A program made the translations under genes and the position numbers. The notes beneath the pieces were generated by a model. That model was not told where the DNA came from. It saw only the letters and a program-made list of their open reading frames with translations, and did not search any database. Source: an uncultured Actinomycetota bacterium (GTDB lineage Bacteria; Actinomycetota; Actinomycetes; JAFAQI01). Taken from it: DNA of 64,000 bases. This document shows positions 1 to 64,000 of the stretch, in pieces (position 1 is the stretch's first letter; every line of letters begins with the position of its first letter). The DNA lies in NCBI GenBank assembly GCA_963770565.1, contig CAVYQE010000011.1, forward strand, positions 480,001 through 544,000, written 5' to 3'.

Positions 1-596
1 AGGGTCGGGGCGGTGATGGCGGCCAGCCGGTCACGGAGGTCCATCACCGCGATCGCCTCGCAGCAGCCGGCGTACCCCTCGACCGGCGTCGCGCCGAGCA
101 TCCTGCGGTAGGCCGTGACAACGTCCGGGCGCTCCACGGCGAACCCGGGGGTGAACCAGCGCCCCGTCACCAGGTCCGTGATCGCCGCAAGGCCGCCCGC
201 CCGCACCGTGGCCGCACGTTCGTGCCAGGCATCGGGCGCCTCAAGTGCGGCCGAGGTGCACAGCAGGCACAGCTGCCGGACCCGGTCCGGCGCCTCGGAG
301 CCGATCCACATCCCGACCATCCCACCGAGCGAGAGCCCGGCGTAGGCGAAGTGCTCGACACCTAGCGAATCGAGCAGGTCGAGCACGTCGCGCCCGAGCT
401 CGCCGATCCGGTACGGCGCGGGTGTCAGCTCTGATTCACCGTGGCCGCGGTGGTCGAAGCGAATGACCCGGAACTGCTGAGCCAGCGCGGTCAGTTGCGG
501 GTCCCACATGGCACGAGTGGTGCCGAGGGAGCTGCCGAGGACCACGACCGGCGCGTCGGGATCGCCGGTGACGTCGTACCCGAGTCGGGCGCTCAC
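1..596 (-). CDS. pcaD: 3-oxoadipate enol-lactonase (3' end runs off the window)
   Basis: Not in the ORF track. Manual translation from GTG at 596 gives MSARLGYDVTGDPDAPVVVLGSSLGTTRAMWDPQ..., with alpha/beta-hydrolase motifs DHRGHG and GLSLGG. The start overlaps the pcaB stop (GTGA). Confidence 0.88.
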   Translation of the reverse strand, partial: MSARLGYDVTGDPDAPVVVLGSSLGTTRAMWDPQLTALAQQFRVIRFDHRGHGESELTPAPYRIGELGRDVLDLLDSLGVEHFAYAGLSLGGMVGMWIGSEAPDRVRQLCLLCTSAALEAPDAWHERAATVRAGGLAAITDLVTGRWFTPGFAVERPDVVTAYRRMLGATPVEGYAGCCEAIAVMDLRDRLAAITAPT

Positions 597-1960
597 CCGG
601 CCGGCGCCGACGGGTGCGCCTGGCGGTGCTCGGCGAGCGCGCGATCGACCATGGCGGAGGCGCTCCCGAGCCAGGCCGCGGGGTCGAGCGCAGCCCGGAC
701 GGTGTCGCCGTCGAGGGCGGAGCCGACCGTGGCGTCGGCGAGCAGTACGTCGGCGAAGCCGCGGCCGCTTGCGACTGCCTCCTTGGCACAACGCGCCACG
801 ACCCCATGCGCGGCGGCCCGGCCGATAGCGGGGCTCAACCGGCTGGCAATGCTCTCGGCCATCACGAGGCCGTTGGTCGCGTCCAGGTTCGCCCGCATCC
901 GCGCCGGGTCGGGGCGCAACCCGTCGAGCATCTCCGAGGTGTGCGCGACGAGCCCGCCGACCACGCTGAGTAGCTCCCGCCATGGTTGCCACTCGCTGTG
1001 CCACGCTCCGGTCGCGCGCTCGTGCTCGGGCGCGGTGGCGAGGAGCGTTCCGACCAGCCCCGGCACTCGAGCGGCGCCGGCCATGACGAGTACCGCTTGG
1101 ACTGGGTTCTGCTTGTTCGGTAGCGACGACGAGCCGCCCGAGGTCGCGAGCGAAATCTCAGCAACCTCGCTCTGGGCCAGCAGCAGCACGTCGATGGCGA
1201 TCTTCGCGGCCGCCGATGCGACCCCGCCTAGCGCGCCGGCCAGCTCGACGACTCGTTGTCGGTCGGTGTGCCAGGGAAGCACGGGCGCGGCCAGGCCGAG
1301 CCGCTCGGCGTACGCCGCTACCACGGCATCGCCGTCGTCGCCGAAGGCGGCCAATGTGCCGACCGGGCCGCCGAGCTGGACAGCCAGCCGATCGCGGCAC
1401 ACTGTGTCCAGCCGAACCTGCGCGCTGGTCAGCCCGCTCAGCCAGCCCGCGCACTTGCGGCCGAAGGTCGTCGGCGCGGCGGCCTGGCCGAGTGTTCGGC
1501 CGACCATCAGCGTCTCGCGATAGCGCGAGCAAAGCTCAACGCAGGCGTCGCCCGCCAGGCCCATCAAGCCGAGGATTTCGGCGCCGGCCGAATGCGACAT
1601 CAGCATCAGCGCGGTGTCGACGATGTCCTGACTGGTTGCGCCGAGGTGCACCCATGGTTGCGCGTCCGCACTGACCGCATCGCTGATCAGGCCCACCAGG
1701 GGAATCGCCGGGTTGCCGCCGGTCAGGCTGGCCCGGCCGAGCGCGTCGATGTCCACCATCAGCCCGTCGCAGGTTGCGGCGATCTCCGCGGCTGCTTCCC
1801 GCGGCACGACTCCGACGTCGGCTCCGGCCAGGGCGAGCGCGCCTTCCGCCCGCAGCATCGACGAGACGAACGCCGCGTCGTCCAGCAGTGCGTCGACCGT
1901 GCCGGCGCCGAACAACGGTCCGGTCAGCCCGTGGCTAGAGGTCGAAGAAGACAGTTTCAT
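593..1960 (-). CDS. pcaB: 3-carboxy-cis,cis-muconate cycloisomerase
   Basis: Fumarase/lyase superfamily motifs HLGATSQD, GRTLGQ, GSSSLPNKQNP and HERATGAWHSEW; pca context. Start approximate. Confidence 0.92.
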   Translation of the reverse strand: MKLSSSTSSHGLTGPLFGAGTVDALLDDAAFVSSMLRAEGALALAGADVGVVPREAAAEIAATCDGLMVDIDALGRASLTGGNPAIPLVGLISDAVSADAQPWVHLGATSQDIVDTALMLMSHSAGAEILGLMGLAGDACVELCSRYRETLMVGRTLGQAAAPTTFGRKCAGWLSGLTSAQVRLDTVCRDRLAVQLGGPVGTLAAFGDDGDAVVAAYAERLGLAAPVLPWHTDRQRVVELAGALGGVASAAAKIAIDVLLLAQSEVAEISLATSGGSSSLPNKQNPVQAVLVMAGAARVPGLVGTLLATAPEHERATGAWHSEWQPWRELLSVVGGLVAHTSEMLDGLRPDPARMRANLDATNGLVMAESIASRLSPAIGRAAAHGVVARCAKEAVASGRGFADVLLADATVGSALDGDTVRAALDPAAWLGSASAMVDRALAEHRQAHPSAPAG

Positions 1961-2507
1961 CCCTTCCCTGAAGGTGGATGTCGAACTGCAGCATGTCACC
2001 AGCGGGCCGGGCGATCAGGGTGCCGCGTCGCGTGGGATCGACGCTCGACAGCACCGGATCCGCGCTGTTGGCGGCGGTCTCGTCGGGGAAGTAGATCCTG
2101 GTCACCACCCGGTCGAGCAGGCCTCGGCCGAACACGGATACATCCAGGTGAGGAGCCTGGGCCCGGCCATTGAGATCGGGCAGTGCGCCGGGCTTGATCG
2201 TGGTGACGTGCCAGCGTCCCTCGCGATCGGTCGCGCTGCGACCGAAGCCGCGAAAGCTGCTAGGTGTCGGCAGCATGCTGCCGCGCGGGTCGTCAGGGTG
2301 GCTAAAACGACCGTCCGCGTCCGCCTGCCAGGTCTCGATCAGACCGTCCGGTACTGGGACGCCCTCGCCGTCGTACAGGTGCCCGCCGATCTCGATCGCG
2401 CCCGGCGTGCCCGGCGGCACGACGTCCGAGCCGTCCGCCCAGCTCATCCCGATGGTCAGGAACGGGCCTACTGTCTGCGATGGCGTCAGGGGGAGGCGCT
2501 CAGTCAT
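1935..2507 (-). CDS. pcaG: Protocatechuate 3,4-dioxygenase alpha subunit
   Basis: TPSQTVGPF, IETWQADADG, TIKPG, APH and RGLL..TRIYFP motifs; ATG at 2507. Confidence 0.95.
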   Translation of the reverse strand: MTERLPLTPSQTVGPFLTIGMSWADGSDVVPPGTPGAIEIGGHLYDGEGVPVPDGLIETWQADADGRFSHPDDPRGSMLPTPSSFRGFGRSATDREGRWHVTTIKPGALPDLNGRAQAPHLDVSVFGRGLLDRVVTRIYFPDETAANSADPVLSSVDPTRRGTLIARPAGDMLQFDIHLQGRDETVFFDL

Positions 2508-3219
2508 CTGATCCGCTCTCGAAGGGGGTCGCCTCGCGCCCGCGTAGCACGATGTCGAAGGCATAGCCGAGCGCCCACGACTCCACCGTGGCGGCATGGT
2601 CGTACGAAGAGATCAGCCGCAGGCGACCGGCCTTGTCCGGAATCGAGTTGATGATCGGGTCTCGGGCCAGCATCGGATCGTCGGGGAAGTACATCTGTGT
2701 CACGAGGCGTTGCGTGAAGGCACGTCCGAACAGGGAGAAGTGGATGTGTGCAGGGCGCCAGGCGTTCGGATGGTTTCCCCACGGATAGATCCCGGGCTTG
2801 ATCGTCGTAAAGCGGTAGCGGCCGTTCGCATCGGTTACGACCCGTCCGTGGCCCGTGAAGTTCGGGTCGAGCGGACTCGGCCAGTTGTCGACGGCATGGC
2901 GGTAGCGGCCGCCTGCGTTCGCCTGCCAGATCTCGACCAGCGTGTTCGGGACTGGCCGGCCGTCACCGTCGAGGACGCGGCCGTGCACGATGAGCCGTTG
3001 CCCGATCGGCTCCCCGGCATGCTGCCGGGTGAGGTCGTCGTCGTTCGGTTGCAGGCGCTCGCCGCCGAACATCGGGCCGGTGACCTCAGTCAAAGCCTGG
3101 GGAAGCATCACCAGCGGCAAGCTTGGAGCCCGCAACCTTGTCGATCGGTAGTCCGCGCTGGCAAGCGGTGGATGTACCTCGGGCTCCCTTCGGTATGACG
3201 GCAGGTGCAGCGCGGCCAT
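2500..3219 (-). CDS. pcaH: Protocatechuate 3,4-dioxygenase beta subunit
   Basis: EIWQANAGGRYRH, YPWGNHPNAWRPAHIHFS (iron ligands) and TQMYFP. Confidence 0.96.
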   Translation of the reverse strand: MAALHLPSYRREPEVHPPLASADYRSTRLRAPSLPLVMLPQALTEVTGPMFGGERLQPNDDDLTRQHAGEPIGQRLIVHGRVLDGDGRPVPNTLVEIWQANAGGRYRHAVDNWPSPLDPNFTGHGRVVTDANGRYRFTTIKPGIYPWGNHPNAWRPAHIHFSLFGRAFTQRLVTQMYFPDDPMLARDPIINSIPDKAGRLRLISSYDHAATVESWALGYAFDIVLRGREATPFESGSDD

Positions 3220-3250
3220 GTCTCGGTCACCGGATCCTTCCGTTTGAACG

Positions 3251-4063
3251 CTAGGCGTGCTGGGTTCGGTTCGTCTTGCTTGACTGGCCGGCGGACAGGT
3301 CCGCTTCGATCGCGGCTGCGGTCTCGCGGAGGTGGGGGAGCAGCTCGCGACGGGCGGCGTCTGCGCTGCCTCGACCGACATGCATCGAGACGTTGAGAGC
3401 CGCCACCACCTTGCCGTCGACGTCGTGGACTGGAACCGCGATCGATCTCAACCCGACCTCCAGTTCCTGGTCGACCAGGGCGAAGCCGGCGCTGGCGACC
3501 CGCTGCACTGCGGCGCGGAGCTCGGCGGGTTCGCTGATCGTCTTCGGGGTGATCTGACGCAGTTCGGTGCCGGCCAGGTAATCGTCCAGCTCGGCCGGAC
3601 TAAGCCCGGCGAGAAGGACCCGTCCCATCGAAGTGGCGTAGGCGGGGAAACGGGTCCCCACATTGATTGCGACCGTCATGATGCGTCGAGTCGGGACCCT
3701 GGCGACGTAGGTGATGTCGCCGCCGTCGAGCACGGAAAGCGAGCAGGACTCGTGCACTGTCGCGGCGAGGGACTCCATGTGAGGCTGGGCGACGTCGGGC
3801 AGCGCGATGGCGGACAGGTAGGCGTAACCCAACTCGAGGATCCGTGGACGTAGAGAAAACAGCTTTCCGTTGGTGCGGACGTATCCAAGGTCGACCAGGG
3901 TCAGCAGGAACCGGCGGGCAGCCGCTCGCGGCAGCCCGGTCGCGCGAGCTACGTCGCTCAGGCTGAGGTCAGGATGCTCTGCGTCGAAGGCTCGGATTAC
4001 TGCAAGGCCACGTTCGAGTGACTGCACGAAATCCGTGCTTCGGGCCCTGCCGGCGTCACCCAT
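3251..4063 (-). CDS. pcaR: IclR-family regulator, PcaR/PcaU/PobR type
   Basis: FVQSLERGLAVIRAF N-terminus, HTH, GTRFPAYATSMGRVLLA, DQELEVGLRSIAVP; located inside the pca cluster. Confidence 0.9.
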   Translation of the reverse strand: MGDAGRARSTDFVQSLERGLAVIRAFDAEHPDLSLSDVARATGLPRAAARRFLLTLVDLGYVRTNGKLFSLRPRILELGYAYLSAIALPDVAQPHMESLAATVHESCSLSVLDGGDITYVARVPTRRIMTVAINVGTRFPAYATSMGRVLLAGLSPAELDDYLAGTELRQITPKTISEPAELRAAVQRVASAGFALVDQELEVGLRSIAVPVHDVDGKVVAALNVSMHVGRGSADAARRELLPHLRETAAAIEADLSAGQSSKTNRTQHA

Positions 4064-4826
4064 CGCCGCCTCGCTGACGGTTGGTGAGGTCGCGCAGCAC
4101 GCGGAGCTCCTCGCTGCCGGGAGGGTCGGTGGTGTGGAGATTGGGGGCGATCAAGAGGTTCCAGCCGGTGTTCTCGCGGGCCTGGGCGACCGTAGCGCCG
4201 GGGTGCAACGCGGTAAGCGTGAGCTGGCTTGTGGCGGGGTCTGGTTGGAGGATGCCGATGTCAGTGATCACGGTCTGCGGTCCGCGGCCGTGTAGGCCAA
4301 GGGCCTCTCGGTCGCCTGGACCCGAACCAAAACCGACCGAGGTGATGAAGTCGACGTGTTCGACGAAGGTGCGACGGTTCTGGCGGACGACGATCACTCC
4401 TTCCTGACAGGAGGCGGCGATCTCGGGCGCTCCGCCCGCGCCGGGGAGCCGGACCGTGGGCGCCGCGTAGTCGCCGATGACTGTCGTGTTGATGTTGGCA
4501 TAGCGATCGAGCTGCGCTGCGGCGAGGAACCCGATGTCGATCCGGCCCGGTTGCAGCCAGTAGTTGAACACCTCCGGAACGGTGATCACTGCAGTCGCGG
4601 TGTCGGCGAGAATGCCGTCGCCGATGGACAGGGGTAGCCGGCTCGGCTGGGCACCTAGACAGCCGGATTCATAGATCAGCACGAGGTCAGGAGCATGGGT
4701 CGCCCGCGCAAGGTTGGCCGCAGTGGACGGCAGCCCGATCCCGACGAAGCACGACGTACCTGGATGAAGTTGGCGGGCGGCGGCGATGGCCATCATCTCG
4801 TCGGCGGACCACCCCAGGCTTGTCAC
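4056..4826 (-). CDS. pcaJ: 3-oxoadipate CoA-transferase beta subunit
   Basis: FVGIGLP, LIYESG, NINTTVIG and RLPGAGGAPEIA; GTG at 4826 overlaps the upstream stop. Confidence 0.88.
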   Translation of the reverse strand: MTSLGWSADEMMAIAAARQLHPGTSCFVGIGLPSTAANLARATHAPDLVLIYESGCLGAQPSRLPLSIGDGILADTATAVITVPEVFNYWLQPGRIDIGFLAAAQLDRYANINTTVIGDYAAPTVRLPGAGGAPEIAASCQEGVIVVRQNRRTFVEHVDFITSVGFGSGPGDREALGLHGRGPQTVITDIGILQPDPATSQLTLTALHPGATVAQARENTGWNLLIAPNLHTTDPPGSEELRVLRDLTNRQRGGDG

Positions 4827-5662
4827 GACGCGACCGTCCCGGAGGCGGTGCCCGGATCCGTGTCGATGATGTGACGGGTCACCCACTCGGTGAAGGTGTC
4901 GCGGTCCCGGCTGATCGCGTCCCACCGGACGTAGAAGTCGTTGTCCCGGTCGTAGTAGCCGTGCGCGTAGGAGGGGTGGGCGCCGTTCGGGGCAACGGCC
5001 ACACAAGTGATCGCCCAGCCCGGGATGATCACCTGGCCCGGCATCGGCTCCAGTTCCTCCACGATCTCCTCGACCGTGACCAACGAGGTCTTCGCGGCGA
5101 GCAGCGCTTCTTTCTGCACTCCGGTGATTCCCCACATCTGCACGTTGCCGGAGCGATCGGCACGTTGGGCGTGAATCACGGTCACGTCCGGGTTGAGTGC
5201 GGGCACTGCGGTCAAGACCTCACCGGTGAACGGGCAGGTGATCAGTGCGATGTTCTCGGTCTGGTTCATGAGGTCGGTGCCGCGATACCCGCGGAGTACC
5301 GCGAAGGGCAACCCTGATGCGCCCGCGACGTATCGGTTGGCCATCCCGGCGTGGGAGTGCTCCTCGACCTCTAGCGGGACGGGCCAGCCAGAGGTCACGG
5401 CATCGCGGAAGCGGTGCAAAGACCCCACACCCGGGTTGCCGCCCCAGGAGAAGATGACCTTGCGAGCGCACCCCATCCCGATGATCTGGTCATAGATCAC
5501 GTCGGGCGTCATCCGCACGAGCACCAGGTCTCGGCGACCCTGCCGGATCAACTCGTGGCCGGCCGCGAAAGGGATCAGATGGGTGAACCCTTCCATTGCT
5601 ACCGTCGCACCATCGTGGACCAACTCCGCTATTGCGGCCCGAAGGGACACCAGCCGAGCCAT
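4823..5662 (-). CDS. pcaI: 3-oxoadipate CoA-transferase alpha subunit
   Basis: EGFTHLIPFAAGHELIRQ, FSWGGNPGVGSLHR and EEHSHAG motifs. Confidence 0.88.
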   Translation of the reverse strand: MARLVSLRAAIAELVHDGATVAMEGFTHLIPFAAGHELIRQGRRDLVLVRMTPDVIYDQIIGMGCARKVIFSWGGNPGVGSLHRFRDAVTSGWPVPLEVEEHSHAGMANRYVAGASGLPFAVLRGYRGTDLMNQTENIALITCPFTGEVLTAVPALNPDVTVIHAQRADRSGNVQMWGITGVQKEALLAAKTSLVTVEEIVEELEPMPGQVIIPGWAITCVAVAPNGAHPSYAHGYYDRDNDFYVRWDAISRDRDTFTEWVTRHIIDTDPGTASGTVAS

Positions 5663-5711
5663 CCACCTCTCCCGTCCGACCTCAGGATCGAATCCGTGCC
5701 ATGTCGGCAAT

Positions 5712-5726
5712 GTTCGGCTACCGCAC
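5712..5726. promoter_or_regulatory. Putative PcaR/IclR operator
   Basis: GTTCG-GCTAC-CGCAC has both arms of the PcaR/PcaU-type box (GTTCG-N5-CGCAC) and lies upstream of pcaI. Confidence 0.6.
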
Positions 5727-5789
5727 TTGCGTACCTATCGTGAACCTACTCGCCGCGTCAATCTCAGGCCACGATCGCAGATCCATCCG

Positions 5790-5818
5790 TTGACGCGGTC
5801 GGGCACCGCGGTTAGGTT
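5790..5818 (+). promoter_or_regulatory. Sigma70-type promoter for the aldehyde dehydrogenase-pobA operon
   Basis: TTGACG (5790-5795), 17-nt spacer, TAGGTT (5813-5818). Confidence 0.6.
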
Positions 5819-5834
5819 CAGGAATAGAACACTA

Positions 5835-5849
5835 GTTCGCCCAGCGAAC
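5835..5849. promoter_or_regulatory. Second putative PcaR/IclR operator
   Basis: GTTCG-CCCAG-CGAAC with palindromic arms, just downstream of the -10 element. Confidence 0.6.
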
Positions 5850-5880
5850 GCCTGGAGTCTACCCATCGTTGGAGGGCGTC

Positions 5881-7341
5881 ATGACGCTGCTGGACTCGGC
5901 CACCTGGACGGGGCAGGTCTTCTCAGGTGGCTGGCGTGAATCGCTCGGTGGCGCCCGTTCGGTGATTGAGCCGGCGACCGGCGAGTCGCTCGGCAGCATC
6001 GGCGTGGCTGGCGCTGCGGACATCGAGCAGGCTGCTGCGCTTGCGGCCAAGGCAGCTCCGGAGTGGGCCGCGACGCCGTTCCAGGAGCGGGCTGCGATCC
6101 TCCGGCGGGCCGGCGAACTGATCGAGCGCAACCGGGACGAGATCCACTGGTGGATCATCCGAGAGGCGGGTTCGATCCCGCCCAAGGCCGAGCTCGAGAC
6201 CCACGTCGCGGCCCAGGAGTGTTTCGAAGCGTCCGCCCTTCCCTCGCACCCGTTGGGCAAGATCCTGCCGAGCGAGCAGCCGCGGCTGAGCGTGGCCCGG
6301 CGGGTACCGGCCGGTGTGGTCGGCGTGATTGCGCCGTTCAATGTGCCGTTGATTCTTGGCATCCGCTCGGTTGCTCCCGCGCTTGCACTCGGCAACGCGG
6401 TCGTCTTCAAACCGGACCCACGGACGGCGGTGTGCGGTGGCGTCGTCATCGCGCGGATCTTCGAGGAAGCCGGCTTGCCAGCTGGTGTCCTGCACATGGT
6501 GCCGGGCGGTGCGGACGCGGGCGAGGCGATCGTGGCCGACCCGAGGATCCCGGTCATCTCATTCACCGGGTCGACCGCCGCCGGCCGCAAGGTCGGCGAG
6601 CTGGCCGGCCGCCACCTCAAGCGCGCGCACCTGGAACTCGGGGGCAACTCTGCCTTGATCATCCTCGACGATGCGGACGTCGCGCTCGCAGCGTCGGCCG
6701 GGGCGTTCGGCTCGTTCCTGCACCAGGGCCAGATCTGCATGACGACGGGCCGGCACCTCGTCCACGACAAGGTCGCCGATGCTTACATCGAGGCGATGTC
6801 CGAGAAGGCCGGCCACCTCCCGGTCGGCGACCCAGCCCGCGACCAGGTGGCGCTCGGCCCGGTCATCGACGCGGCACAGCGCGACAAGATCCACGGATTG
6901 GTCACGGCCAGTGTCGAGTCCGGCGCGCGGCTCGTGGCCGGTGGCACGTACGAGGACCTGTTCTACCGGCCGACCGTCCTGGTCGATGTCGAGCCGAACA
7001 CGCCGGCGTACGCACAGGAGGTCTTCGGGCCGGTCGCGCCGATCATCCGGTTCGCTTCGCTTGAAGAGGCGGCGCAGCTCGCAGCGGCGACCGACTACGG
7101 ACTGTCACTCGGGATCATTACCCGCGACCCGTTCAAAGCCCTCGAGCTGGCCGCTCGGATCCCGAGCGGGATCGTTCACATCAACGACCAGACCGTCAGC
7201 GATGAGGCGCAGATCCCGTTCGGCGGAGTTGGGGCGTCCGGGACCGGGTCGCGATTCGGTGGGGCGGAGGCGAACATCGACGCCTTCACCGAATCTCAGT
7301 GGGTCACGATGCGGAGCGAGGTTCCGCCGTATCCGTTCTAG
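5881..7341 (+). CDS. Aromatic (benzaldehyde/vanillin-type) aldehyde dehydrogenase
   Basis: ALDH motifs PFNVP, FTGST, LELGGN, HQGQIC and EVFGPV; next to pobA. Confidence 0.9.
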   Translation: MTLLDSATWTGQVFSGGWRESLGGARSVIEPATGESLGSIGVAGAADIEQAAALAAKAAPEWAATPFQERAAILRRAGELIERNRDEIHWWIIREAGSIPPKAELETHVAAQECFEASALPSHPLGKILPSEQPRLSVARRVPAGVVGVIAPFNVPLILGIRSVAPALALGNAVVFKPDPRTAVCGGVVIARIFEEAGLPAGVLHMVPGGADAGEAIVADPRIPVISFTGSTAAGRKVGELAGRHLKRAHLELGGNSALIILDDADVALAASAGAFGSFLHQGQICMTTGRHLVHDKVADAYIEAMSEKAGHLPVGDPARDQVALGPVIDAAQRDKIHGLVTASVESGARLVAGGTYEDLFYRPTVLVDVEPNTPAYAQEVFGPVAPIIRFASLEEAAQLAAATDYGLSLGIITRDPFKALELAARIPSGIVHINDQTVSDEAQIPFGGVGASGTGSRFGGAEANIDAFTESQWVTMRSEVPPYPF

Positions 7342-7373
7342 CCGGGCTCTAGTGCTCCGTCTAGGTTCGTCGT

Positions 7374-8537
7374 ATGCGCACACAGGTCGGCATCATCGGT
7401 GCCGGTCCGGCGGGCCTGACTCTCGCTCGGCTGCTAGAGCGCGAAGGTATCGACACCGTCGTGCTCGAGTCGCGGAGCCGGGCATACGTCGAGCAGCGAG
7501 TGCGGGCCGGGGTTCTGGAACAGGCCACGGTTGACCTGCTGGATGATGCCGGCGTTGGCGACCGGATTCGAAGCGAGGGCCTTGTGCACGAGGGGGTGGT
7601 GTTCCAGGTCGACGGCGAGCGGCATCGGATCGCGCTGTCGGACCTGACCGGTCGCACCATCGTCATCTACGGCCAGCAGGAGGTCGTCAAGGACCTCGTT
7701 GGCGCGCGGGTCGCGTCCGGGCTGCCGCTGTTGTTCGAGTCCGAGTGCATTGACATCGCAGACAGCGATCTCGACCGACCGTACTGCCGCTTTCGGTGCG
7801 CGGACGGCACACTCGAAGAGCTCGAATGCGACCTGTTGGTCGGGGCCGACGGGTTCCATGGGGTGTCGCGGCCGTTCGTCGCGGCTGAGTCGACGGTCTA
7901 CGAACGCGACTATCCGTTTGCCTGGTTGGGCATCCTTGCCGAGGTCGCGCCGTCGTGCGTCGAGCTGATCTACTCGCGGCACGAACGTGGGTTCGCCTTG
8001 CACAGCTTGCGCTCGCCGAGCATCAGCCGGCTCTACCTCCAGTGCTCACCCGAGGAGAACGTCGACGACTGGTCCGACGCGCAGATCTGGGATGAGCTCC
8101 AGACTCGCTTTGCGGTCGACGGGTGGACGTTGCACGAGGGCCCGATCATCGAGAAGTCCGTCACGCCGATGCGAAGCGTGGTCGCCGAGCCGATGCGGCA
8201 CGGCCGGCTGCTGCTTGCCGGTGACGCCGGACACATCGTGCCGGCGACCGGTGCCAAGGGCCTTAACCTCGCGATCGCCGATGTGGCCGTTCTCGCCCCG
8301 CGGATCGTCGACCTGCTGCGTCACGGTACGACCTCTGGCATCGACGACTACTCCACCGTCGCGCTGCGCCGGGTCTGGCGCGCGCAGGACTTCTCGAACG
8401 AGATGACCTCGATGATGCACGCCAACCCGGATCCGTTCGAGGACCGGCGGCAGCTTGCCCGGCTGCGGTACGTCGTGTCCTCTGAAGCTGCGCAACGCAG
8501 CATCGCGGAAAACTATGTCGGCCTCCCGTTTTGGTGA
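7374..8537 (+). CDS. pobA: 4-hydroxybenzoate 3-monooxygenase
   Basis: MRTQVGIIGAGPAG, RAGVLEQ, DGFHG, GDAGHIVPATGAKGLNLA and C-terminal AENYVGLP. Confidence 0.95.
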   Translation: MRTQVGIIGAGPAGLTLARLLEREGIDTVVLESRSRAYVEQRVRAGVLEQATVDLLDDAGVGDRIRSEGLVHEGVVFQVDGERHRIALSDLTGRTIVIYGQQEVVKDLVGARVASGLPLLFESECIDIADSDLDRPYCRFRCADGTLEELECDLLVGADGFHGVSRPFVAAESTVYERDYPFAWLGILAEVAPSCVELIYSRHERGFALHSLRSPSISRLYLQCSPEENVDDWSDAQIWDELQTRFAVDGWTLHEGPIIEKSVTPMRSVVAEPMRHGRLLLAGDAGHIVPATGAKGLNLAIADVAVLAPRIVDLLRHGTTSGIDDYSTVALRRVWRAQDFSNEMTSMMHANPDPFEDRRQLARLRYVVSSEAAQRSIAENYVGLPFW

Positions 8538-9811
8538 TCGGCCGGCCTGGTGCCGCCGCGCCGCGAGGGTCGACGGCCGCCGTGACGTCGCCCTCGGTGG
8601 GCCTTGCGGTCGCCGTGCTGGTCGTCGCGTTGAACCTCCGATTCGCCGTGGCGAGCGTCGGGCCGGTGCTGAACGAGGTCAAGGCCGGCCTCGGCCTGTC
8701 CTCGACCGGCGCATCGGTGCTGACCTCGGCACCGGTCTTCCTGTTCGGGCTGCTGGCCGCGGTCGCACCGAGGCTGGCCAGGCGATTCGGCCTGCACCGG
8801 GCCATCCTCGTGCTGGTCGGGGTCCTGCTCGCCGGCCTGGTGCTGCGGATCGGTCCCGACACCGCGACGCTGTTCGTCGGCACGGCCCTCGCAGCCGGCG
8901 GGATCGCGGCATGCAACGTCTTGATCCCGGTGATCATCAAGCGGGACTTCCCGGCCGCGACCGGACTGATGATGGGCCTCTACACGACCGCGGTGGTCGG
9001 CTCGGCGGCGATCGCGGCCGGACTCACGGTGCCGATCGGCGATGCCATCGGCCACGACTGGCGAGGTGGCCTGGGGATCTGGGCGATAGCCGCCGCGATC
9101 GCGTTGCTGCTGTGGCTGCCGTACGGGCGCCGCCCCGACCGGACCGACGCGGTCATCGACGTGGACGACGTACCGGTGCGGCTGTACCGCGACCGGTTGG
9201 CCTGGACGGTCACCGCCTTCTTCGGCCTCCAGTCGCTGGGCTTCTACGCCGTACTCAGCTGGCTGCCGTCGTTCTACCAGGACCACGGCTACTCCGCCGC
9301 GTCCGCGGGCGGTTTGCTGTCGTTGAGCTCCGCACTCCAGATCCCGGTCGCGCTGTTCCTGCCTTCGGTGGCGTCGCGGATGCGCAGCCAGGTCAGCCTG
9401 GCCTGCATCGCCACCGCCTTCACCGCGAGCGGGTTCGCCGGCCTGCTCCTCGCTCCGACGCCGGCCGCGGTCCTGTGGGTGGTGCTGCTCGGTATCGGCC
9501 AGGGGTCGACGTTCGCCCTCGCGCTCATCCTGCTCGTGCTTCGAACTCGCGGGCATGGGTCGACCGCACAACTGTCGGCGATGGCGCAGTCGGTTGGCTA
9601 CGTGATCGCCGGGATCGGGCCGCTCGTCGTCGGCGCGCTGCACTCGGCGACCGACAGTTGGAAGCCGCCGTTGATCGTGCTGCTGGTGCTCCTCGTGCCG
9701 CAGATCCTGACCGGTATCGCGGCTGGCGCACCTGGTTTAGTCGCAAGTGCGACCGGTCCACCGCTACCAACCACCGATGTCGCGGCGCCGCTTCGCGATG
9801 TCCCGCAATGA
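8531..9811 (+). CDS. MFS transporter, CynX/NimT-like
   Basis: About 12 hydrophobic segments; ALNLR, FFGLQS and LSAMAQSVGY motifs. Start uncertain. Confidence 0.85.
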   Translation: MVIGRPGAAAPRGSTAAVTSPSVGLAVAVLVVALNLRFAVASVGPVLNEVKAGLGLSSTGASVLTSAPVFLFGLLAAVAPRLARRFGLHRAILVLVGVLLAGLVLRIGPDTATLFVGTALAAGGIAACNVLIPVIIKRDFPAATGLMMGLYTTAVVGSAAIAAGLTVPIGDAIGHDWRGGLGIWAIAAAIALLLWLPYGRRPDRTDAVIDVDDVPVRLYRDRLAWTVTAFFGLQSLGFYAVLSWLPSFYQDHGYSAASAGGLLSLSSALQIPVALFLPSVASRMRSQVSLACIATAFTASGFAGLLLAPTPAAVLWVVLLGIGQGSTFALALILLVLRTRGHGSTAQLSAMAQSVGYVIAGIGPLVVGALHSATDSWKPPLIVLLVLLVPQILTGIAAGAPGLVASATGPPLPTTDVAAPLRDVPQ

Positions 9812-9824
9812 ATGGACGTTCCTG

Positions 9825-10946
9825 ATGACCCGACGGACTGAGCCACCGTTCCGCGCCGACCACGTCGGTAGCCTGCTCCGACCTCAGCGGTTGATGCAGG
9901 CCAGAGCCCAGCGGGCCGACGGCACGATCTCCGGTGACGAGTTGCGTGCGGCCGAGGACAGCGCGATCCGCGATGTCGTGGCGATGCAGCGCGACGTCGG
10001 TCTTCAGTCCGCGACGGATGGTGAGTTCCGTCGTACTGCATGGCATATGGACTTCATCTATGCGCTCGACGGGGTGACGCAAGCCGACGAGAAGCTTCAC
10101 GTGCAGTTCTTCAACGAAGGCGGCACGATCGACTTCGCACCCGCCGCGCTGCGGATCGCCGACCGGATCCGGCTCGGGGAGACGATCTTTGCCGACCATT
10201 TCGTCTTCCTGAAGGAACAGGTCGGCCCCGGAGTGACGCCGAAGCTGACGATCCCGTCGCCGAGCATGGTGCACTATCGAGGCGGTCGGGCCGCGATCGA
10301 TGAGACCGTCTATCCCGACCTCGAGGAGTTCTGGGACGATCTCACCGCGGCGTACGCCGATGAGGTCCGCCGACTGGGCGAGCTCGGTTGTACCTACCTG
10401 CAGCTCGACGACACCAGCCTGGCCTATCTCAACGACCCGCGACAGCGAGAGCTGATCGCCTCGCTCGGCGGCGACCGCGAGCATCAGCACGAGCTGTACA
10501 TCCGCAACCTGAATCGGGTGATCGCGGCCCGGCCGCCGGGGATGCGGATCACTACCCACATGTGTCGCGGCAACTTCCAGTCGTCGTGGGCGGCCGAGGG
10601 GAGCTACGACTTCGTCGCCGAGGCGCTGTTCGGCCAACTCGACGTCGATGGCTTCTTCCTCGAGTACGACGATGCTCGCTCAGGCGGGTTCGAGCCGTTG
10701 CGGTACGTCCCCTCGGGAAAGTACGTAGTCCTCGGCCTGGTCACCACAAAGCGCGGCGTCCTGGAGCACAAGGACGACCTGAAGCGACGAATCGACGAAG
10801 CCGCCAAGGTCGTACCGCTTGAGCAGCTGTGCTTGTCGCCGCAGTGCGGGTTCTCCTCGACAGTCGAGGGCAACACGCTTAGCTACGACGAGGAGGTAGC
10901 CAAGCTCAGCCTGATCGTCGAAACCGCCGCTGAAGTCTGGTCCTAG
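9825..10946 (+). CDS. Cobalamin-independent methionine synthase II family protein (catalytic domain only)
   Basis: PPFRADHVGSLLRP, TDGEFRR; Zn ligands THMCRGN, LEYD and SPQCGF. Confidence 0.88.
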   Translation: MTRRTEPPFRADHVGSLLRPQRLMQARAQRADGTISGDELRAAEDSAIRDVVAMQRDVGLQSATDGEFRRTAWHMDFIYALDGVTQADEKLHVQFFNEGGTIDFAPAALRIADRIRLGETIFADHFVFLKEQVGPGVTPKLTIPSPSMVHYRGGRAAIDETVYPDLEEFWDDLTAAYADEVRRLGELGCTYLQLDDTSLAYLNDPRQRELIASLGGDREHQHELYIRNLNRVIAARPPGMRITTHMCRGNFQSSWAAEGSYDFVAEALFGQLDVDGFFLEYDDARSGGFEPLRYVPSGKYVVLGLVTTKRGVLEHKDDLKRRIDEAAKVVPLEQLCLSPQCGFSSTVEGNTLSYDEEVAKLSLIVETAAEVWS

Positions 10947-10987
10947 CGGGGTCGTGATTCGACCGCCAGCTCGCAGCACTTCAGGAC

Positions 10988-11608
10988 TCAGTTGGAGGGG
11001 GTGGTGCGGTGGATGTTGGTGCAGGGGACGGTCGGGTTGCAGCTGACCGAGTCGACGCCGTTGATGTTGACCAGCCGCTGCACCAGGTCGTTGCGCTCGA
11101 TCAACGTCGCGGTTCCGACCAGCACCATGCGGTACGACGCCGGAGTCTGGGACCTCGAGACCGAGGTCCAGCAGGTGTAGAGGCGCTGGAACTCCTGGTA
11201 TGCCTCGTCCTGCGACTCGTAGTAGACCTTGTGCACCAGCGGGTCGGAGTGCAGGGTCGCGGCGAGCTGCGCGACCTGCGCCTTGCTGGCCGAGGTCGAG
11301 ATGAAGACCGAGACGTCGACGTGGCCGACCCACGGCGAGGCCCGGCCGACGGTCGAGCCGCTCACGGTGCTCGGGCAGGCGCTCGGCGTCGCGACCGGCA
11401 GCTGCAGGAACTTCGCGAGGTCGGGCGGGGACTCGCCGCTCGGCGAGGACAGTGCCGATGGGCTGGAGCCGGACCCGCCGCACCCGGCCGTGACGGCCAG
11501 GACTGCGATGAGCACGAAAATGGCGCGGCGCAAACGGACCAGGGTGGAGCCGGTCACCGGCGCCGGATCAGGCGGAGCGCTGCGTTGCCGAGGAACACTA
11601 CCCACCAC
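10988..11608 (-). CDS. Putative lipoprotein with an FtsX extracellular-domain-like fold
   Basis: Hydrophobic stretch ending VTAGC (lipobox-like), then VSVFI...DPLVHKVYYESQDEAYQEF...PASYRMVL, resembling the FtsX large extracellular loop. Confidence 0.65.
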   Translation of the reverse strand: MVGSVPRQRSAPPDPAPVTGSTLVRLRRAIFVLIAVLAVTAGCGGSGSSPSALSSPSGESPPDLAKFLQLPVATPSACPSTVSGSTVGRASPWVGHVDVSVFISTSASKAQVAQLAATLHSDPLVHKVYYESQDEAYQEFQRLYTCWTSVSRSQTPASYRMVLVGTATLIERNDLVQRLVNINGVDSVSCNPTVPCTNIHRTTPSN

Positions 11609-11828
11609 ACGAGTCCGGTCAGGAAGACGACCGCAAGGACGAGCAAGGCGATGTAGCGCACGTCCAAGAACCTATCCGGGCGCTTCTGAAACGCGCATGA
11701 GACGCCGGGAAACCTGGCCCCGGTGCTGGTACTCGTGTGACAGATGGGGCACACTGGGGGGCGCACACGCTCGTCCTGTCGAGTCGGGGCCGCTGGGGAA
11801 GGCGATTCACGACACGACGGAGGTCACG

Positions 11829-12320
11829 GTGAGCGCTCGAGGTGTGCTGTTCGTGCATTCCTGCCCGCCTGCGGTGCGCCCGCACGTCGAATGGGCGATC
11901 GCGGGTGTCCTCGGCGTACCCGTGCGCCTGGACTGGCTCGATCAGCCGATCCAGCCGGGCTGCCTTCGGGCCCAGTCGGGTTGGCGCGGTCCCAGCGGTA
12001 CGGCGGGGCGGATCGCCGCGTCGTTGCGGGGCTGGCCGTTGATCCGGGCCGAGGTCACCGAGGAGCCCAGCGACGGGTGCGACGGCGAGCGGTACGCGAT
12101 GACCCCCGACCTCGGCGTGTTCCGGTCGGCGATGAGCGCGAACGGCGACGTGCTGGTCCAGGAGGACCGGCTCCGCTCGGTCCTGGCCGAGGCGGGCGAC
12201 TCGCCATCCCTTCAGCACGGCTTGCAGCGGCTGCTCGGGGCGCCGTGGGACGAGGAGCTCGAACCGTATCGCTGCGCCGGCGACGGCACCCCGGTCCGCT
12301 GGCTGAGCGCGGCGGTCTGA
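11829..12320 (+). CDS. DUF3145 family protein
   Basis: ARGVLFVHSCP..VRPHVEWA, EVTEEPS, G.PWDEELEPYR; conserved actinobacterial protein. Confidence 0.85.
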   Translation: MSARGVLFVHSCPPAVRPHVEWAIAGVLGVPVRLDWLDQPIQPGCLRAQSGWRGPSGTAGRIAASLRGWPLIRAEVTEEPSDGCDGERYAMTPDLGVFRSAMSANGDVLVQEDRLRSVLAEAGDSPSLQHGLQRLLGAPWDEELEPYRCAGDGTPVRWLSAAV

Positions 12321-12346
12321 GCCGGCGACGCGGTCCGCTACAGTCC

Positions 12347-12479
12347 GCGCGTGCGGCGGCGCGCGACTGAGCACGTCGAGGGGATCCTCGACCGCTCCGG
12401 GGCAACCCCGGGGCAGACCAATCGCGTCACGCAGGGCATCGCACGTGTCGGTTTGCGCTCCACGCAACTGCGCACGCGC
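12347..12479 (+). ncRNA. Putative retron-type ncRNA (msr/msd-like)
   Basis: Perfect 9-bp terminal inverted repeat GCGCGTGCG (12347-12355) / CGCACGCGC (12471-12479) enclosing hairpins at 12375-12392 and 12394-12414, directly upstream of a retron-type RT. Confidence 0.6.
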
Positions 12480-12517
12480 ACAGCGGGGCTGGTCAGCCGC
12501 GTGCCGCCGCCCGACCG

Positions 12518-13849
12518 GTGACCAGGCCGAGGACCGCAGCGGCCGTCGCCGTCAGCGCCGCGTTTCTTGACGGACCCTGGACGACGGCCGCGGAGCTCGC
12601 CCGCCGTGGCGCGGAGGCGATCGACGTCTCTCCGCGCCGGCTCGGGCCGACCGCCCGTGCGGTCCTCCGGGCCTACCAGGCTCCGCCGCGGGACCGGCCG
12701 CGCGAGCTCGCCTCCTTCGTCCTGACCCTGCCGTCGTACGAACGGCTGTGGCGACGAGGTCGACGGCCACAGGTCCGGCGCTACGCAATGCCCACTGTGG
12801 CGATGGCGCCGATGCGTTGGCACGTCCCGCCGATCGACTCGATGGCGGACCTCGCGACCTGGGCGGACCTCAGCGCCGCGCACCTCGACTGGTACGCCGA
12901 TGTGCGGTCGCTGGAGCGCGGCGCGCCGGCGGCGATGCGGCACTACGACCGCACCTGGAGCTACAACCGGCGCGGGCGAGTGCGGTTGTTGGAGCAACCC
13001 CGCCCGCGGCTGAAGGCGCTGCAGCGCCGGTTGCTGCACGAGATTCTGGACCAGGTGCCGGCCCACGATGCCGCACACGGGTTCGTGACCGGCCGGTCGG
13101 TCCGTTCCTTCGCGGCGCCGCACGGCGGTCGCGACGTCGTCATCCGCCTGGACCTGACCGCGTTCTTCGCGACCATCTCGGCCGGCCGGGTCTTCGGCGT
13201 GTTCCGCTCGATCGGCTACGCCGAGCCGGTCGCGCATTGCCTGACGGGGATCACGACCACGGTGCTGCCGCTGGCTGATCGCCGGCTGGTCCCGCCGGCG
13301 TTGCGGGACGACGACCTGGACGCGCGACGCCGGCTGCTCGAGCACCTCGCCCGTCCGCACCTGCCGCAGGGCTCGCCCACCTCGCCAACCCTCGCCAACC
13401 TGGTGGCTTACCGCTTGGACACCCGGCTGGCTGGTCTCGCCCGCGCGGCCGACGCGACCTACACCCGGTACGCCGACGACCTCGCGCTCTCGCTGCACGG
13501 CCTGGACGCCGCCCGGCGGGCCCGGCGGCTGGTCGACACCGTCCGTGCCGTCGTCCGCGAAGAGGGCTTCCGGGTCAACGATGCCAAGACCCGGATCGCC
13601 ACCCGCGGCCAGCGCCAGCTGCTCTGCGGGATCGTGGTGAACGACCGGCCCGGCGTGCTGAGACCGGAGCGCGACGAGCTGCGGGCGCTTCTCCACAACT
13701 GTCAGCAGCACGGACCCCCGTCGCAGAACCGCAACGGGCACAACGACTTTCGCGCACACCTGCTCGGCCGGATCGCGTGGATGTCATCGGTGAATCCGGT
13801 TCAGGGCGCCCGGCTGCGGCTGCAGTTCGACCAGATCACCGGCTGGTGA
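12518..13849 (+). CDS. Retron-type reverse transcriptase
   Basis: R.LEQPRPRLKALQR, AAHGF, region-X-like FAAPH, DLTAFF, LPQGSPTSPTLAN, catalytic YTRYADDL, GFRVNDAKT, region-Y-like QLLCGIVVN, and a C-terminal LLGRIAW..SVNP thumb. Confidence 0.9.
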   Translation: MTRPRTAAAVAVSAAFLDGPWTTAAELARRGAEAIDVSPRRLGPTARAVLRAYQAPPRDRPRELASFVLTLPSYERLWRRGRRPQVRRYAMPTVAMAPMRWHVPPIDSMADLATWADLSAAHLDWYADVRSLERGAPAAMRHYDRTWSYNRRGRVRLLEQPRPRLKALQRRLLHEILDQVPAHDAAHGFVTGRSVRSFAAPHGGRDVVIRLDLTAFFATISAGRVFGVFRSIGYAEPVAHCLTGITTTVLPLADRRLVPPALRDDDLDARRRLLEHLARPHLPQGSPTSPTLANLVAYRLDTRLAGLARAADATYTRYADDLALSLHGLDAARRARRLVDTVRAVVREEGFRVNDAKTRIATRGQRQLLCGIVVNDRPGVLRPERDELRALLHNCQQHGPPSQNRNGHNDFRAHLLGRIAWMSSVNPVQGARLRLQFDQITGW

Positions 13850-13856
13850 ACGCGCG

Positions 13857-15119
13857 CTACGGATCGAGCCGCACCCGGACGTCGCCCTCGTCGGGTCGGA
13901 CCAACGCTGCCCAGCCGAGCGGGACGCGCAACGAGCGGTTCGGGATTGCTGCCCGCACGGTGAACCGCGCGAGCCGCCGCCGACCTTGTTCGATCACCAC
14001 CGCGGGCCGTCGCCGGAACTCCGCGGTGCGCAGGATCAGCCCGCCCGGCAGGTCGGCTGCCAACGGCGAGTCGATCGGACCGACCCGGCCCGGCGAGGCC
14101 CACCGCAGCGGCGACTCGACCACGATCGCGACCCCGCTCGGCTCGAGCGCACCGGACGCAGCGAGAAGGCGGCGGGCCAGGCCGGCGCCGACGGCCGCTC
14201 CGCGCATTGCCGCGACGTCCGCGGTCTCGGCCGGGTGCACCAGGTTGCCGGCCGCATACAACGCCTCGACACTGCACCGACCGGCAAGGTCGACGACCGG
14301 GCCGCGCGACGCGACGTCGACGGCGGCGCCGGCCGATCGGGCCAGCTCGTGGTCGGGGATCCAGTCGCCGGTGAAGACGACGGTGTCGACGCCGAGCGTC
14401 GAGGTCCGGCCGTCGGCGTGATTCACGAGGTCGACCGCGTGTACGCGTCCGTGGCCACGGATCGCAGCGACATCGGTGTCCGTCAACAGCGGGACCCGCA
14501 GGCCGCGCCGGGTCACCGCGGCGAAACCGGCGCACGACTGGTGGCGGGGCAGGTCGGTCACCATGGCGACGGTGCGGACGCCCGCTTCGCGCAACGTCAG
14601 GACGGCCGAGTACGACACGTGCTCAGCCCCGACCACGACGGCCCGCTCGCCGACCGGCAACCCGTGGAGATGCGACCACTGCTGCAGCTGGCCGGTCGTG
14701 AAGACGCCGTCGCCGCGGTCGCCGGGCACCAATCGGGCGCCGCGTGGCCGCTCGCGCGCCCCGGTCGCGAGGACGATCGCGTCGGCCGCCACTGTGCGCA
14801 CCCCGCTGGGCGAGGTGAGCGTCAGCGCGCCGGCGGAGGCCCAGCCGGTCGCCATCGTCTCGGTCTCGATCCGTACGCCGGCGTCCTCCGCCATCCGCAC
14901 CAGCCGGTCGGCGTACCGGGGTCCGCGAAGCGATCGGTGCAGGTCACGCAGGCCGAAGCCGGTGTGGTCGCAGTGCCGGGGAACTCCGCCGGCCGCCTGC
15001 TCGCGCTCGACCACGAGTACGTCGCGCACGCCCCCGACCGCTAGCGCTCGCGCCGCCGCCAGCCCGGCCGGGCCGCCGCCGACGACCACGACCTGGTGTC
15101 GGCATCCGGTCGCGCTCAC
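13857..15119 (-). CDS. FAD/NAD(P)-dependent pyridine nucleotide-disulfide oxidoreductase
   Basis: VVVVGGGPAG, GGVPRHCDHTGFG, LATGARER and YAAGN; GTG at 15119 overlaps the upstream stop. Confidence 0.85.
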   Translation of the reverse strand: MSATGCRHQVVVVGGGPAGLAAARALAVGGVRDVLVVEREQAAGGVPRHCDHTGFGLRDLHRSLRGPRYADRLVRMAEDAGVRIETETMATGWASAGALTLTSPSGVRTVAADAIVLATGARERPRGARLVPGDRGDGVFTTGQLQQWSHLHGLPVGERAVVVGAEHVSYSAVLTLREAGVRTVAMVTDLPRHQSCAGFAAVTRRGLRVPLLTDTDVAAIRGHGRVHAVDLVNHADGRTSTLGVDTVVFTGDWIPDHELARSAGAAVDVASRGPVVDLAGRCSVEALYAAGNLVHPAETADVAAMRGAAVGAGLARRLLAASGALEPSGVAIVVESPLRWASPGRVGPIDSPLAADLPGGLILRTAEFRRRPAVVIEQGRRRLARFTVRAAIPNRSLRVPLGWAALVRPDEGDVRVRLDP

Positions 15120-16531
15120 GACAAGCCCCGCCACGTCGATCGCGCGGCCGCGAGTGCCGCGGCCACCTCCGCACCGCAGTAGAAGCCCTGGCAGCGGCCG
15201 TTCGAGGCCCGGGTCCGGCGGGCCAGACCGGCCCGGTCGACCGGCGGGAGCGGGGAGGCGAGGGCATCGCGCAGCTCGCCGCGGCTGACCCGTTCGCAGA
15301 AGCAGACGATCCGGCCGTACTCCGGATCTGCGGCGACGGTCTCGGCCGTCGTGGCCGGTCGCGGGAAGGCTTCGCCGAGGTTCGGCAGGCGCGGCGGTGC
15401 GGGCAGGTCGGCGCGCTCGGCCACGGGCAGCCCGGCGGCGCCGAGCAACCCGGCGACGTGCTCGGCGATGGCCATCGATGCGCTGAGGCCGGTCGAGCGG
15501 ATCCCGCCGACGCAGACGTAGCGGAGGGCGGCGTCGCAGCGGATCTGGTAGTCCCGGTGCTCGGTCGCCGCCCGCAGTCCGGAGTAGGTGCTGGTGACCT
15601 CCTCGGCGGCCAACGCCGGCACGATCGCGGCGCCCGCTGCCACCAGCGAGCGGAGCCCTTCGGCCGTGGTCGCGGTGTCGGTCTTGTCGGCAAGGTCCTC
15701 GGCGGTCGGTCCGACCAGCACGTTGCCGTAGACGGTCGGGCTGATCAGCACGCCCTTCGTCGTCCCGGTCGGGATCGGCAGGATGATCGACGACACCAGC
15801 CGGCGCGCCTGCTTGTCCATGACGACGAGCTGGCCGCGGCGGGGCGTGACGGTGAAGCTCGTCCCGCCGAACATCCGGTCGATCTCGTCGCTGCGCAGGC
15901 CGGCCGCGTTGATCAGCCAGCCGGCGTGAACCGGTCCGGCCGACGTCGAGATCAAGTGCCCGCCGGCCGGGTCCGCTTCGACCCCGGTGACGGTCGTGGA
16001 GAGCCGCAACCGGACGCCGGCCGCCACCGCCTCGGTCGCGTAGGCGAGCGTCGTGCTCCACGGGCAGATAATCGACTCGTCGGGCACTCGCAGCGCACCG
16101 AGCGCTCCGGGCGCAAGGTGCGGCTCCCTGCGGTAGAGCTCGTCCGCGTCGATCAGTTCGGCGGCCGGGTAGTCGTTGGCCCGGGCCTTGTCGAGCAGAC
16201 CGGGAAGCGCTGCCTGCTGCTCCGGAGTCCAGGCCACGACGACGGCGCCGGTGCGCTCGACGGCGATGCCGGTCGCTTCGGCGTACCCGCCGAGCAGGTG
16301 GTGCCCGGTGCGGACCAGTTGCGCCTCGAGGCTGCCGACCGGGGCGTCGAACCCGGTGTGCAGGATCGCGGTGTTGGCCTTGCTGGTGCCGTCGCCGACG
16401 TCGTTGCGGGCATCGATCACGACGGCGGTCAGGTCGCTTCGGCCGATCCGCCTGGCGATTGCGGCGCCGACCACCCCGGCCCCGATGATCGCGATGTCGA
16501 AGCGGTCGGCCGGCCCGGATCCGGCGCTCAC
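15116..16531 (-). CDS. GlpA/LhgO-like FAD oxidoreductase with C-terminal BFD-like [2Fe-2S] domain
   Basis: IIGAGVVG, TSKANTAILHTG and GIRSTGLS; C-terminal IVCFCE...GRCQGFYC. Confidence 0.85.
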   Translation of the reverse strand: MSAGSGPADRFDIAIIGAGVVGAAIARRIGRSDLTAVVIDARNDVGDGTSKANTAILHTGFDAPVGSLEAQLVRTGHHLLGGYAEATGIAVERTGAVVVAWTPEQQAALPGLLDKARANDYPAAELIDADELYRREPHLAPGALGALRVPDESIICPWSTTLAYATEAVAAGVRLRLSTTVTGVEADPAGGHLISTSAGPVHAGWLINAAGLRSDEIDRMFGGTSFTVTPRRGQLVVMDKQARRLVSSIILPIPTGTTKGVLISPTVYGNVLVGPTAEDLADKTDTATTAEGLRSLVAAGAAIVPALAAEEVTSTYSGLRAATEHRDYQIRCDAALRYVCVGGIRSTGLSASMAIAEHVAGLLGAAGLPVAERADLPAPPRLPNLGEAFPRPATTAETVAADPEYGRIVCFCERVSRGELRDALASPLPPVDRAGLARRTRASNGRCQGFYCGAEVAAALAAARSTWRGLS

Positions 16532-17985
16532 GTCGACGCGGCGCCCGCGCCCGCGGCCGCGATGACCCGGGCGATCGCGGCCTCCATGCCGGCGAGTCTG
16601 GCCTGCGCCTCGTCCGCGCTGATCATCGGCTCGTAGCGTTCGCCGCCGGTGACCGCCGCCGCCCGGCCCGGCGCGAGCCCGTTGCGGGCCAGCTGGGCGA
16701 CGCCGAGGGCGGTCGCATGCGGCGAGGTGAAGACCTCGACCGGAGCCTGCAGCAGGTCGGCCTGGGTCTGCATCAGCAGTCGCGACCGGGTGAGTCCGCC
16801 GTCGACCCGCAACGTCCCGATCGATCCGCCCAGGTCGGCGGCTGCGGCGTGCGCCAACAGGGCGACCTGGCCGGCAATCCCGTCGACCGCCGCGCGCACC
16901 ACATGAGCGCTGGTCGTGCCGAGCGTCAGGCCCTCCAACGACGCGCGGGCATCGGGCGCCCAGTACGGCGCACCGAGGCCGGCCAGCGCCGGGACGCACA
17001 CCACGCCGCCGGCATCGGGAACGCTCGCGCCGATCCGGTCGACATCGGCCGGCGCCGCGATCAGGCCGAGCCGGATCAGCCAGTCCACGATCGATCCGAC
17101 GGTGTAGAGCTGGCCATCGAGGCAGTAGGCGACCGACCCGCCGTCGACCCAGCCGACCGATGCCGACAGGCCGTGGGTCGAGCGCTTCGCCGTCGGCCCG
17201 GCGTTCGCGAGCAGGAACGCACCGGTGCCGTAGGTGCACTTGGAGTCGCCGGTCTGCAGGCAGCCCTCGCCGTACAACGCGGCCTGCTGGTCGACCGCCA
17301 GGCCGGTCACCGGCAGCGTCGGACCGAAGGCGTCCGTCGTCCCGACCGTGGTCGTGCAGGCGACGATCTCTGGAAGCTCAGCCGGGTCGACCCCGAAGAG
17401 CCCGCACGCCTCGGGCGACCACTGCCGCCGGTCGAGATCCATCAGCGCACTGCGCGACGCCGTGCTCACGTCGGTCACGAACGCCCCGGTCAGTCGGTGC
17501 AACAGCCACGAGTCGGTGGTCGTCACCACGCCCTCGCGGGTCACGTGCTCGCGCAGCCAGACCACCTTCGGTCCGACGAAGTACGGGTCGAGCGGAAGCC
17601 CGGTCAGCTCGGCCAGCCGGTCGGCGGCGGGGGCAAGGGCGGTGCAGACACCCGCTGACCGGCGGTCCTGCCACGACAGCGCGGGCGCCAGCGGCGCGCC
17701 GGACCCGCGATCCCACGCCATGACCGTCTCGCCCTGGTTGGCGAACCCGATCGCCACCACCTCGCCGCCGGCCTGGGCGAGCGCCGCCCGCCCGGCGGTC
17801 ACGATCGAGTCGAAGAGCTCGGCCGGATCCTGCTCGACGCCGCCCTCACCCACCGAGACCGGCTGCACCGGCGCCTGCGCGGTCGCCAGCACCGACCCGT
17901 CCGGGCCGACCATCAGCGCCTTCGTCGACGACGTGCCCTGGTCGATCGCGAGGATGTTGCCGTCGCGCATCGACGCGTCGGTCAT
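16528..17985 (-). CDS. FGGY-family carbohydrate kinase, glycerol kinase-like
   Basis: AIDQGTSSTK, ANQGET, WQDRR, DQQAAL, KCTYGTGAF and LRVDGG. Confidence 0.88.
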   Translation of the reverse strand: MTDASMRDGNILAIDQGTSSTKALMVGPDGSVLATAQAPVQPVSVGEGGVEQDPAELFDSIVTAGRAALAQAGGEVVAIGFANQGETVMAWDRGSGAPLAPALSWQDRRSAGVCTALAPAADRLAELTGLPLDPYFVGPKVVWLREHVTREGVVTTTDSWLLHRLTGAFVTDVSTASRSALMDLDRRQWSPEACGLFGVDPAELPEIVACTTTVGTTDAFGPTLPVTGLAVDQQAALYGEGCLQTGDSKCTYGTGAFLLANAGPTAKRSTHGLSASVGWVDGGSVAYCLDGQLYTVGSIVDWLIRLGLIAAPADVDRIGASVPDAGGVVCVPALAGLGAPYWAPDARASLEGLTLGTTSAHVVRAAVDGIAGQVALLAHAAAADLGGSIGTLRVDGGLTRSRLLMQTQADLLQAPVEVFTSPHATALGVAQLARNGLAPGRAAAVTGGERYEPMISADEAQARLAGMEAAIARVIAAAGAGAAST

Positions 17986-18818
17986 GCTCCGCCGGTCGCT
18001 GTCTCGTGGCCCGCCGCCGGGTGCAGTCGCTCCTTGAAGAAGGCGAGCACCTGGTCGAGGGCGGCGCGGGTCGGCGTACCTTCCCGGTCGTCGAGATGCT
18101 CGGTCAGCACCGAGTGCGCGGTCCTCGGGTGGCCGTAGGGATTGCCGGCCGAGGAGTCGAGCTCGACCCCGATGAACCCGTCGCCGAACTCGCGCCGCAA
18201 CGTGGCGAACCGGTCGGGCGGGCTGGACGCGTCATTGCTGAAGCGAAAACCGAGCAGGCAGATGCCGGCCGCAACCCGGGACTTGACGGTTGCCAGGTCG
18301 GCATCGGAGATCCCGAGGTCGGCTTTGCGAGCCTTGCCGATCGGGAACGGCAACGAGGGCTGGCTCAGCACCGGCGCGACCACTGTGTCGTCGACCAACA
18401 TGGCGAGGGCAAATCCGCCGGTGAGGCACATGCCGACCGCACCCACGCCCGGCCCCCCGCACCGCGCGTGCTCGGCGGCCGCGAGTGCGCGCAGCCAGAC
18501 CGTCACCGGGCTGGCCTGCTTGCGTGCCAGCATCGTGAAGTCGCGCGAGATGCACGTGCCGGCGAGCACCTTCATCGAGTACGCCACCGTCGGTGGCGCG
18601 CCGGGTGTCCCGAACAGGTGCGGCAGGACGGCAGTGCAATCCTGCGCGGCGACCTTGCGGGCGAAGTCGGCCACCAGCGGCGTGATGCCGGGGATCTCCG
18701 ATACGACGATGACCGCCGGCCCCGCACCGAGCCGGTAGATGTCACGGGTCTTGCCCTCGGCGGTGAACGGCTCGCGGGCAAAGTCCCGCAGCGGGTCGGG
18801 CGCTGGTGCACCGCTCAT
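17982..18818 (-). CDS. Dienelactone hydrolase family protein
   Basis: EIPGITP, GMCLTGGFAL (Cys nucleophile) and AHSVLT. Confidence 0.85.
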   Translation of the reverse strand: MSGAPAPDPLRDFAREPFTAEGKTRDIYRLGAGPAVIVVSEIPGITPLVADFARKVAAQDCTAVLPHLFGTPGAPPTVAYSMKVLAGTCISRDFTMLARKQASPVTVWLRALAAAEHARCGGPGVGAVGMCLTGGFALAMLVDDTVVAPVLSQPSLPFPIGKARKADLGISDADLATVKSRVAAGICLLGFRFSNDASSPPDRFATLRREFGDGFIGVELDSSAGNPYGHPRTAHSVLTEHLDDREGTPTRAALDQVLAFFKERLHPAAGHETATGGA

Positions 18819-18855
18819 CGACGAATCGTCCCCTACCGACCCGCGATGGTGCGCC

Positions 18856-19698
18856 TCAGCCGCCCGATGCAGGTCGGTGGGCCGGGAGCAGGCAGCTCAC
18901 CGGTGTGACCAGGACCTCGACGATGTCCTCGTCGAGCGTCCCGGCGACGAGCAGCCCACACGCGGCGTCGACGCAGAGCGTCAGCACCCGGGTGGTGTCG
19001 GGGTCGCGGCGGCGTTGCCGGCAGGTCGTGCAGTAGCCGTTGATGCTGTCGGCGCCGGTGCTGCACAGCAACTGCCACACCCGGCGTCGTGAGGTCAGCA
19101 CGGCGGCGTGCCAGGCCTCGTCCTGGGCCGCGCTCCGCACCTCCTCGTCGATGTTCGCGCCGGCGAGCAGGATCGATGCGTACTCACCGGCTGCACTCGC
19201 GTCGTGGCAGCGGGCCGCGAGCCGCGGCATCGCGGCCAGCAGTGCCATCACGTCGTCGGCGCGGCTGCCGAGGTCGGGGTCGGCGACCTTGTCGGTCGGG
19301 AAGACGGTCCGCCACGCCTGCATCAACGCGTCGTGCTCGATCCCGGTGAGGATCGGGCGCGCATAGGCGGCCGCGATCGCGTCCCGGATCGCCTTCAGCG
19401 CGGTCGAGGTGACCTCGGGGTCGACGGTGAGGTAGTCCGCGCCGCCGCGGATCTCCTCGGCGTACAGCGACTGGACGGTTTCGAAGCAGGCCAGCACCTC
19501 GACGACGAGCGGGGAGTCGGGCTCGAGCGCGCGCCGACGCGCCTCGGCGAGCAACGTGGTGTTGTGCCAGGCGCCCGCGAGCAGCGGAAGGGCGCTGTCG
19601 GGCAGGCACGGCAGTCGGGACAGGACCGCGCGGATCTCGGTGAGGTTCGGGTGCGCGTCGAGCGACCCGATCGGCGTGATCGTACGGCGATGACTCAC
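18856..19698 (-). CDS. Hypothetical helical protein with an apparent internal duplication
   Basis: GAGGAG RBS before GTG at 19698; normal protein composition; family not recognised. Confidence 0.7.
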   Translation of the reverse strand: MSHRRTITPIGSLDAHPNLTEIRAVLSRLPCLPDSALPLLAGAWHNTTLLAEARRRALEPDSPLVVEVLACFETVQSLYAEEIRGGADYLTVDPEVTSTALKAIRDAIAAAYARPILTGIEHDALMQAWRTVFPTDKVADPDLGSRADDVMALLAAMPRLAARCHDASAAGEYASILLAGANIDEEVRSAAQDEAWHAAVLTSRRRVWQLLCSTGADSINGYCTTCRQRRRDPDTTRVLTLCVDAACGLLVAGTLDEDIVEVLVTPVSCLLPAHRPASGG

Positions 19699-19790
19699 GA
19701 CATCTCCTCGTCTCGAGGAGAATCCTCCGACGCGGATGCGCTCGATCCGTGCAGAACACGCCGGGGAGCGACCGGCCGAAATCGGGCGGT

Positions 19791-22523
19791 TTATGCCTGG
19801 TTGAGCCCGTATTTCTCGATGGCCTGCCCGGGTGCCTCGGCTTTGACCTCGCCGCGGCGGGCCAGCTCGGTCAGTGTGGCGAGCACCACCGACTCGGCGT
19901 CGACGGCGAAGAACCGGCGCAGCGCCTCGCGGGTGTCGGAGCGGCCGTAGCCGTCGGTGCCGAGCGACGACCAGTCGCCGGGCACCCATTGGGCGACCTG
20001 GTCCGGCACCGCACGCATCCAGTCACTGACCGCGATCACCGGCCCGGGTGCGCCCTCGAGCTGGTGGGTGATCCACGGTGTGCGGTGGTCGTCGCCGGTG
20101 CCGGTCGCGGCGGCGAGCCGGTTCTGCTTGTCGCACTCGAGTGCCTCACGGCGCAGCTCGGTCCACGAGGTCGCGCTCCAGACGTCGGCTGCAACGCCCC
20201 AGTCGGCGGCGAGCATCGCCTGGGCGTCGAGGGCCCAGTGGATCGCGGTGCCGCTCGCCATCAGCTGCGCGCGCGGCGCGTCGCCGTTGCCCTTGACCTC
20301 CGGAGCGTTCGCGAACCGGTAGAGCCCGCGCAGCACCGCGGCGTCGAGGCCCTCGATGTCCGGTGCGGGCGGCTGCACCCTCGGCTCGTTGTAGACGGTG
20401 AGGTAGTAGAAGACGTGCCTGGCGTCCTCGCCGCCGCTGCGCTCGCCGTACATCCGTTCCAGCGCGGCCTTCATGATGATCGCGATCTCGAAGGCGAACG
20501 CCGGGTCGTAGGAGATGCAGGCCGGGTTGGTCGCCGCGAGCAGTAGCGAGTGGCCGTCCTCGTGCTGCAGGCCCTCGCCGTTCAGCGTCGTGCGGCCGGC
20601 GGTCGCACCGAGCAGGAAACCGTTGGCGAGCTGGTCGCCCATCGCCCACATCAGGTCGCCGGTGCGCTGGAAGCCGAACATCGAGTAGAAGACGTAGACC
20701 GGGATCATCGGCTCGGAGTGGGTTGAGTACGCCGTGCCGGCCGCGATCACACTGGCCATCGAACCGGCCTCGCTGATGCCCTCGTGCAGGATCTGACCCT
20801 GGGTGTCCTCGCGGTAGGACAGCAGCAGGTCGGCGTCGACCGGGTCGTAGCGCTGGCCGTGTGCGGAGTAGATCTTCGCGGTCGGGAACATCGCGTCGAT
20901 GCCGAAGGTCCGCGCCTCGTCCGGGATGACCGGCACGAATCGCTTGCCGATCTCCTTGTCCTTCATCAGGTCTTTGAGCAGCCGGACGAAGGCCATCGTG
21001 GTCGCGACTGCTTGCTTGCCGGATCCCTGGCGGAAGACGTCGTACACCTTGTCGCCGGGCAGGACCAGCGGCTTGGAGCGGTCGAGTCGCTGCGGCAGGA
21101 AGCCGCCGAGCGCGCGCCGGCGCTCGAGCATGTAAGAGATCTCGTCGCTGTCCTTGCCGGGGTGGAAGTACGGCGGCAGGTCCGCGTCCAGCGCGGAGTC
21201 GGGGATCTCGAGGTAGAGCCGGTCGCGGAACTCCTTGAGCTCCGGCTTGGTGAGCTTCTTCATCTGATGCGTGGCGTTGCGCGCCTCGAAGTCTTTGCCG
21301 AGCGTCCAGCCCTTGATCGTGTGCGCCAGGATCACGGTCGGCTGGCCGACGTGGTCGCGGGCAGCCTTGAACGCGGCATAGACCTTGCGGTAGTCGTGGC
21401 CGCCGCGCGGCAACCGCGTGATATCCCCGTCCGAGAGGTGCTCGACCATCTTGCGCAGCCGCGGGTCGCGGCCGAAGAAGTCGTCGCGGATGAACGCGCC
21501 GTCACTGACCGAGTACTTCTGGAACTGCCCGTCCGGCGTGGTGTTCATCGCGTTGACGAGTACGCCGTCGACGTCGCGGGCGAGCAGCTCGTCCCACTCG
21601 CGGCCCCAGACCACCTTGATCACGTGCCAGCCGGCGCCGCGGTAGTAGGACTCGAGCTCCTGGATGATCTTGCCGTTGCCGCGCACGGGTCCGTCGAGCC
21701 GCTGCAGGTTGCAGTTGACGACGAAGGTCAGGTTGTCGAGCTCCTCGCGGGCGGCGACGCCGAGTGCACCGAGGGACTCGACCTCGTCCATCTCGCCGTC
21801 GCCGAAGAAACCCCACACGTGCGAGCGCGAGGTGTCCTTGATCTGGCGGTCGTGGAGGTAGCGGTTGAACCGCGCCTGGTAGATCGCCTCGATCGGCGAG
21901 AGCCCCATCGACACGGTCGGGAACTCCCAGAAGTCCGGCATGAGCCGGGGGTGCGGGTACGACGGCAACCCGTGGCGGCTGATCTCCTGCCGGAAACCGT
22001 CGAGCTGCCCGGTCGAGAGCCGGCCTTCCAGGAAGGCCCGGGCGTAGATGCCGGGAGCGGCGTGGCCCTGGAAGTAGACCTGGTCGCCGGACTCGCCGCC
22101 CTCTTTGCCGCGGAAGAAGTGGTTGTAGCCGACTTCGTAGAGGCTGGCCGCGGAGGCGTAGGTGGCGATGTGGCCGCCGACGTTGGTCAGCGTGTTGGCG
22201 CGGCTGACCATGATCGCGGCGTTCCAGCGGATGTACGCGCGGATCCGGCGCTCGACGAACTCGTCCCCGGGGAACCACGGCTCGGCCTCGGCCGGGATGG
22301 TGTTGACGTAGTCGGTGGAGCGAAGGGCGGGGACGCCGACCTGCTTCTCGCGGGCTCGTTCGAGCAGCTTCAGCATCAAGAAGCGGGCCCGGCGTGGGCC
22401 GGCGGTGTCGATGACGCCGTCGAGCGAGTCGAGCCATTCCTGGGTTTCCGCTGGGTCGACATCGGGGATCTGACTCGGCAGCCCGTCGCTGATCACCGAG
22501 TAGCGGTTTCGTCCTGAAGCCAT
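19791..22523 (-). CDS. aceE: Pyruvate dehydrogenase E1, homodimeric
   Basis: [30 protein letters not shown] motif [17 protein letters not shown] and [10 protein letters not shown]. Confidence 0.97.
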
Positions 22524-22708
22524 GATGTGACGGTACGCCGGAGCGGGCATGAGATGTCGGGTCGCCGCGGCGAGCGTGTCGGCCGGGCGCCCGGTGGGGC
22601 CTCCGGGCAGGCGGGTAACTTGCGTTTGGCGCGTTCAACGGGTGGACTGTGCCCCATCGACCGAATCGCGGTCGGTCCCGGAAGAGCGAACGAGGAGGGC
22701 CACAGCAC

Positions 22709-23149
22709 GTGAGCGCCACCGCAGGCGGTGCGGCGGGTCCGCGGAGCGTCGCGGAGAAGTTGGGCATTGCGGCCGGCGCGGTCGTCCAGGAGCTCGGCTG
22801 GGACGACGACTGCGACGAAGACTTCCGCCAGACGATTGCCGCTTGTGCGCAGTCCGAGCTGGTGGACGAGGACTATGACGACGTCGTCGACGTGGTCGTG
22901 CTCTGGTGGCGCGAAGGTGACGGGGACCTGGTCGATGCCCTGGTCGACGCGCTCACTCCGCTGACCGACAATGGCGTGATCTGGCTGCTGACCCCCAAGG
23001 CCGGCCGGGACGGCCACGTCGAGCCGAGCGATGTCAGTGAAGCCGCACCGACGGCCGGGTTGCAGCAGACCTCGAGCATTTCCGCGGGCGGCGACTGGAA
23101 CGGCGCCCGACTCGTCTCGCCGAAGGCAGCCAGGGGCAAGGGCCGCTGA
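22709..23149 (+). CDS. DUF3052 family protein
   Basis: VVQELGWDDD, VVLWWREGDGDLVDALVD and IWLLTPKAGR; divergent from aceE as in other actinobacteria. Confidence 0.9.
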   Translation: MSATAGGAAGPRSVAEKLGIAAGAVVQELGWDDDCDEDFRQTIAACAQSELVDEDYDDVVDVVVLWWREGDGDLVDALVDALTPLTDNGVIWLLTPKAGRDGHVEPSDVSEAAPTAGLQQTSSISAGGDWNGARLVSPKAARGKGR

Positions 23150-23151
23150 GC

Positions 23152-23607
23152 ATGCCGCAGGTCGGCGACGATGCTCCCGAGTTCGCGATCCAGGACCAGC
23201 ACGGCCGGGAGCAGTCCTTGGCGAAGCGGCGCGGCGATCGAAACCTGCTCCTCGTCTTCTTCCCGTTCGCTTTCACCGGCGTGTGCACCGGTGAGGTCCA
23301 CGCGCTGGCGGACAACGCCGGCACCTGGGAGTCGTTCGGGACCGATGTGATTGCCGTCTCGTGCGACAGCGTGCCCGCGCTGCGGGCCTTCGCCGATCAG
23401 GAGAAGGTGGACCTCCCGCTGGCCTCGGACTTCTGGCCGCACGGCGAAGTGGCCCGGGCGTACGGCGCATTCGACCCCTTCCTCGGCTGTGCGACCCGCG
23501 CGACGTACCTCATCGATCGGCGCGGGGTCATCCGCTGGACGGTCCGCACCGCGATCGCCGACCCGCGCGACGTCGACGCCTACGTCAAAGCACTGGCCGA
23601 GCTGTAA
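23152..23607 (+). CDS. ahpE: Peroxiredoxin, AhpE-like
   Basis: FFPFAFTGVCTGE (peroxidatic Cys) and SDFWPHGEVA; conserved synteny with DUF3052. Confidence 0.85.
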   Translation: MPQVGDDAPEFAIQDQHGREQSLAKRRGDRNLLLVFFPFAFTGVCTGEVHALADNAGTWESFGTDVIAVSCDSVPALRAFADQEKVDLPLASDFWPHGEVARAYGAFDPFLGCATRATYLIDRRGVIRWTVRTAIADPRDVDAYVKALAEL

Positions 23608-23610
23608 CGC

Positions 23611-23922
23611 ATGCCCTGCTACCGGTGCGCCTCGCGCCAGACCGATCCGGGGAAGGGCCCGAGCGACTGGAGGCGCGGAGTCGTCGACGGCGTACAGGTC
23701 CTGATCTGCCCGAGCTGCCAGCGCGCCCACGACTGGCACGCCGATCTCGACCATTGTCCGGGGTGCGGGTCGACGATGCTGGTGCGAGCGCTCGGCGACA
23801 CCCGGTGCCGCGCGTGCGGCTTGGTGTCGACCGGTGGTGGGGGACAGCCGCCGACCGACGTGACGTTGGCGGCCGACGTCGCGGAGGCGCTCGAGCGGCA
23901 GTTCAGGTCGTCCGCGCCGTGA
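23611..23922 (+). CDS. Small double zinc-ribbon protein
   Basis: Four CxxC motifs (CYRC, CPSC, CPGC, CRAC); starts 3 nt after the peroxiredoxin stop. Confidence 0.75.
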   Translation: MPCYRCASRQTDPGKGPSDWRRGVVDGVQVLICPSCQRAHDWHADLDHCPGCGSTMLVRALGDTRCRACGLVSTGGGGQPPTDVTLAADVAEALERQFRSSAP

Positions 23923-24007
23923 CGACGCGGCGCGAAAAATCTTTGCCCGGTCCTGTCCACCCCGGTGGGCCCTCGGGCGTTGGACGGGTGTCCGTCGTCG
24001 ACGAAGG

Positions 24008-26746
24008 GTGACTCAGATGTCCGCACGCGCTCGTCGGCCGCTGGCCGGCCGGATCGTTCGCACCTGGCTCGGCATGACTGCACTGGTCATGTTCGGAGTC
24101 GCGCCACAGCTCGCGGCCATGGCGAGCGCTTCGCCGGTGGCCGCCGCGGCGTCGGCCGGCGTACCGCTGTGCTTCGGGCACAAGGCGACGATCGTCGGTA
24201 CGTCGAAGGACGACGACATCATCGGAACGCCCGGCAACGACGTGATCGTGGCGCTGGGCAGTGCGGACAGCGTGTTCGGCGGGGACGGCAACGACCTGAT
24301 CTGTGGTGGTAACGGTGACGACACGATCCATGGTGGCAACGGCAACGACAAGATCGACGGTGGCGCAGGCGACGACCAGATCTTCGGCGACGACGGGGCG
24401 GACCTGATCCTCGGCGGGGACGGCCAGGACTTCCTCGACGGCGGCGTGGGCAACGACCGGATCCGCGGCGGGGCCGGCGACGACAATATCCAAGGCGACA
24501 GCGGCAACGACCGCATCACCGGTGGAGACGGCAACGACAACATCGACGGCGGTCTTGGCAACGACGTACTAACCGGCGGCAACGGCCGGGACGAGCTCGG
24601 TGGAAGTCACGGCAACGACGTCATCAACGGCGGTGCGGGCGACGACGACATCAATGGCGACAACGGCACCGACACCATCAACGGTGGCGACGGCGACGAC
24701 TTCGTGTCCGGCGGCAACGGCCGGGACACCATCAACGGTGACGCAGGCAACGATGACCTGAGTGGCGACATCGGCCAGGACGTCATCAACGGCGGTGCGG
24801 GTAACGACTCGATCGACGGCGGTGACGGAGTCGACCAGCTCTCCGGCGGACCTGGCGACGACACCATCCAGGGCAATGACACCTGTGAGTTCTGCCGGCT
24901 CGCGGACGTGCCGACACCGTCGAACAACACGATCGATGGCGGCCCGGGGTCCGACACGGTGGTCCTCATCCGCAACATCAACGAACCGACCGGGCTCAAC
25001 GTCAATCTCGGCACCGGTACGGCGACGGGTGACGGCACGGACAGCCTCGTCGGCATCGAGAACATCGACGCGGACAGCAACGTCAGCAACACACTGATCG
25101 GCGATGCCGGTGACAACACCTTCCATTCCGGCGACGGCGACGATGTCGAGCAGGGGCTCGGCGGGGACGACGTGTTCGTCGCCTCGCCCGGCAACGACAC
25201 GATCGACGGCGGGGACGGCTCGGACACGATCTCCTATGCGGACCAGTTCGTGTCGGGTGGCGCCTTCGTCAACCTGGCGGTCGGGATCTCGCGAGGCGTC
25301 TTCGACCAGGCGACGAGCACCGACACCTTGACGTCGATCGAGAACGCGACCGGATCCAACCAGTCCGACACGTTGATCGGAGACGACGGCCCCAACACGA
25401 TCAGCGGCGGCGAGGGCAACGACGTCATCCGTGGCGAGGGCGGCGACGACGTCTTGCGGGGTGACGAGGGCATCGACCACATCGACGGCGGCGACGGAGA
25501 CGACCTCATCGACGGCGCCGACCCGTTCGAGCGGGCCCACAACACCGCCACAGCGGGCGACGTCGCGGTCTTCACCTCGGCCACGTCGGGCGTGGATGTC
25601 AACCTGACCACCGGGACCGCCACCGGCCAGGGCAACGACACCCTGGTCAGCATCCAGGACGTGGTCGGCTCGGTGTTCGACGACACGTTGATCGGTGACG
25701 ACAACGCCAACCGGCTCAGCGGTCAACCGGGCAACGACATCATCGACGGGATGGGCGGGAACGACGTCCTGGTCGGCGGCGACGGCGACGACGCGTTTGA
25801 CGGCGGTGACGGCACCGACCTGATCACGTTCAACGGGTCGCCCAACCCGGTGGACGTGGACCTCGGGGCCGGCACCATCACCGGCGACGGCAACGACACG
25901 GTGACCAATGTCGAGGACATTCGCGGATCGATCTTCGATGACACCATCGTGGGCGACGACCTGCCCAACGTCCTGATCGGCGGGGCCGGCAACGACACCC
26001 TCGACGGTGCGGGTGGCGACGACGTCCTCGAGGGGAAGACCGGGAACGACACCTTCGACGGTGGCGATGGCGACGACAAGATCTATCCGTCCACCGGCAA
26101 CGACACCGTCGATGGCGGGCTGGGCAATGACCTGTTCGCGGCGTCTCCGGGCAACGACTCGTTCACCGGGGGAGGCGGGGAGGACACCCTCGACGAGACC
26201 AAGGCGCCGGCCGCGATCAATGCAGATCTCCCGGACGGCGTGGTCACCGGTGCAGACACCGACACGGTCTCGAGCGTCTCGGACATCATCGGTACCCGCT
26301 TCGACGACGTACTGATCGGGGACGATACCGACAACGTCCTCACCGGCGGGCCGGGCTCGGACGAGCTGGAAGGAAACGGTGGTGACGACACCCTGATCGG
26401 TGACGCCGGCGCCGACTTCCTCGACGGTGGCGACGGGACCGACACGGTCAGCTTCGTCGACGCACCGAACGGCGTCTCGGTCGACCTGAGTACTGGCGCA
26501 GCCGCGCACGACGGCGGCGACACGTTGGTCGAGGACGAGAACATCATCGGGTCGAACTTCAGCGACCAGCTGCGCGGCGACGACAACCCCAACGTCATCG
26601 AGGGTGGTTTGGGCGATGACACGCTTCAGGGGCTCGGCGGCGACGACACGCTCGACGGCGGTCCGGGCGACGACATCGTCGACGGCGGCGACGGCAACGA
26701 CACCTGCACCGGCGAGCACCTGTTCAACTGCGAGGTCACGACCTGA
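24008..26746 (+). CDS. Secreted RTX/hemolysin-type calcium-binding repeat protein
   Basis: Signal-peptide-like N-terminus followed by dozens of GGxGxDxUx nonapeptides; very rich in Asp and Gly. Confidence 0.92.
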   Translation: MTQMSARARRPLAGRIVRTWLGMTALVMFGVAPQLAAMASASPVAAAASAGVPLCFGHKATIVGTSKDDDIIGTPGNDVIVALGSADSVFGGDGNDLICGGNGDDTIHGGNGNDKIDGGAGDDQIFGDDGADLILGGDGQDFLDGGVGNDRIRGGAGDDNIQGDSGNDRITGGDGNDNIDGGLGNDVLTGGNGRDELGGSHGNDVINGGAGDDDINGDNGTDTINGGDGDDFVSGGNGRDTINGDAGNDDLSGDIGQDVINGGAGNDSIDGGDGVDQLSGGPGDDTIQGNDTCEFCRLADVPTPSNNTIDGGPGSDTVVLIRNINEPTGLNVNLGTGTATGDGTDSLVGIENIDADSNVSNTLIGDAGDNTFHSGDGDDVEQGLGGDDVFVASPGNDTIDGGDGSDTISYADQFVSGGAFVNLAVGISRGVFDQATSTDTLTSIENATGSNQSDTLIGDDGPNTISGGEGNDVIRGEGGDDVLRGDEGIDHIDGGDGDDLIDGADPFERAHNTATAGDVAVFTSATSGVDVNLTTGTATGQGNDTLVSIQDVVGSVFDDTLIGDDNANRLSGQPGNDIIDGMGGNDVLVGGDGDDAFDGGDGTDLITFNGSPNPVDVDLGAGTITGDGNDTVTNVEDIRGSIFDDTIVGDDLPNVLIGGAGNDTLDGAGGDDVLEGKTGNDTFDGGDGDDKIYPSTGNDTVDGGLGNDLFAASPGNDSFTGGGGEDTLDETKAPAAINADLPDGVVTGADTDTVSSVSDIIGTRFDDVLIGDDTDNVLTGGPGSDELEGNGGDDTLIGDAGADFLDGGDGTDTVSFVDAPNGVSVDLSTGAAAHDGGDTLVEDENIIGSNFSDQLRGDDNPNVIEGGLGDDTLQGLGGDDTLDGGPGDDIVDGGDGNDTCTGEHLFNCEVTT

Positions 26747-26782
26747 GACCGGCGGGTCGGTTCGCTCGTATCCTGGCCCGAC

Positions 26783-26856
26783 GGTCCCATAGCTCAGTTG
26801 GCTAGAGCGCCTCGCTTACAACGAGGAGGTCGCAGGTTCGAGCCCTGCTGGGACCA
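26783..26856 (+). tRNA. tRNA-Val (anticodon TAC)
   Basis: Acceptor GGTCCCA/TGGGACC, D-arm AGCTCAGTTGGCTAGAGC, anticodon arm CCTCG-CTTACAA-CGAGG, T-loop GGTTCGAG; CCA not encoded. Confidence 0.96.
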
Positions 26857-27171
26857 CGGGCCAGATCGAGTATTCCCAGCGCACCGAGGAGCACCACCTG
26901 CGCGCGAACACGAGCGTCATACGGAGGAACTGAAGGCGTGGCCCAGATGCCACTCTGCGTCCCCCGCGTGCGGGATCGCCGCAGCGCTGGCCTGATCATC
27001 GATACGACGGGGCACCTCACTGTCGTCCTCGATCGCATCCTCGCCGCCGAGCCCAGCGGCCTCGACCCGCGATAGAGCCGCCCAAGGCTGGTTCACGCAG
27101 CCGTCGAGGCGGCCACAACGGCGGTGGCCATTACCGCGCGCAAGTGCCTCCCGTTTTTGTATTCTTCGGCC

Positions 27172-27975
27172 ATGCGCGGATGGTTGCGACTGCTCGGCGG
27201 CCTCACAAGCGTGGTCGTTGTGCTGGCGACCCTGGTCGCGGCGGTGGGTATTGCCTCGGCGGCTTCGCCGCTGAAAGGCAGGGCTTACAAGGGCGCCGTG
27301 GGAGCGGTCGTGAAGGCGGGCAGGGGCTCGGATTCCGGCTGGACCGGGGCCGCGATCGAGTTCTCCGTCTCCGCCAAAGGCAAGGACGTGCTCCACTTCT
27401 CGATCGCGCACTCGCAGCTACCGTGCAGCCAGGCCGCCTCATACTCCCCTGCCGACGCGGCCAAGGCCCCGATCAAGCACGGGACATTCCGGATCGACAC
27501 GGTCACGAGCAACCACTACGGAGCCGTGATCACCGGCAGGTTTGCCGCTCATGGCAAGGTGTCGGGGACGTTGACGGTCGAGGGCCACAGTCCGTTTCCC
27601 GGCAGCACGATCTGCACATGGAAGTACAAGTGGTCGGCGACCGCCGAGCATAAGGGGGTGTCGTTCTGCCCCGATCTCGGAATCGCACAGAGTGGACCGT
27701 ACGAGACCAACATTGTCGCGACCACGGTGAGCTGCAAGAACGTGGACAAGGCGCTGCGCGCCGGAACCTACAAGCAGACGACCTCCGGCGCGCTGCCGTT
27801 CACCACGAAGGGATGGACCTGCAAGCAGGCCGCCGCCAGCGTGGACACGCAGCCGCAGTACACCTGCTCGCGAAAGCATCCGAAGGCTCACTTCACCTTT
27901 ACCCAGGCGGGTAGCCCCTGCCCGGGCAAGCAGTGCAAGGCACCGCAGGCCGCCGAAGCACGTCGAGCGGCGTAA
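27172..27975 (+). CDS. Secreted Cys/Lys-rich hypothetical protein
   Basis: Signal peptide ending ASAA; beta-rich mature region with 8 Cys. Confidence 0.75.
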   Translation: MRGWLRLLGGLTSVVVVLATLVAAVGIASAASPLKGRAYKGAVGAVVKAGRGSDSGWTGAAIEFSVSAKGKDVLHFSIAHSQLPCSQAASYSPADAAKAPIKHGTFRIDTVTSNHYGAVITGRFAAHGKVSGTLTVEGHSPFPGSTICTWKYKWSATAEHKGVSFCPDLGIAQSGPYETNIVATTVSCKNVDKALRAGTYKQTTSGALPFTTKGWTCKQAAASVDTQPQYTCSRKHPKAHFTFTQAGSPCPGKQCKAPQAAEARRAA

Positions 27976-28033
27976 CACCTGCGAGGTCCGTGGTCGGCAC
28001 CGCCGAGGGAAGGATCCGGCCGCTCATCGCCAG

Positions 28034-28075
28034 CGGGCGCTACGCCTTGATCGACGGGCGCTACGCCTTGATCGA
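28034..28075. repeat. Perfect 21-bp tandem duplication
   Basis: CGGGCGCTACGCCTTGATCGA at 28034-28054 and 28055-28075, spanning the stop codon of the minus-strand gene. Confidence 0.9.
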
Positions 28076-29419
28076 ATAGTGCACCGTCTTCTTGGTCGTG
28101 CTGCCGTCGGTGTCGACAGCGGTCACGCTGAAGTGGTGCTTGCCGACCTTTGCGGACGAGATCTTGGCGTGGTCGGCCACTGGTCCCTTGCACGACCTCA
28201 GCTTCTGCCCCGGCGCTGCCTTGCACTGGTAGGATGCCTTGATCGTCGAGCCTTTGAGGTAGCTGTGGCCGTCCTTGGGTCCGGTGATCGTTATCGTCGG
28301 CCCCGAGTGCACGCGCTCGGCCTCGTAGTAGAACTCACCGGCTTTCGTGTTGGCGACCCCGAAGATGTCGCCGGCTCCGTCGACGGCCACCGCGGTCGTC
28401 AGGAAGATGCCGGGAGCCGTCGACAACGACTGCAGCGTGCGCAGGCCCGACGCCGGTGTCCAGATCTCTGCGACGCCACCCGATCCCTGATACCCGACGA
28501 CGACGTTGCGACCCACTGCCTGGGCCGTAAAGGTGCTGCTCGCGGGCGCGACATCTGCGACGTGCCCACCGGCGATGTACTCGATCCCGCCCTTGTTGTC
28601 GCCGCGGAATCCGAGAAAATCACCAGCTGAGTCCCAGTACCGGCCGGTCGTTGACGCCTCGAGGTTGGGGCGGTTGTACAACGTGGTGAGCGCCACCGGT
28701 GGGTTCGTCGCCTGCCACTCGACCACCCCAGCCTCGGCCGAGCCCACGTAGATCCCGCCGTCGGTGACGTAGAACGCCTGGGTCGGGTCGGTAGTGGTGC
28801 CGCCGTTCTGACCGATCGTGTGGAGCTTGTCCTTGGGGCCGGTCCCGTCACCCACCGCGACCTGGTACGGCGTTCCGTTGCAGCTCCATCCTTCGTAGCC
28901 CACGATGCGTGCGGCAGGGGAGATCCAGTTGAAGCCGGTCGTCTCGTTAGACGGCCCGCCGCACTTCGCGATCGAGCCGACCGGGTTGACAAACCTCAGG
29001 TGGCCGCTGTGCCAGATGTAGGCGGTGTCACGGCCTAGCGGCGTCAGTTTCGTCCCGTCACTGAGTGCGGTGCCCACCACCTGCCCGTAGTTGTCGATCG
29101 CCTCCGATGGTGCGGCGATCTTGCCGACCCGCTTGCCGGTCCGGGTGTTGTAGACGATGGTGTTGGTGTAGTTGTTCGCGAAGAACGTCCCGTTGCCGCT
29201 CACGATCCCGTACGTCGACGACAGGTCCTTGTCGGGCGCAAAGGTGTGGACCTTGTAGTGCGGAAGCGGCGCCTTCGACCCGGCGAGGGGCGCATGCTGC
29301 GAGGGCGAACCTGCGTCGTAGGTCTCCGACACACCATTCGCCGTCGCGCCGGCGCCGAGGACAACCAGCGCTGTCACCACCGACCCTGCGAGCAGCAGAG
29401 CGCGCATCCCAACCCCCAC
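28061..29419 (-). CDS. Secreted protein, probable beta-propeller (HAF-like repeats) plus C-terminal Ig-like domain
   Basis: Signal peptide; repeats such as AIDNYGQVVG and AVDGAGDIFG; C-terminal PTITITGPKDG...FSVTAVD..G. Confidence 0.7.
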   Translation of the reverse strand: MGVGMRALLLAGSVVTALVVLGAGATANGVSETYDAGSPSQHAPLAGSKAPLPHYKVHTFAPDKDLSSTYGIVSGNGTFFANNYTNTIVYNTRTGKRVGKIAAPSEAIDNYGQVVGTALSDGTKLTPLGRDTAYIWHSGHLRFVNPVGSIAKCGGPSNETTGFNWISPAARIVGYEGWSCNGTPYQVAVGDGTGPKDKLHTIGQNGGTTTDPTQAFYVTDGGIYVGSAEAGVVEWQATNPPVALTTLYNRPNLEASTTGRYWDSAGDFLGFRGDNKGGIEYIAGGHVADVAPASSTFTAQAVGRNVVVGYQGSGGVAEIWTPASGLRTLQSLSTAPGIFLTTAVAVDGAGDIFGVANTKAGEFYYEAERVHSGPTITITGPKDGHSYLKGSTIKASYQCKAAPGQKLRSCKGPVADHAKISSAKVGKHHFSVTAVDTDGSTTKKTVHYSIKA

Positions 29420-29556
29420 ATCCCGCCGCGCACGGCGTGATCGATCCAGTTGAGGCCCACCTTGTCAGGTCTGCGAGCAGCACGCATCTCAACGTGGACA
29501 AATCACCTGACGATCGAGGACCAAGGCAGTGCTGTGGACGGATTTGGCCCGCGCAC

Positions 29557-30201
29557 TCAGGGGCGGGTGGCCTCGCAGACGAACCAGTCGTGCTCGATCG
29601 GGGTCACGGTCGCCCGCCAGCCCAGCTCCTCCAGCTGCCCGATCAACCGGTCCGGCTCGTAGAAGATCTTGACCAGCTGGTGCTGCGAGCCATCGGCGAG
29701 CGTGCGGGTCGCGACCGTGCCTTCGAGTCTGGTCTCGTGGATCGCGCGGAGCGGTAGCTCGTCGAGGACCAGCACCCGGCCGCCGGGCTTGACCGCCCGC
29801 GCGACGAGGGCCCAGAACTCCGCGAACAGCTCCGGCGGCACGTGCGAGAGCCAGGCGGCGAAGAAGACGACGTCGTACGTCGCCGTCGGCGACCACTCGA
29901 AGATGTCGGAGCACACGAACTCGACGCTCGACCTGGCCAGGCGCTGCTTGGCCAGCGCGAGCATCTCGGGTGCACCGTCGACGGCGGTGAGGGTCTTCGC
30001 GTGCCGTACGAGCTCGACGGTCCAGAGTCCGGTCCCACACGCCAGCTCGAGGACGTCGCCGGTCGCCGCGAGGCGGTCGACGATCTGGGGGACCGAGTCA
30101 CGCTCGCGGGTCAGGACGCCGTAGCTGGTTTCGTCGTACTCGGCGGCCCGGGCCCGGTAGTAACGAAGCTGCCGGTCCATGCGGTCGTCGGTCGGTGGCA
30201 T
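29557..30201 (-). CDS. Class I SAM-dependent methyltransferase
   Basis: YYRARAAEYD, VLELACGTG, WLSHVP and KPGG. Confidence 0.9.
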   Translation of the reverse strand: MPPTDDRMDRQLRYYRARAAEYDETSYGVLTRERDSVPQIVDRLAATGDVLELACGTGLWTVELVRHAKTLTAVDGAPEMLALAKQRLARSSVEFVCSDIFEWSPTATYDVVFFAAWLSHVPPELFAEFWALVARAVKPGGRVLVLDELPLRAIHETRLEGTVATRTLADGSQHQLVKIFYEPDRLIGQLEELGWRATVTPIEHDWFVCEATRP

Positions 30202-30212
30202 GGTCGGCCGGC

Positions 30213-31244
30213 TCAGAGCTCCGCCCGCAGGATCGCGGCCGCGCCGGACATCGCGCGCATCTTGCCGGCGGCCGAGTCCCGGGGCAGGTACTTCATCCCG
30301 CAGTCGGTTGCGATCACGATCTGCTCCGGCGGCAGGTAGTCGAAAGCGCGCCGGGTGCGTTCGGCGACCAGCTCCGCGCTCTCCACCTCGGGCGTCGAAA
30401 GGTCGATCACGCCGAGCACGATCGTCTTCTCCGACAGGTCGGCGAGCACGCCGAGGTCCAGACCAGACTGCGCGGTCTCGATCGAGATCTGGTCGGTCGA
30501 GCAGCCAGCCAGCTCGGGCAGGAACGAGTAGCCCTCGGGACGTTCGTGGATGATCGCGGCGTAGCCGAAGCACAGGTGTACGACGGTTGTGCCGGTCACG
30601 CCGTCCAGGGCAGCATTGAGGGCGGCGAGACCGTAGGCGCGCGCGGCGTCCGGACGGGCCTGCAGGTACGGCTCGTCGATCTGTACGATGTCCGCGCCCG
30701 CGGCGAACAGGTCACGGACCTCGGCGTTGACCGCGGCGGCGTACGCCATGGCCGCGGCCTCCGGGTCGGCGTAGTGCTCGATCTGTGCCTGCTGAGACAT
30801 CGTGAACGGCCCGGGCACGGTCATCTTGATCGTGCGGTCTGTGTTGGCCCGCAGGAAGCGGATGTCGTCGACCTCGACCGGATGCGGCCGGTGAATCGGA
30901 CCGACCACGCGAGGGACCGGGTTGGGATGGCCGCTGCGGTCCAGCGCCGTACCCGGGTTGTCGATGTCGACCCCGTCGAGCGCAGTCGCGAAGTGGTTGG
31001 AGTAGCTCTCGCGGCGCATCTCGCCGTCGGTGATGATGTCGAGCCCGGCCTGCTCCTGGGCGCGGATCGCGAGCAGGGTCGCGTCGTCCTGAGCCTGCGC
31101 GAGGTATTCCGGCTCGACCCGCCAGAGCTCCTTGGCCCGCACCCGGGGCGGGAACCGGCCGGCCAGCTTGGCTCGGTCGATCAGCCACTCGGGCTGGGCG
31201 TAGCTGCCGACGAGCGACGTCGGCAGGATGGGGAGCTCAGGCAC
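30213..31244 (-). CDS. Second cobalamin-independent methionine synthase II family protein
   Basis: TSLVGSYAQP, TDGEMRRESY and QIDEP; Zn ligands HLCFG, IET and TDCGM. Confidence 0.88.
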   Translation of the reverse strand: MPELPILPTSLVGSYAQPEWLIDRAKLAGRFPPRVRAKELWRVEPEYLAQAQDDATLLAIRAQEQAGLDIITDGEMRRESYSNHFATALDGVDIDNPGTALDRSGHPNPVPRVVGPIHRPHPVEVDDIRFLRANTDRTIKMTVPGPFTMSQQAQIEHYADPEAAAMAYAAAVNAEVRDLFAAGADIVQIDEPYLQARPDAARAYGLAALNAALDGVTGTTVVHLCFGYAAIIHERPEGYSFLPELAGCSTDQISIETAQSGLDLGVLADLSEKTIVLGVIDLSTPEVESAELVAERTRRAFDYLPPEQIVIATDCGMKYLPRDSAAGKMRAMSGAAAILRAEL

Positions 31245-31309
31245 GGCGGCCTCCGGTTTGTCCGGGAATCGGTTTGCGGGCCATCATTGCAGGCCTCTGA
31301 CGCGGCGGC

Positions 31310-33307
31310 TCAGGCCGCGGCCAGCTCAGCCGGAAGCGGCTCGCTGTGCACCACGTCCAGCGACGAGACGGCCCGGGTCAGCGCGACGTACAGCCAGTGC
31401 AGGCCGCGGTCATGCGCGCGCACGACCGCCGCCGGTTCGACCACGATCACATGGTCGAACTCCAAGCCCTTGCACAACGTGATCGGGACCAGCTCGACCC
31501 GGGCGTCCATCCCGTCCTCGACCCGCGCGGTCTCGACGCCGGCCCGGGCGAGCGCCCGGCTGGCCTCGGCCAGGTCGCCGGCCGCGGCGATGACTCCGAT
31601 CGAGCCCTCCTGCGCGAGCCGGTCGGTCACCGCCTCGACGACGGTGGCGGGCAGGGATGTCGACGACCGCACGCGCAGTGACGCTGCGGCGTGCCGGATC
31701 GAGATGGCTGGCTCGACGTCGACCGCGAGCGCCGGCAGCAACCGGTTGGCCAGGTCGAGCACCTCCTGCGGCACTCGGTAGCCGCGGGTGAGGGCGACCA
31801 GCGACGCGGCCGGCTTGCCCAGGTGGCGCAGGGTCTCGGGCCAGTTCGCGAGGGCATCGGGCGCGGTCGCCTGCGCGATGTCGCCGAGCACGGTCGCCGA
31901 GCCGGTGTCGCAGCGCCGGCCGAGCGCGCGGCACTGCATCGCGGAGAGGTCCTGTGCCTCGTCGACAACGACATGGCCGTACGACGTGGGTCGCGAGACG
32001 TGCGCGGCGACCTCGTCGACCAGGAACGCGTCCGCCCGCGACCAGCGGGCCCGTGCGGTCGCCGCCGGTTGGGCGTGGTCGAGCAGCAGCTTCTGCTCGC
32101 CGGCGTCGAGCACCCCATCGGCGACGTGCGCGAGCCCGTGCTCGTCGCTGAGCAGCCTGGTCACCAGGTGCTTCGGCGCGACCGCGGGCCAGTGCGTATC
32201 GACGAACTCGCGAATCGGTGCCGACCGGGCCAGCCGGGTCACCCACCGGTCGTCCGGCGATCCACCGGTGCTCTCGGCCCGGCGACGAACGGTCTCCGCG
32301 ATCAGGGTCGGCAGCCGCGAACGGATCACGCCGTACGGCTGGCCGGTTGCGAGCTCGCGCTGCATCAGGTCGGCGGTCTCGTCGGCCGGCAGCCGCCAGC
32401 GCCGCGAGCCGACCGGGACGACCAGCGACTGGGTCGGTAGGACGATCCCGGCCCGCACCGCGGTGTCGATGACCGTGGCGAAGCGCGGATCGCCCTTCAA
32501 CCGGGCCACTTCCGGACGGTCCTGGCCGCGCACGGTGACACCCGCGACCAGTTCGTCGACCACGACCTGCGCCACGTCCACCTCGCCGAGAGCCGGCAGC
32601 AGCTCGCCGATGTAGGAGAGGAACGCGCGGTTCGGCCCGACCACCAGCACCCGGCTCTTCCGGAGCTGGTCGCGGTGGGTGTAGAGCAGGTACGCCGCGC
32701 GGTGCAGGCCGACCGCCGTCTTTCCGGTGCCGGGCGCCCCCTGGATGCAGGTGGTCTGCGCGAGCGGGGCCCGCACCAGGTTGTCCTGGTCGGGCGCGAT
32801 CGTGGCCACGATGTCGCGCATCGGTCCGACCCGCGGCCGTTCGATCTCGGCGGTGAGGATCCGGCTGTCGGAGACGCCGTGCTCGTCGCCGGCGGTGAGC
32901 CGTTCGTCCTCGAGCGAGGTCAGCGTGCCGGCCGAGTGCCCGAACCGCCGCCGCATCGCGACATCCATCGGCTCGGTCGCGGTGGCTTGGTAGAACGCCA
33001 GCGACACGTCGGCGCGCCAGTCGACCACCACCACGTCGCCCGCGTCGTTGCGCACGTGCCGACGGCCGACGTGGAAGGCCTCGCCGGTCGAGTCGCGGTC
33101 GATCCGGCCGAAGAACAGCGGCACGCCGGGCACTTCGCGCAGGGCGTCGGCGCGGCGGGCGAGCTCGGACTTCAGGAACTCGGTCGAGACCGGGTCGCCG
33201 CCCTGCGGGTCGAGCGAGCGCACCGATTCGAGCATGTCGGCGAGGCATCGTCGGGCATAGCCGAGGTACTTCGCCTCGGCCGCCAGAGTGGCTTCCGGGG
33301 TGGCCAT
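31310..33307 (-). CDS. HelD-family (UvrD-like SF1) ATPase/helicase
   Basis: FFGRID, VVDWRA, MRDIVATI, Walker A GAPGTGKT, HRAAYL, DEAQD, KGLEFD and YVALTRA. Confidence 0.88.
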   Translation of the reverse strand: MATPEATLAAEAKYLGYARRCLADMLESVRSLDPQGGDPVSTEFLKSELARRADALREVPGVPLFFGRIDRDSTGEAFHVGRRHVRNDAGDVVVVDWRADVSLAFYQATATEPMDVAMRRRFGHSAGTLTSLEDERLTAGDEHGVSDSRILTAEIERPRVGPMRDIVATIAPDQDNLVRAPLAQTTCIQGAPGTGKTAVGLHRAAYLLYTHRDQLRKSRVLVVGPNRAFLSYIGELLPALGEVDVAQVVVDELVAGVTVRGQDRPEVARLKGDPRFATVIDTAVRAGIVLPTQSLVVPVGSRRWRLPADETADLMQRELATGQPYGVIRSRLPTLIAETVRRRAESTGGSPDDRWVTRLARSAPIREFVDTHWPAVAPKHLVTRLLSDEHGLAHVADGVLDAGEQKLLLDHAQPAATARARWSRADAFLVDEVAAHVSRPTSYGHVVVDEAQDLSAMQCRALGRRCDTGSATVLGDIAQATAPDALANWPETLRHLGKPAASLVALTRGYRVPQEVLDLANRLLPALAVDVEPAISIRHAAASLRVRSSTSLPATVVEAVTDRLAQEGSIGVIAAAGDLAEASRALARAGVETARVEDGMDARVELVPITLCKGLEFDHVIVVEPAAVVRAHDRGLHWLYVALTRAVSSLDVVHSEPLPAELAAA

Positions 33308-33409
33308 CGACGTCGGTTTCGGGACTGGTTGATGAGCAGGCGACACGAGTCGAGAACTGTAGTCCTGTCCGGCGCGGCGTCCAAGCGCCATGTCGGCGTC
33401 AGGTGAATG

Positions 33410-34804
33410 TCATTCGCCCGGATGGTCGTCGTCCGGGTCGTCCGGGTCGTCCGGGTCGTCCGGGTCGTCCGACTCGTCGCCGGCGAGGCGGTATGGCGCG
33501 ATCAACCTGGTGGTGCCGGCCGGCGTGGTCCATGCGGTGTAGCCGTTAGGCAGCTTCGCGACTTTCCAGTCGGCGTGGGTCTTGCAGCGATGGTGGCGGC
33601 GGCAGCGCGGGCACATGTTCTCTTCGTCCGTTGCGCCGCCGGAGCCGTGCGCTTTCGTGTGTTCGGCGTCGCAGCGCTCCGCAGGGATCGGACAACCAGG
33701 AAAGTCGCAGGCCGGGGTGGCGGCTCGGAGGAATCGGCGCAGCACCGCCTTGGGTCGGTAGGTGGCTTGGCCGATCGCGATCAGCGCGCCGGTGTCGTCG
33801 GCGGTGAGGAAGCGGTGCCATTCGCCGTCGGCCGCGAGCTCGCGCAGGTGCTCGGCGGTGATCGGGCCGTATCCGGTCAGCTCACCCGGGTCGTCGCGGA
33901 GGCCGAGCAGGGTCTTGATCCCACCGGTCACCTGAACTGTGACCTTGCCTCGGACCGCCGGGCTGACGTCGTCGCTCGCAAGCGCCGAGGCACACAGGTC
34001 GATGAGCGCGTCGGCCCGGGCCTGGTCCATGGTCCGGCCCTCGGTCAGGGCGCCGGCCTTCACTTGCTCGCGGTCGCCGGCCTTGTAACCCTGGGCGATC
34101 TTGGTGAGCGCGTTCATCGCGGTGATCGCCGCCTCGGCCGGGACCTCCGCGTAGAGCGCAGCCATCCCGTCCGGCAACGGCCAGAATGCAACCCGCCGGT
34201 CCGCAACTGCGCGTTGCCGCTTGGCTTCCGCGGCCGTGGTGTCAGCTTTGAGGACCTCCCGGCGCAGCTTGCGCCGCCAGGCGGGGAGGTCTCGGTCGAT
34301 GTCCCAGGTGGCCATCATCGCCCGGTCGACGTCCACTCGGGCCCAGGCGGGGAGCGCGGCGGTAGCGTCGGCGACTGCCCGGGCCATCAGCCAGCTGATC
34401 GCCCCGCGCTCGAGTGCGCTCCGGACTCCCGCTAGCTCTCGGACCACGGTCCGCGCGGTGGTCAGCTCGTTCGCGGCGCTGTTCAGGGACAAGCCGGTGA
34501 CCAGCGCGACGACCTCCTGGCCGAAGTCGTCGACCCCGAACGGCCCGGACACCTGCTCGTGCTCGGTGGTCGCATCGACCATCGCCTCCGCGCGGCGCAG
34601 TGCAGTCCAGGCCGAGAACCGGTCCCAGCAGCCGAGCACCCGCTCCCGATCGGCGTCGGACAGCTCTTCCTCGCGCAGGTGATCCAGGACGGAGAGCATC
34701 CACGCCCCGGGCCGCTCCACCTCTAGATGGTCGAGCAGCTCGCCCGGGGTGGCGCCGAGCAGCACAGCGAGCTGCGCTGGTACGTCGTACTCGCTTTCGA
34801 ACAC
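33410..34804 (-). CDS. DUF222 (13E12 repeat family) protein with C-terminal HNH motif
   Basis: Begins VFESE; DGMAAL, RTMDQARADAL, GYGPI, YRP, CDFPGC..CDAEH..GGAT..N..PRCRRHHRCKT. Confidence 0.88.
   Translation of the reverse strand: MFESEYDVPAQLAVLLGATPGELLDHLEVERPGAWMLSVLDHLREEELSDADRERVLGCWDRFSAWTALRRAEAMVDATTEHEQVSGPFGVDDFGQEVVALVTGLSLNSAANELTTARTVVRELAGVRSALERGAISWLMARAVADATAALPAWARVDVDRAMMATWDIDRDLPAWRRKLRREVLKADTTAAEAKRQRAVADRRVAFWPLPDGMAALYAEVPAEAAITAMNALTKIAQGYKAGDREQVKAGALTEGRTMDQARADALIDLCASALASDDVSPAVRGKVTVQVTGGIKTLLGLRDDPGELTGYGPITAEHLRELAADGEWHRFLTADDTGALIAIGQATYRPKAVLRRFLRAATPACDFPGCPIPAERCDAEHTKAHGSGGATDEENMCPRCRRHHRCKTHADWKVAKLPNGYTAWTTPAGTTRLIAPYRLAGDESDDPDDPDDPDDPDDDHPGE
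33428..33471. repeat. 9-bp tandem repeat encoding (DDP)n at the C-terminus of the HNH gene
   Basis: GTCGTCCGG four times plus one near-complete copy. Confidence 0.85.
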
Positions 34805-34812
34805 GTGTTCGA
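34797..34812. promoter_or_regulatory. LexA (SOS) box
   Basis: Perfect palindrome TCGAACACGTGTTCGA matching the actinobacterial consensus TCGAAC-N4-GTTCGA, overlapping the GTG start. Confidence 0.88.
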
Positions 34813-34833
34813 CGCTAACGCCTGCCACCGACA
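34812..34833 (-). promoter_or_regulatory. RecA-NDp / PafBC-type DNA-damage promoter
   Basis: Minus strand reads TGTCGG-TGGCAGGCGT-TAGCGT, matching TGTCGG-N10-TA-N3-T; the -10 ends 7 nt before the start codon, suggesting a leaderless mRNA. Confidence 0.8.
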
Positions 34834-35023
34834 AGAAAGGACCAGCTATCCACTGGCGCTGAGGCGCCGCCGCCCCGCGCGTGAATGCCAGAGACGAGTG
34901 GACTGGCAGGGGGCAACGCCGACCGCACACTGCTGCAGGTCGGCCGGTGGCGGAGGAGTGGGTCCACGGTGTCGGAGGGGTAGGGCAGGGTGGACCGAGA
35001 CCTGCAATGGAGAGGACACGCTG

Positions 35024-35542
35024 ATGGTCGAGGACCTGGTCGACTCCCGCCGTACCGAGCCGGCTTACGGCCTGCCCGAGCGGGCGATGCTCGAGGCCTG
35101 GCTCGAGTTCCACCGCACGACCCTGTTGCTCAAGTGCGAAGGGCTCGATGACGCGCAGCGCAAGGCCCGCCCGGTCGCGACGTCGAACCTCTCGCTGCAC
35201 GGCCTGGTCCGGCACATGGCGGAGGTGGAGCGCAACTGGTTCAGCCGGGTGCTGTCGGAGTCGGGCGCGAATCCGATCTGGTACGACCCCGACGTCGAGG
35301 ACAGCGAGATGGTGCCGCTCGACCACGCCGACTGGGCGGCGGACCTGGCTGCATGGGAGGCCGAGTGCGCGCACAGCCGGCAGGCGGCCGCGGAGCGCGG
35401 GCTCGACGACAGCGGGCGCCGGCGCAACGGCGACGTGGTGACGCTTCGCTGGATCTACGTGCACATGATCGAGGAGTATGCCCGCCACAACGGGCACGCG
35501 GACCTGATCCGCGAGCTCATCGACGGCGCCGTCGGCTGGTAG
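35024..35542 (+). CDS. DinB/DUF664 family protein
   Basis: ERAMLEAWLEFHR, SLHGLVRHMAEVERNWF and HMIEEYARHNGHADLIRE. Confidence 0.9.
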   Translation: MVEDLVDSRRTEPAYGLPERAMLEAWLEFHRTTLLLKCEGLDDAQRKARPVATSNLSLHGLVRHMAEVERNWFSRVLSESGANPIWYDPDVEDSEMVPLDHADWAADLAAWEAECAHSRQAAAERGLDDSGRRRNGDVVTLRWIYVHMIEEYARHNGHADLIRELIDGAVGW

Positions 35543-35957
35543 CCCGGCGGCCCGGGTCGGCGAGCAGCCCGAGGCCGATCCCGAGCATCCAGACGTCCTT
35601 GCTGACTGCCATCCCGGCCGGGGTCGGCCAGACGCTGCCCGGCTTGTGCATCGTCGGCGTTCGCCAGTACATCGCCAGCAGGGCGCCGGAGAACCCCGTC
35701 AACGCGAGACCGGCCAGGCGATTGGACGTGAGCGGGTTCAGCAACAGCGCGCCGGTCGCCAGCTCACCGGTCGCCAGCATCTTCAGGAACGCAGTTGACG
35801 GGATCGGCTCGAGGACCGGGAAGGCTCCGGAGGCCATGGTGTGAACACCGGCCGCGCGCTCGGGGGTGCCGTGCCACTTCTCGAAGCTGGCATGCGCGAT
35901 GTAGGCGCCGGTGGCTACCCGGCCCGGGACGTTCCTGGCCTTGATCCGCCACCTCAT
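35517..35957 (-). CDS. DoxX-like membrane protein
   Basis: RVATGAYI, hydrophobic segments and G.AVSKDVWMLGIG. Confidence 0.7.
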   Translation of the reverse strand: MRWRIKARNVPGRVATGAYIAHASFEKWHGTPERAAGVHTMASGAFPVLEPIPSTAFLKMLATGELATGALLLNPLTSNRLAGLALTGFSGALLAMYWRTPTMHKPGSVWPTPAGMAVSKDVWMLGIGLGLLADPGRRATSRRRRR

Positions 35958-35979
35958 CGGCAAGGTCCGGCCGAGCAAT

Positions 35980-36774
35980 TCATACGCCGGGGAAGATCCG
36001 GCGCAACACATCCAGGTCGATGCCCTCCGCCTTGAGCGGCGGCGTGTGCTCGGGATCGAGCCGACCGTAGACGAGCCGGATCAACGCCTCTGCAGGCAGC
36101 TCCAGGCCCGCTACTCCGGAGCCGGCCGCATCGTCAGGTTCGGCCGCGACGAGCGAGACGCCGTCGTCGCTTGCGGTCAGCCGCAACGAGCGACTCGGGT
36201 CGGTGGTGGTGATCGACACCTCGACCGGCTCGTCCGGTGCCTTGCCGGCCCGAGCCGCGAGCTGGCCGAGAGGGTCGATCAGCAGGTCCACACCCGCCGG
36301 TGAGAGCGTCGCGGCCGGGTCGAGTGCGACCGCGACGTCCCAGGTGTGCAGGACGTGCTCACCGAGCCGCAACCGGGCGACATCGGCGATTCGCTGATGG
36401 CCGCCGAACATCTCGAGTTCCCAGGTCTCCCGAGCGTCCTCGTCGAGCTCCTGGAGCAGCCCGAGGAACGCGGCGTCCGCGCTGAGGCTGTCCTTGGCCT
36501 GGTCGGAGGGTGTCTTGGCGTTCCACTCGTCCCAGATCGGTTGGATCTCCTCCATGCCGGGCGCCGGCGAACCGCTCGTGCCGGCCTTCACGAACAGCGC
36601 AAAGATCACCGCGCCGGACCCGAGATGGGACAGGACCTGCGCAATCGACCATTCGCCGTCGTACGACGGGGCCTCGACGGCATCGCCGCTCAGCGGAGCG
36701 ACGAGATCCGAAAGGCGCCGTTGTGATTCGCGCAGCGCTGCGAACCAGTCAAGCGTCGAAGGGGGAGAAGTCAT
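35980..36774 (-). CDS. Mycothiol-dependent maleylpyruvate isomerase family protein
   Basis: WSIAQVLSHL, EHVLHTWDV and C-terminal LVYGR. Confidence 0.85.
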   Translation of the reverse strand: MTSPPSTLDWFAALRESQRRLSDLVAPLSGDAVEAPSYDGEWSIAQVLSHLGSGAVIFALFVKAGTSGSPAPGMEEIQPIWDEWNAKTPSDQAKDSLSADAAFLGLLQELDEDARETWELEMFGGHQRIADVARLRLGEHVLHTWDVAVALDPAATLSPAGVDLLIDPLGQLAARAGKAPDEPVEVSITTTDPSRSLRLTASDDGVSLVAAEPDDAAGSGVAGLELPAEALIRLVYGRLDPEHTPPLKAEGIDLDVLRRIFPGV

Positions 36775-36829
36775 GGGCCAAGGGTACTTGCGCCCGCAAC
36801 TGACAATTCGGGCGACCCCGCCGCGCGGC

Positions 36830-38254
36830 TCAGCTCGCGACGAGCGACCGTACCGCGCTCACCAGCGCGGCCAGGCCGGCCTTGGCGTCGGCGAAGTACA
36901 TCCCGGTCTTCGGGTTGGTGAACAGCTCGTTGTCGATGCCGGCGTAGCCGTGACCCATCGAGCGCTTCATCACTACGATGCTCTTCGCCTGGTCGACGTC
37001 GAGGATCGGCATCCCGGCAATCACCGAGTCGGTTCGGCGGGCGGCCGGGTTGACGACGTCGTTGGCCCCGATGACGAGCGCCACGTCCGCGCGCGCGAAC
37101 TCCGGGTTGATCTCGTCCATCTCTTTCAGCAGCGGGTAGGGCACGTTGGCTTCGGCGAGGAGGACGTTCATGTGTCCCGGCATCCGGCCCGCCACCGGAT
37201 GGATCGCGTAGGAGACGTCGACGCCGCGCTGCTCGAGCAGGTCGGCGAGGGCGGCCAACTCGTGCTGCGCCTGTGCGACCGCAAGCCCGTAGCCCGGCAC
37301 GAAGATCACCTTCTGCGCGTATGCCAGCTGGAGCGCGACATCGTCGGCCTCGACCGCCCGGACGGTCTCTCCGGCGCCGACGACGGCAACCCCGGTGCTG
37401 TCCGCAGCGCCGAACCCGCCGACGATGATGTTGCGGATCGAGCGGTTCATCGCGGTAGCCATCAGCTTGGTGAGGATGCTGCCGGAGGCACCGACCAGCG
37501 CGCCGGCGATGATCAGCACACTGTTGTCGATGACGAAGCCGGCCATCGCGACCGCGGTGCCGGTGAAGGCGTTGAGCAGCGAGATCACGACCGGCATGTC
37601 CGCGCCGCCGATCGGCATCACCATCGTCACGCCGAAGATCAGCCCGAGGACGAGGAAGGCGACGAGCGCCAGGGTCGCCCGGTGGTCGCCCCAGATCAGG
37701 TAACCGCCGCTCCCCAGCGCTCCCAGCACGAGGACCGCGTTCATCGCGCGGACTGCGGGGAAGGTCACGGGCGCGCTGGTGATGAGGCCCTGCAGCTTGC
37801 CGGCCGCGATCAGCGATCCGCTGAAGGTGACCGCGCCGATGATCACGTCCAGCACGGTCGCGACGGTGGCGCGGGTGCCGAGCTCGGCGCCGTGGATGCT
37901 GACGACCCGCACGAACTCGGTGATCGCCACCAGTGCGGCTGCACCACCGCCGGCAGCATTGAACAGACTGACCAGCTGAGGCATGTCGGTCATGTGCACG
38001 GTGCGCGCGCCGACCAACCCGGCGATGCCGCCGACCAGGATGCCCGCGACGACGATGATCCAGCCGGTGGCCGAGATCGTGCCCCGATGCGCGACGAACG
38101 CGATCGTCACGACGATGGCGAGGGTCATGCCGGCGGCCGACACCGTGTTGCCGTGCCGGGCCCGGGCGGGGGAGTTCATCAGATGCAGGCCGAGCACGAA
38201 GCAGACCGCAGAGACGAGGTACGCCAGGCGCACGACTGTGTCGAAGTCGCTCAC
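36830..38254 (-). CDS. pntB: NAD(P) transhydrogenase beta subunit
   Basis: MPQLV, IGGADMPVVISLLN, VPGYGLAVAQAQ, HPVAGRMPGHMN and GANDVVNP. Confidence 0.96.
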   Translation of the reverse strand: MSDFDTVVRLAYLVSAVCFVLGLHLMNSPARARHGNTVSAAGMTLAIVVTIAFVAHRGTISATGWIIVVAGILVGGIAGLVGARTVHMTDMPQLVSLFNAAGGGAAALVAITEFVRVVSIHGAELGTRATVATVLDVIIGAVTFSGSLIAAGKLQGLITSAPVTFPAVRAMNAVLVLGALGSGGYLIWGDHRATLALVAFLVLGLIFGVTMVMPIGGADMPVVISLLNAFTGTAVAMAGFVIDNSVLIIAGALVGASGSILTKLMATAMNRSIRNIIVGGFGAADSTGVAVVGAGETVRAVEADDVALQLAYAQKVIFVPGYGLAVAQAQHELAALADLLEQRGVDVSYAIHPVAGRMPGHMNVLLAEANVPYPLLKEMDEINPEFARADVALVIGANDVVNPAARRTDSVIAGMPILDVDQAKSIVVMKRSMGHGYAGIDNELFTNPKTGMYFADAKAGLAALVSAVRSLVAS

Positions 38255-38577
38255 TTCGCAGGGCCGGCTTCGGAGTCGCTGGACGGGGCAGGAGCCGGTC
38301 GGCGGCGGAACATCTGCAGCATCCGGTCGGTGACGACGTACCCGCCGACGACGTTGGCGGTCGCAAAGGCCACGGCAATGAACGCCAGGATGTAGCCGAG
38401 CGGGTTGTGCGCGGTCGAGGCGGCGAGGATCGCGCCGACCAGCACCACGCCGTGGATCGAGTTGGCGCCCGACATCAGCGGCGTGTGCAGCGTCGCCGGC
38501 ACCTTGCTGATCACCTCGAACCCGACCAGCAGGCTCAGCACGAAGATGCTGAGGTCGGAGAGCAGCGCGGCGCTCAT
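38251..38577 (-). CDS. pntA: NAD(P) transhydrogenase alpha subunit, membrane part
   Basis: LHTPLMSGANSIHG and NVVGGYVVTDRML. Confidence 0.93.
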   Translation of the reverse strand: MSAALLSDLSIFVLSLLVGFEVISKVPATLHTPLMSGANSIHGVVLVGAILAASTAHNPLGYILAFIAVAFATANVVGGYVVTDRMLQMFRRRPAPAPSSDSEAGPAK

Positions 38578-39746
38578 GACTGACCCGGCGTTGAGCTCAG
38601 CGCGGCCACCGCGGCCGCGACGACCGGGTGTACGACGGCACCGTCGTGGGTCATGACCACACCTGCCTGGATCTCGTCGCTCAGGTCGATGCCGATCTGG
38701 CCGTCGGCGAGCAGGTGCAGCAGCAAGGCACCGATGTTTCGAGAGTAGGCGGCCGAGGCGCTGGTCGACGCCGACGACGGAAGGTCGTCGGCGCCGATGA
38801 CGGTCACCCCGTTGCTGGTCACGATCGTCTCGCCCGGCCTGGAGGTCGCCACGTTGCCGCCGAGCGGGCTGCTCGCCGCGTCGACCACCACCGAGCCGGC
38901 CCGCATGCCGTCGACCGCGGCCGCGCTGACGAGCAGAGGCGGCGTGCGGCCGGGTACTTGCGCGGTGGTGATCACGATGTCGTGTCGCTTCACGTGCGTC
39001 GCGAGCTCCTCGACCAGAGCGGCCTGCTCCTCGTCCGTGAGCGCCCTCGCATAGCCGCCCTCGCCCGCCGCCGCTGTTACCGATTCGATGTCGAGGAACG
39101 ACGCGCCGAGCGAGAGCACCTCGGTGCGGGAGTCCGGCCGGACGTCGAAGGCGCGGACCTGGGCGCCGAGCCGGCGGGCGGTCCCGATCGCCTGGAGGCC
39201 GGCGACTCCGGCGCCGAGGATGAGGACCTCCGCTGGCCGTGCGGTGCCGGCGGCCGTGACCATCATCGGGAAGTACCGGCGGAAGGTGTCCGCGGCCAGC
39301 AGCACGCTGCGGTATCCGGCCACGTTGGCCTGCGAGGTGAGCGCATCCATTCCCTGGGCCCGGCTCAACGTGCGGGGCAGGCCCTCGAGGCTGATCGCGG
39401 TGACGTCGCGGCCGGCCAGGCTGCTGGCCAGATCGTGGTCACTGAGCAGGCCGAGCAGCCCGATCAGGACCTGGCCGTCACGGAGCGTGTTCACGATCTC
39501 GGGCGCCGGTGGGCGGACACAGAGCAGGACGGAGGCGGCAGCCACCAGACCGGTGGCGTCGGCGGCGATGGTGGCGCCGGCATCCGCGTACGCCGAGTCG
39601 CTGAACCAGGACCCGTCGCCTGCACCCGCCTGGACGACGACCGCGCAGCCGGCCGCAAGGACGCGCGCGACCCCGTCCGGGTCAAGAGCGACGCGTCGCT
39701 CGCGGGGAGCCGTTTCCTTCACGACCCCGACGGTCAGCTGGTCCAT
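38574..39746 (-). CDS. pntA: NAD(P) transhydrogenase alpha subunit, soluble part
   Basis: ERRVAL, SRAQGMDAL, GAGVAGLQA, GEGGYA and TTAQVPG. Confidence 0.94.
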   Translation of the reverse strand: MDQLTVGVVKETAPRERRVALDPDGVARVLAAGCAVVVQAGAGDGSWFSDSAYADAGATIAADATGLVAAASVLLCVRPPAPEIVNTLRDGQVLIGLLGLLSDHDLASSLAGRDVTAISLEGLPRTLSRAQGMDALTSQANVAGYRSVLLAADTFRRYFPMMVTAAGTARPAEVLILGAGVAGLQAIGTARRLGAQVRAFDVRPDSRTEVLSLGASFLDIESVTAAAGEGGYARALTDEEQAALVEELATHVKRHDIVITTAQVPGRTPPLLVSAAAVDGMRAGSVVVDAASSPLGGNVATSRPGETIVTSNGVTVIGADDLPSSASTSASAAYSRNIGALLLHLLADGQIGIDLSDEIQAGVVMTHDGAVVHPVVAAAVAALSSTPGQS

Positions 39747-40020
39747 GCACACCTCTCGCTCGGCGATCCTGGTAGCACATCATCGTCGTCGCTCACCTCG
39801 GAACCCGCACTGGGTCCGCGTCATCGGGCCGGGGTGTCGAATCGGACCGTTCCGCCACCCCGCCGAATCCGCTGCAGTAGAGTGTGCTGATACAAGTAGT
39901 TGCTGAGCCGCTCGGTGAGGACGATCTCCGGCCCGGGTTCCCGGCAACGTGAGAGCCAACGCGGATCGAGGCACGTAGCGTCACCATGCTTGCCCAGGAC
40001 AGCAGGTCTACCGCGTCGCG

Positions 40021-41883
40021 ATGAGCGCTAAGGAAACCCAGCAACGCGACCGGGTCGTCATCCGATTCGCCGGTGACTCCGGCGACGGCATGCAGTTGAC
40101 CGGCGACCGCTTCACCTCGGAGACCGCAGAGCTCGGCAACGACATCTCGACCCTTCCCGACTTCCCGGCCGAGATCCGCGCGCCGGCCGGAACCCTCGCG
40201 GGCGTGTCGGCCTTCCAGCTGCACTTCGCCGACCACGACGTGATGACCCCAGGTGACATCGCCGACGTCCTGGTCGCGATGAATCCGGCCGCGCTGAAGG
40301 CAAACCTCAGCGAGCTGCGGCCCGGCGGCGACCTGATTCTCAACACCGACGAGTTCACTTCGCGCAACCTTGCGAAGGTCGGGTACGCCGCCAACCCGGT
40401 CGACGACGACACGCTCGCGGCGTACCAGGTGCATCCGGTGCCGCTGACCTCGCTCACGGTCGAGGCGCTGAAGGACTTCGACCTCAGCCGCAAGGACGCG
40501 GAGCGGGCCAAGAACATGTTCGCGCTCGGGCTGTTGTCCTGGCTCTACAGCCGGCCGACCGAGACGACCAAGGAGTTTCTCGGCCACAAGTTCGCGAAGT
40601 CGCCGGTGCTGGCCCAGGCCAACCTGACCGCGTTCAACTCCGGCTGGAACTTCGGCGAGACCACCGAGGCGTTCACGATCCGGTACGAGGTCAAGCCCGC
40701 GGTCATGGCGCCCGGGCTCTATCGCAACATCACCGGCAACACGGCGCTGTCCTATGGCCTGCTGGCCGCGAGCCTGCAGTCGAAGCTGCCGATCTTCCTC
40801 GGCGCCTACCCGATCACGCCGGCCTCGGACATCCTGCACGAGCTGGCCAAACACAAGCGGTTCGGCGTACAGACCTTCCAGGCCGAGGACGAGATCGCCG
40901 GCATCGGCGCCGCCCTCGGGGCGTCGTTCGGCGGGGCGCTCGGCGTGACGACGACGAGCGGCCCCGGGGTCGACCTGAAGTCGGAGGCCATCGGTCTCGC
41001 GGTGACCCTCGAGCTGCCGCTGATCGTGTGCGACATCCAGCGGGCCGGCCCGTCGACCGGGATGCCGACCAAGGTCGAGCAGTCCGACCTGCTGCTGGCG
41101 ATGTTCGGCCGGCACGGCGAGGCGCCGGTGCCGATCATCGCGCCGCTGTCGCCGTCGGACTGTTTCGACGCCGCGATCGAAGCCGCCCGGATCGCGGTGA
41201 AGTACCGCACGCCGGTGTTCCTGCTCTCCGACGCCTACCTCGCCAACGGCTCCGAGCCGTGGCTGATCCCTGACGTCGAGACACTGCCGGAGCTGCCGGT
41301 CGACTTCGTCACCGAGCCGAACCACGAGGCCGCCGACGGCACCCCCGAGTTCTGGCCGTACCTCCGCGACCGTGACACCCTGGCCCGCCCCTGGGCGGTG
41401 CCGGGCACGCCGGGCCTCGAGCACCGGATCGGCGGCATCGAGAAGTCCGACGGGTCCGGCAACATCTCCTACGACCCGGCCAACCACGACTCGATGGTGC
41501 GGCTGCGCCAGGCCAAGGTCGACGGCATCGCCCGCGACATCCCGCCGCTCGCGGTCGACGACCGGGACGGCGACGCGGGCCTGCTCGTGCTCGGGTGGGG
41601 ATCGACGTACGGCCCGATCGGCGCGGCCGTCGCCATGGTGCGGGAGAGCGGCGGCAAGGTCGCGCAGGCGCACCTGCGTTACCTCAACCCGTTCCCGGCC
41701 AACACCGGCGAGGTGCTCGCCCGCTACCGCCGGGTCTTGATCCCCGAGATGAACCTCGGCCAGCTCGCGATGCTGGTCCGTAGCCGGTATCTCGTCGACG
41801 CGATCTCCTTCACCCGGGTGCGCGGCATGCCGTTCAAGGCCGACGAGCTCGCGGACGCGATCAAGGACGTGAGCGAGTCATGA
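40021..41883 (+). CDS. korA: 2-oxoacid:ferredoxin oxidoreductase alpha subunit
   Basis: IRFAGDSGDGMQLTG, YPITPAS, QAEDEIA and QRAGPSTGMPTK. Confidence 0.94.
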   Translation: MSAKETQQRDRVVIRFAGDSGDGMQLTGDRFTSETAELGNDISTLPDFPAEIRAPAGTLAGVSAFQLHFADHDVMTPGDIADVLVAMNPAALKANLSELRPGGDLILNTDEFTSRNLAKVGYAANPVDDDTLAAYQVHPVPLTSLTVEALKDFDLSRKDAERAKNMFALGLLSWLYSRPTETTKEFLGHKFAKSPVLAQANLTAFNSGWNFGETTEAFTIRYEVKPAVMAPGLYRNITGNTALSYGLLAASLQSKLPIFLGAYPITPASDILHELAKHKRFGVQTFQAEDEIAGIGAALGASFGGALGVTTTSGPGVDLKSEAIGLAVTLELPLIVCDIQRAGPSTGMPTKVEQSDLLLAMFGRHGEAPVPIIAPLSPSDCFDAAIEAARIAVKYRTPVFLLSDAYLANGSEPWLIPDVETLPELPVDFVTEPNHEAADGTPEFWPYLRDRDTLARPWAVPGTPGLEHRIGGIEKSDGSGNISYDPANHDSMVRLRQAKVDGIARDIPPLAVDDRDGDAGLLVLGWGSTYGPIGAAVAMVRESGGKVAQAHLRYLNPFPANTGEVLARYRRVLIPEMNLGQLAMLVRSRYLVDAISFTRVRGMPFKADELADAIKDVSES

Positions 41884-41905
41884 GCCGAGACCTGAGCGAG
41901 GCCGA

Positions 41906-42997
41906 ATGAGTATCCCGGTGCAGCCGATCGGCCCGGACGGCCGGAGCGGCCTCGACCTGATCCCGGTGGTCAGCGAAAAGGGAAACAAGAAGGAGTACAC
42001 CTCCGACCAGGAGGTGCGCTGGTGCCCGGGCTGCGGTGACTACGCGATCCTCGCCGCCGTCCAGTCGTTCCTGCCGGACCTCGGCCTCAAGCGCGAGAAC
42101 ATCGTGTGCGTCTCCGGGATCGGCTGCGCCGCGCGGTTCCCGTACTACCTCAACACCTACGGGATCCACTCGATCCACGGCCGGGCCCCCGCGATCGCGA
42201 CCGGTCTCGCGACCTCGCGGCCGGACCTGTCGGTGTGGGTCATCGGCGGCGACGGCGACTTCATGTCGATCGGCGGCAACCACCTGATCCACGCGCTGCG
42301 CCGCAACGTCAACCTCAAGCTGCTGATGTTCAACAACCGGATCTACGGGTTGACCAAGGGCCAGTACTCCCCGACGTCGGAGGTCGGCAAGATCACCAAG
42401 TCGACCCCGGCCGGCTCGGTGGATACCCCGTTCAACCCGGTGTCGCTCGCCCTCGGCGCGGAGGCCACCTTCGTCGCCCGCACGATCGACTCCGACCGCA
42501 AGCACCTGACCGCGGTCCTGCGTGCGGCGACCGAGCATCGTGGTGCGGCCTTCGTCGAGATCCTGCAGAACTGCAACATCTTCAACGACGGCGCTTACGA
42601 CGTCCTCAAGGACCCGGACACCCGCGACACCGCGGTGCTCCGGCTCGAGGACGGCGAGCCGGTGACCTTCGGCTCCGAGCGTGAGAAGGGCGTGCGGTTG
42701 ACCGGTCGCGGCGGGCTCGAGGTGGTCGATGTCGCCGACGCGGGAGCGGACACGATCCTCGTACACCACGTCGACCACGACGAGCCCGCGCTCGCCTTCA
42801 TGCTGTCGCGGCTGGGCAATGTCGATGGCGGCGTGACACCGATCGGGGTCTTCCGGTCGGTCAATCGGCCGACGTACGACGACGACGTCCGGGCCCAGGT
42901 CGACCACGCGGTCGCCACCCGCGGTCCCGGTGACCTGGCAGCGTTGCTGGCCAGCGGGGACACCTGGCGGATCGGCGCCTCGGGAGCAACCGGCTGA
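41906..42997 (+). CDS. korB: 2-oxoacid:ferredoxin oxidoreductase beta subunit
   Basis: WCPGCGD, SGIGC, IHGRA, GDGD and YGLTKGQYSPT. Confidence 0.94.
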   Translation: MSIPVQPIGPDGRSGLDLIPVVSEKGNKKEYTSDQEVRWCPGCGDYAILAAVQSFLPDLGLKRENIVCVSGIGCAARFPYYLNTYGIHSIHGRAPAIATGLATSRPDLSVWVIGGDGDFMSIGGNHLIHALRRNVNLKLLMFNNRIYGLTKGQYSPTSEVGKITKSTPAGSVDTPFNPVSLALGAEATFVARTIDSDRKHLTAVLRAATEHRGAAFVEILQNCNIFNDGAYDVLKDPDTRDTAVLRLEDGEPVTFGSEREKGVRLTGRGGLEVVDVADAGADTILVHHVDHDEPALAFMLSRLGNVDGGVTPIGVFRSVNRPTYDDDVRAQVDHAVATRGPGDLAALLASGDTWRIGASGATG

Positions 42998-43109
42998 GTC
43001 GCTCAGCCGAGCACACAGATCGACCAAGTCAGTCCGCCGCGGCCCGTGCCGCAGCGTGGGGGCGTGATGGGATCGGGCGCGGTATCAACCCGAGCGCAGG
43101 GAGGGTCAC

Positions 43110-43862
43110 GTGGTGCTGGGCCTGCCCGACGGCGTGACCGCCTGTTTGTTTGACCTCGACGGGGTACTGACCGATACCGCTGCAGTGCACGCCGCCGCCT
43201 GGAAGGACACCTTCGACGCTCTCCTGCGCGCACGGTCGGAGCAGGACGGCGGCGAGTTCGTCCCGTTCGACGCGCACCGCGACTACCTGTCCTTCGTCGA
43301 CGGGAAGCCGCGCGAGGCCGGGGTGCGCGACTTCCTCGCCAGCCGGGGCATCACCTTGCCCGAAGGCACGCCGGACGACCAGCCCGACGATGACACGGTC
43401 TACGGCGTCGGCGCGCACAAGAACCGCGACCTGCGCGAGCGGATCCGGACCGACGGGGTCAAGGTCTTCGAGGGTTCACGCCGCTATCTGGAAGCGGCGC
43501 GCACGGCCGGGTTGCGGCGCGCGGTGGTGTCGTCGAGCGCCAACACCGCGGACGTCCTGGCGGTGACCGGGCTCGGCGACTACATCGAGCTCAGGGTCGA
43601 CGGGGTGACGATTCGCGAAGAACACCTCGCCGGCAAGCCGGCACCCGATACCTTTCTCTCCGCGGCTCATCGGCTCGGCGTCCAGCCTTCAGCGGCCGCG
43701 GTGTTCGAAGATGCCATTGCCGGGGTTCAGGCCGGCCGGGCCGGCGGCTTCGGCGCGGTGGTGGGGGTCGATCGAACGGGACAGGCAGCGGCGTTGCGGG
43801 ACAACGGGGCGAGCGTGGTCGTGCGCGACCTCGCTGAGCTACTCGACGGGGTGACGGAGTGA
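43110..43862 (+). CDS. Beta-phosphoglucomutase-family HAD hydrolase
   Basis: [22 protein letters not shown] and VFEDA. Confidence 0.9.
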
Positions 43863-46222
43863 TTGAGCAATCGGCGTACCCGGTTGAGCCGTGGGTGGTG
43901 CGCGAGACGAACCTCAACCTCGACCTGCTGGCGCAGTCCGAGTCGGTGTTCGCGCTATCGAACGGCCATATCGGGATGCGCGGCAACCTCGACGAGGGCG
44001 AGCCGCACGGCATCCCCGGCATGTATCTGAACTCCTTCTACGAGCAACGGCCTTTGCCGTACGCCGAAGCCGGGTACGGCTATCCCGAATCCGGCCAGAC
44101 CGTGGTCAACGTCACCAACGGCAAGCTGATCCGGGTGCTCGTCAACGACGAGCCGCTCGACGTCCGCTATGGCGAGCTGCGCGAGCACGAGCGGCTGCTC
44201 GACCTCCGCGCCGGCACGCTCACCCGCTCGCTCGACTGGGAGTCGCCGGCCGGCCAGCGGATCCGGGTGCGCTCGCGACGGCTTGTCTCGTTCGTGCAGC
44301 GGGCGGCGGCCGCGATCGAGTACATCGTCGAGCCGATCGACGCGCCGGCCCGATTCGTCGTGCAGTCCGAGCTGGTCGCCAACGAGGAGCTGCCGCGGCT
44401 GTCCGGCGACCCCCGGGTCTCCGCGATCCTCGACAACCCGCTGGTCGGCGTGGAGCACTCGCGCCAGGACAACGGCGGGATCCTGATGCATCACACCCGG
44501 GCGAGCAACCTGTCGATGGCGGCCGGGATGGACCACCTCATCGAGGGGCCGGGCCGGCTCGAGATCGACATCGACTCCCGCAACGACTGGGTACGCACCA
44601 CCGTGGTCGCCCAGCTGCGCCCGGGCGAGCAGCTGCGGCTCATCAAGCTGCTGGCCTACGGCTGGTCGAGCCTGCGATCGCGGCAGTCACTGCGCGACCA
44701 GGTGGCGGCGGCGCTGCGCAGTGCGCGCTACTCCGGCTTCGACGGCCTGCTCGAGGAGCAGCGTGCCTACCTCGACGAGTTCTGGGAGTCCGCGGACGTC
44801 GAGGTCGATGGCGACGCTGAGATCCAGCAGGCGGTGCGGTTCGGCCTGTTCCACGTGCTGCAGTCCGGCGCCCGCGCCGAGCGGCGCTGCATCCCGGCTA
44901 AGGGCCTGACCGGCCCGGGCTACGACGGGCACACCTTCTGGGACACCGAAGGCTTCGTCCTGCCCGTGCTGACCTACACCCAGCCGAGCGCGGCGGCCGA
45001 CGTGATCCGATGGCGACACTCGACCCTCGACCTCGCTAAGGAGCACGCGGCGAAGCTCGGCCTGAAGGGGGCGGCGTTTCCGTGGCGCACGATCCGCGGG
45101 CATGAGTGCTCCGGCTACTGGCCGGCCGGCACCGCCGGGTTCCACATCAACGCCGACATTGCCGACTCGGTGGAGCGCTACCGGACCGTCACCGGTGATG
45201 ACTCGGTCGATCGAGCCGGCGGCGTCGAGCTGCTCGTCGAAACCGCGCGGATGTGGATGTCGCTCGGTCACCATGACGAGGACGGCGCCTGGCACGTCGA
45301 CGGGGTGACCGGGCCGGACGAATACAGCGCGATCGCCGACGACAACGTCTTCACCAACCTGATGGCGGCGCGCAACCTGCAAGCCGCGGCCGAGGCGACC
45401 GTTCGCCATCCCGATATCGCCCGCGACCTCGGCGTCGATCTCGAAGAGGCCGCGAAGTGGCGCGACGCCGCCGCCGACGTCTACATCCCGTACGACGACA
45501 AGCTCGGCGTCCACCCGCAGTCGGAGGGCTACACCCGCCATGAGCTGTGGGACTTCGAGGCGTACAAGGACCGATACCCGCTGCTGCTGACCGCGCCGTA
45601 CTTCGACCTGTATCGCAAGCAGGTGGTCAAACAGGCCGACCTGGTGCTGGCCATGCACTGGTGCGGCGACCAGTTCACGGCGGAGGACAAGGCCCGCAAC
45701 GTCGACTACTACGAACGCCGGACGGTCCGCGACTCGTCGCTGTCGGCGTGCACCCAGGCGGTGATGGCGGCCGAGGTCGGCCACCTTCAGCTCGCCCATG
45801 ACTATGCCTACGAAGCGGCAATGATCGACCTTCGCGACCTGCACCAGAACAGCCGGGACGGCCTGCACATGGCGTCGCTCGCCGGCGCGTGGATCGCGCT
45901 GGTCGCAGGCTTCGGCGGGCTGCGCGACTACGGCCAGCGACTGATGTTCGACCCGGCCCTGCCGCCCGGAATCAGCCGGCTGTCCTTCAGCATCCGCTGG
46001 CGCGGGGTGCGGCTTCGGGTGGCGGTCGACCACCGTCAGGTGACCTACTCGCTGCACGACGGCGACAAGGGCGAGGTCGAGCTGCGCCACGACGGCGAGG
46101 ACATCGTGGTGACCGCGGCCAAGCCGGTGACCCGGCGGCTGAAGGCGCGCAAGCCCCGGCTCGAAGCGCCGTCACAGCCGGTCGGCCGGGAGCCGAATCG
46201 CCGGATGGCTGCCCCGTCCTGA
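43859..46222 (+). CDS. Glycoside hydrolase family 65 (trehalose/maltose/kojibiose phosphorylase-like)
   Basis: [36 protein letters not shown] and DSSLS. Confidence 0.93.
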
Positions 46223-46247
46223 GCCGGCCGTGACCTGGCCTGGCCGG

Positions 46248-46820
46248 TCAGCCGGCTGAGTTCCAGCGGGTGATGGCGGCGGTTTCGCGTTCCCAGCCGA
46301 GCACGCTGATGGTCGCCGTACCCAGCACCACCCGGGAGCCGCCGACCGGCGGCAGCTCGATCCAGCGGGCCGCCAGGATTCGCAGAATGTGACCGTGCGC
46401 GAACAGCATCACCCGGCCGTCGATCCCGCGGATGGTCTCGATGACGTGATCGGCTCTCGCGCCGACCCTGGCCAGGGTCTCGCCGTTGGGGCAGCCGTCG
46501 TCGAAGACGTCCCAGCCGGGATGCTGCTCGCGAATCTCGTTGGTGGTCAGGCCCTCGTAGTCGCCGTAGTCCCACTCGCGCAGGTCGGGGGTCACGACGG
46601 CGCGATCGCCGAATCCGGCCAGCGCGCAGGTCTCGAGCGCGCGCTGAAGCGGGCTGGTGAGGACGAGGTCGAAGTGCTGCCCCGCGAGCAGGGCGCCCAG
46701 CGCGCGAGCGGCGGCCCGGCCGTCGTCGTTGAGCGGGATGTCGCTCCGGCCGGTGTGCCTGAGCGCGACGCTCCAGTCGGTCGCGCCGTGCCGGGCCAGC
46801 CACACCTCGGGTTGGATCAC
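46248..46820 (-). CDS. Histidine phosphatase family protein
   Basis: RHGATDWS, SPLQRA, EWDYGDYEG and AHG. Confidence 0.9.
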   Translation of the reverse strand: MIQPEVWLARHGATDWSVALRHTGRSDIPLNDDGRAAARALGALLAGQHFDLVLTSPLQRALETCALAGFGDRAVVTPDLREWDYGDYEGLTTNEIREQHPGWDVFDDGCPNGETLARVGARADHVIETIRGIDGRVMLFAHGHILRILAARWIELPPVGGSRVVLGTATISVLGWERETAAITRWNSAG

Positions 46821-46927
46821 ATTCGCAGGATGCCCGCTGATCTTCGGTCTGACGACCAGTTGTACGGCGTGTCGCGGCCAAAGTGGTCTCGAGCGCGAAG
46901 GTGGACGGTGGCACTAGGTTCAGCACC

Positions 46928-47764
46928 ATGCGGGGAGATGCGTTCACGGCCGCGGTCGACGGCGGCCAGGTCAGCGGCTGGGTGGTCGGCGACGGAGTGC
47001 CCGTGCTGATGCTGCACGGTGGCCCCGGGATGTCGTACGACTACCTCGAGGATCTCGCGGACGAGCTCGGCCCGGGCTACCGGATCGCGTCGTTCCAGCA
47101 GCGCGGGCTGGCGCCGTCGATGCTCGACGGCCCGTTCGACATCGACACCCATCTCGCCGACGTCAGCGCCGTGCTCGGAGCGCTGAACTGGCCGACCGCC
47201 TACGTCGTCGGGCACTCCTGGGGCGGTCACCTCGCCTTCCACGTCGCGGTCGCCCTCCCGGATCGGACGTCGGGGGTGCTTGCGCTCGACCCGCTCGGCG
47301 GGGTCGGCGACGGTGGCGAGGCGGAGTTCGGTGCGGAGATGGTGGCGCGCGTGCCGGAGGGCAGCCGGACTAGAGCGGCCGAGCTCGATGCCCGCGCGAT
47401 GGCCGGTGAGGGCACGGAGGAGGACGAGTTGGAGAGCCTCCGGCTGTTCTGGCCGGCGTACTTCGCCGACTTCGATTCGGCCCCGGCGATGCCGCCGCTC
47501 TCGCTCTCGGTCGCGGCGTACGCGGAGTGCTTTGACTCGGTCCGGGAGCGGCTGCCGGCCCTCGAGGCCGCCTTGCCGACCGTCTCGGTGCCGGTCGGAG
47601 TGGTGTCCGGCGCGCGCAGCCCGATGCCGGTCTCGTCGGCGCACGACACCGCCGCGGTGATCCCCGGGGCGTGGGTCGAGGTGGTCGAGGGCGCCGGCCA
47701 CTTCCCGTGGTTCGAGCGGCCCGGGTCGGTCCGTTCGGCGTTGGCCCGGCTGGTGGGGAGTTGA
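46928..47764 (+). CDS. Alpha/beta hydrolase
   Basis: HGGPG, GHSWGG and GAGHFPW. Confidence 0.88.
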   Translation: MRGDAFTAAVDGGQVSGWVVGDGVPVLMLHGGPGMSYDYLEDLADELGPGYRIASFQQRGLAPSMLDGPFDIDTHLADVSAVLGALNWPTAYVVGHSWGGHLAFHVAVALPDRTSGVLALDPLGGVGDGGEAEFGAEMVARVPEGSRTRAAELDARAMAGEGTEEDELESLRLFWPAYFADFDSAPAMPPLSLSVAAYAECFDSVRERLPALEAALPTVSVPVGVVSGARSPMPVSSAHDTAAVIPGAWVEVVEGAGHFPWFERPGSVRSALARLVGS

Positions 47765-48585
47765 TGGCGGCGCTCGCCGATGTGGTTGCCGCCCTCGAAC
47801 GCCGGTATGACCCGAGCTGGGCCGCGGAGTGGGACTCGGTCGGCCTGGTCTGCGGCGATCCCGGCGCAGAGGTCGACACCGTGCTGTTCGCGATCGACCC
47901 GGTCGAGGTGGTGGTCGACGAGGCGGTCGCCGGCGGCGTGCAGCTGCTGGTCACCCACCATCCCTTGTTTCTCGGCGGCACCGACTCGGTGGCTGCGACG
48001 ACGGCCAAGGGCCGGGTGGTCCACCGGCTGATCACCAACGGGATCGGGTTGTACGTCGCCCACACCAACGCCGACGTCGCCGACCCGGGCGTGAGCGACG
48101 CGCTGGCCGGAGTCCTCGGCCTCGCCGACGTGCGGCCGATCGAGCCGACCGTCGAACGCGGGCTCGGGCGGATCGGTCGGCTGGCGGAGCCCATGACGCT
48201 GGGCCGCTTCGTCGCGATGGCCGCCGGGGCCCTGCCGGCCACCGTGTGGGGGCTGCGGGCCGGCGGCGACCCGGATCGTCGGGTCGCGAGCGTCGCGGTC
48301 TGCGGCGGCTCGGGCGGCGAACTGGCGGAGTCTGCCGCGGCGGCCGGGGCCGACGTACTCCTGACTGCGGATCTGAAGCACCACCGCAGCTCCGAAGCAC
48401 TGGCCGATGTCGACATCGCCCTCGTCGACGCCGCGCACTGGGCGACCGAGCAGCCGTGGGTGGCGCAGGCCGCCGCCCTCCTTGCCGACGACCTGCGCGC
48501 GGCGGGCACTAACGTGGAGACCAGATCGTCAACCATCGTCACCGACCCGTGGACCCTGCACGCCCACTCGCCTGAGGAACCGTGA
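47764..48585 (+). CDS. Nif3-like dinuclear metal-centre protein
   Basis: WDSVGL, THHP, HTNAD, VCGGSG and HWATE. Confidence 0.92.
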   Translation: MAALADVVAALERRYDPSWAAEWDSVGLVCGDPGAEVDTVLFAIDPVEVVVDEAVAGGVQLLVTHHPLFLGGTDSVAATTAKGRVVHRLITNGIGLYVAHTNADVADPGVSDALAGVLGLADVRPIEPTVERGLGRIGRLAEPMTLGRFVAMAAGALPATVWGLRAGGDPDRRVASVAVCGGSGGELAESAAAAGADVLLTADLKHHRSSEALADVDIALVDAAHWATEQPWVAQAAALLADDLRAAGTNVETRSSTIVTDPWTLHAHSPEEP

Positions 48586-49325
48586 AAGCCGCACCCGACG
48601 ACCAACTTCGACTCCTCGATGTCCAGGTGCTCGACTCTGCGCTCGATCGCCTGGCGCACCGTCGCGCGACGCTGCCCGAGCTCGCGACCATCGACTCCCT
48701 CCGGGACCGGAGCGACGAGATCGCCGATGACATCGTCCGGGCCGAGACCGAGGACAGCGATCTCGGCCGCGAGCAGGCGCGGGTCGACGCCGACGTCGAG
48801 ATGGTCCGGAGCCGGATGGAGCGTGACCAGCAGCGGCTCGACAGCGGCCAGGTGGGCTCACCGCGCGAGCTGGAGAACCTGCAGTCGGAGATCGAGTCGC
48901 TGCATCGGCGGCAGTCGGATCTCGAGGACGCCGAGCTCGAGGTCATGGAGCAGCGCGAGAGCATCGAGGCGCGGCTGAAGGAGTTGCGCACCGAGCAGGA
49001 GCAGGTCACCTCCTCGCTCGCCGGTGCCGAGCGCACCCGCGACGCGGCGTGGGCCGAGATCGACTCCGAGACCGAGAAGTCGCGGGCGCAGCGGGCGGAG
49101 CTCGCGGGGACGCTGCCGGACGACCTGGTCGCGCTGTACGAGAAGCTGCGCGCTTCCTCCGGCGGAGTCGGCGCGGCGGCATTGCACCGCGGCCGATGCG
49201 AGGGCTGTCACCTACAGCTCAACACGACCGACCTGAACAACCTGCGCGATGCGCCGGCCGACGACGTCGTGCGCTGCGAGGAGTGCCGGCGGATCCTGAT
49301 CCGCACCGCCGAGTCCGGGCTGTGA
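48582..49325 (+). CDS. Coiled-coil protein with C4 zinc ribbon (DUF164-like)
   Basis: Long coiled coil followed by CEGC...CEEC; conserved Nif3/Zn-ribbon/RNase H operon. Confidence 0.9.
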   Translation: MKAAPDDQLRLLDVQVLDSALDRLAHRRATLPELATIDSLRDRSDEIADDIVRAETEDSDLGREQARVDADVEMVRSRMERDQQRLDSGQVGSPRELENLQSEIESLHRRQSDLEDAELEVMEQRESIEARLKELRTEQEQVTSSLAGAERTRDAAWAEIDSETEKSRAQRAELAGTLPDDLVALYEKLRASSGGVGAAALHRGRCEGCHLQLNTTDLNNLRDAPADDVVRCEECRRILIRTAESGL

Positions 49326-50473
49326 CTGCCGCCCGTCGCGTCATCGTCGAGGCGGATGGCGGCTCGCGCGGTAACCCCGGCCCGGCCGGGTACGGCGCCG
49401 TGGTTCGTGACGCCGAAACCGGTCAGGTGCTGCGCGAGGTCGCGGCCGGGATCGGGGTCGCGAGCAACAACGTCGCGGAGTACCGAGGCCTGATCGCGGG
49501 TCTCGAGGCCGCGCTCGACCTTGGCGCCGACGACGTCGAGGTCCGGATGGACTCGAAGCTCGTCGTCGAGCAGATGAGCAGCCGGTGGAAGGTCAAGCAC
49601 CCCGACATGAAGGTGCTGGCCGGCAACGCGGCCGGCTTCATCCGGCAGTTCCCGGCGGTGCGGTTCGTGCACGTGCCGCGGGAGCAGAACAAGCACGCCG
49701 ACCGGCTCGCCAACGAGGCGATGGACGACCAGGCAGCCCGACGCCCTTGGCAGCAACGCGGCGCCGGATCGGCTCGCGATCCGGTCGCCGCACCGGCCTC
49801 GGCCCGCAACTCGCTGTATGGCTGGGGCGGGCCACCCGGCGCGCCGACGGTCGCGATCCTGGTCCGTCACGGCGAGACCCCGCTGTCGGTCGAGAAGCGC
49901 TTCAGCGGTCACGGCGATGCCACGCTGACCGAGCGCGGCGAGGCCCAGGCGGCTGCGGTCGCGACAGCGCTGTCCGGCGCCGGGGTCGACGCGATCGTGT
50001 CATCGCCGCTTCGGCGCACCCGGCAGACCGCTTCGGCGATCGGTACTGCGATCGGCGTCGACGTGCAGGTGGATGACGGCTTCGCCGAGTCCGACTTCGG
50101 CGAGTGGGAGGGCTCGACGTTCGCCGAGCTCGCCAAGGAGCACGGCGCGCAGCTGCAGGCGTGGCTCGACGATCCCCGGATCGCGCCGCCCGGCGGCGAG
50201 AGCATGGCGGCAACCGCGGTACGGGTCGCGGCGGCCCGGGAACGAGTGGTGTCGTCGTACTCGGGGAAGACCGTCGTCGTGGTCTCCCACGTCACGCCGA
50301 TCAAACTGATGCTGCGCGACGCGCTCGATGCGCCGATGGACGCGGTCTTCCGGCTGCATCTGGACCCGGCGTCGGTGTCGGTCATCGACTGGTACGCGGA
50401 CCGGGCGTCCGTCGTCCGCCGGATGAACGACACCAGCCATCTGGGGGTTCTCTCCACCGGTTCGCACCACTGA
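49322..50473 (+). CDS. Bifunctional RNase H / acid phosphatase
   Basis: EADGGSRGNPG, NNVAEY and DSKLVV (RNase HI); RHGET and SHVTPIK (histidine phosphatase). Confidence 0.93.
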   Translation: MTAARRVIVEADGGSRGNPGPAGYGAVVRDAETGQVLREVAAGIGVASNNVAEYRGLIAGLEAALDLGADDVEVRMDSKLVVEQMSSRWKVKHPDMKVLAGNAAGFIRQFPAVRFVHVPREQNKHADRLANEAMDDQAARRPWQQRGAGSARDPVAAPASARNSLYGWGGPPGAPTVAILVRHGETPLSVEKRFSGHGDATLTERGEAQAAAVATALSGAGVDAIVSSPLRRTRQTASAIGTAIGVDVQVDDGFAESDFGEWEGSTFAELAKEHGAQLQAWLDDPRIAPPGGESMAATAVRVAAARERVVSSYSGKTVVVVSHVTPIKLMLRDALDAPMDAVFRLHLDPASVSVIDWYADRASVVRRMNDTSHLGVLSTGSHH

Positions 50474-50478
50474 CGGCT

Positions 50479-51723
50479 GTGCACGAAGCGGTTGCCCTGC
50501 TCGCGCTCGTTGCGCTGCTTATCACCGCGGTACGCCGGCCCAACGGGCTGCCGGAGCTGGTGGTCGCGGTGCCCGCGGTCGGTCTGCTGCTCGCGGTCGG
50601 CGCGGTGTCGTTCCATGCCGCGAAGACGGTCGTCGAGCAGCTCGGGCCGGTGGTCGGCTTCCTGGCTGCGGTGCTGGTGATCGCCGAGTGTTGCGAGGAA
50701 GAGGGCGTGTTTCGCGCCCTCGGCGGGTTGATGAACCGCGGGTCGAGACGGTCGTCGTCGCGACTGTTGCTCGCAGTTGTCGCGGTGGCCTCGGTGACCA
50801 CGGCGTTGCTGTCGCTCGACACGACGGTGGTGCTGCTGACCCCGGTCGTGGTTGCGACACTGCGCGCCAGCCGGGCGGCGCCACGCCCGCCGCTGTATGC
50901 GACTGCACATCTGGCCAACTCGGCCTCGTTGCTGCTGCCGGTGTCGAACCTGACCAACCTGCTCGCGTTTGCCGTCGTGCCGGTGTCGTTCGGCCGGTTC
51001 GCGGCCTTGATGGCCTTGCCGTGGCTGGTGGCGATCGTGGTGGAGATCGCCGGGGTGCGGTCGGTCTTCCGAGCCGACTTCTCGGCCGCGCTCGCGGCGG
51101 TTGACGATCAGCCGCGGCCGCTTCCGCTGTTCGCGACGACCGTGGTCGGGGTGACCGTTGCCGGGTTTGCGGTCGCGTCGTTCGGCGGGATCGCGCCGGT
51201 ATGGGTGGCGACCGCCGGCGCAGTAGTCCTCGCGGTGCGGCAGATGGTCGGACGGCGTACCGGTATCGCGGGGATCGTGCGGTCGACGTCGCCGTCGTTC
51301 TGCTTGTTCGTCCTGGGGCTTGGCATCGTCGTCAGCGCGGTCTCCACGAATGGGCTCGGCCGGGTCGTGGCGCATCTGGTGCCGGGAGGCAGCGGATTCC
51401 TTTCGCTGCTCGGTGTGGCAGCGGTCGCGGCGGTCCTGTCGAACCTGATGAACAACCTGCCCGCGACGTTGCTCCTGCTACCGATTGCCGCGGTCGGGGG
51501 AGTGGGGCCGGCGCTCGCGGTGCTGATCGGGGTCGACATCGGCCCCAACCTCACCTACCCGGGATCGCTGGCCACCCTGTTGTGGCGCCGCGCGGTCGCG
51601 GGTGTCGACGGCGTGCCTGAGATCGGTGACTTCACCCGGCTCGGGGCGGTCACGGTGCCGGTCGCGATCGTCGGCTCGACCGCGGCGTTGTGGCTCTCGC
51701 TGAAGGTCATCGGCGTGGGCTGA
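50479..51723 (+). CDS. ArsB/NhaD (ion transporter superfamily) permease
   Basis: LSLDTTVVLLTP, ANSASLLLPVSNLTNL, NNLPA and GSLATLLW. Confidence 0.87.
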   Translation: MHEAVALLALVALLITAVRRPNGLPELVVAVPAVGLLLAVGAVSFHAAKTVVEQLGPVVGFLAAVLVIAECCEEEGVFRALGGLMNRGSRRSSSRLLLAVVAVASVTTALLSLDTTVVLLTPVVVATLRASRAAPRPPLYATAHLANSASLLLPVSNLTNLLAFAVVPVSFGRFAALMALPWLVAIVVEIAGVRSVFRADFSAALAAVDDQPRPLPLFATTVVGVTVAGFAVASFGGIAPVWVATAGAVVLAVRQMVGRRTGIAGIVRSTSPSFCLFVLGLGIVVSAVSTNGLGRVVAHLVPGGSGFLSLLGVAAVAAVLSNLMNNLPATLLLLPIAAVGGVGPALAVLIGVDIGPNLTYPGSLATLLWRRAVAGVDGVPEIGDFTRLGAVTVPVAIVGSTAALWLSLKVIGVG

Positions 51724-51745
51724 CGGTGAATCTGCAGGGCTCGCG

Positions 51746-52528
51746 CTAGCCGCCCATCGTGGCGAGGGTGTCGCGCAGCACCCGGCAGCCTTCGCTCTTC
51801 GGGTCGAGGTGGACGAAGTGGTCGCCCTTCACCACCTCGAGCCGGCAGTCGTCGCCGGCCTCGGTGGCTTCCTCGACGTAGCGCCGGCTCTGGCTGAGCG
51901 GGACCAGCCGGTCGCGTCGGCTGTGGATCAGCACCGACCGCACCCCGGTCGGCAGCAGCAGCAACGGATCGGCGACGGCGTACCGGTCGGGTACGGCGGC
52001 CGGCAGTCCGCCGAGCAGGGCCTGAACCGCACCGCGGCCGAGCTTGGCCTCGGCGGCGACGGACAGCGCGACGACGCCGGCTTGCGGGATTGCGAGTGCG
52101 GGGCGGAGCGGGTCCGGGTGGTAGCCGGGAGCACCGGGTGAAAGCCGGTGGCGCGAGGCGAGCCAGGCGGCCAGGTGACCGCCGGCCGAGTGGCCGACGA
52201 CCGCGACCCGACTGGTGTCGACCCGGTGGGCAAGCGCGCCGCGGGTCAGGTGGTCGTAGGCGATCGCAACGTCGCTGATGGTTGCGGGCCACGGGTCGGC
52301 GCCGGAGCGGTAGTCGATGTTCCAGCAGAGGTAGCCCTGCTCGGCGAGGTCCATCGCGACCGGTAGCTCGAGATCCCGGTCGTAGTCGGTGCCCCAGAAG
52401 CCGCCGTGAATGAGCACGACAGTTGGACGTGGGTCGTCACCGGGTGGCGCATACCATTCGCCGACCTGGAGCCGGTGGGCGCCGTACGCCTCGACCAGTG
52501 TGGTGACCTCGGGACGTCGTCGTCTCAC
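51746..52528 (-). CDS. Alpha/beta hydrolase (esterase-like)
   Basis: IHGGFW, GHSAGG and GDHF. Start uncertain. Confidence 0.85.
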   Translation of the reverse strand: MRRRRPEVTTLVEAYGAHRLQVGEWYAPPGDDPRPTVVLIHGGFWGTDYDRDLELPVAMDLAEQGYLCWNIDYRSGADPWPATISDVAIAYDHLTRGALAHRVDTSRVAVVGHSAGGHLAAWLASRHRLSPGAPGYHPDPLRPALAIPQAGVVALSVAAEAKLGRGAVQALLGGLPAAVPDRYAVADPLLLLPTGVRSVLIHSRRDRLVPLSQSRRYVEEATEAGDDCRLEVVKGDHFVHLDPKSEGCRVLRDTLATMGG

Positions 52529-52596
52529 CCGGTGAGTCTCACATCTCCCGCACCCGCGCGTGCTGCGGCCGCTGCTGGGCCGGGGGAGCGGTCGGG

Positions 52597-53079
52597 TCAG
52601 ACCTTGGTCAGGAGGTTGTCGCAGCTCGAGGCATCGACGCCGGGCTTCTCCTCGACCTCGAGCTCGGTGAGCACGCCGTTTTCGATCACCGCTGCGTAGC
52701 GCGCCGAGCGGCGACCGAGGCCGCCGCCACTGAGATCGATCGCGAGGCCCATGGCTTCGGTGAACTCGCCGTTGCCGTCGGCGAGCATGACGATCTTGTC
52801 GCCCACGCCCTGGGCCGAGCCCCACGCGTCCATGACCCAGGCGTCGTTCACCGAGATGCACGCAATGGTGTCGACGCCCTTCGCAAACAGCTCGTCGGCG
52901 CGCTGGACATAGGCCGGAAGGTGGATGTTGGAGCAGGTCGGGGTGAAGGCACCGGGTACGGCGACCAGGACGACCTTGCCCTTGCCGAGTACGTCGCCGG
53001 ATCGCACCGCCTCGGGTTTCCCATCGCGGATCGTCTTCAGCTCGACGTCCGGGATCGCGCTGCCAAGTGTCAATGCCAT
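52597..53079 (-). CDS. Peroxiredoxin, Prx5/redoxin type
   Basis: VPGAFTPTCS, SVND, ADGNGEF and RSARYA. Confidence 0.92.
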   Translation of the reverse strand: MALTLGSAIPDVELKTIRDGKPEAVRSGDVLGKGKVVLVAVPGAFTPTCSNIHLPAYVQRADELFAKGVDTIACISVNDAWVMDAWGSAQGVGDKIVMLADGNGEFTEAMGLAIDLSGGGLGRRSARYAAVIENGVLTELEVEEKPGVDASSCDNLLTKV

Positions 53080-53191
53080 GGGGTCCTGAGCTCCTCGTGC
53101 AGTGGGCGCCGCTCACGTGCGCCCGTCGTTTGACTCTCTTGAGCGTAGGCGGCGCTGGCTCGGCGCTGATCTTCGCCGTACCCTGATCGTG

Positions 53192-53576
<385 letters not shown>

Positions 53577-53620
53577 TTCTAGGCCTGTGACCTGGGGTTT
53601 TACCTGGACCAAGATCGCTA

Positions 53621-53639
53621 AGTCCGCGAATAGTCCGCG
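53621..53639 (+). repeat. Putative integrase arm-type sites, left
   Basis: AGTCCGCG at 53621 and 53632 (11-bp spacing). Confidence 0.7.
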
Positions 53640-53656
53640 GGAACTTCGGAGAGAGT

Positions 53657-54734
53657 TCAGTCGGTCGCTCGGAGCGCCGCGTCCAGAACGCCGCGGCCCT
53701 CTTCCTCACTCGCGGGGAACAGGTGCCCGTAGGTGTCGAGGGTCTCGACGATGGAGGCGTGGCCGAGTCTGTCCTGGATGGTCTTGGGGTGCAAGTTGGC
53801 TGCGATCAGGGCTGACGCGTAGAAGTGGCGCAGGTCGTGGAACCGGGTGCCGGTCGGTAGCCCGGCGGTCTCGACGGCGGCGCGCCATCGGTCGCCGAAT
53901 GATGAGCGACGCACTGGGCCTTTCAGACGGTTGGTGATGAGCAAGCCGCTGTCGCCGGTCGGCCAGTCGCGAAGGTGCTGGGCGATCGCGTCGAGCAGTC
54001 CGTCGTCGGTCGGCACGGTGCGCCGCGACGCCCGGGTCTTGAGTGGCGCGAGGTGCGGGATATCACCGTTGCCGGTGAGCTGCTCCTCGACGTAGATACG
54101 CCGGCGCTCGAAGTCGACCCGGCTGGTCAGCAGACCGAGCGCCTCGCCCTGGCGCAGACCTGCGGCTGCGCCTAGCAGGACCGCGATTGCATATCGAGGC
54201 GTGATGGCGCTCGTCGAGGGCAAGAACCGCGTGCGGTGCCAGCGGCTCGACGACACGGGGCTCGACGCGGGGGAGCGGTACTCGCGAGCAGGGGTTCGCG
54301 GCGATCAGGTCATCGTCGACCGCCGACTGCATGATCGAGCGAAGCACTGCGTACGCGGTCTGCGTGGTGCTTGGCGCGAGACGGCTCGAGAGCTCGGCGA
54401 CGACCGCTTTCATGTCGGGGCGGCGTAGCGATGCGAGGGTGCGCCGGCCGATCAGCGGAAGGATGTGCGTGCGTAGGTGTGCGCGGTAGAGGTACTGGGA
54501 GTTGGGTCGCAGGTGGACCTGCGCCGGCAGCCACCGCTGCTCGACGTAGTCAGCGAGAGCGATGCGACCGGCGCTCGGGTCGACGTAGGTGCCGGTGACG
54601 AGGCCGGTCGTCATCTCGTCGAGCCAGCGTTGTGCGGCGGCCTTGCGGTCGAAGTGGCGGGCTCGCTCTCGACCTGATGGGTCGTGATAGCGGGCTCGCC
54701 AGTGGCCGTCCGGTCGTCGCTGAATGCTGGCCAA
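53657..54734 (-). pseudogene. Tyrosine integrase split by an apparent 1-nt insertion near 54215
   Basis: N-terminal half (MASIQRRPDGHWRARY, SAM-like domain) and catalytic half (LRQGE, PLKT, HDLRH, LGH, TYGH) lie in different frames. Could be a real mutation or a sequencing error. Confidence 0.85.
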
Positions 54735-54857
54735 GCCCTACCTCCGTCGAGGCGCGCACGCTAGCGACGGGTGCGCTGTCTTTGTGCTGGAGTCGAGCAA
54801 CATGTGGATGAGCCCAGGAAGTTGTGGATAGTCGGTCTGACGCCGCGACAGCGGGAG

Positions 54858-55040
54858 TCAGGCGCCCCCGGCCGGTGTGACCCGTCCCGCGGTGATGAAG
54901 GCCTCCAGGTCGGCGGTGTCGATGCGGACGTGGCTGCCGAGCTTGACGTAGGGGATTCGTCGCTCGGCGATCAGTCGGCGGATGAAGCGGGTCTTGGTCG
55001 CGAGACGCTCGGCGGCCTGGTCGACGGTCAGCAGGGTCAT
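54858..55040 (-). CDS. Excisionase-family HTH protein
   Basis: LLTVDQAAERL..IRRLI....IPYVKLG..VRI (HTH_17-like); AAGGAG RBS; upstream of the integrase. Confidence 0.88.
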   Translation of the reverse strand: MTLLTVDQAAERLATKTRFIRRLIAERRIPYVKLGSHVRIDTADLEAFITAGRVTPAGGA

Positions 55041-55087
55041 GGCGTGCTCCTTCAGGTTGTGACGGTGAGAACACGGTTAGTGCGGGG

Positions 55088-55367
55088 CGTCCCCACGAAC
55101 GTCCCCGCGAACGTCCCCACCGCAGGTCAGGACGCTGCGGTGAGGCGTCTCGACCGGGGTCGGAGCGGTGGACATGAAGGCGAGCATGCGCGTGAGGCGT
55201 ACCGCTGGGCGTACCGGTTGCCGTACCGCCCGGCGTACCGGTTGGTGTGTTTTCAGCGGGCGGCAAGTGCTCATGCGGCAGCGTGCACTCGGGGTGTACC
55301 CCCGGACGTACCCCGAGGTCCGCTGATCAGGTGGGGGTACGTCTGGGGGTACGCCTGGGGGTACGCC
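55088..55367. repeat. Four clusters of 12-bp-period repeats with a CGT(A/C)CC core
   Basis: 3 copies at 55088-55123, 4 at 55198-55245, 2 at 55295-55318, and 3 inverted copies (TGGGGGTACGYC) at 55332-55367. Confidence 0.85.
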
Positions 55368-55437
55368 TGGTGATTGTGACTAAGCAGCCCGACTGAGTAT
55401 GGTGGTCAGCGACGCCGCGCGGCCCTACGCTGGTTGT

Positions 55438-55668
55438 GTGCTCTTCGACCGCATCACCATCGAGCCCGACCTCATGGCCGGGCAGCCCTGCATACGCGGG
55501 CTGCGGATCCCGGTCGCGACCGTCGTCGCGATGGTCGCCGACGGCATGACGGTCGAGGAGATCCTCACCGACCTTCCCGAGCTCGAAGCCGAGGACATCG
55601 CGCAGGCGCTTCGCTACGCCGCGGCCGCCGTCCGGGAGCGCGAGCTGCCCTTGCGTCACCCGGCGTGA
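55438..55668 (+). CDS. DUF433 family antitoxin
   Basis: DRITIEPDLMAGQPCIRGLRIPV..ILTDLPELEAEDI..ALRYAA. Confidence 0.88.
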   Translation: MLFDRITIEPDLMAGQPCIRGLRIPVATVVAMVADGMTVEEILTDLPELEAEDIAQALRYAAAAVRERELPLRHPA

Positions 55669-56033
55669 GGTTCCTGGTCGATGCAAACCTCTCGCCGCGG
55701 CTAGCCGCGAGCCTTGCTCACGCCGGGCACGACGCCGTCCATGTGTCCGATGTAGGGATGAGCCGCGCGACCGACACCGAGATCCTGGACATGGCCGACG
55801 GACAGGACCGGGTGGTCGTCTCGGCCGACACCGACTTCGGCACCCTGCTCGCGGTCAGCAACCGACGCGGGCCGTCGGTGCTGCTCGTCCGGTTCACCAG
55901 CCCGCGGCGCGTGGAGCAGGTCGCGTCGGTGGTTCATGTGAACCTGCCGGCCGTCGCCGAATCGCTCGAGGCGGGTGCGGTTGTGGTGCTGGAGGATGAC
56001 CGGGTCAGGATTCGCTCGCTGCCGATGCGGTAG
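55665..56033 (+). CDS. DUF5615 / VapC45-like PIN-domain toxin
   Basis: RFLVDANLS, DAVHV, D.EI and VSADTDFG; GTGA overlap with the DUF433 gene. Confidence 0.87.
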   Translation: MRFLVDANLSPRLAASLAHAGHDAVHVSDVGMSRATDTEILDMADGQDRVVVSADTDFGTLLAVSNRRGPSVLLVRFTSPRRVEQVASVVHVNLPAVAESLEAGAVVVLEDDRVRIRSLPMR

Positions 56034-56226
56034 CCGGCCTCGACACGCCCGACCCCGTGCAAATTTCTCAACTTTCTTCTCATCTCAACTTCGACTCACT
56101 GTCACACTCCGCCTTTTTCCTCTACTTCCCAACGCTTTCCGCCACTTCCACCCTTCGATCTACCGCTCGTCTGACCGTCCCACGGCACCGGCAGACATGT
56201 GCATTTCCAATGCGTACGGTCACCGC

Positions 56227-58995
56227 ATGTTGTCGACCTCGAAGATCGGAACCGCGTCCTGGCGGTACTACTCCAACCAGGTGCAGCGCGGTGTGTGCGA
56301 GTACTACCTGGGTGTCGGGGAGGCCCCTGGCCGCTGGCAGGGCCGCGGCGTCGAAGCCCTCGGGCTAGAACCGAGAGCCGTTGTCGGCGAGCGGGAGCTG
56401 GAGGCGCTGTTCGGTCGCGCGCTGCACCCCACGACCCGTCAGCGACTGGGTAGGGCGTGGCGCGCGGACGGGGTGACTGGCTATGACTTGTGTTTCTCGG
56501 CGCCGAAGTCGGTCAGCGCGTTGTGGGCGGTCGGTGAGGGCAGTGTCCCGGGTGAGGTGATGGCGGCGCACCGCGCTGCGGTGGCCACCGCGCTGGACTA
56601 CTTGGACAGCCATGCGTCGTTCTCTCGGGTCGGCACGAACGGGCACACCCAGGTCGGCACGGACGGGTTCGCCGCCGCGGTGTTTCCGCATCGCACCAGC
56701 CGGGCGGGGGACCCGCAGCTGCACTCCCACGCGCTGGTAGTGAACAAGCTCCGCTGCCCAGACGGCGGCTGGCGCACGATCGACGGGCACGAGATCTACG
56801 CGCACAAGAAGTCCGCGGGGACGGTGTATCAGGCCGCGTTGCGCAACGAGCTGACCGGCCGGCTCAACGTGTCATGGACACCGGTGTCGAAGGACGGTCA
56901 GGCGGAGATCGCCGGCGTCCCCACTGCGCTGATGAAGGCCTGGTCGAAACGGGCCGTGCAGGTGACCGGTGAGGCCGCCCCGGTGATCGACGCCTACGAG
57001 CAAGAGCTCGGGCGGCCGCTGTCCTCAGCGGAACGCACCGCGGTGCTGAAGGTCGCGGTGCTGAAGACTCGGCCGGGGAAGGACCCGGTCGACGTCGTCG
57101 CGCTCTCCGACCGGTGGACAGCAGAAGCCGCCGAGCTGGGGTGGGACGGGCACGGCGTGCAACGGGAGATCGGCAGGGCGAGCCAGCCGCTACCGGGATC
57201 CGCTGAGCTGGCCGCCGAGATGGACCGAGCGGTCCTCGAGGCGGTCGGGGCGGCCGGGGCGCGGCGGGCGGTGTTCACCCGGTCCGATCTGGTGGCGGAG
57301 GTCGCGACCCGGCTGCCGAACGGCGGGTTCGACGCGAGCCTCGTCCGCACGCTGGTCGAGCAACTCACCGATCACGCCGTCGGCACGCCCGATACCGTCA
57401 CGTTGCGCCCTCAGGTCGACGGATGTCGCCGTGGCTCCGACGCCCGCTATGCCTCCCGGGCAACGGTGGATGCGGAGCTGCGGGTCCTCGGCGTCACTTC
57501 TGGCGGCCGGGCGGCGGGTCTCGCGGCGCTCGACCCGGCCCAGGTCCGGCAGGTCGCGAAGCGCCACGGATTGGACGGGTCGCAGCAGGCAGCACTCGTC
57601 CAGGTCGCCGGGAGCGGTGACGCGGTCTCGGTGCTGGTCGCCCCGGCCGGGACCGGGAAGACCACCGCGCTGGGCGCGGCGGTCGAGGCGTGGCAGGCCG
57701 ACGGTTACCGCATTGTGGGGCTCGCACCGTCGGCCCGCGCCGCCGCCGAACTCCGCGACGCCACTGGCACTGCTGCGGACACCGTCGCGAAGTTCCTCCA
57801 CGAACACGACAAGCCGACCCGGCGAGGCGGACGCTGGGACATCGACCCGTACCGGCTCAACGCCGGGGTCGTGATGATCGTCGACGAAGCCTCCATGCTC
57901 GCTACCGCCGAACTTGACCGGCTGACCCAGGCGACGGGGGCGGCCGGCGCGAAGCTGCTGCTGGTCGGTGACCCAGCCCAGATCGGTGCCGTCGACGCGG
58001 CCGGCGGGATGCTCCCCGTCCTCGCCCACCGCCTCGATGCGCCGACCCTGGACACGGTGCACCGGTTCACCGAGCCCTGGGAACGGCATGCCTCCCTCCG
58101 ACTCCGGCGCGGTGACCCGACCGTCATCGACGACTACCTCGCCGCCGGCCGGGTCCACCACTGCCCAGATGAGTCCGCGGCCTATCAGGCAGTCCTCGCC
58201 GCTTACCTCGACGCGAGCACGGCAGGACGCAGGGTGTTGATGCTCGCCCGGACCCACCACGACGTCGACACCCTGAACACCCTCGCCCGCGCGCACGCGA
58301 TCGAGACCGGGCAGGTTCACGGACCGGTCCTGCTCGACGGGCCAGTCGAGTGGCGGGCCGGGGACCGGCTCCGCGCCACCCGCAACAACCGCACGATCAG
58401 CGTCGGCGCCGACTACCTGCGCAACGGTGAACGGTTCACCGTGCTCGGGGCTGACCGTCACGGACTGCACGTCCTAACCGTTGACGGCGGCCAGACCGCG
58501 CGACTCCCCGCCGAGTACGTGGCCGCACACAGCACCTACGGGTGGGCGACGACGATCGACGCCGCGCAAGGCGCCACCGTCGACCATGCGATCCTGCTCG
58601 CCCGACCCGGCATCGACCGCGAACACCTCTACGTCGGGCTCACCCGCGGCCGAAACGCCAACCACGTGATCGTCGCCCAGCCCACCAGCGACGTCGATCA
58701 CCACGGCCTGCCGAAAGCAGGGGTGCCTCGGGCGGCTCGGGAAGTCCTTGCTGACGCACTCAGTGGCAGCGGCGTCCAGCAAGCCGCCCACACCCGGCTC
58801 CCCGAGCACCAACAAGTCGAGCCGGCCGCAAAGCCAACAACAGCTCGGCCCATCGTTCGGCGGCCAAGACCGGCACGAGTGCCGCTCCGCCGGATCGAAC
58901 GGCCCCAGCGCACCATGGAACCCGACCACCACTACCGCGGCCTCACACACGACCACGGGCTCGACCAAGGACGCGACATGGGCCGCGGACGATAA
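56227..58995 (+). CDS. MobF (TrwC-type) relaxase fused to a RecD-like helicase
   Basis: N-terminal YY...YY, YDLCFSAPKSVS, HUH motif HRTSRAGDPQLHSH, AWSKR; Walker A APAGTGKT, DEASM, GDPAQ, AQGATVD and YVGLTRGR. Confidence 0.93.
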   Translation: MLSTSKIGTASWRYYSNQVQRGVCEYYLGVGEAPGRWQGRGVEALGLEPRAVVGERELEALFGRALHPTTRQRLGRAWRADGVTGYDLCFSAPKSVSALWAVGEGSVPGEVMAAHRAAVATALDYLDSHASFSRVGTNGHTQVGTDGFAAAVFPHRTSRAGDPQLHSHALVVNKLRCPDGGWRTIDGHEIYAHKKSAGTVYQAALRNELTGRLNVSWTPVSKDGQAEIAGVPTALMKAWSKRAVQVTGEAAPVIDAYEQELGRPLSSAERTAVLKVAVLKTRPGKDPVDVVALSDRWTAEAAELGWDGHGVQREIGRASQPLPGSAELAAEMDRAVLEAVGAAGARRAVFTRSDLVAEVATRLPNGGFDASLVRTLVEQLTDHAVGTPDTVTLRPQVDGCRRGSDARYASRATVDAELRVLGVTSGGRAAGLAALDPAQVRQVAKRHGLDGSQQAALVQVAGSGDAVSVLVAPAGTGKTTALGAAVEAWQADGYRIVGLAPSARAAAELRDATGTAADTVAKFLHEHDKPTRRGGRWDIDPYRLNAGVVMIVDEASMLATAELDRLTQATGAAGAKLLLVGDPAQIGAVDAAGGMLPVLAHRLDAPTLDTVHRFTEPWERHASLRLRRGDPTVIDDYLAAGRVHHCPDESAAYQAVLAAYLDASTAGRRVLMLARTHHDVDTLNTLARAHAIETGQVHGPVLLDGPVEWRAGDRLRATRNNRTISVGADYLRNGERFTVLGADRHGLHVLTVDGGQTARLPAEYVAAHSTYGWATTIDAAQGATVDHAILLARPGIDREHLYVGLTRGRNANHVIVAQPTSDVDHHGLPKAGVPRAAREVLADALSGSGVQQAAHTRLPEHQQVEPAAKPTTARPIVRRPRPARVPLRRIERPQRTMEPDHHYRGLTHDHGLDQGRDMGRGR

Positions 58996-59080
58996 CAACG
59001 ACCTATTCGACGGCCCGGGACACACACGAATCGCTCCGAGCCGGCGCTATCGCTCGCATGATTACTGACACGATGCAAAC

Positions 59081-59458
59081 ATGCCGATGATGGCGGTCAC
59101 GTCCTCAACAGCCGGTCGGCGGCATGTAGCCGATCCTTCAGCCGCGGATGTTGTGGCTGCTATCCGGGCGCTCGACGGAGAGGGTGAGGTTGAACTCGAT
59201 GCACCCGGTCATGGCTGGCTCGGCGTGGCGGGAGGGCCGGACAAGTACTTCCTCGGCTACTGCCGGGAGGGCGATGGCGCGATCTTGCAAGCTCGTGCCG
59301 TGGAGTCGGTCGGCGGCACCGTCGAGATGGTGATCGGAGGCCAACCCACCTCAATCGAAGCCGAGTACACGGTCACTCTGGATGCGGCAACGGCGGCCGT
59401 CCTGCACTTCTTGGAGACAGGTGAGGCCGACCCCGCCATCGGCTGGGAGCAGATGTAG
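59081..59458 (+). CDS. Imm1-like immunity protein
   Basis: Small acidic protein with C-terminal VTLDAATAAVLHFLETGEADPAIGW, resembling the Imm1 pattern. Confidence 0.65.
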   Translation: MPMMAVTSSTAGRRHVADPSAADVVAAIRALDGEGEVELDAPGHGWLGVAGGPDKYFLGYCREGDGAILQARAVESVGGTVEMVIGGQPTSIEAEYTVTLDAATAAVLHFLETGEADPAIGWEQM

Positions 59459-59641
59459 AGGTGCGATAGGGAACGACGCACTCTGTCCGGCCTACCGACG
59501 CGAGGCGTCCGATCCTCGCCGGCGCTATTCGACGCGGCGTTGCGAGATCATCCCCCTTCAGCGGATGGATGATCCGTCGCGGCATGAAGGGACGGCGTAC
59601 CGTTCGGGGTTCGGAGCCGGTGGCTCAGATATCGCTGGAGT

Positions 59642-60172
59642 GTGAGGAGACTGGGCATGTCAGCAGATGACGCAGACGAAGCGGATGACGAAATCCTGCG
59701 TGGCTTCCTCAGAGCCCAGCGCGAATCGGTATTGGCAATCGTCGAGGGGCTCGGCGAGGACGCGTGGCACCGGTCAGTCGTACCCACCGGCTGGACGCCG
59801 GCTGGGTTAGTGGAACACCTGGGCGGCGCCGAATGGCACTGGTTTCAGGGCGTCGTAGCGGGCAAGCAGCCGGAGTTGCCGGGCGACGTCGAGGAGGATC
59901 AGGTGCCTTACGACCCCATGTCGGTGGTGTTCACCTCAGACGCGTCCCCCGCGGAGATCACTACCTTCTACCGCGACCAGTGCGCGCAGTCGGAGGATGT
60001 GCTGGCGACCACAGCACTGTCGGCGTCGCCACTCGGTAAGCATGGCCGATACGAGCCGCCAAATGTTCGTTGGGTTGTACTGCACATGATCGAGGAGACC
60101 GCACGTCATGCCGGGCATCTGGACATCGCTCGGGAGCTTCTCGACGGCACGGTTCGGCAGGGCGGCCGGTGA
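59642..60172 (+). CDS. DinB/DUF664 family protein
   Basis: GFLRAQR, GLVEHLGGAEWHWF and HMIEETARHAGHLDIARELLDG. Confidence 0.88.
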   Translation: MRRLGMSADDADEADDEILRGFLRAQRESVLAIVEGLGEDAWHRSVVPTGWTPAGLVEHLGGAEWHWFQGVVAGKQPELPGDVEEDQVPYDPMSVVFTSDASPAEITTFYRDQCAQSEDVLATTALSASPLGKHGRYEPPNVRWVVLHMIEETARHAGHLDIARELLDGTVRQGGR

Positions 60173-60537
60173 TGCGGCGCCTGTGTTTTCCTCCGTGAGC
60201 TCGCCGCCGTCGAGAGCAACACGCTTAAGGATCCCGGTCAAACCGTTCCCGCCGCCGCCCGGATCAGCGCAGTGCGGATCCCACCGACGACCGCTCTCAT
60301 CAACCATGGGCTGGATGGGATCGTCCCGAGTTCCGCTCGGCAGCTGATCACTGACCGTCGCTGGGAAGAGCGGTGATACCGAACAGACGTGCCGTTCTGC
60401 ATCTTTCGTGACGAGGGCGTCAATCGACCAGAACGGCATTACTTCTCGTCGTTCGGTCTACGCCGGGCGGACGGTTGGGGGATGGCGATGGGGGACCCTC
60501 CTCGGCCGGGCACGGCACCCGGCCAAGGCCGAAGCGT

Positions 60538-60852
60538 CTAGCGCGGTGCTTGCAGCACCATAAGGCGCCCCTGAGCATTCACCCCGAGCACGCCGCCGTT
60601 CCATACGCTTGGCGCGCAGGGTGCTGCGGCGTTGTGATCAAAGGTGACCGATATGACGTCCACTTTCGGTCGGCTTTCGGCGCGGTCGTAAAGCTTCACC
60701 TCGAAGGTGTGTGGTCCGGCGGTGTGGATGGTTTCGCCTAGCCGCGTGCCGGGGTTGCCGCAGTATCCAACGAAGCAAGCGACGATGTGCCCGTGTGGAT
60801 GGCTGCGCGCCCATACGTAGGTGCTGAGTACTACGCCTTGCCACGGCGCCAT
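60538..60852 (-). CDS. Hypothetical protein or gene fragment
   Basis: 104-aa ORF with protein-like composition; family not recognised. Confidence 0.35.
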   Translation of the reverse strand: MAPWQGVVLSTYVWARSHPHGHIVACFVGYCGNPGTRLGETIHTAGPHTFEVKLYDRAESRPKVDVISVTFDHNAAAPCAPSVWNGGVLGVNAQGRLMVLQAPR

Positions 60853-61080
60853 CGCACCTTCACGCCGCTGAGTCGGCGCTACAGCCCGGCATCAACGCGA
60901 AGACCAGCCCGATAGCCGCGAAGCCATACAACGGAGATCGCACCTGGCAAGTTTGGCTGACCGGCTGGCCCTCGACGGTCACGATCCGGACTCATTCGGG
61001 CTCTGCGAACGGTGCGCCAGAACGGCACGTATGGATCACCTACACCACGCGAGGGCGGCCCACTACGAACGCTCGTGCTC

Positions 61081-61557
61081 CTACGGCGGCGGGGCCACAT
61101 TTAGGCGCGCAGTCGCGAGCGTCGCCAAGCCGCCAACGCAGGGCACGTTCTTCTTCGGGCGCGCGTTGTCGCACATCGCGTAGTTGATGGGAACACTGAC
61201 GCGGCCTGGGCGGGTCAGGAGCCAGCCATGATCCTGTCGCCGAAGAGGCGCACCAGCAGCCTTGTTGGCCAGCTGAAATATGTGAGGACAGCCCGACCGA
61301 CTGACGACGCGCACGACGTCGCCAACTTGCGCGTGGAGTTGCACGTCGCCGGTAACCGGCGTTGCGGCGCGATTGATGAGGAGTCGTGCGGTCGTACCTC
61401 GGCAAGGCCCAGGGCCGAGGGCGAGGGCAAGAGGCAATGCAGGGCGCGGGACCGGAGTAAACGTCACAGGACGAGTGACGCTGGGCGACGACGCTGCACC
61501 ACTACACGCGGCGACGAGAAGCGTGAGCGAAAGGCCCGCAAAGACGCGCACTCTCAT
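61081..61557 (-). CDS. Putative lipoprotein
   Basis: MRVRVFAGLSLTLLVAAC lipobox; four further Cys. Confidence 0.65.
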   Translation of the reverse strand: MRVRVFAGLSLTLLVAACSGAASSPSVTRPVTFTPVPRPALPLALALGPGPCRGTTARLLINRAATPVTGDVQLHAQVGDVVRVVSRSGCPHIFQLANKAAGAPLRRQDHGWLLTRPGRVSVPINYAMCDNARPKKNVPCVGGLATLATARLNVAPPP

Positions 61558-61719
61558 GCCCGTAAGACTCGCACGCAGCAACATCGGTTCCAAGGGACTT
61601 GATGATGACCAGGTGCCTCCGGGCCGACGCAAGAGAAGGTAACGCCGGTTAAGGTCGGCGAGCAGAAAGGCCAAATCGCGAATGCGGAACCTACAGACCA
61701 ACTCGATGATCCGCGCGAA

Positions 61720-61856
61720 AGTCCGCGAGGTCGGAGACAATCTGTACTTAGCCGCACCTCGCACAGGCGGCCTGTAGGAAATCAACTGGCGGCTCGGCGG
61801 TCCCGCGAGTCCGCGACAAGTCCGCGACAATTTCAGCAGTCCGCCGAAAGTCCGCG
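61720..61856 (+). repeat. Putative integrase arm-type sites, right
   Basis: AGTCCGCG at 61720, 61808, 61819 and 61849; variant AGTCCGCC at 61838. Confidence 0.72.
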
Positions 61857-61966
61857 AAAAACCGGACATTCCCGGCAGCCGACGGTCACTGGCGGTCAAG
61901 GTGTTGCCGCAGGTCGGGCCCGTAATTCGAGGAAAATGCCTGGTCAGCCAATCGCTCCGGAGGCAT

Positions 61967-61992
61967 CCCGGCTTACAGGCCAACTCGTCCGC
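61967..61992 (+). repeat. attR core (duplicate of the rnpB 3' end)
   Basis: 26/26 identity to 53551-53576; flanking sequence diverges on both sides. Confidence 0.92.
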
Positions 61993-62243
61993 CACCCGAG
62001 CCCCCGACTAGCGTCTTCGCAGCATGCGACTAGGCAACGACGAGCGAGGAGCAGGCTTCACCCATCGTCTTCGCGCGGTGCCGCGATCCCGGGCGTCCAG
62101 CAGGTTATCGGTGTCGCTGAGTCGCCGTGCCACGTTGGAGATTCTCTTTTTGGCCTGCGAAGACCTGCGAAGCCGACGAGGATAGCCGCGTGGGAGCCCG
62201 TCCGCCCAGGCTCCCGCAGATCGAGTGCGGACAAGGAGTCGCC

Positions 62244-64000
62244 GTGTCGTACGCAGTTCTCGTTGCTCCCCAGACCCGTCCGCTGCGGCAGCCATTCACC
62301 GTTCATCAGCGAGCCTTTGTCGGGTTCGCGGCGCTTGCGCTCACGGCACTGACCGCGGCAGGTCTGCCGACGCTGTGGCCAGGTCACCCGGGTGGATCTC
62401 AGCCGCTCCCGGCCAGGGACGGCGTCAGCTCCCTGACGATGTCGAACCCGGCGCAACGCCTGACCGCGAGCTTCGGGTCGGGCGGCGCAACGGTCAGGTC
62501 TGATGGCGCTCGATTCACCCTTGGACTGACAGCCTTCGGCCGCGGTGCGCAGCTTCAGTCCGTCGCACCGGTCCAGCCACAGCTGCGGGACGGGATGATT
62601 CGCTACGCATATCCGGCTGCGGTGACCGAGACTTGGCGAAACGGACCCCTCGGGCTTGAGCAGGGCTTCGTTCTCTCGCAGCGGCCCGCCGGCAATGGAG
62701 CGCTGAGCATTGCCATGACTGCTCCGGCAACCTCGCTGCTATTGCGCGGCGCCGTGTTGCTGCCGGGTGGCCTGCGCTATGCCGGACTACGTGTGAGCGA
62801 CGCCAGCGGTCGGGTGCTGCATTCGTGGCTCGCGCTTGCGCACGGGCAGTTGCTGATCAAGGTGTCCGATCGCGGAGCGCATTACCCGGTACGGATCGAT
62901 CCGCTGGTGCAGCAGGCCAATGTGACCGCCAAGGATGGTGTGGTCGGGGACTACTTCGGGAGCAGCGTCGCAGTGTCCGGGCACACCCTGGTCGCGGGCG
63001 CTCCGTACCACAAGGTCGGTGTGAATTCGAACGAGGGCGCGGTGTACGTCTTCAGTGACCGCTCGGGTCATTGGAAGCAGATCGCCGAGCTCGCGGTGGC
63101 GGGCGGTTCGGCAAACCTGTATTTCGGCTCGACGGTCGGGATCTCCGGCAACACGATCGTCGCGAGCGCACCGTACGCGGGCGCGGCGAGCCAGGGCGCG
63201 CTGTACGTCTTCGGTGACGGCTCCGGCCGTTGGAAGCAGATCGCCGAACTGACCGCCTCAGACGCCGTGGCCGGCGACCAGCTCGGCCACTACTCCGTCG
63301 CGATCCAGGGCAAGACAATAGTCGCCGGCTCACCCGCACACGCAGTCAACTCAATCAGCGGTCAAGGGGCCGTGTATGTCTTCAACGAGCCTTCTGGTGG
63401 TTGGCACACGATGACGCAGAGCGCCGAGCTGAGCGAGGCACATGGGGCGCTCGACGATTGGGTTGGCTGGTCAGTGGGGATCTCCGGCAACACGATCGTG
63501 GCCGGCGCGCCCGCCCCGTACGAGGAGAGCAACCACCACGCGGCGGTGTTCGTCTTCACCAAGCGCTCAGGTCACTGGAAGCAGACGGGTGAGGTGCATC
63601 AGCGTGATGCCTCCATCAACAATGACATCGGCCAGGAGGTCGCGATCTCCGGCCACACGATCGCGGCGGGCGCACCGGAGTCCAACAACTTGTACATCTT
63701 CCAATCCGCCAGCGGCAAATGGAAGCAGACCGCGGACTTGACGTACAACGTGTGTGACTCCACCGAATGCTCGGGCGATTCGCTGGGCACTGCAGTCGCG
63801 TTTGCGGGCAACGCAATCGTTGCGGGTGCTGCTGCCGTTCGGAAGAACGACTACGTGGCCGCATTCCCCGAGTACCGGGAGTTCTCAGGCAAGTGGCGGC
63901 AGGTTGCGACGTTGTTTGCCGGCGCGAACCAGCACAGCACAGCGCAACGGTTCGCCGAGGCGCTCGCGAGCTCGGGCACCACCGTGGTGGCGGGTGTGTT
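62244..64000 (+). CDS. Secreted or surface FG-GAP repeat protein (runs off the window)
   Basis: Not in the ORF track. AAGGAG RBS then GTG at 62244; N-terminal hydrophobic segment; NGPLGLEQGF and YPVRIDPLV; repeats such as DYFGSSVAVSGHTLVAGAP...GAVYVF. Confidence 0.87.
   Translation, partial: MSYAVLVAPQTRPLRQPFTVHQRAFVGFAALALTALTAAGLPTLWPGHPGGSQPLPARDGVSSLTMSNPAQRLTASFGSGGATVRSDGARFTLGLTAFGRGAQLQSVAPVQPQLRDGMIRYAYPAAVTETWRNGPLGLEQGFVLSQRPAGNGALSIAMTAPATSLLLRGAVLLPGGLRYAGLRVSDASGRVLHSWLALAHGQLLIKVSDRGAHYPVRIDPLVQQANVTAKDGVVGDYFGSSVAVSGHTLVAGAPYHKVGVNSNEGAVYVFSDRSGHWKQIAELAVAGGSANLYFGSTVGISGNTIVASAPYAGAASQGALYVFGDGSGRWKQIAELTASDAVAGDQLGHYSVAIQGKTIVAGSPAHAVNSISGQGAVYVFNEPSGGWHTMTQSAELSEAHGALDDWVGWSVGISGNTIVAGAPAPYEESNHHAAVFVFTKRSGHWKQTGEVHQRDASINNDIGQEVAISGHTIAAGAPESNNLYIFQSASGKWKQTADLTYNVCDSTECSGDSLGTAVAFAGNAIVAGAAAVRKNDYVAAFPEYREFSGKWRQVATLFAGANQHSTAQRFAEALASSGTTVVAGV

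What the first reader, a model, noticed from the sequence alone, without database searches (positions are those of the whole stretch)
53551..61992. Integrative mobilizable element that targets the RNase P RNA gene
Seen: the last 26 nt of rnpB, including the 3' strand of P1 and part of the conserved 3' motif, recur exactly 8416 bp downstream, enclosing an integrase, excisionase, TA pair, MobF relaxase-helicase and cargo. Known: tyrosine-integrase islands usually target tRNA or tmRNA 3' ends and restore the gene. Inference: this integrase uses the essential single-copy ribozyme gene as attB, a target I have seen reported far less often. With no coupling protein, T4SS, FtsK-type translocase or Rep, transfer would need a helper element. 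It is a possible new integration tool for actinobacteria.
Basis: partly seen in the sequence, partly recalled or inferred. Interest (0 to 1): 0.8.

Follow-up and report, generated by a model that had tools for sequence, protein, structure and literature searches.

The report
Mobile element inserted in RNase P RNA gene
An 8.4-kb mobilizable island sits in the 3' end of the single RNase P RNA gene, and its integrase belongs to a large actinobacterial family that is found next to this gene in dozens of other genomes, a target that I could not find described in print.

Summary
rnpB (Rfam RF00010, 316 bits) ends at window 53575/6. Its last 26 nt recur exactly at 61967-61992 and nowhere else in the 4.4-Mb genome.

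Between the repeats lie a tyrosine integrase, an excisionase, a DUF433/DUF5615 pair, a MobF relaxase-helicase and cargo. No coupling protein, FtsK translocase or Rep was found.

- Of the 80 best integrase homologues in species genomes, 67 have rnpB in the locus, 59 of them in one of two fixed positions. Seven more have only an rnpB 3' fragment beside the integrase. None of the 13 loci without a full rnpB has a tRNA gene.
- Fifteen loci show their own repeat of the rnpB 3' end, starting at the same place.
- Nocardiopsis gives exact empty sites.
- Contigs with only the fragment look like attP forms.

The integrase frameshift in the window is absent from contigs of all four metagenome runs laid.

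No empty site was found for this particular element. Ten full-text searches found no report of rnpB as an attachment site. I rate it a new variant of a known kind.

The parts
53191..53576 (+). rnpB (RNase P RNA, bacterial type A), complete. It is the regenerated target gene at attL.
   Evidence: RF00010 at 53197-53575, 316.3 bits, model 1-367/367. Single copy in G000. GCGGAC at 53191-96 pairs with GTCCGC at 53571-76.
53551..53576 (+). attL core: left copy of the 26-nt direct repeat (P4 3' strand plus P1 3' strand of rnpB)
   Evidence: structure line
53577..53604 (+). Element-borne terminator-like hairpin and T-run directly after rnpB, conserved in the related element L003
   Evidence: stem 53577-53597 then TTTT; alignment A1. 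Weak as a scan hit: 6 found against 3.4 expected in the region.
53611..53643 (+). Candidate arm-type (P') integrase binding sites: conserved block AAGATCGCTAAGTCCG.G..T.GTCC with two AGTCCGCG copies 11 nt apart
   Evidence: 22 invariant columns among 4 related elements (window, L003, G025, G018) in non-coding DNA; repeat families D4/D12
53657..54734 (-). Tyrosine integrase, read in two frames in this assembly (N part 54063-54734, C part 53657-54256; shift near 54214)
   Evidence: PF22022 and PF14659 in the N part, PF00589 in the C part at 8e-23. R35 K73 H140 R143 H166 Y176 conserved in 72-74 of 74 homologues. One base at 54214 is absent in contigs of 4 of 4 runs, which gives 358 aa without a stop, 72.6% identical over 354 aa without gaps to the L003 integrase.
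54858..55040 (-). Excisionase (recombination directionality factor)
   Evidence: PF12728 HTH_17 at 6.7e-13; TIGR01764 'excise' 59 bits, cut-off 28.8
55195..55370 (.). Iteron-like direct and inverted repeats (CGTACCG.. / TGGGGGTACGCC x3) between xis and the DUF433 gene; role unknown (operator or oriT candidate)
   Evidence: D9, D17, I1, I11
55399..55668 (+). DUF433 protein (antitoxin-like partner)
   Evidence: PF04255 at 4.9e-24
55665..56033 (+). DUF5615 / PIN-like protein (toxin-like partner), overlapping the DUF433 gene by 4 nt
   Evidence: PF18480 at 4.2e-26 and PF18478
56227..58995 (+). MobF relaxase fused to an SF1B helicase (TrwC + AAA_30)
   Evidence: PF08751 at 1.3e-79 and PF13604 at 7.5e-57; NF041492 MobF 234.7 bits, cut-off 100, aligned from residue 1
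59081..59458 (+). Cargo: Imm1 immunity-protein family
   Evidence: PF14430 at 2.4e-9
59642..60172 (+). Cargo: mycothiol-S-transferase / DinB family
   Evidence: PF04978 at 1.4e-38
61081..61557 (-). Cargo: ORF of 158 aa with a lipoprotein-like N terminus (..LLVAAC..), no Pfam family
   Evidence: the signal is read by eye and was not tested
61720..61860 (+). Candidate arm-type (P) sites: AGTCCGCG at 61720, 61808, 61819 and 61849, with the variant AGTCCGCC at 61838
   Evidence: (D4)
61967..61992 (+). attR core: displaced copy of the last 26 nt of rnpB

Best explanation
Window 53577-61966 is an integrative mobilizable element. A lambda-type tyrosine integrase inserted it into the 3' end of the genome's only RNase P RNA gene.

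Proposed mechanism (inferred):
- The circular form carries an attP made of the last ~26 nt of rnpB (P4 3' strand and P1 3' strand).
- A terminator-like hairpin follows this core, and arm-type repeats (AGTCCGCG) flank it.
- Recombination with the identical stretch in the chromosomal rnpB leaves a complete gene at attL, whose tail and downstream hairpin are element DNA.
- A 26-nt remnant is left at attR.
- Xis would reverse the reaction.
- The MobF relaxase-helicase would nick an undefined oriT, and a helper's coupling protein and mating channel would export the strand.
- The DUF433/DUF5615 pair would stabilise the element.

The integrase is one member of a deep family in Actinomycetota. Streptosporangiales, Jatrophihabitans and relatives have int convergent with rnpB. 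Acidimicrobiia have int just downstream of rnpB in the same direction. Members ride on different kinds of elements but share rnpB as target.

Shown: the anatomy, the family-wide linkage, the repeats, empty sites in Nocardiopsis, and contigs with the fragment alone. Inferred: the crossover position, arm-site binding, excision and mobilization.
For: 1. Anatomy.
2. Linkage. Of 278 relatives found, the best 80 were kept. rnpB was found by an nhmmer profile in 67 of 80. In 28 its 3' end lies under 200 nt past the end of int on the opposite strand. In 31 it ends under 800 nt before the catalytic-domain match on the same strand. In 8 it lies further away. Of the 13 remaining loci, 7 have an rnpB 3' motif beside int, and aragorn found 0 tRNA genes in all 13.
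3. A second copy of the rnpB 3' end, starting 25-31 nt before the gene's end as in the window, lies 1.3-10.6 kb away in 15 of the 67 loci.
4. In 5 of 5 genomes checked, the rnpB beside the integrase is the only one.
5. Empty sites. The flank to the right of the 9.9-kb Nocardiopsis alborubida element is present in 51 of 51 genomes of the genus. In the 29 other loci fetched, rnpB lies within 300 nt of it in 13, four of them contiguous from flank nt 3-5. It lies 0.47-1.3 kb away in 6 and is not within 1.5 kb in 10.
6. attP-like forms. L168, L169, L170 and L012 carry the integrase, then 87-117 nt on an rnpB 3' fragment, and no RF00010 match. L168 continues with DUF2637 and FtsK/SpoIIIE genes.
7. 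Tree. The family is separated from the genome's 7 other integrases and from pMLP1 (SH-aLRT 99). The window sits in a clade of 28 rows (support 100), 25 of them convergent with rnpB.
8. The catalytic residues are conserved, and the reading frame is open in contigs of 4 of 4 runs.
9. The arm block is conserved in 4 related elements.
10. Candidate helpers: TraG-D_C at G000 C2:759965 and C6:186640. TrwC lies about 3 kb from each and an integrase about 6 kb.
Against: - No empty site with this element's own right flank was found in the 40 relatives searched. The flanking FG-GAP gene's orthologues lie on other contigs.
- No contig joined 53576 to 61993, and none showed a circle junction. Only assembled contigs could be laid, which drop rare forms.
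- In this assembly the integrase is frameshifted.
- The cargo part 59240-61600 is almost uncovered in the four runs, so the element as a whole was not seen elsewhere.
- Six of the 80 homologue loci show no rnpB or fragment: L005, L031, L038, L052, L072, L076. Two of them lack room upstream.
- Two phage integrases with other attP cores (304L, Sleepyhead) nest inside the family on long branches with support 88-91. The family is therefore not shown to be exclusive to rnpB.
- AGTCCGCG is not enriched window-wide: 15 matches against 8.5 expected, and 2 of 100 shuffles reach 15.
- oriT was not identified.
Confidence: 0.88

Rival explanations
1. The element did enter at rnpB, but in this strain it is a fixed, decaying remnant. 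The integrase frameshift is real, so the element can no longer excise on its own.
For: The window reads the integrase in two frames. The base concerned is not in a homopolymer run, which makes a simple long-read error less obvious. No excised or empty form was seen in the contigs laid.
Against: Contigs of 4 of 4 runs lack that base and then give 358 aa without a stop. The xis, relaxase and TA frames are all open. The two 26-nt repeats are identical. Raw reads of the source sample were not available, so an assembly error cannot be separated from a private mutation.
Confidence: 0.2
2. The element is self-transmissible (an AICE or ICE) rather than mobilizable.
For: Other carriers of the same integrase family do have an FtsK/SpoIIIE translocase (L168). 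Two ORFs in the cargo part have no family.
Against: No FtsK_SpoIIIE, T4CP, VirB4-type or Rep family was found among the 10 ORFs scanned. 8.4 kb with a 2.8-kb relaxase leaves no room for a mating channel.
Confidence: 0.05
3. Integrase and rnpB are neighbours by descent (an old, fixed island), not through repeated site-specific insertion.
For: The two layouts follow taxonomy closely: Acidimicrobiia mostly same-strand, Streptosporangiales convergent.
Against: Occupied and empty sites coexist within one genus. An integrase lies within 500 nt of rnpB in only 3 of the 29 relatives' rnpB loci. Gene content differs between elements: the relaxase is shared by 9 of 80 loci, and the TA pair and Imm1 by none. 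Forms with the fragment alone exist.
Confidence: 0.03
4. The repeat is a chance match or a misassembly.
For: None beyond the fact that the genome is a draft of 11 contigs.
Against: There are exactly two copies in 4.4 Mb, and 0 for the reversed control. Contigs of run X2 bridge the left junction. The same architecture recurs in dozens of genomes.
Confidence: 0.01

Closest known systems
[quoted passage not shown] I saw the Islander abstract in the listing; the Williams paper I know only as cited in other papers.
   Same: The element inserts in the 3' part of a small, structured, conserved RNA gene. It carries the gene's 3' end, so the gene is regenerated at attL and a fragment is displaced to attR. 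int lies next to the regenerated gene. Xis is present. Tandem or remnant copies occur at the site (L034, L065, L067).
   Different: The target is the RNase P ribozyme gene, not a tRNA or tmRNA gene. The swapped segment includes a strand of the catalytic-core helix (P4, recalled) and of the closing helix P1.
Enterococcus phage phiEf11 integrating into ffs, the 4.5S/SRP RNA gene (PMC12540744, 2025; abstract and passages read)
   Same: A non-tRNA structural RNA gene serves as attB. The identity core is of similar length (27 nt there, 26 here). attP lies some tens of nt from the end of int (74 nt there, about 80 here).
   Different: A different RNA gene, a Firmicute phage rather than an actinobacterial mobilizable island, and one phage rather than a family spanning two classes. 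That paper's list of ncRNA targets names tRNA/tmRNA and csRNA, not rnpB.
Actinomycete integrative and conjugative elements such as pSAM2, SLP1 and pMEA300 (PMC3218068 and PMC3429521, passages read)
   Same: The same host phylum and an int-xis module at one end. Some carriers of this integrase family (L168) have the FtsK/SpoIIIE and DUF2637 genes typical of them.
   Different: The window's element has a MobF relaxase instead of Tra and Rep. Those papers report tRNA genes as targets, except for the 'pSLS' integrase clade, whose site is not named in the passages I read.
Integrative mobilizable elements such as SGI1 (title and abstract seen in the listing)
   Same: int, xis and a mobilization function without a mating channel, dependence on a helper, and insertion at the 3' end of a conserved gene.
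   Different: A different integrase, a different target (trmE there), a different relaxase type and a different phylum.
Closest characterised integrases: Corynephage 304L (42% identity), Rhodococcus phage Sleepyhead and Micromonospora pMLP1 (39%)
   Same: The same tyrosine-recombinase fold family, and attP just downstream of int.
   Different: Identity is below 45%, against 44-75% within the rnpB-linked set. The annotated attP of 304L is unlike rnpB and that of pMLP1 looks like a tRNA T-arm.

Membership tests
Tyrosine recombinase / phage integrase (PF00589) | Catalytic-domain match and the R-K-H-R-H-Y residues | tested here: met
   PF00589 at 8.2e-23. R35, K73, H140, R143, H166 and Y176 of the C part are present and conserved in 72-74 of 74 homologues.
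Tyrosine recombinase / phage integrase (PF00589) | One uninterrupted reading frame | tested here: inconclusive
   Two frames in the window. The frame is continuous (358 aa) if the base at 54214 is left out, as in contigs of 4 of 4 runs.
Tyrosine recombinase / phage integrase (PF00589) | N-terminal arm-binding domain (lambda-type) | tested here: inconclusive
   Arm-DNA-bind_4 was not reported for the window. In the L003 homologue it scored E = 0.16, below the cut-off. Clustered repeats near both ends suggest arm sites.
3'-end-restoring islands of small RNA genes (tRNA/tmRNA type) | Target gene regenerated, a fragment displaced to the far end, int next to the intact gene | tested here: met
   Full-length RF00010 match at attL, 26-nt copy at attR, int stop 80 nt from the repeat.
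3'-end-restoring islands of small RNA genes (tRNA/tmRNA type) | Target is a tRNA or tmRNA gene | tested here: not met
   The target is rnpB. The only tRNA in the window is tRNA-Val at 26783.
3'-end-restoring islands of small RNA genes (tRNA/tmRNA type) | An empty site (attB) exists in relatives | tested here: inconclusive
   Not found for this element. Found for a clade-mate in Nocardiopsis: 13 of 29 loci, 4 of them exact.
Integrative mobilizable element (IME) | Relaxase present; coupling protein and mating channel absent | tested here: met
   MobF 234.7 bits. No T4CP, VirB4 or FtsK family among the 10 ORFs scanned.
Integrative mobilizable element (IME) | oriT, and transfer that depends on a helper | not testable with these tools
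   oriT was not identified. Candidate helpers lie at G000 C2:~760-766 kb and C6:~187-193 kb.
AICE (actinomycete ICE) | FtsK/SpoIIIE-type Tra and a Rep (RepSA, RepAM or Prim-Pol) | tested here: not met
   Neither was found in the element.
Type II toxin-antitoxin pair DUF433 / DUF5615 (PIN-like) | Two small adjacent genes with these domains | tested here: met
   PF04255 at 4.9e-24 and PF18480 at 4.2e-26, with a 4-nt overlap. Toxicity and neutralisation were not tested.

The most novel reading that the evidence does not exclude
rnpB is the standing target of a deep, so far undescribed integrase family. The family spans at least two classes of Actinomycetota, with stray members in contigs labelled Dormibacterota. 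It is carried by mechanistically different elements: MobF mobilizable islands and FtsK/TraB-type conjugative elements. Every insertion replaces one strand of P1, and part of the strand that I recall as P4, with element DNA. These elements must therefore track their host's ribozyme sequence, so attP doubles as a host-range determinant. In the Acidimicrobiia layout int sits directly downstream of a strongly expressed RNA gene. The family would supply site-specific integration vectors for a single-copy, essential, near-universal attB in actinomycetes.
Probability: 0.55. Interest if true: 0.8.

Novelty: new variant of a known kind. Interest (0 to 1): 0.68.

Why it matters
- It adds a fourth class of small-RNA target (after tRNA, tmRNA and, recently, ffs/csRNA) to the known logic of integrase targeting. 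Here the target is an essential ribozyme gene.
- It explains a variable region next to rnpB in many actinobacterial genomes. Island finders that look only at tRNA and tmRNA genes would miss it.
- Intact family members with mapped attB, attL and attR (for example in Nocardiopsis) are ready candidates for integration vectors in actinomycetes, where few sites such as phiC31 and pSAM2 are in use (recalled).
- It opens a testable question: how much sequence change in P1 and P4 does RNase P tolerate when a foreign element supplies one strand?

Tried and rejected
1. Empty site for this element. BLAST of the right flank (61967-64000) against the rnpB loci of relatives gave no hit of 60 nt or more. The FG-GAP gene at 62127 has orthologues in G001, but on contigs other than the rnpB contig. 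tblastx of 8-14 kb downstream of rnpB in 12 relatives showed no conserved synteny. The exception is G002, which rejoins G000 at C11:563853 about 10 kb after its rnpB, against 30 kb in G000. The region is variable, so no clean empty site was found.

2. Reads. Only Logan contigs were on hand, and the best run holds 0.28 of the words. No joint 53576->61993 and no circle junction were listed, and 59240-61600 is nearly uncovered. I do not count this as evidence.

3. Which att copy is host-derived? I compared P1-strand mismatches between attL and attR with the 5' strand. Three cases favour the in-gene copy, one favours the attR copy and one is ambiguous. This is inconclusive, and drift of attR would explain it as well.

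4. attP-like fragments in the phage and plasmid collections, searched with the last 60 nt of rnpB. I followed up three of the hits. MT835553, MT836823 and OY726028 each hold a whole rnpB and no homologous integrase, so I dropped them.

5. Streptomyces plasmid NZ_CP107792 (int 31-38% identical): no rnpB-like stretch seen after int.

6. pSLS clade. I guessed an accession from memory. It was another plasmid (pRL1) and was not used. The target of that clade remains unknown to me because the supplement is closed.

7. AGTCCGCG is not enriched over the whole window. Only its clustering at the two ends and its conservation are used.

8. Literature. Ten full-text searches, plus passages of PMC4256840, PMC2516327, PMC2705793, PMC2864759, PMC2824730, PMC12424338, PMC12540744, PMC12884075, PMC3218068, PMC3429521 and PMC9513070. 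None reports rnpB as an integration site. The TIGER paper (10.1093/nar/gkaa156) is not held. Subscription journals and the TIGER/Islander database itself were not searched.

10. Six loci with integrase frames under 250 aa (L038, L040, L049, L070, L073, L074) were left out of the tree.

Tallies over relatives include the unpublished genomes G032 and G040. The BLAST database of relatives' rnpB loci holds one G032 locus (L108). No specific claim rests on either genome.

Full report
OBSERVATION. The window holds one RNase P RNA gene: RF00010 at 53197-53575, 316.3 bits, all 367 model positions. It is the only one in the 4.43-Mb genome. Its last 26 nt, at 53551-53576, recur without a mismatch at 61967-61992. 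A genome-wide search allowing 3 mismatches finds only these two copies, and the reversed control pattern finds none. No degenerate third copy lies within 50 kb. The repeat starts at CCCGGCUU, which is complementary to AAGUCCGGG near the 5' end of the gene (helix P4 by my recollection). It runs through the whole 3' strand of P1 and stops at GTCCGC, which pairs with GCGGAC just upstream of the Rfam match. It therefore ends where the RNA's closing helix ends.

CONTENT. From left to right:
- a terminator-like hairpin with a T-run directly after rnpB;
- a conserved non-coding block with two AGTCCGCG copies;
- a tyrosine integrase on the minus strand, read in two frames;
- an excisionase (TIGR01764, 59 bits against 28.8);
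- an intergenic stretch full of short direct and inverted repeats (55195-55370);
- a DUF433 gene overlapping a DUF5615/PIN-like gene;
- a MobF relaxase fused to an SF1B helicase (NF041492, 234.7 bits against 100);
- Imm1, a mycothiol-S-transferase/DinB protein and two ORFs without a family, one with a lipoprotein-like start;
- four more AGTCCGCG-type repeats 110-250 nt before the right repeat.

None of the 10 ORFs scanned matches a coupling protein, an FtsK/SpoIIIE translocase, a VirB4-type ATPase or a replication initiator. G+C is 0.675 in the element against 0.70 to its left, and 0.642 in the cargo part.

IS THE INTEGRASE BROKEN? The window needs a frame change near 54214. I laid assembled contigs of four metagenome runs, three labelled rhizosphere metagenomes and one without an organism label. 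None is shown to be the source sample, and the best holds 0.28 of the words. In all four, the contig over this place lacks one base at 54214 (table 4). Leaving that base out gives a frame of 358 residues without a stop. It aligns without gaps over 354 residues (72.6% identity) to the intact integrase of locus L003. The six catalytic residues are present and conserved in 72-74 of 74 homologues. The break is thus either an assembly error or private to this strain; raw reads were not available. The same laying shows a 918-nt contig of run X2 running from inside rnpB to the integrase (53356-54275), which is independent support for the left junction. The shared part ends near 59000, and the cargo is nearly uncovered.

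THE DECISIVE TEST: WHERE DO THE HOMOLOGUES SIT? A scan of one genome per species with the catalytic part found 278 relatives, and the best 80 loci were kept. A profile of rnpB built from 27 relatives finds rnpB in 67 of the 80.
- In 28 loci the gene lies on the opposite strand with its 3' end under 200 nt beyond the integrase match. In practice the distance is 58-148 nt, as in the window.
- In 31 loci it lies on the same strand, ending about 700 nt before the catalytic-domain match, that is just ahead of the integrase start.
- In 8 loci it is 1-9 kb away.
- Of the other 13 loci, 7 have a recognisable rnpB 3' motif beside the integrase. Two of these are cut by a contig end. None of the 13 has any tRNA or tmRNA gene.
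- Six loci show nothing, two of them for lack of sequence upstream.

By the taxonomy of the records, the convergent layout is typical of Streptosporangiales (18 of 18), Jatrophihabitans and a Mycobacteriaceae MAG. The co-directional layout is typical of Acidimicrobiia (29 of 38). Single contigs are labelled Dormibacterota, Gammaproteobacteria and Burkholderiales; the last two may be binning errors. In five genomes checked, the rnpB beside the integrase is the only one.

REPEATS ELSEWHERE. In 15 of the 67 loci a second copy of the rnpB 3' end lies 1.3-10.6 kb away on the element side. Many of the remaining loci have too little flank to tell. In every case the identity begins 25-31 nt before the end of rnpB, the same place as in the window. 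It runs to the gene's end or up to about 60 nt beyond. L034, L065 and L067 have two such copies or a short first interval, as expected for tandem or remnant elements.

EMPTY SITES. For the window's own element I found none. Its right flank has no counterpart next to rnpB in the 40 relatives searched, and the DNA after rnpB differs even within the genus. For a clade-mate the test works. In Nocardiopsis alborubida a 9.9-kb element lies between a 36-nt repeat. The 701 nt to its right are found in 51 of 51 genomes of the genus. In the 29 other loci fetched:
- rnpB lies within 300 nt of that flank in 13;
- it lies 0.47-1.3 kb away in 6;
- it is not within 1.5 kb in 10.

In four genomes the flank follows rnpB from its third to fifth nucleotide, and the sequence reads as left half of attL plus right half of attR. 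This is the classical attB picture, and it shows that the site is polymorphic within a genus. Among the window's own relatives, an integrase homologue lies within 500 nt of rnpB in 3 of 29 loci (G005 partial, G018, G025) and 7.8 kb away in one (G010).

attP-LIKE FORMS. Three contigs from IMG/VR (L168, L169, L170) and one MAG contig (L012) carry the integrase and, 87-117 nt past its end, about 30 nt of the rnpB 3' end. They hold no RNase P RNA by Rfam. L168 goes on with DUF2637 and FtsK/SpoIIIE genes on the far side of the fragment and has an HTH regulator before the integrase. It is therefore an actinomycete conjugative element in its free form, or a plasmid. The same integrase family thus rides on at least two kinds of vehicle. 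A MobF relaxase like the window's is present in 9 of the 80 loci. L003 shares int (72-74%), xis (60%) and the relaxase (62%).

FAMILY TREE. In a maximum-likelihood tree of 85 rows (74 loci, the window, 7 other integrases of the same genome and 3 phage integrases), the 77 family rows are split from the genome's own paralogues and pMLP1 (SH-aLRT 99). The window falls in a clade of 28 rows (support 100), of which 25 have rnpB convergent with int (23 directly adjacent, 2 further off). A second clade of 49 holds the co-directional group (32 rows, support 97) and scattered convergent ones. Corynephage 304L and Rhodococcus phage Sleepyhead, the closest named integrases (42% and 39% identity), nest in the second clade on long branches with weak support. 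The annotated attP core of 304L is unlike rnpB. Exclusivity of the family for rnpB is therefore not shown. Some of the genome's other integrases lie next to tRNA genes.

ARM SITES. Between the core and the integrase stop, four related elements (window, L003, G025, G018) share 22 invariant columns containing AAGTCCG.G..T.GTCC. The same octamer recurs four times before attR. Over the whole window the octamer is not enriched (15 against 8.5 expected). Yet 6 of the 15 copies lie within 270 nt of the two repeats, where roughly 0.1 would be expected by my arithmetic. This fits a lambda-type attP with P and P' arms. A recognisable arm-binding domain was not detected.

HELPERS. The genome has about ten TrwC relaxase loci and two TraG-D_C coupling proteins. 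A relaxase lies about 3 kb from each coupling protein and an integrase about 6 kb (C2:759965-766463 and C6:186640-193070). They are candidate helpers, but nothing links them to this element.

WHAT IS KNOWN. [quoted passage not shown] A 2025 paper presents ffs as a novel phage attachment site and lists tRNA/tmRNA and csRNA as the known ncRNA targets (PMC12540744, passages). Surveys of actinobacterial conjugative elements report tRNA genes, apart from a 'pSLS' integrase clade whose site is not named in the text I could read (PMC3218068 and PMC3429521). Ten full-text searches and eleven papers consulted gave no report of rnpB as an integration site. The mechanism is of a known kind, and the target and the family appear to be new.

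VERDICT. The strongest evidence is comparative and goes well beyond the window. Still open are excision and transfer of this particular copy, the position of the crossover, and whether databases or subscription literature already list the site.

Noticed in passing
window 55195-55370: A dense set of short repeats between xis and the DUF433 gene: CGTACCG-type units with a 12-nt period, three tandem TGGGGGTACGCC units, and a 36-nt imperfect inverted repeat across them. It could be an operator or oriT.
   Followed up: no
G000 C2:759965-766463 and C6:186640-193070; also C11:309024-315260, C2:788271-792168, C6:70894-74941: The genome holds about ten TrwC relaxase loci, several next to other tyrosine integrases (33-35% identical to this one). 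Two also have a TraG-D_C coupling protein. It looks like a whole population of int+relaxase elements with different integrases.
   Followed up: partly
L126 (G005), L132 (G010), L134 (G015), about 90-130 nt after rnpB: Three relatives share GTGACATCGGTGTGACATCG-type repeats and a GTTTCCGCAGGTCAG motif just downstream of rnpB. This may be the arm region of another element type, or a remnant, at the same site.
   Followed up: partly
window 61993-64000 and G000 C11:541993-563850: The DNA to the right of the element (an FG-GAP_2 repeat protein from 62127, G+C 0.658) is not syntenic in the relatives searched. G002 rejoins G000 only at C11:563853. About 22 kb beyond attR may therefore also be acquired DNA, though it holds no further att copy.
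   Followed up: partly
L012 (contig labelled Gammaproteobacteria MAG) and L059 (labelled Burkholderiales MAG): Both carry an integrase of this family with actinobacterial-type rnpB 3' fragments. They are probably contigs binned into the wrong genome.
   Followed up: no
L188 (MT835553.1), L189 (MT836823.1), L190 (OY726028.1): Two 'UNVERIFIED Bacteriophage sp.' records and a 21-kb 'plasmid' of Phocaeicola each contain a complete RNase P RNA gene (244-294 bits). No integrase of this family lies within 2.5 kb.
   Followed up: partly
L023 attL and attR: In the Nocardiopsis element the similarity between the two ends runs about 60 nt beyond the 36-nt exact core, so its attP carries the region downstream of rnpB as well.
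   Followed up: partly
window 53206 against relatives: The window's P1 5' strand reads CGAGTTGGCTGG where same-genus relatives read ...GGCCGG. This gives a U-G instead of a C-G pair opposite the repeat. The metagenome contigs carry C here (place 53206).
   Followed up: no
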